Assembly: GCA_019058015.1 (NCBI GenBank)
Contig: JAHLWH010000106.1
Span: 1 to 17,605 of the forward strand
Origin: Promethearchaeota archaeon
Lineage (GTDB): Archaea; Asgardarchaeota; Lokiarchaeia; Sigyniarchaeales; SOKP01
DNA: 17,605 nt
Direction of reading: 5' to 3'
Position numbers and translations under genes: made by a program. The stretch's first letter is position 1, and each line of letters starts with the position of its first letter. The notes under the pieces were generated by a model, which saw only the letters and a list, made by a program, of their open reading frames with translations, was not told the origin of the DNA and made no database searches. This document shows positions 1-17,605 of the stretch, in pieces.

Positions 1-324
1 ACCACAACCAGCCACACAGTGCGTAACTATTGCTTCTCCATTTGAGCCGTGTTTATCTGTGATTTCAATATATTTCAATATTTGTGATTCAGTTGGTAAT
101 CCATAATCCGGGATATTGATGTGATAATAACGAAAATTACCCGGGATATCGTTGCGATTATTAAATTCGCTGCAGTTAATAATTACCTTTATGCCTTCTT
201 TTTTATAAATTTGAAAAACTACTCTATCAGGCCACCAAGAAACAGCCATTTTCCCCTCGATTATCCAATTAAAAGGGTCTGCTCTGTGTTTATTCTCTTC
301 CACTGACCAATACCATGGTCGCAA
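1..324 (-). CDS. Dual-specificity/protein-tyrosine phosphatase (CX5R family, DUSP23/Tk-PTP-like), 3' end outside the window
   Basis: Not in the ORF track. Manual translation of the minus strand from TTG at 324 (immediately after an in-frame TAA; alternative starts GTG 303, ATG 249) gives MRPWYWSVEENKHRADPFNWIIEGKMAVSWWPDRVVFQIYKKEGIKVIINCSE...YYHINIPDYGLPTESQILKYIEITDKHGSNGEAIVTHCVAGCG. It shows the FxWI N-terminal motif, the 'GIKVIINC' strand, the general-acid loop 'IPDYG' and the P-loop HCxAGxG(R), cut by the window edge just before the expected Arg. Confidence 0.88.
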   Translation of the reverse strand, partial: MRPWYWSVEENKHRADPFNWIIEGKMAVSWWPDRVVFQIYKKEGIKVIINCSEFNNRNDIPGNFRYYHINIPDYGLPTESQILKYIEITDKHGSNGEAIVTHCVAGCG

Positions 325-453
325 TTAAACATCCAATCCTTATTAAGACTTTATATTTTAAAATATAAAAAATTATAATTAATAAAAATATTAAATTATA
401 TGAGAAATAAAATATTTTAATTTAAAAATTAAATTACGTGATACGAGCTTACA

Positions 454-900
454 TTGATGCAAAACAATAAAAAATGGACATTTAAAATTGATTGGTTTAA
501 GATAGTTCAAATGCTTTCATTGAATTCTATCGAACAAATACCAGAATATAAAAAAGAAAAGGCTTTATTAAAATTAGAAAAAGAATTTGGCTCAGAAAAC
601 CTAGCTGAAATGGATCCTGAGTATTTAGAAGAATTAATTGGCGTTGAACTTCGAAAATTAATGCAGAAAGAATTAATTGACATTAAAAAAAAGGAAAAAG
701 AACTTAGAAAGAAAAGTAGAATAATTCCTCTAAAACGTGGAGGTATAATTAAAATTGACGCCTCCGATTTTAAAGATCTGAAAAATATGGAAGGGGATAT
801 TCAGGATATGCTAAAAGGTTTTCTAGATAAATACTTCAATCAGGAAGATGATGAATCAGATCCTGGAGAAGACGAAGACTCTACTGGCTACTACATCTAA
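454..900 (+). CDS. Hypothetical protein with a charged helical core, acidic C-terminal tail and terminal HbYX-like motif (..STGYYI)
   Basis: 148-aa ORF (TTG 454 or ATG 457) with normal coding composition. It has a K/E-rich predicted helix/coiled coil (LRKLMQKELIDIKKKEKELRKK) and the tail QEDDESDPGEDEDSTGYYI. No family recognised. Confidence 0.8.
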   Translation: MMQNNKKWTFKIDWFKIVQMLSLNSIEQIPEYKKEKALLKLEKEFGSENLAEMDPEYLEELIGVELRKLMQKELIDIKKKEKELRKKSRIIPLKRGGIIKIDASDFKDLKNMEGDIQDMLKGFLDKYFNQEDDESDPGEDEDSTGYYI

Positions 901-946
901 ATTTTTAATTTACTATTTCTTTGAAATCTGTTTTTTTTAATATTTC

Positions 947-3001
947 ATGGATGTGGAAAAAAAAATATCCAAAAAAATTCGGTTCGGTACCTGTACAAAA
1001 GATTGTTATGGATCATGTGTATTTCTAGGAGAATGGAGTGATAATGCTCCAGAATATAAGCTTATTTCCGCGGTTCCATTGAAGAATCATCCCTTTACTC
1101 AGGGTTTTTTCTGTCAAAAATTAAATCGACGTCAAGATTTAATATATCACCCTAAAAGATTGAAAAAACCATTGATCCGGACTGAACCTAAGGGAAAAAA
1201 TAGCTTTAATAGTATCCATCTTAAAGAGGCATTAAATATTGTAGCAGAAAAATTAAAAGATGTTAAAAAAAAATACAGTTCCACCGCAATCTTAGCAGCA
1301 TATTTTGCTGGAAATTCTGGATTAATATCGATGTATTCTCCATTAAGATTTTTTGGGAAACTTGGAGCCACTGTTACAAGCGGGGGGATTTGCAATGAAG
1401 GGGGATGTGCAGGACTTTCTAAGTTATTCGGGACATATTCAACAACCAATCCTTTTCAATTAATTAATAAAAATGCCCGTTTAATTGTTGTATGGGGGAG
1501 CAATCTTTCTGAAACAAATATTCATGCATATTTATTAGTTAAGAAAGCCCTTAGAGATAACGCGATATTGGTGGTGGTAGATTCTCGCCGTACCCGGATT
1601 GCTGAAGATGCTCATATTTTCCTTCAACCTTATCCTGGAACTGAACATTTATTATCTAAATTAATACTTTATCAATTAATCACCCAATATGCATATGATG
1701 AAAGCTTTTTGAAAGAATATGTTGATGGATATAACTCTATAATCTCGGAAGCTATTCAAGTTGATGAAAAAAAAATATTATCACAAATAGGGGTTGATAG
1801 TCAAACTTTACATGATTTTATAAATTTATTAATAGAACTCAAACACCATACAATTTTTAATATTGGCTACGGGGTCCAAAAAGACTTTTACGGCGGCAGA
1901 ATAGTGAAAGCTATTACTTTAATTCAAATCTTACTCGGCAATTTCGGAAAACCAGGCACAGGCTTGATTTATTCCCAAAGTGATTTTAATAAAGCATTTC
2001 TTCGCCCCCTCTTGGATTATATTACTAAAATTACCCCTGAATCGCTAATAAAAAAAATACCTATAATTAAATTAGGTTCCGCATTAGATTCTGGTGATTA
2101 TAAAATGTTATTTATTTATAATTTTAACCCCGCCAGTTCATTACCCAATCAAAATCAAGTAAGAAAAGCTTTATCCCAAAATGATATATTCATAGTAATG
2201 CAAGATCAGTTTTTAAATGAAACCACAAAATATGCTGATATCGTAATTCCAGCTAAATTTGATGTGGAATCCCATGATTTAGTTTCCCCTTATTATATTC
2301 CTGGTTTATCAATAAACCAAGCGGGTCCCTGTCCTTATCCCGATTGTATGTCAAATTATGAATTCTTTCAAAAGTTGGCTTATAAAATTGGCTGGGAAAA
2401 TTCACCCACTTTTCAAGACACCGATGAATTAATTCTCCAAGGTTGTTTAAATTTACTCCCAATTAAGATTCGAGAAGATATAAGAATTAAGGGATATCAT
2501 ATTCTTTTTGAAAAAAACTATGTTCCATTTAAAAATTTGTACTTTCCTACTCCTAATGGCCGAATTCAAGCACATGGACCACATTTTGAATTCGGAAAGC
2601 AAGAATTAGAGAGAAGATTAAATCGCAATAAAAATGAATTCTTGTTAATTACACCTTCTCATGTTTATTTTCTGCATTCGCAATTAGGTCAAATTCATCC
2701 CCGGTATTTGGAAGTATTTCATAAAATATTTCTAAATCAAGACGATATAAATGCCCTAGATTTAAAAGTGGGTAATGAAGTGAAAGTTTCGAATGAATAT
2801 GGTAGTTCGAAATATATTATATCTGAATCGAAAGTTGTAAAACCAGGTGTAGCACTGATATTTTCAGGTACCCCTTTTCCATTTTCTGGAAATTCAAATG
2901 TGAATCTTTTTACACCCGACAGACCAGAAGAATTAGGACTTTCTGGGGCTTATAATTCTGCACTGATAAAAATTTATAAAATTATATCAAATAATAAGTA
3001 A
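947..3001 (+). CDS. Molybdopterin (bis-MGD) oxidoreductase, DMSO reductase superfamily, YoaE/YyaE-like uncharacterised subfamily
   Basis: N-terminal Fe4S4 motif CTKDCYGSC...FFCQK; 'HPKRLKKPLIR'; 'IVVWGSN'; 'VVVDSRRTRIAEDAHIFLQPYPGTE'; 'FLNETTKYADIVIPA'; 'FPTPNGRI'; C-terminal molybdopterin dinucleotide-binding domain (LLITPSHVYFLHSQ...GNEVKVSNEYG). No Tat signal. Confidence 0.9.
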   Translation: MDVEKKISKKIRFGTCTKDCYGSCVFLGEWSDNAPEYKLISAVPLKNHPFTQGFFCQKLNRRQDLIYHPKRLKKPLIRTEPKGKNSFNSIHLKEALNIVAEKLKDVKKKYSSTAILAAYFAGNSGLISMYSPLRFFGKLGATVTSGGICNEGGCAGLSKLFGTYSTTNPFQLINKNARLIVVWGSNLSETNIHAYLLVKKALRDNAILVVVDSRRTRIAEDAHIFLQPYPGTEHLLSKLILYQLITQYAYDESFLKEYVDGYNSIISEAIQVDEKKILSQIGVDSQTLHDFINLLIELKHHTIFNIGYGVQKDFYGGRIVKAITLIQILLGNFGKPGTGLIYSQSDFNKAFLRPLLDYITKITPESLIKKIPIIKLGSALDSGDYKMLFIYNFNPASSLPNQNQVRKALSQNDIFIVMQDQFLNETTKYADIVIPAKFDVESHDLVSPYYIPGLSINQAGPCPYPDCMSNYEFFQKLAYKIGWENSPTFQDTDELILQGCLNLLPIKIREDIRIKGYHILFEKNYVPFKNLYFPTPNGRIQAHGPHFEFGKQELERRLNRNKNEFLLITPSHVYFLHSQLGQIHPRYLEVFHKIFLNQDDINALDLKVGNEVKVSNEYGSSKYIISESKVVKPGVALIFSGTPFPFSGNSNVNLFTPDRPEELGLSGAYNSALIKIYKIISNNK

Positions 3002-3011
3002 AAAAAAAAAT
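3000..3011 (-). terminator. Oligo-T (T12 on the minus strand) archaeal terminator candidate for the flavodoxin gene
   Basis: A run of 12 A on the + strand about 13 nt past the flavodoxin stop, where the two convergent genes meet. Confidence 0.45.
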
Positions 3012-3023
3012 ATTTGTGAAAGA

Positions 3024-3539
3024 TTAACTATTTAGAATCTTATTCATGATTTCCTTTGCGAAAATGCGAGCATTTTCTACCTCTGACGCATCTGGATGAC
3101 CAACTGTTACGTGCCGCATCTTTCCAAATTCTTGAAATTTAGGATCATCCATTTTTAAAAGCATATCTGCCACTTGTTGAGCAAGTACTCCCTGACAATT
3201 GAAAAAACCAACCAAATCCGAATCATCTGCACTAGCTTTACATTTAGCTAAAAGTGGTTCAAGGAATGGTGCACCTGGAGGTGAAGCATGGGTAATAAAA
3301 AGCGCAATTTTTCTTCCTTTTGTTTTACTTTCAATGAATTTTTTCGCTTTATCTGGTTGTCCGCTTTGATGAATAGGAAAGCCAATAAAGACAAAGTTAT
3401 AATCATCCAAATCTTCAATTTCCGCCAAGGGTTTAATTTCCTTTTCTTCTGAGATTGTTTCATATATTGCTTCAGCAATCTTTTTAGTATTTCCCGTTAA
3501 AGACATATACGTAACTAAAATTTTCATTTTTTTCCCCAT
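3024..3539 (-). CDS. Flavodoxin-like protein
   Basis: FMN phosphate-binding loop 'YMSLTGNTKKIAEAI', followed by 'FIGFPIH', 'IALFITHA', 'FNCQG' and 'GHPD' near the C-terminus. Confidence 0.9.
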   Translation of the reverse strand: MGKKMKILVTYMSLTGNTKKIAEAIYETISEEKEIKPLAEIEDLDDYNFVFIGFPIHQSGQPDKAKKFIESKTKGRKIALFITHASPPGAPFLEPLLAKCKASADDSDLVGFFNCQGVLAQQVADMLLKMDDPKFQEFGKMRHVTVGHPDASEVENARIFAKEIMNKILNS

Positions 3540-3680
3540 CTAAACTATATTAATATTATTGGATCTATAATTGATATTTACTATTTTTTTAATAAATTTT
3601 ATTGAAAAGAAAAAAGCTTAAATTAAATTAGAATAAAAATATTAAAAAATAAAAAAAAAGAATATTTCTTTTTCTCCTTT

Positions 3681-4007
3681 CTAAGGCCATTCGAGATGCA
3701 CAATAAATCGCCTTGCCATTGCACGATAATATTTTTCCTTGATTCCATACTTGTTGATGACAACATGAGGCTCAGTAACCAATTTTTTAGCCCGCAAATC
3801 ATCCAAATGACGTTTTATAGTTCCTGGATTCATTTTCAGTTCTCTCCTCAAGTCCATAATGTTTTTCTCTTCGTACATTAAAGCTCGGAGAATTACTTGT
3901 TTCTTCTCATGAAAAAGTACAGAAACAACATCGGGATCCGAGATTTTTTTTTCAAGAAGTATTTCTTTTTTAAAATCAATCTGCAAGGATGGCTTCTTTT
4001 TATTCAT
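3681..4007 (-). CDS. ArsR/HTH_20-like winged helix-turn-helix transcriptional regulator
   Basis: HTH segment 'KQVILRALMYEEKNIMDLRRELKMNPGTIKRHLDDLRAKKLV' plus wing 'INKYGIKEKYYRA'. Its start overlaps the upstream gene's stop by 8 nt (ATGAATAA, 4000-4007). Confidence 0.85.
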   Translation of the reverse strand: MNKKKPSLQIDFKKEILLEKKISDPDVVSVLFHEKKQVILRALMYEEKNIMDLRRELKMNPGTIKRHLDDLRAKKLVTEPHVVINKYGIKEKYYRAMARRFIVHLEWP

Positions 4008-4908
4008 CTTTTTTATTATTCACCAATTTCAATGAGTTGTAAATACGGGTACTAATTAAAGTCAACATTGGAATCGCTAATAAAAAGCAAAATACCGTCT
4101 GTGCTAAAAATTTGAAAAAAGGAAACATGATTTGTGAATAAGATTCATAAAAGTTTAGGTACCACATCCATCCCTTTTCAATTGCTATGAATCTCATCGA
4201 TATTTCAAGTATATCTAAAACAATCCATGGAAAATCAAAAATCATGAAAAATAGAAAAAGGGAACTGAATATACGTTTAGAATTAAGACGTAATATTTGC
4301 CAATTCTCGTAAAAAGCATTTTTGATTCCTCCTTGATAATTTAAACTAGGAAAGTTTTCTATTAACACAGATACCCATAAATACATAAAAATTCTGATCA
4401 TTACATTATACAACACCAAATATAAAATAATATAAAATCCTTGACTTGTTGGGTCAAATACTTCATATACCGTAAATAAACCTACGATTAATGAACAAAT
4501 AAAAGTTCCAAGTAAGAGCAGTAATGACAGCAAAATGTATTGCCACCAATATTCCCTAAAATAGTGAAAAAATCCTCGAAGTTCGGTGAATTGATCTCCA
4601 CCCGACATGATATCGTAAGAAAGACCAAATGAGCTTCCAAAAAATATTAATATTAAAAACATTCCAATTAAACTCCGGATCTGATAAAATGTATAATTCC
4701 TATCTAACTCTATATTAAAATAAAAGCTGAGTGAGAATTCCCACGGATAAGTTAAAAAGAGAAAAACTAAAATACTAATTATTTGAGCTCCTAAAAATAC
4801 CTTAAAGTTGGACTTATACAATCTCCAACTTAATCTGATATCAACCAACGCCTCGTGTATATAACTCTGTTTTTTCGAACCTTTTTTATTCATTAGATTA
4901 AAAATCAC
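4000..4908 (-). CDS. Polytopic membrane protein (about 6 TM), DUF975/GPDPase-membrane-domain-like architecture
   Basis: Several hydrophobic segments. 'LRGFFHYFREYWWQYILLSLL' and 'IKNAFYENWQILRLNSKRIFSSLFL' resemble the amphipathic repeats of that clan. The real start may be ATG 4893. Confidence 0.75.
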   Translation of the reverse strand: MIFNLMNKKGSKKQSYIHEALVDIRLSWRLYKSNFKVFLGAQIISILVFLFLTYPWEFSLSFYFNIELDRNYTFYQIRSLIGMFLILIFFGSSFGLSYDIMSGGDQFTELRGFFHYFREYWWQYILLSLLLLLGTFICSLIVGLFTVYEVFDPTSQGFYIILYLVLYNVMIRIFMYLWVSVLIENFPSLNYQGGIKNAFYENWQILRLNSKRIFSSLFLFFMIFDFPWIVLDILEISMRFIAIEKGWMWYLNFYESYSQIMFPFFKFLAQTVFCFLLAIPMLTLISTRIYNSLKLVNNKKDE

Positions 4909-4964
4909 TTTTTTTATTAATTTATACGTTTAATATCTTTACAAAATTATAATTGATGCAGATC

Positions 4965-5039
4965 TTTTATTTTGCAGTTTCTGCAAAATAAAAATAGTAT
5001 CAAAAATATTTAAAGATTTGCATTTGCAAAAAAAGCAAA
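4965..5039. promoter_or_regulatory. Putative operator/promoter: two TTTGC-N7-GCAAA boxes flanking a minus-strand TATA box
   Basis: Perfect inverted repeat TTTTATTTTGCAG-ttt-CTGCAAAATAAAA (4965-4993); second box TTTGC-AAAAAAA-GCAAA (5023-5039); TTTAAATA on the minus strand at 5014-5007. Confidence 0.65.
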
Positions 5040-5241
5040 ATGAGAATTTTTCATTTATTTTTAACTTTAAAAGATATTAAAAAATGAAGTTTTCTCCTTT
5101 TCCAAAAACACTCAAAAACTATATGATTTACTACAAAGAAAAGGATACGATATAACGTCTCATAAACTTACTAACCTCTATTCTTCCGGATACCAGCCTT
5201 CTAATGATTAAAATAAAAATAAAATAAAAATTTTTTAAAAA

Positions 5242-6636
5242 TTATTTCTTTTTCTTCTTGCCTCGTTCAAGTTTCTGAATTATTACCTTCTCTGCATGTA
5301 TTTTGCAGTTTATAAGAGTTACCTTGAAACCACCAATTCCACCAGCTCCAGGAATCATCATCGTCTGTGTCCCCGCCGGAATCATTGCTCCTTCTTCTTC
5401 CCATTCTTCCTCCTCTTCTTCTTCCCAACGTTCGACAATCGGGTGGTTTTTCTCTCTGAGCCAGTCCCTTAATTTACTTAATTCATCAACTTCTTTCTCC
5501 GTTGCCATCAAATCGCGCCATTTCTCAGGTAAAAGGTCGTACATACGATCTTTTACGCTACTTACCATCCAAACACATCTTGAGAATCCCCCGTCGACCT
5601 GCTGAAACTTCGGTGAGGCTAAGTATTGTACCGATATGCCATTGAATCCTGGAAGCTGTTTTCCACCACCAGTTTGGTTTGCCATCGCGCTGAAGGGAAG
5701 TCCATTAATTGCGGGACCGTCGAATCCACGATCAACAATTCCAAATCCATCAACTTCGGGAATGTAGAAATATACCGCTTCAAAACAACCGCAACTCGTA
5801 TGCGGATTAGTCATCGAAGAATAGATCCAAATCCTATCGACTTCACCTAAAGACCTTTTTTTTAATGTTTCATTTACTCCCGTATATTCTCCGGCAAAAT
5901 CATCTAAACATTCGCCGGGTGGAATTTCGAAGATAGGTCCCTTCGGATCCACTTTCGCCGCAGCTCTTGCATCAAACCAACTGATTGAACCACATGAGCT
6001 GGTTCTATCTGGCGTTATGCAACAACAATGGCTCGGTGCGAACGACTGGCAGAGGACACAACCGTAAAACATATCAACATCCTCATCATGTAAGCCACGT
6101 GCTCGTTCGTCTCTTTGATCATAAATTTTCAATGCTTCTTCATGTGGTTTAACTATTGCATCCATCGTTGTGTAAAATGTCACTTGTGCTTGTTTTACAA
6201 TTGGTAGTTCAGCTTTATATAAACGGATGAGAATTGTTCCTAAAAACTTCAAGGAATTGAATCCATCCTGGTAAGCTTTTTTAGACAATCGCAACCAGTT
6301 TGTATATCTTTGATTGAGATGCATAATCCCATTAACGAAATTACAGAATTCATGTATTCTTCTTTCAAGAACGGCTTCAATATCTACCTCTAATTCTGGA
6401 CCAGCGGTTTCAACAAGAATTCCAATAGGATATGATTTTCCTTCTTCCATATCTGAAAGGTCGGGTCCAACTATTTTTACATCTCCATCTTTTATCTCTT
6501 TTGGCTCTTTAACTCTAACGAGTTCAAATTTCTTTTCAACTTTTGGACCTCCCAGTTCAACATACATTTGCTTAGCTCTAATTCTTTCACCTTCATATAC
6601 GGGTCCAACATCAACGGGTAAATCACTAAAACTCAT
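5242..6636 (-). CDS. cdhC: Acetyl-CoA decarbonylase/synthase (ACDS) complex beta subunit, acetyl-CoA synthase
   Basis: Archaeal N-terminus 'PVDVGPVYEGERIR...ELGGP'; 'ERRIHEFCNFVNGIMHLNQR'; A-cluster ligands 'FYGCVLCQSFAPSH...PDRTSSCGSISW' and 'PHTSCGCFE'; acidic linker and conserved C-terminal 'KVTLINCKIHAEKVII'. Confidence 0.97.
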   Translation of the reverse strand: MSFSDLPVDVGPVYEGERIRAKQMYVELGGPKVEKKFELVRVKEPKEIKDGDVKIVGPDLSDMEEGKSYPIGILVETAGPELEVDIEAVLERRIHEFCNFVNGIMHLNQRYTNWLRLSKKAYQDGFNSLKFLGTILIRLYKAELPIVKQAQVTFYTTMDAIVKPHEEALKIYDQRDERARGLHDEDVDMFYGCVLCQSFAPSHCCCITPDRTSSCGSISWFDARAAAKVDPKGPIFEIPPGECLDDFAGEYTGVNETLKKRSLGEVDRIWIYSSMTNPHTSCGCFEAVYFYIPEVDGFGIVDRGFDGPAINGLPFSAMANQTGGGKQLPGFNGISVQYLASPKFQQVDGGFSRCVWMVSSVKDRMYDLLPEKWRDLMATEKEVDELSKLRDWLREKNHPIVERWEEEEEEEWEEEGAMIPAGTQTMMIPGAGGIGGFKVTLINCKIHAEKVIIQKLERGKKKKK

Positions 6637-6640
6637 CTTT

Positions 6641-6654
6641 CTTTACCTCTTTTT
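6641..6654 (-). promoter_or_regulatory. Shine-Dalgarno region of cdhC (AAAAAGAGGTAAAG)
   Basis: GAGGT lies 8 nt upstream of the cdhC ATG. The identical 14-mer precedes the 11416..11715 gene (11721-11734). Confidence 0.7.
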
Positions 6655-6689
6655 ATTTTTTTCAATATAATGATTTTTAATTAATTAAT

Positions 6690-7220
6690 TTACAATTTTA
6701 CGGTTAATTTTTCTAAAAAATCTTTCCATTCTTCGTCGTTTAAATTAGCTAGGGAAAATCTCGCATTTGGATGGGAAAATTTATCTAAGTCAATTGTTCT
6801 TAAATAAGTAGTGAAATTTTTCAGATTACTTAAGGTTTGACTCACATAAAAAACGATATGTCCTCCAAAAATAGCCATGTCATATTGACCGTTACCATCA
6901 ATTCCTTTCCAGTTTGGGTCTGAGAGTCTTTGCGTGATATTGATTAGAGACATCATTGTAACTTTGTCCTTCCCGAGTTTTTCAGATACGTATTTATATG
7001 AATGTCCAGTAGCAACGACCGGTACATCTAATTTTTTAACAATTTCGATGAAGTAATCCGCGAGTTTTTTACCATCGAGTTCCCAAGTTAATGATTCTGC
7101 ACCAATTACGAAAAGCTTACGCTTTCCTTGCACTTTTAAAATATTCGCCATAGTCTCCGGTTCGAATACTGTAACCCCCATATCGGGGTTTATATTTGGT
7201 TTTTGATAGGGTTTAACCAT
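6690..7220 (-). CDS. cdhB: ACDS complex epsilon subunit (CO dehydrogenase small subunit)
   Basis: 'LSDPNWKGIDGNGQYDMAIFGGHIVFYVSQTLSNLKNF...LRTIDLDKFSHPNARFSLANL' matches the CdhB signature. It is 176 aa and directly upstream of cdhC. Confidence 0.93.
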   Translation of the reverse strand: MVKPYQKPNINPDMGVTVFEPETMANILKVQGKRKLFVIGAESLTWELDGKKLADYFIEIVKKLDVPVVATGHSYKYVSEKLGKDKVTMMSLINITQRLSDPNWKGIDGNGQYDMAIFGGHIVFYVSQTLSNLKNFTTYLRTIDLDKFSHPNARFSLANLNDEEWKDFLEKLTVKL

Positions 7221-7618
7221 TTTTGCATTATCTCAGTAAATCATTTAAAATATATCAAATCGATTGTTTAAAATCAATTGTCAATTGTTTAAAAAAATTG
7301 TTTTTATGCACATTAAAGACATCGAAATTTGAATTTTCAATATAAAGAATTAATTACATAGATCCTTTTTTCTTATAGTATTGGAATCCTTAGATAAAAC
7401 GGGAAAATTTAATTTCAATTGATTCAGCCAAATTTTCCTTTTAGATCTTTTTTTGTATTCATCTTATTAAATCGTTTTTAATCACTAGGGCTGATCTTTA
7501 TATACCTACTTTTATCTTTTATATAATAGGGTTAAATGAGAAAAAGAGTAATAAATCCAATTTCAATAAGGATTGGGAGGTCTAAAGAGAGAAAATAGAG
7601 AAAGTATATTCTGAGGAT

Positions 7619-7696
7619 ATGCCTCATTATGAAATTTGTTGCTGTGTAGTTATTATATTGGTAATAATCGTTTTAATATTGGTTTTCTTTGGATAA
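7619..7696 (+). CDS. Candidate 25-aa single-pass membrane micropeptide MPHYEICCCVVIILVIIVLILVFFG
   Basis: ATG 7619 to TAA 7694-7696, below the ORF-track cutoff. Three consecutive Cys precede 15 uninterrupted V/I/L/F residues. The leader is purine-rich, with GAGGA unusually close to the ATG. It lies in an otherwise empty 655-bp gap. Confidence 0.5.
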   Translation: MPHYEICCCVVIILVIIVLILVFFG

Positions 7697-7875
7697 TATC
7701 TTAAATTGGCCAAATACGAGCCCAGCAAATAATAATAATATTTAAATACCTTTTTTAAATATTTTATTGCCACTAATTTTAAAATACTTATCATATTACT
7801 TTCTCTTAGTGATTTTAGTAAAAAAGAGAAAAAAAAAAGAAGTGATTAGCCATTTGTGAATTTAAAGTATTAAAA

Positions 7876-8166
7876 ATGGAAGGGAATGATTTAAAACAAG
7901 TTGCGGAGGAAATTTTGGTTTTCAAATATGATGAGGATACCGGAACTTCTGCATTTTATGGAATTCTTGGGGAGAAAGTTAAATTAAATAATGCATTAGT
8001 TTTGGAAGTTAATATGATACCCAAAAGGCATGATATCGTTGTAATTCAATCTCCTTTGGTTTCTAATTTTGTTTCAATTGTAAAAAAGATAAATAAAGGT
8101 TCGGTTACAAAGGATCAAATAGAACATTTTCAAAGTAAACTAGAGGAAATTAAAGCGAAATTGTAA
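7876..8166 (+). CDS. Hypothetical protein (96 aa, predicted alpha/beta, soluble)
   Basis: Clean ATG-TAA ORF with protein-like composition in its own intergenic slot; no family recognised. Confidence 0.7.
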   Translation: MEGNDLKQVAEEILVFKYDEDTGTSAFYGILGEKVKLNNALVLEVNMIPKRHDIVVIQSPLVSNFVSIVKKINKGSVTKDQIEHFQSKLEEIKAKL

Positions 8167-8271
8167 TTTATAAAATATTTCGCACTTCTACTTTTAAACA
8201 CTCATTAATTTAATAAAAAAAAGATTGGATTAGTAATATCAAGCACTTAATCATATTATTTATTTAGATTC

Positions 8272-10029
8272 TCAGATCGAAGTTGATAGGATTGATGCTA
8301 AAATCCAGCTAAATAGGAATGCATTGAGAAATGCGCCCACGTAATAGCGGGAAGTGATATGATAGATCCACACGGTAATAATTACTGCAATAGCAAACAT
8401 TGGAGTGAACATGTAGAAGAATAGGAAAACATAACCAATCATACCAGGTAAGACAACAATACCAGCGATGTATCCCACACCGAATTGAATAGCAATGAGA
8501 ACGGCATAAAACAAACATTTGAAAAATATTGCTTTCAAGCTACAAGATAATTGGGCATACATCCATTTTTTTTTAATTTCGGTTCGCATGGCTCCCATCA
8601 ACCACATACCTTCAACTAAAAAGTATGGAATGAAACAAATTAGGTAAATTGGAGCAATTAATGCTCGGCTTGGGGTCAAATCATTAAGTATAGGCAGGAA
8701 ACAGCGAAAATCGAGTGCTAAAATAACATCTAGCAAGAGAGTCCAGGCATATAACCAGAATATTACCAATAGTGATAATAAGACACTTTTTATGATAATT
8801 CGTAAAACTTCGTGAGATTCACCTTGTTTTTCCTTAAATTGGATATTGTGTCTTATTTTAGGCCGAAAACGAAGGATTAGATAAAGAATTCCTGCAGATA
8901 TAAGCCCTACTCCTAGGAAGTATGTAAGGATTGAAGTTCCATAACTCTGAGGGATTACTATAATACTTCCTATAAGTAGACCAATCACCATTAATGGAAT
9001 ATATAAACCAAATCCTATACCTCCATAGAGTAAACCCAACCCAAAATATGACTTGGTACTTAAAATATTTTTATCTTCAGATAACTTTTTTTTATTCTTA
9101 AGATCCTTGAAAAATGGAAGATCAATTAAAATTGCAAGAAGGGGTAAAATTGACAAAAATACTCCAATTGAAGCGATTAAACCACCAATCATAAAGATTG
9201 GGTAAAATAGATTTTCTTTCGGTAGCCAATACTCATCTTCAGCACCTCCTTTTAGGCTATTTTTCATCCATTCAACAGTTTCACTAATTACAATAGGATC
9301 TATAGTTACAAAGAGATGATTTGTTCTGGGGAGAATTATTTTTCGTGCAGTTCCACTGCTGAAATCACCATATAAAGTATTCAACTCGATTGAAGATACA
9401 TTAAAGGAAATTTCTAGTGAAGAGAGATTAGTAGGATAAGATGATAATTCATCGAACTGACCTGTAGCAACGAGCATGTTATGTGGATAGGTTGCATTAG
9501 CTGTTAATCTGACACCAGCACCTACAAGTACGAGTGAATTGACTATGATTGTTGAATCTTCGATTGCGCTCCAGGAGATTCCACCACCCATGCTATGTCC
9601 AATAAGACCAATGGAAGAACTATCCACATAAGGCAAATTTGCTATATATTCAAGTGCTGCGGTACCACTTCCAGTCCCAGGTTCAGAGTTGCCATGTCTA
9701 TTTGCATCGATTGTAAGTACAACGAAACCGCGTCGTGCCAATTCTATTCCAAACGCCATAAGCCATTCTTTACTCTGTAAAGAACCATGAATAACAACCA
9801 CACCAGGTAAAGGGTTAGATCCTGAAGCATATGTCGGTACTTGAAGGGTGCTATGGATCCAAGATCCATCTTCCGTAGTTTGAAAATCAACCTCCAAAAC
9901 ATTGACATTTCCAAAATTACTCTGTATGATACCGGCAATAGTTGTTCCAATCAAAAGAACGGCAATACTAAAAATTAGAACTATATATCGTGGTCTGATT
10001 TCTATTTTTTTTCTAATATTTTCTAACAT
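8272..10029 (-). CDS. Membrane-anchored alpha/beta-fold serine hydrolase with a C-terminal multi-TM domain
   Basis: N-terminal TM anchor; oxyanion 'VVVIHG'; 'ELARRGFVVLTIDANRHGNS'; nucleophile elbow 'GHSMGG'; acid 'GQFDE'; His 'TNHLF'; then about 8 hydrophobic helices. AGGT RBS-like motif upstream. Confidence 0.9.
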   Translation of the reverse strand: MLENIRKKIEIRPRYIVLIFSIAVLLIGTTIAGIIQSNFGNVNVLEVDFQTTEDGSWIHSTLQVPTYASGSNPLPGVVVIHGSLQSKEWLMAFGIELARRGFVVLTIDANRHGNSEPGTGSGTAALEYIANLPYVDSSSIGLIGHSMGGGISWSAIEDSTIIVNSLVLVGAGVRLTANATYPHNMLVATGQFDELSSYPTNLSSLEISFNVSSIELNTLYGDFSSGTARKIILPRTNHLFVTIDPIVISETVEWMKNSLKGGAEDEYWLPKENLFYPIFMIGGLIASIGVFLSILPLLAILIDLPFFKDLKNKKKLSEDKNILSTKSYFGLGLLYGGIGFGLYIPLMVIGLLIGSIIVIPQSYGTSILTYFLGVGLISAGILYLILRFRPKIRHNIQFKEKQGESHEVLRIIIKSVLLSLLVIFWLYAWTLLLDVILALDFRCFLPILNDLTPSRALIAPIYLICFIPYFLVEGMWLMGAMRTEIKKKWMYAQLSCSLKAIFFKCLFYAVLIAIQFGVGYIAGIVVLPGMIGYVFLFFYMFTPMFAIAVIITVWIYHITSRYYVGAFLNAFLFSWILASILSTSI

Positions 10030-10277
10030 TTTTTTTACCTAAAAAGTAACTTTATAAAAATATTAGCTTAAGTAATTTAAAAAAATATAGTTAGGTTTTA
10101 AAAATATAAACATTTCAAAATTCAACTAATTAGTTATAAATATCAATTGTAATTGTTGAAAATTTAAAATTATCTACTTTATTAAATTCATTTTCAAGAA
10201 ATTTAATATACTTATTAAAAAAATCAAAAATCAATAATGATATCCCATTTAAATATTGTATTAATTTTTATTTATTT

Positions 10278-11231
10278 GTGGAGTTCTACGGAGTTAATAT
10301 CACAAATTTAATTGAAAAATATGAAGGAAAATCAATAACAGAGATCTTCCCAAACAACAAAATTAAAAATAATTCAATGGGTTCTTTTTTAAATATTTAC
10401 TGGAAACAGAACTTACCATTTAATTCAAAAATCTCTTCTACTAGAAAACGATTGCTTAGAAATTTAAAAACAGTTCATCAAATTGGGGAAAAAACCGAAT
10501 CATATCTAAAAAGACGTGGTGTCAATAATCTATTTGATTTAATTGGACACTGTGGGTATCAAAAAAATGCAATGAAACTTATTAATATGATTAAGGAAAA
10601 AAATTACCAACTCCTTGAGAAAAACTATTATATCAAAGATATTGATCTATTATTTTGCTTTAAATTGGAAGATTTACTTTTTCTAGATATAGAAAGCACT
10701 GGATTGTACGGATCGAGTGTTTTTCTCATAGGTTTGGGGTATTTTAAAAATGGAATATTCAAAATCAAACAATATTTTGCAAGGATTTTAGATGATGAAA
10801 TAGCAATATTTGAGAGGTTAAAGCATTTTTTTAAAAAATTTAAATGTTTTGTGTCATATAACGGGAAATCGTTTGATATTCCTGTCTTAGCCGACAGATT
10901 TTTATATTTCTTTGACGAAAATCCAATGATATCTGAAGATGATGACCCTTATGAACAAAATAACACATTATATCACCATATCGATTTATACCATAATAGT
11001 AGGCGATTGTGGAAGGGAAAATATATTAATTATAAATTATCAACAATCGAGCAAGAAGTTTTAGAATTAAAAAGGGATGATGATGTTCCGGGGGCTTATA
11101 TGGGGCATTTCTATGAAATGTATTCTCAAAATCCGGAAAAATATAGTGGATTAATTCAAGCTTGTATTGAGCATAATTATAATGATGTGAAAAATCTGCC
11201 CCTAATATTAGATGTAATGCTTAAATCTTAA
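10278..11231 (+). CDS. RNase H-like (YprB/MrfB, RNase_H_2) DEDD exonuclease with an N-terminal HhH-like motif
   Basis: ExoI 'LFLDIESTGL'; ExoII 'VSYNGKSFDIP'; 'HHIDLYH..RRLW...KLSTIEQEVL..KRDDDVPG'; ExoIII 'IEHNYNDV'; HhH-like 'HQIGEKTESYLKRRGV'. GTG start. Confidence 0.9.
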   Translation: MEFYGVNITNLIEKYEGKSITEIFPNNKIKNNSMGSFLNIYWKQNLPFNSKISSTRKRLLRNLKTVHQIGEKTESYLKRRGVNNLFDLIGHCGYQKNAMKLINMIKEKNYQLLEKNYYIKDIDLLFCFKLEDLLFLDIESTGLYGSSVFLIGLGYFKNGIFKIKQYFARILDDEIAIFERLKHFFKKFKCFVSYNGKSFDIPVLADRFLYFFDENPMISEDDDPYEQNNTLYHHIDLYHNSRRLWKGKYINYKLSTIEQEVLELKRDDDVPGAYMGHFYEMYSQNPEKYSGLIQACIEHNYNDVKNLPLILDVMLKS

Positions 11232-11415
11232 TAGTGTTAAGACCTTTTTTTTATTATCAATTTAGATTTCAATAATTATTAGTTAGAATATCTTCCTCTA
11301 ATATAAAATGTAATGCTTAAATTTTTTTTAAAAAAAAGGAATTTGGAATTATGAGTATATTTTAAAATTTTTGTTTTTTTATGTTTTAAACTAAATATTT
11401 TATAAATTATCTAGT

Positions 11416-11715
11416 TCAACCCATTACTTTAAACGCATCTTTCATTCCCAATAAAGTTTCTATTCTCAATGAAAACCCTTCAATATCCCAGAATGGCTGA
11501 AATGTTTTTGTTATATACATCAAGGTTTCATCTCCCTTATCCTTCTCCGCCATTATAAGATTATATCCCTTAAATCCACGCTCACTATCGGGACAAGTAA
11601 AAATCTGCCATTTCTTTATAAAAGAAGGCATTGGACCTTTACTTGCTTTAAGAAATAGCTCCATTATCTCTTTCGCCTTATTAGTTGGATACCATTGAGT
11701 TACCATAATAATCAT
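11416..11715 (-). CDS. Small hypothetical protein, probable dimeric alpha+beta barrel (DUF3303/GYD-like)
   Basis: 99 aa with a strong GAGGT RBS. The beta-alpha-beta-beta-alpha-beta pattern (MIIMVTQWYP...GYNLIMAE...IEGFSLRIETLL) suggests a ferredoxin-like fold; the family assignment is tentative. Confidence 0.7.
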   Translation of the reverse strand: MIIMVTQWYPTNKAKEIMELFLKASKGPMPSFIKKWQIFTCPDSERGFKGYNLIMAEKDKGDETLMYITKTFQPFWDIEGFSLRIETLLGMKDAFKVMG

Positions 11716-11882
11716 TCATACTTTACCTCTTTTTTAATTAATTTTAATAAAATTGGATTTTAAAACGAGTGATCATTGAATTAAGATATATATAAAAATT
11801 TCCTTTTTTATAGAAAAATGAAAATTTAATAATCAAAAAATAATTTGAAATAAATTTTAAGAATCATTAGTCAGAATATATT

Positions 11883-13076
11883 ATGGAGATTCCGCACAAC
11901 AAGTATGATATGACCCAAAAGGCATTAGATGGAGTAAAATCAAAAATCGATGCCATGGAAGAATCTGCTTCAAATAAATACATTTTTCTTGGATTTGATG
12001 GTTATATAGATTCTCTCTATTCTTTAGTTGCAAATCGAGAAGATGTTAGTAATTGGACGTTAATGAATTCAATGACGCAGATGGCTGAGCGTATTATTAA
12101 TTCAGCCGGAAGTTCAACTAATATTGAGCGGGTTTTGAAACGAAAAGTTGCAGGAGGTTTTGCACCAAATACAGGAAAAGCATTATGGAATTTGGGACTT
12201 CGAGTTTTCTTAGTAGCTGCGATGGGTCTTCCAAAGGCTAAGGAGATCTTCAAAGTTTATCCAGAATTCGTGGAAGATATATCTATAAACGAACCTGGAC
12301 GAACTGTAGGTTTAGAATTTAATGACGGTAAGGTTATGATTACCGATTTCCACAACATTTATGATATCTCCTGGGATAAAATTATCAAAAAAATAAAAAT
12401 CCCCAAGTTAATTGATAGGTTTAATATTTGCGATGGATATGGTTTTGGGCATTGGTCATTATTGCTAGAAATGAATAATATCTGGATGAAAATCAAGACT
12501 GAAATATTTCCATCTGTCTCAAATCTAAAAGAAAAAATCTTTTTTATTGATTTAGCAGATCTCAGGAAACGGAAAGATGAAGATATAAAAAAAATGATCG
12601 ATTTATTAATAGAACTTGAAGATCAAGTCCAAATATGTCTTAGTTTAAATGATAGAGAAGTGATTGATATTTCAAGAGTAATTAATGGAGTTGATAAGAT
12701 TGATCCTAATCAGCCTAATTTTGAAGGCTATATTGAAGCGGGAAAAAAAATCAATGATATCTTGAATTTTTCTTATTTGATCATTCATGAACCACATTTT
12801 GCCACTATTACAAGGAAAAAAAACCATTACTGGGTATCTCAAGCTTTTACAAGCACACCAAAATTTAGTACTGGTGCAGGAGATCATTTTAACGGAGCAA
12901 CATTAGCTGGATTGGTTCTAGATTTAAATCCAGCTGAAGCTATATTATTTGGGAATATTAACACCGCAATATTCGTGAGAACCGGAGAATCCCCAAGATT
13001 TAAACATATAAAGGCATTTATGAAAAATTATATGGATTATTTAAAAAATGAGAATCTAGAATTTAAAATGAAATAA
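11883..13076 (+). CDS. PfkB/ribokinase-superfamily carbohydrate kinase, divergent
   Basis: 'AGGFAPNTGKALWNLG' (GG switch), 'LSLNDREV' (NxxE) and 'STGAGDHFNG' (anion hole with catalytic Asp). Confidence 0.85.
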   Translation: MEIPHNKYDMTQKALDGVKSKIDAMEESASNKYIFLGFDGYIDSLYSLVANREDVSNWTLMNSMTQMAERIINSAGSSTNIERVLKRKVAGGFAPNTGKALWNLGLRVFLVAAMGLPKAKEIFKVYPEFVEDISINEPGRTVGLEFNDGKVMITDFHNIYDISWDKIIKKIKIPKLIDRFNICDGYGFGHWSLLLEMNNIWMKIKTEIFPSVSNLKEKIFFIDLADLRKRKDEDIKKMIDLLIELEDQVQICLSLNDREVIDISRVINGVDKIDPNQPNFEGYIEAGKKINDILNFSYLIIHEPHFATITRKKNHYWVSQAFTSTPKFSTGAGDHFNGATLAGLVLDLNPAEAILFGNINTAIFVRTGESPRFKHIKAFMKNYMDYLKNENLEFKMK

Positions 13077-13117
13077 AATAAAATTAATTAAAATTTCAAT
13101 TAATTAGTGATATAATT

Positions 13118-14803
13118 TTGAAAATAATGGAATCCTTACGTAAAAAATTGTATGAAGAGAAATGGAATTTTAAAAACAGAGACGCTCTTATTGACAAATT
13201 GCAGAAAGAATCTTACGATATTATTATTATCGGTGGAGGCATCACAGGAGCTGGAGTTGCAAGAGAAGCTGCCCTAAGGGGCTTAAAAGTTGCTTTAATT
13301 GATAAACAAGATTTTGCTGCAGGAACTTCTTCTAGAAGCACTAAAATGGCTCATGGCGGGATTAGATATTTGGAAAGTTATGAATTTAGATTAGTTCGCG
13401 AAGCAACTACGGAAAGAAATTGGTTAATGGCCCATCTTCCTCATTTAATTAGACCAATTCGATTAATACCAACTGCATGGAAGGGTGGAAAAGATAATGT
13501 GTCTCGAGTTCATTTAGGTGTGCGGATTTACGACTTTTTAAGCAATTCATTCTCTAAATTTAAAACTTATAAAAAACATGAAATTTTAGAACCGGAAGAA
13601 ATCATAGAGCTCGAACCTGCTATAAAAAAGGAGGGTCTTTTAGGAGGCGCTTCATATTATGATACATTTGTGGACGATGCAAGATTAGTATTGGAATCTA
13701 TTAAGGAAGCAGTTATAAGAGGAACTGACGCACTTAACTATGTTGAATTTAAATCTTTTATTAAGGAAAACGGAAAAATTGTTGGAATTAAATGCTTGGA
13801 TCTTGAAAAAAATAATAAATTTGAAATAAAAGGAAAACAAATCGTAAATGCAACCGGAATATGGACCGATACTATCGTTGAAAATTATCCAGATGATATT
13901 CCAAAACCCGTTATTAGACCTACAAAAGGAGTCCATTTGGTATACCCTATTGACAAAATAAAAGTAAATAATGCAATGCCTATTCGGTCAATTGATGATA
14001 ATCGCGGGATGTTTTTAATGCGTCGAGGAAATATCGCTTTAATAGGAACTACAGATACAGATTATAAAGAAGACCTTGATATTCCATACTGTACTAAGGA
14101 GGATGCAGATTATGTAATTAGAGCTGTGAAAAATATATTTCCTCAATCGGAATTAGGATATGAAAATCTTATTTCTACATTCGCAGGAATTCGACCTTTA
14201 GTGATGCAAAAAGGAAAATCTGAAAGTGAACTTTCAAGAGATCATTTGATTTTTTGGTCCAATGATGGTTTACTTACAATCACTGGCGGTAAATTAACTA
14301 CTAATAGAAAAATGGCTGAAGATTTATTTAAAGAACTTATAAAACATAAAGTTTTTAGCGGCATTAGAAGAAAGAAGAATTTCTCCAAACAAAAATTCAT
14401 TATCGGCTTAGAAAAGTCTGAATGGCAAAAATTTATAGAAAATAATAATCCAAAATTAGATCAAGATATTTTAGACCACCTTTATCAACAATATGGACAT
14501 GGTGCCATGAAAATAATAGAAATTTGTCAAAAAGATAATGCCTTAAAAGAGAGACTCTTACCTGAACATCCATTTATTACCGGAGAAATTGTGTATTCGC
14601 TTAAAAACGAACAGATTCCTCATTTAATTGATGTCCTTTGCAGACGAACCGAAATGGCAATCTTAATACACCATAAAAAACAGAAAATCGTTGCCGAAAA
14701 AGTCGCCAAAATTATGGCTAAAGAATATGGATGGAATGAAGAGAAAAAAAGTGAGGAGATCAAAATCCATCTTGACCACATCAAAAAAACCATCTTTTTT
14801 TAA
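13118..14803 (+). CDS. glpD: FAD-dependent glycerol-3-phosphate dehydrogenase/oxidase (GlpD/GlpA family)
   Basis: 'YDIIIIGGGITGAGVAREAALRGLKVALIDKQDFAAGTSSRSTKMAHGGIRYLE', 'DDARL', 'VNATGIWTD', 'KGVHLV', 'IGTTDTDY', 'FAGIRPL', 'SRDH', 'ITGGKLTT', and C-terminal DAO_C 'DVLCRRT'. The start may be ATG 13127. Confidence 0.92.
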   Translation: MKIMESLRKKLYEEKWNFKNRDALIDKLQKESYDIIIIGGGITGAGVAREAALRGLKVALIDKQDFAAGTSSRSTKMAHGGIRYLESYEFRLVREATTERNWLMAHLPHLIRPIRLIPTAWKGGKDNVSRVHLGVRIYDFLSNSFSKFKTYKKHEILEPEEIIELEPAIKKEGLLGGASYYDTFVDDARLVLESIKEAVIRGTDALNYVEFKSFIKENGKIVGIKCLDLEKNNKFEIKGKQIVNATGIWTDTIVENYPDDIPKPVIRPTKGVHLVYPIDKIKVNNAMPIRSIDDNRGMFLMRRGNIALIGTTDTDYKEDLDIPYCTKEDADYVIRAVKNIFPQSELGYENLISTFAGIRPLVMQKGKSESELSRDHLIFWSNDGLLTITGGKLTTNRKMAEDLFKELIKHKVFSGIRRKKNFSKQKFIIGLEKSEWQKFIENNNPKLDQDILDHLYQQYGHGAMKIIEICQKDNALKERLLPEHPFITGEIVYSLKNEQIPHLIDVLCRRTEMAILIHHKKQKIVAEKVAKIMAKEYGWNEEKKSEEIKIHLDHIKKTIFF

Positions 14804-14899
14804 CTTTTCATTGTGACAAAAATCGGACGCAATAAATATTTAAAATCAAGAATTCATCTAATACTTAAAATTATAATATTTTAGAAAATGTGATGTTTA

Positions 14900-15577
14900 A
14901 TGATTTTTCAAATTTGGGATGTCTTTCAAGATTTTTTTGACTGGATTGCAGAATCAGGCGCAATCATGTTGATCTTAGCGGGTTTGATAGCAATTACATG
15001 GTTTGGCTATGAATCTAAGCGACGACGTAGCATTACTAAAAGGAAAGTAGATGAGTATGAGTTTAATGTTACTAAATTTTTAAGAATTTTATCATACCTA
15101 GGAATAGTAATCGGAGTTTTTTGTATTTTTTCTGGAGCAGTTAGCCTGCTTCGAAATCTTCCTCCAAGTTTTGCTTATCGTGATAATGTAGCCAATGAAG
15201 TAAATCATTTTACAGCAATAAGTTTGATTGTAATTGGCTTGATTTGTTTCTTAAAGCCAATAAACGATTTACCTTGGTCTGGCATAATTGGTTTAATTGT
15301 TGGTAGCATAATTACATTCATAATAGCAATTTCTATTCCAGAACAACTTGCGGAAGTAATTGCGGTTTTTATTGACCCGCGTTGGGTGTTAGGTATATTA
15401 TTTGTTTTAATAGTAGCTATCGTTGCCTTAACTGTAAAATTCTACATTAAAGGGTTGATGGCAATATCGAAAGTGCTTTCTTGGCCTCCAATAGCGTTGA
15501 TCCTAATGTTTTACTGCTTCATACAGGGTGTAGCTTTGTGGGGATTTGGATTTTCAGTAGTTCCAAACTTTTTTTAG
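14900..15577 (+). CDS. Hypothetical polytopic membrane protein (about 6 TM)
   Basis: Six or more hydrophobic stretches, a basic loop 'SKRRRSITKRK' after TM1, and a GTGATG RBS-like motif upstream. Confidence 0.8.
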   Translation: MIFQIWDVFQDFFDWIAESGAIMLILAGLIAITWFGYESKRRRSITKRKVDEYEFNVTKFLRILSYLGIVIGVFCIFSGAVSLLRNLPPSFAYRDNVANEVNHFTAISLIVIGLICFLKPINDLPWSGIIGLIVGSIITFIIAISIPEQLAEVIAVFIDPRWVLGILFVLIVAIVALTVKFYIKGLMAISKVLSWPPIALILMFYCFIQGVALWGFGFSVVPNFF

Positions 15578-15669
15578 TCATAAAATCAAAATTTATTTTT
15601 TCTTTTTTCCTATTTATAATGGTTTAAGTTTAATTTATCTTCTATTTAAATTCCGAATTCAATATATTT

Positions 15670-15933
15670 TTAAAATTCCATATCCAGGTCCCCCTTTCCT
15701 ACATAATCTTCAAGACCTTCAATCTCTACATCAATTATTTCTTCGTCTGATCCCTGTTTTTTCTTGGAATTTGATGTTTCACAAGAAAATTTATTTCTCT
15801 CATTCTCATCTCTCAATCTGAATTCTTCGATTAGGGGGCCATAAGGGCACCATCCGAGTCTATGGCAAGGTTTAATTACATTTTCATCATTAATTTTTTC
15901 AGTATTTAACCATTCACCAACCATTGAAATCAA
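15670..15933 (-). CDS. Small hypothetical protein with a PCxxLxWCPYGP Cys motif and acidic tail; possibly truncated or chimeric
   Basis: 'KPCHRLGWCPYGPLIEEF...FSCET' followed by a low-complexity acidic tail. The likely start is ATG 15924. Confidence 0.6.
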   Translation of the reverse strand: MISMVGEWLNTEKINDENVIKPCHRLGWCPYGPLIEEFRLRDENERNKFSCETSNSKKKQGSDEEIIDVEIEGLEDYVGKGDLDMEF

Positions 15934-16028
15934 CTTTTTTTGTTTTATCTATTTTATTATCAAAATGGAAGTATTTAAATAAAGAAGAAAATTCCAGTAA
16001 TTTTTCTTTTAATTTATTTATAAAGAAT

Positions 16029-17135
16029 TTAAAAGAAAGAGAATCTTCTGGATTTAGATTTGGGATTATATTGCCCAACTAATCCTGGTAATTTTTCCCC
16101 GCAATTACCACATTTATTGCCATCTTTTAAATTAATTTTGGTAAAACTATATCCTGAACGCCCCAATACCAAACTATCACAATTGGGGCAGTAGGAATTT
16201 TCGCCTTCGGGATGTCTCATATTCCCTACATATACATAATAAAGCCCCACTTCTTTTGCAATATTATAGGCTTTATCTAAAATCTCATAGGAAGTTCTTT
16301 TTTCTGACATTTTAAATGTGGGATAATATGCTGAGAAATGTAATGGTGTTTCGGGACCCAAATTATCCTTTACCCATTTTACCAATGCTCTAATCTCCTC
16401 CAAATTATCATTCTGGTTAGGGATTATTAAGTTAGTTGTTTCAATATGCATTCCAGCTTTTTTCCATCTTACACAAGTATCTAAAACGGGTTGCAAGAAG
16501 GGAACTCCACACAATTCTTTATAAAACTTGTCGGTAAAGGCTTTGATATCCACATTTGCAGCATCCATATATTTCACTAGTTCGGCAGATGCTTCTGGTG
16601 TTGAATATCCATTTGTCACAAGGATATTAAGTATATCGTTTTCGTGCGCAAGTTTCGCCACATCTATTATAAATTCATGCCAAATTAAGGGTTCATTATA
16701 AGTGTATGCGATTGTCTCCGCTCCACTATCAATTACTTTTTTTATCAATTTTTCTGGAGTTGTTTCATATAACCCCATACCTTTTCCTTCAAGTTCCTGA
16801 ATATCGAAGTATCCACTTTTTCCATTTTCTGTGGGAGTGCATTGTGAAATATTCCAATTTTGGCAATGTTTACACGTAAAATTACACCCTATTGAGGCAA
16901 TAGAATAAGCAATTGCTCCCGGCCAGAAATTATATAGTGGTTTTTTCTCAATTGGGTCTAAACTTCCCGGCGAAATCATTGACCCGTAAATTAATGTATA
17001 CATTTCACCCTCTATATTCATTCTGGTTCTACAAAACCCTCTTTTTCCTGGAGCTCTGACACATCTCCATGCGCATACATTACATTTAACTTTATTATCT
17101 TCTAATTTTTCCCATAGAATTGCTTGTTTTTTCAT
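16029..17135 (-). CDS. amrS: AmmeMemoRadiSam system radical SAM enzyme
   Basis: N-terminal 'CNVCAWRC...GFCRTR'; 'DPIEKKPLYNFWPG'; radical SAM 'GCNFTCKHCQNWNISQ'; 'IAYTYNEP'; 'VTNGY'; 'ANVDIKAF'; 'PLHFSAYYP'; 'YVYVGN'; C-terminal CPNC and CGNC motifs. Confidence 0.93.
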   Translation of the reverse strand: MKKQAILWEKLEDNKVKCNVCAWRCVRAPGKRGFCRTRMNIEGEMYTLIYGSMISPGSLDPIEKKPLYNFWPGAIAYSIASIGCNFTCKHCQNWNISQCTPTENGKSGYFDIQELEGKGMGLYETTPEKLIKKVIDSGAETIAYTYNEPLIWHEFIIDVAKLAHENDILNILVTNGYSTPEASAELVKYMDAANVDIKAFTDKFYKELCGVPFLQPVLDTCVRWKKAGMHIETTNLIIPNQNDNLEEIRALVKWVKDNLGPETPLHFSAYYPTFKMSEKRTSYEILDKAYNIAKEVGLYYVYVGNMRHPEGENSYCPNCDSLVLGRSGYSFTKINLKDGNKCGNCGEKLPGLVGQYNPKSKSRRFSFF

Positions 17136-17255
17136 TTCCTACTCAAATTTTCTCTCTTTATTTTTCCATTCAATCAAATATATTATTGATAATTTTTTTT
17201 ATATTTTTAATTGTCTTTTTTATAAATTTTATAGGAATAATTGATAAAAACATTT

Positions 17256-17605
17256 ATGTCTAAAAATTTATCTGAAATCTCTAAGAAAGAATTGTTAAAA
17301 CAAATTAAAAGCTTGAAATTAGAATTAGAAGAATTAAAAAAGGAAGAGAGTAAATTAGATTATATTCATAAACTATACGATTTAGCACTACTTCAATCAG
17401 AGAATCACCAATTCGATGATTCTATAAAAAATTTAGAAGAGTGCTTGAAATATTATGAGACTATTCCCGATAATTTAGGAAAATCATCTATTTTCGGTTC
17501 TTTAGGAGTGGTTTGTTATTTAAATGAGGATTATATTAAGTCTCAAAAAAATTATCAAAGTGCTCTTGAGTTATATGAGAAGTTAAATCTTAAGCATGAA
17601 CAAAT
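17256..17605 (+). CDS. Tetratricopeptide-repeat protein, 3' end outside the window
   Basis: Not in the ORF track. ATG 17256 stays open to the edge: MSKNLSEISKKELLKQIKSLKLELEELKKEESKLDYIHKLYDLALLQSENHQFDDSIKNLEECLKYYETIPDNLGKSSIFGSLGVVCYLNEDYIKSQKNYQSALELYEKLNLKHEQ. Two roughly 40-aa TPR units (LA/LG..........A/CL..Y) follow a short coiled coil. Confidence 0.82.
   Translation, partial: MSKNLSEISKKELLKQIKSLKLELEELKKEESKLDYIHKLYDLALLQSENHQFDDSIKNLEECLKYYETIPDNLGKSSIFGSLGVVCYLNEDYIKSQKNYQSALELYEKLNLKHEQ

Follow-up and report, generated by a model that had tools for sequence, protein, structure and literature searches.

A conserved HbYX-type C-terminus in a Lokiarchaeial protein family that may dock on the 20S proteasome

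Does a small Lokiarchaeial protein that ends in Tyr-Tyr-Ile dock on the 20S proteasome? Proteins that dock on the proteasome via an HbYX motif (hydrophobic-Tyr-X at the C-terminus) form a functional class, not a homologous family. To our knowledge, PbaA and PbaB, both PAC2 proteins, are essentially the only ATP-independent partners of the archaeal proteasome that have been described. We also know of little work on the regulation of the 20S particle in the Asgard archaea, which are the closest known relatives of eukaryotes.

We analyzed a 17,605-nucleotide stretch of DNA from a Promethearchaeota archaeon (the window). A first-pass annotation, made from the letters alone, had proposed that one ORF near its beginning encodes a candidate proteasome activator or adaptor. 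Judging from the sequence and its relatives, that reading is partly supported, and the protein is a credible candidate for a new proteasome partner. Our preferred reading is that it is a lineage-restricted, ATP-independent cofactor of the 20S proteasome, which would work like Bpa/PafE or PbaB while being unrelated to both; we put the probability of this at roughly 45%.

A helical domain with an acidic tail

The ORF is present at 454..900 (+), as had been claimed, and it opens with TTG-ATG, with TTG 454 one codon upstream of ATG 457. Because the orthologues begin with MQNNK, ATG 457 is the likely start, and the protein then has 147 amino acids (Table 1). The gene is single-copy in its own genome. 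A dual-specificity phosphatase gene at 1-324 (-) is divergent from it, and the next gene downstream, at 947-3001, encodes an unrelated molybdopterin oxidoreductase. The oligo-T run between the stop codon and this gene suggests that the 147-aa gene is monocistronic, and it appears to stand alone. (A scan for promoters and terminators of the bacterial type found no terminator and was uninformative.) Rfam had no match anywhere in the window.

Table 1. Features of the 147-aa gene and its flanks, as positions in the window
Feature	Position	Strand	Basis or remark
AT-rich intergenic region, presumed archaeal promoter	325..456	+	upstream of the 147-aa gene
CDS of the 147-aa protein, stop included	457..900	+	ORF calls and orthologue starts
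All-helical N-domain, residues 6-87	472..717	+	AlphaFold2 pLDDT about 90, two runs
Linear motif I-I-P-L-K-x-G-G-I-I-K-I-D, residues 89-101	721..759	+	conserved; small hairpin at a pLDDT of about 50
Short amphipathic helix, residues 115-127, just ahead of the linker	799..837	+	DSSP, both AlphaFold2 models; low confidence
Acidic, disordered-looking tether QEDDESDPGEDEDS, residues 129-142	841..882	+	pLDDT <50; length and sequence vary among homologues
T-G-Y-Y-I C-terminus; last three residues HbYX-type with free carboxylate	883..897	+	sequence and homologues
TAA stop, directly after the tail motif	898..900	+	same distance from the motif in every homologue read
Eight-T run, possible archaeal oligo-T terminator	931..938	+	downstream of the stop, ahead of the next gene (ATG 947)

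We ran AlphaFold2 twice, with alignments of 21 and 37 rows, and the two models agree. Both contain the helical core that the first-pass annotation had described, within which W7 and W13 are invariant, and D12 is nearly invariant, in alignments of the homologues. Residues 88-127 are poorly defined (pLDDT about 50), with a hairpin over IPLKxGGIIKID followed by the helix at 115-127, and the last 20 residues have pLDDT below 50 in both models. The deeper alignment (37 rows) brought no gain for residues 88-147. The acidic linker is where it had been placed, and the terminal codons at 886-900 are GGC TAC TAC ATC TAA, exactly as claimed.

The protein had also been said to lack an ATPase signature and to be neither an AAA+ ATPase nor a PAC2 protein. 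This holds: no AAA, P-loop, or PAC2 (PF09754) family matched it in a Pfam search, and GxxxxGK[ST] does not occur in the translation. Pfam gave noise alone (Cnn_1N at E = 0.068, below its cut-off), as did NCBIfam. A Foldseek search against the PDB had 0 matches at E ≤ 0.001 (the best was at E = 2.7), and the ESM Atlas held no usable match. We also considered kinship with ribosomal protein uS19, as HMMER profile matches to the N-terminal region of eukaryotic uS19 chains appeared, at E values of only 0.02-0.05. The comparison by hhalign with 17 Asgard uS19 sequences did not uphold this (probability 0.2%, E = 0.27), and we ascribe the similarity to composition.

A single-copy family with a fixed end

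A word-indexed search of 5.8 billion proteins found 13 homologues, none of them named beyond "hypothetical protein"; their sources are Lokiarchaeota or Promethearchaeota, which agrees with the Asgard origin that had been guessed from the DNA. Among 1.84 billion cluster representatives, scanned exhaustively with HMMER, only 17 matched at E ≤ 0.001. When we searched whole genomes with a profile, the gene was found in 123 of the 161 genomes of the class, including 120 of the 134 genomes of the window's own Lokiarchaeial family (f1), nearly always as one copy. Thus "orphan," the term used in the first-pass annotation, was too strong. Sister families f2 and f4 had the gene in 1 of 1 and 1 of 4 genomes, and a broader profile, which matched 127 of 400 genomes of the phylum, added 2 of 14 genomes from f3. 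By sequence, the relatives in these three sister families are weak. Two high-scoring matches are on contigs of just 2786 and 3298 bases, in bins of families f12 and f27, which lie outside the f1-f7 set that was scored in the class search; we took these contigs to be mis-binned. Conversely, 14 of the 134 f1 genomes had no match, and some of these are rated 99-100% complete, so the gene is dispensable or has diverged in some lineages.

The homologues are 147-162 amino acids long, except for one of 89. We found no fused or longer forms among proteins of 285-2000 amino acids, which is weak evidence. Genome G045 has a one-off 249-aa ORF that joins the IPLKxGGIIKID module to a Cdc48 N-domain, but as a single case among 135 family genomes, it counts for little. 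In the literature on Asgard or archaeal HbYX motifs, ATP-independent activators, and the tail pentapeptide, we found no description of the family. The gene's neighbors are syntenic within the family but of mixed function: they encode an alpha/beta hydrolase, a PHP-like protein, a metallophosphoesterase, a Rho_N-domain protein, a TetR regulator, an NAPRTase, a radical-SAM protein, and CdhC/CdhB. The syntenic loci include no conserved proteasome, AAA, or ubiquitin-like neighbor.

According to the first-pass annotation, its idea would be refuted if homologues had no conserved penultimate tyrosine or ran on past it, and the idea survived this test. All 47 distinct genome-derived homologues have this tyrosine at the exact C-terminus. 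Of these, 42 have Y at position -3, 4 have F, and 1 has M; 45 end in I, 1 in M, and 1 in L. In every homologue that we read, the stop codon is directly after X, so nothing follows the motif. The acidic linker differs in length and sequence, with gaps in the alignments. The exception is a database homologue with 31% identity (P0026), which ends in SYHL, with His for the penultimate Tyr. (The counts exclude P0025, P0029, P0011, P0022, and P0023, which are truncated or frame-broken fragments.)

The 30 best loci all end in Y-Y-I (TGYYI in 27 and THYYI in 3), and 50 genomes from 15 genera yielded 45 distinct proteins that end in Y-I without exception, with Y at position -3 in 42, F in 2, and M in 1. 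Within the main family, E-D-x-T-G is nearly fixed as well, so the conserved block there has eight residues, E-D-x-T-G-Y-Y-I. Of the 135 family genomes, 79 have the exact D-x-T-G-Y-Y-I-stop, each a single time; the reversed control gave zero, and no second gene with this end turned up. We compared 10 of the 79 places by eye, and all were at the 147-aa gene. As for the codons of the tail (ACN, GGN, TAY, and ATH), all synonymous alternatives are in use while the residues stay fixed, so selection acts on the peptide.

Farther out, a homologue in genome G008 ends in PSRSMYI, the two f3 homologues end in PGASFYM and PGASFYL, and the 89-aa homologue in genome G157 consists of the N-domain and a short linker only, and ends in ATQSYYI. 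Because this last protein keeps just the N-domain, the linker, and the end, the domain-plus-tail unit is the conserved core. What is invariant in the wider family is hydrophobic-Tyr-X-COOH, which matches the definition of HbYX. The 147-aa protein has the sequence features of that class: a hydrophobic residue at -3, a penultimate Tyr, and a position at the extreme C-terminus on a segment that is flexible in the models.

How often would such an end arise by chance? The window's genome has 3192 ORFs of 80 or more amino acids (counted from ATG, filtered for overlap), of which 36 end in hydrophobic-Tyr-X, so a lone HbYX ending is a 1-in-90 event. And 33 of the 36 are in no known proteasome family: we scanned 7 of these 33 with Pfam, and 6 matched a family, all of them ordinary enzymes. 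A comparably acidic pre-terminal stretch is found in 9 of the 3192 ORFs, and only the 147-aa ORF combines it with an HbYX end. As a control for conservation, we considered 11 other orthologue groups from the same loci. In only 2 of them are the last two residues at least 90% conserved: CdhC, which has a poly-Lys end, and a 95-aa protein that ends in LFGL. It is the conservation, rather than the presence of a single HbYX end, that lifts this tail above chance.

Proteasome components and known docking proteins

The window's genome encodes two alpha and three beta proteasome subunits, a Cdc48 that ends in LYG, a PAN that ends in LYS, and three PAC2 proteins (as separate genes), one of which ends in KSLYI. 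The orthologue of this PAC2 protein has K-S/T-L-Y-I as its end at each of 30 family loci and at each of 3 f3 loci. Its last two residues are identical to those of the 147-aa protein. In this clade, then, a bona fide HbYX family already makes use of "Tyr-Ile-COOH." In f3, the last residues of the two families do not covary (FYM or FYL versus LYI). PAC2 proteins are present in all 81 class genomes that we sampled; this rules out the idea that the 147-aa protein is a stand-in for a missing PAC2 protein, and it fills no obvious gap.

In HbYX docking, the carboxylate of the tail pairs with a lysine of the pocket. In alpha1, P18, G20, E26, and K67 are invariant in 24 of 24 sequences. These correspond to Pro17, Gly19, Glu25, and Lys66 of Thermoplasma, given the offset of one in the alignment to 1pma. 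In the sections of the PA200 study that we draw on, its YYA end inserts between alpha5 and alpha6, and the two tyrosines of the tail bond with Gly19 and Glu25 near Pro17 (PMC7077846). When we modeled three copies of alpha1 with residues 101-147, the complex scored 0.03 and 0.00 against a mark of 0.32, but this was a partial ring of one of the two alpha paralogues with a 47-residue disordered partner and no controls, a poor test whose scores weigh on neither side of the question.

Among known docking proteins, Bpa/PafE (Rv3780) of the actinobacteria, which activates the bacterial proteasome independently of ATP, is a close parallel. The Bpa protomer is a four-helix bundle and forms a dodecameric ring. 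Like the 147-aa protein, Bpa is a small helical non-ATPase with a penultimate Tyr, and the ends G-Q-Y-L and G-Y-Y-I are both G-x-Y-aliphatic. The route to the two proteins was also alike, as both came from a search for conserved C-terminal HbYX ends; excerpts from the report on Bpa describe this route and describe 15-20 variable residues followed by a fully conserved GQYL (PMC4254994). On the other hand, Bpa's host is a bacterium rather than an archaeon, and the linker of the 147-aa protein is strongly acidic. Also, GQYL is shared with a proteasomal ATPase (in mycobacteria it is reportedly common to Mpa, Bpa, and Cpa), while the extended motif of the 147-aa family is not, in these genomes. The searches gave no sign of homology to Bpa/PafE: there were no Pfam or NCBIfam matches at E ≤ 0.1 beyond noise, no Foldseek matches in the PDB at E ≤ 0.001, and no Bpa/PafE chain at E ≤ 10 in a profile search against PDB sequences.

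PbaB and PbaA are archaeal and ATP-independent, and carry their HbYX motif on a disordered or "tentacle" segment at the C-terminus, as the 147-aa protein does. In the passages of the PbaB paper that bear on this, its last 19-23 residues are disordered, and it binds the mature 20S via HbYX and activates degradation (PMC3605417). These PAC2 proteins (PF09754) are alpha-beta-alpha and about twice as large, however, whereas the 147-aa protein is all-helical. PA200/Blm10 offers a precedent for C-terminal Tyr-Tyr-X as a single docking tail: one PA200 YYA in one pocket partly opens the gate, as far as the cited sections go (PMC7077846). But PA200, at about 200 kDa, is a eukaryotic dome of HEAT repeats, and the 147-aa protein is archaeal, has a mass of 17 kDa, and carries its tail on a long tether. 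PAN and Cdc48/VAT share the HbYX end, in the same genome, but the 147-aa protein has no AAA domain, Walker motifs, OB domain, or N-domain of their kind. By descent, it belongs with neither the PAC2, the AAA, nor the Bpa proteins, whose family features it lacks, and we conclude that it represents an unrelated family that carries an HbYX-type end. Finally, Pbp11 of the Thermococcales (Q9UZY3), which we compared by description only, is another small, lineage-restricted archaeal protein that is tied to the proteasome. It associates with PAN-20S, and it binds PAN and tRNA via its disordered N-terminus; the portions of the report at hand do not mention an HbYX tail (PMC9540759).

What the tail might bind

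If the 147-aa protein is a 20S cofactor, then its free C-terminal hydrophobic-Tyr-Ile, on an acidic flexible tether of 15-30 residues, would insert between two alpha subunits. The carboxylate would pair with the pocket lysine, as in the HbYX tails of PAN, Cdc48, PbaB, Bpa/PafE, and PA200, and the tyrosines would contact residues of the Pro17 turn, as in known tails. The helical N-domain, perhaps with the GGIIKID strand motif, might hold cargo, a partner, or further copies of itself, so that the protein would tether something to the proteasome. Occupancy of the pocket could open the gate or compete with PAN and Cdc48. We give docking of the tail on the alpha ring slightly less than even odds. 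An HbYX end is no guarantee of binding, which counts against docking: P. furiosus PbaA has the motif yet does not bind the mature 20S, in the part of the study that we cite (PMC3605417).

If the docking is real, this would be a third, unrelated family of HbYX plugs, and docking tails would have been invented repeatedly (Bpa in actinobacteria, PA200 in eukaryotes, and the 147-aa family in Lokiarchaeia). A 17-kDa protein and an 8-mer peptide would then be a simple handle on gate control and substrate delivery in Asgard proteasomes. A more specific version is that the N-domain and GGIIKID capture a client, which could be an Asgard ubiquitin-like modifier or its conjugates, and the acidic tether and YYI tail plug this client onto the 20S gate. 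This would be an ATP-independent, Asgard-specific shuttle with no homologue among eukaryotic or other archaeal regulators. GGIIKID, which is flanked by acidic residues, resembles a beta-strand motif of the SUMO-interaction type, but we consider this version quite improbable.

Alternatively, the tail could be the ligand of another module that grips C-termini (a TPR carboxylate clamp, a protease PDZ domain, a PUB/PUL-like domain, or the N-domain of an AAA protein), and the protein could be an adaptor in a pathway that does not involve the 20S; it would then reveal a new C-terminal peptide signal in Lokiarchaeia. The eight-residue block exceeds what HbYX needs and is common to no other gene in the 135 family genomes, and such extended conservation, unique to one gene, could be tuned to a different receptor. 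An acidic stretch with a hydrophobic or aromatic end is also the format of the EEVD, SSB-tip, and P-stalk tails, and Y-Y-I would also suit a PDZ domain as a ligand of class II. The window itself has coding sequence for TPR proteins (17241-17603), and the one-off chimera links the middle module to the Cdc48 N-domain. Still, we found no candidate receptor, and no receptor gene is syntenic. Also, E-D-x-T-G decays in the distant homologues (as in the MYI, YYI, and FYM/L ends described above) and hydrophobic-Tyr-X stays, which points to an HbYX signature rather than a longer recognition peptide. Overall, a receptor other than the 20S seems rather unlikely.

It is improbable that the conserved C-terminus is structural, that is, that it packs on the protein's own helical domain or mediates homo-oligomerization and docks nowhere else. 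Aromatic-rich ends are often buried, and the C-terminal segment of PbaA/Ta1441 packs against the core, according to part of the study (PMC3605417). In our case, the last 20 residues have pLDDT below 50 and no contact-based confidence in two AlphaFold2 runs, and a linker that is highly acidic and of variable length is atypical of an element whose binding site in cis is fixed. The need for the chain to stop right after X points instead to recognition of the carboxylate.

Or the 147-aa protein might itself be a regulated substrate, with the acidic disordered end and the hydrophobic-Tyr-Ile as a C-terminal degron, or self-delivery signal, that controls the level of an N-domain regulator. The 20S can readily start ATP-independent degradation at a disordered terminus, and the predicted architecture, a folded domain with a long unstructured tail, would suit this. 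But the idea overlaps with our preferred reading, as docking of the tail on the proteasome or its ATPases would be part of it too, and as a separate explanation, we think it very unlikely.

Lastly, we considered a RiPP- or mycofactocin-like precursor with a chemically modified C-terminal Tyr-Tyr-Ile and the N-domain as the leader, since the syntenic block has a recurrent radical-SAM gene at a distance of 6-8 kb and Tyr-containing C-terminal cores are known for PqqA and MftA. This is extremely unlikely: the radical-SAM gene is encoded on the opposite strand, beyond unrelated genes, and the window lacks it in the neighborhood of the 147-aa gene; its product carries an HMPTM zinc-ribbon domain; and known precursors do not look like a 147-aa protein in which a well-folded domain of 80 residues is combined with a polyacidic spacer.

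Middle module and short contigs

In genome G045, a single open reading frame (ORF) of 249 amino acids combines a Cdc48 N-domain with a second version of the middle module of the YYI-ended protein. The N-domain matches PF02359 (E = 5e-14) and is 35–43% identical to the N-terminal part of Cdc48 proteins of about 750 amino acids, and the copy of the middle module is 61% identical across 38 residues (…GEAIKIDPRDFRDLDPN…). This copy lacks the YYI end. The ORF was found in just 1 of 135 family genomes; either a recent fusion event or an assembly chimera may account for it.

There were also strong matches to the YYI-ended protein in bins from two other families: f12 (locus L152, G362:C267; E = 1e-60) and f27 (locus L153, G257:C363; E = 3e-31). 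These contigs are 2,786 and 3,298 bases long, respectively, and the contamination of their bins is rated at 7–9%. Both look like mis-binned Lokiarchaeial contigs, not true occurrences in f12 or f27.

PAC2-family C-termini

One of the three PAC2-family proteins in these genomes ends in K-S/T-L-Y-I. This end is invariant across the orthologues (30/30 loci from the family and 3/3 from a sister family). The other two paralogues in the window's own genome (G000) end in QLFM and SYFR, neither of which has a penultimate tyrosine.

Acidic stretches and other proteins

Acidic stretches were seen in several other proteins. CdhC in the window has one (EEEEEEEWEEEG) close to its C-terminus; the C-terminal end itself is a poly-lysine run that is kept among relatives. 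In the window's family (f1), the ribosomal protein uS19 has an additional acidic N-terminal extension of 30–40 residues, and its length is 164–173 amino acids, versus 131–137 in most other sampled Asgard genomes. Two 263-amino-acid ORFs of G000 terminate in a long polyacidic stretch followed by an aromatic tip (…EEDSFF on contig C155 and …EWSKFEF on C243). On C155, a gene for a proteasome beta subunit is located 450 bases upstream of the ORF.

A 585-amino-acid protein encoded in the window combines an α/β-hydrolase (S33/PETase-like) N-terminal domain with a long, hydrophobic, multi-pass C-terminal half. At locus L046, the gene for a 95-amino-acid protein adjoins an HMPTM-type radical-SAM gene. 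A Pfam search with this protein gave no match, and its group has a conserved hydrophobic C-terminus, …L-[LF]-F-G-L, at 9 of 10 loci.

Locations of the features discussed (C, contig; L, locus)
Feature	Location	Strand	Other loci
Cdc48-N/middle-module ORF	L154:769-1518 (G045:C137)	-	
PAC2-family gene	G000:C81:7002-7808	-	orthologues L175-L204, L205-L207
CdhC (acetyl-CoA synthase/CODH beta)	window 5242-6636	-	
CdhB (epsilon)	window 6690-7220	-	
uS19, family f1	G000:C156:2528-2782		L115, L119, L121
263-aa ORF	G000:C155:7835-8626	+	
Proteasome beta subunit	G000:C155:6675-7385		
263-aa ORF	G000:C243:24013-24804	+	
585-aa protein	window 8272-10029	-	
95-aa protein	L046:674-961	-	orthologues at further loci
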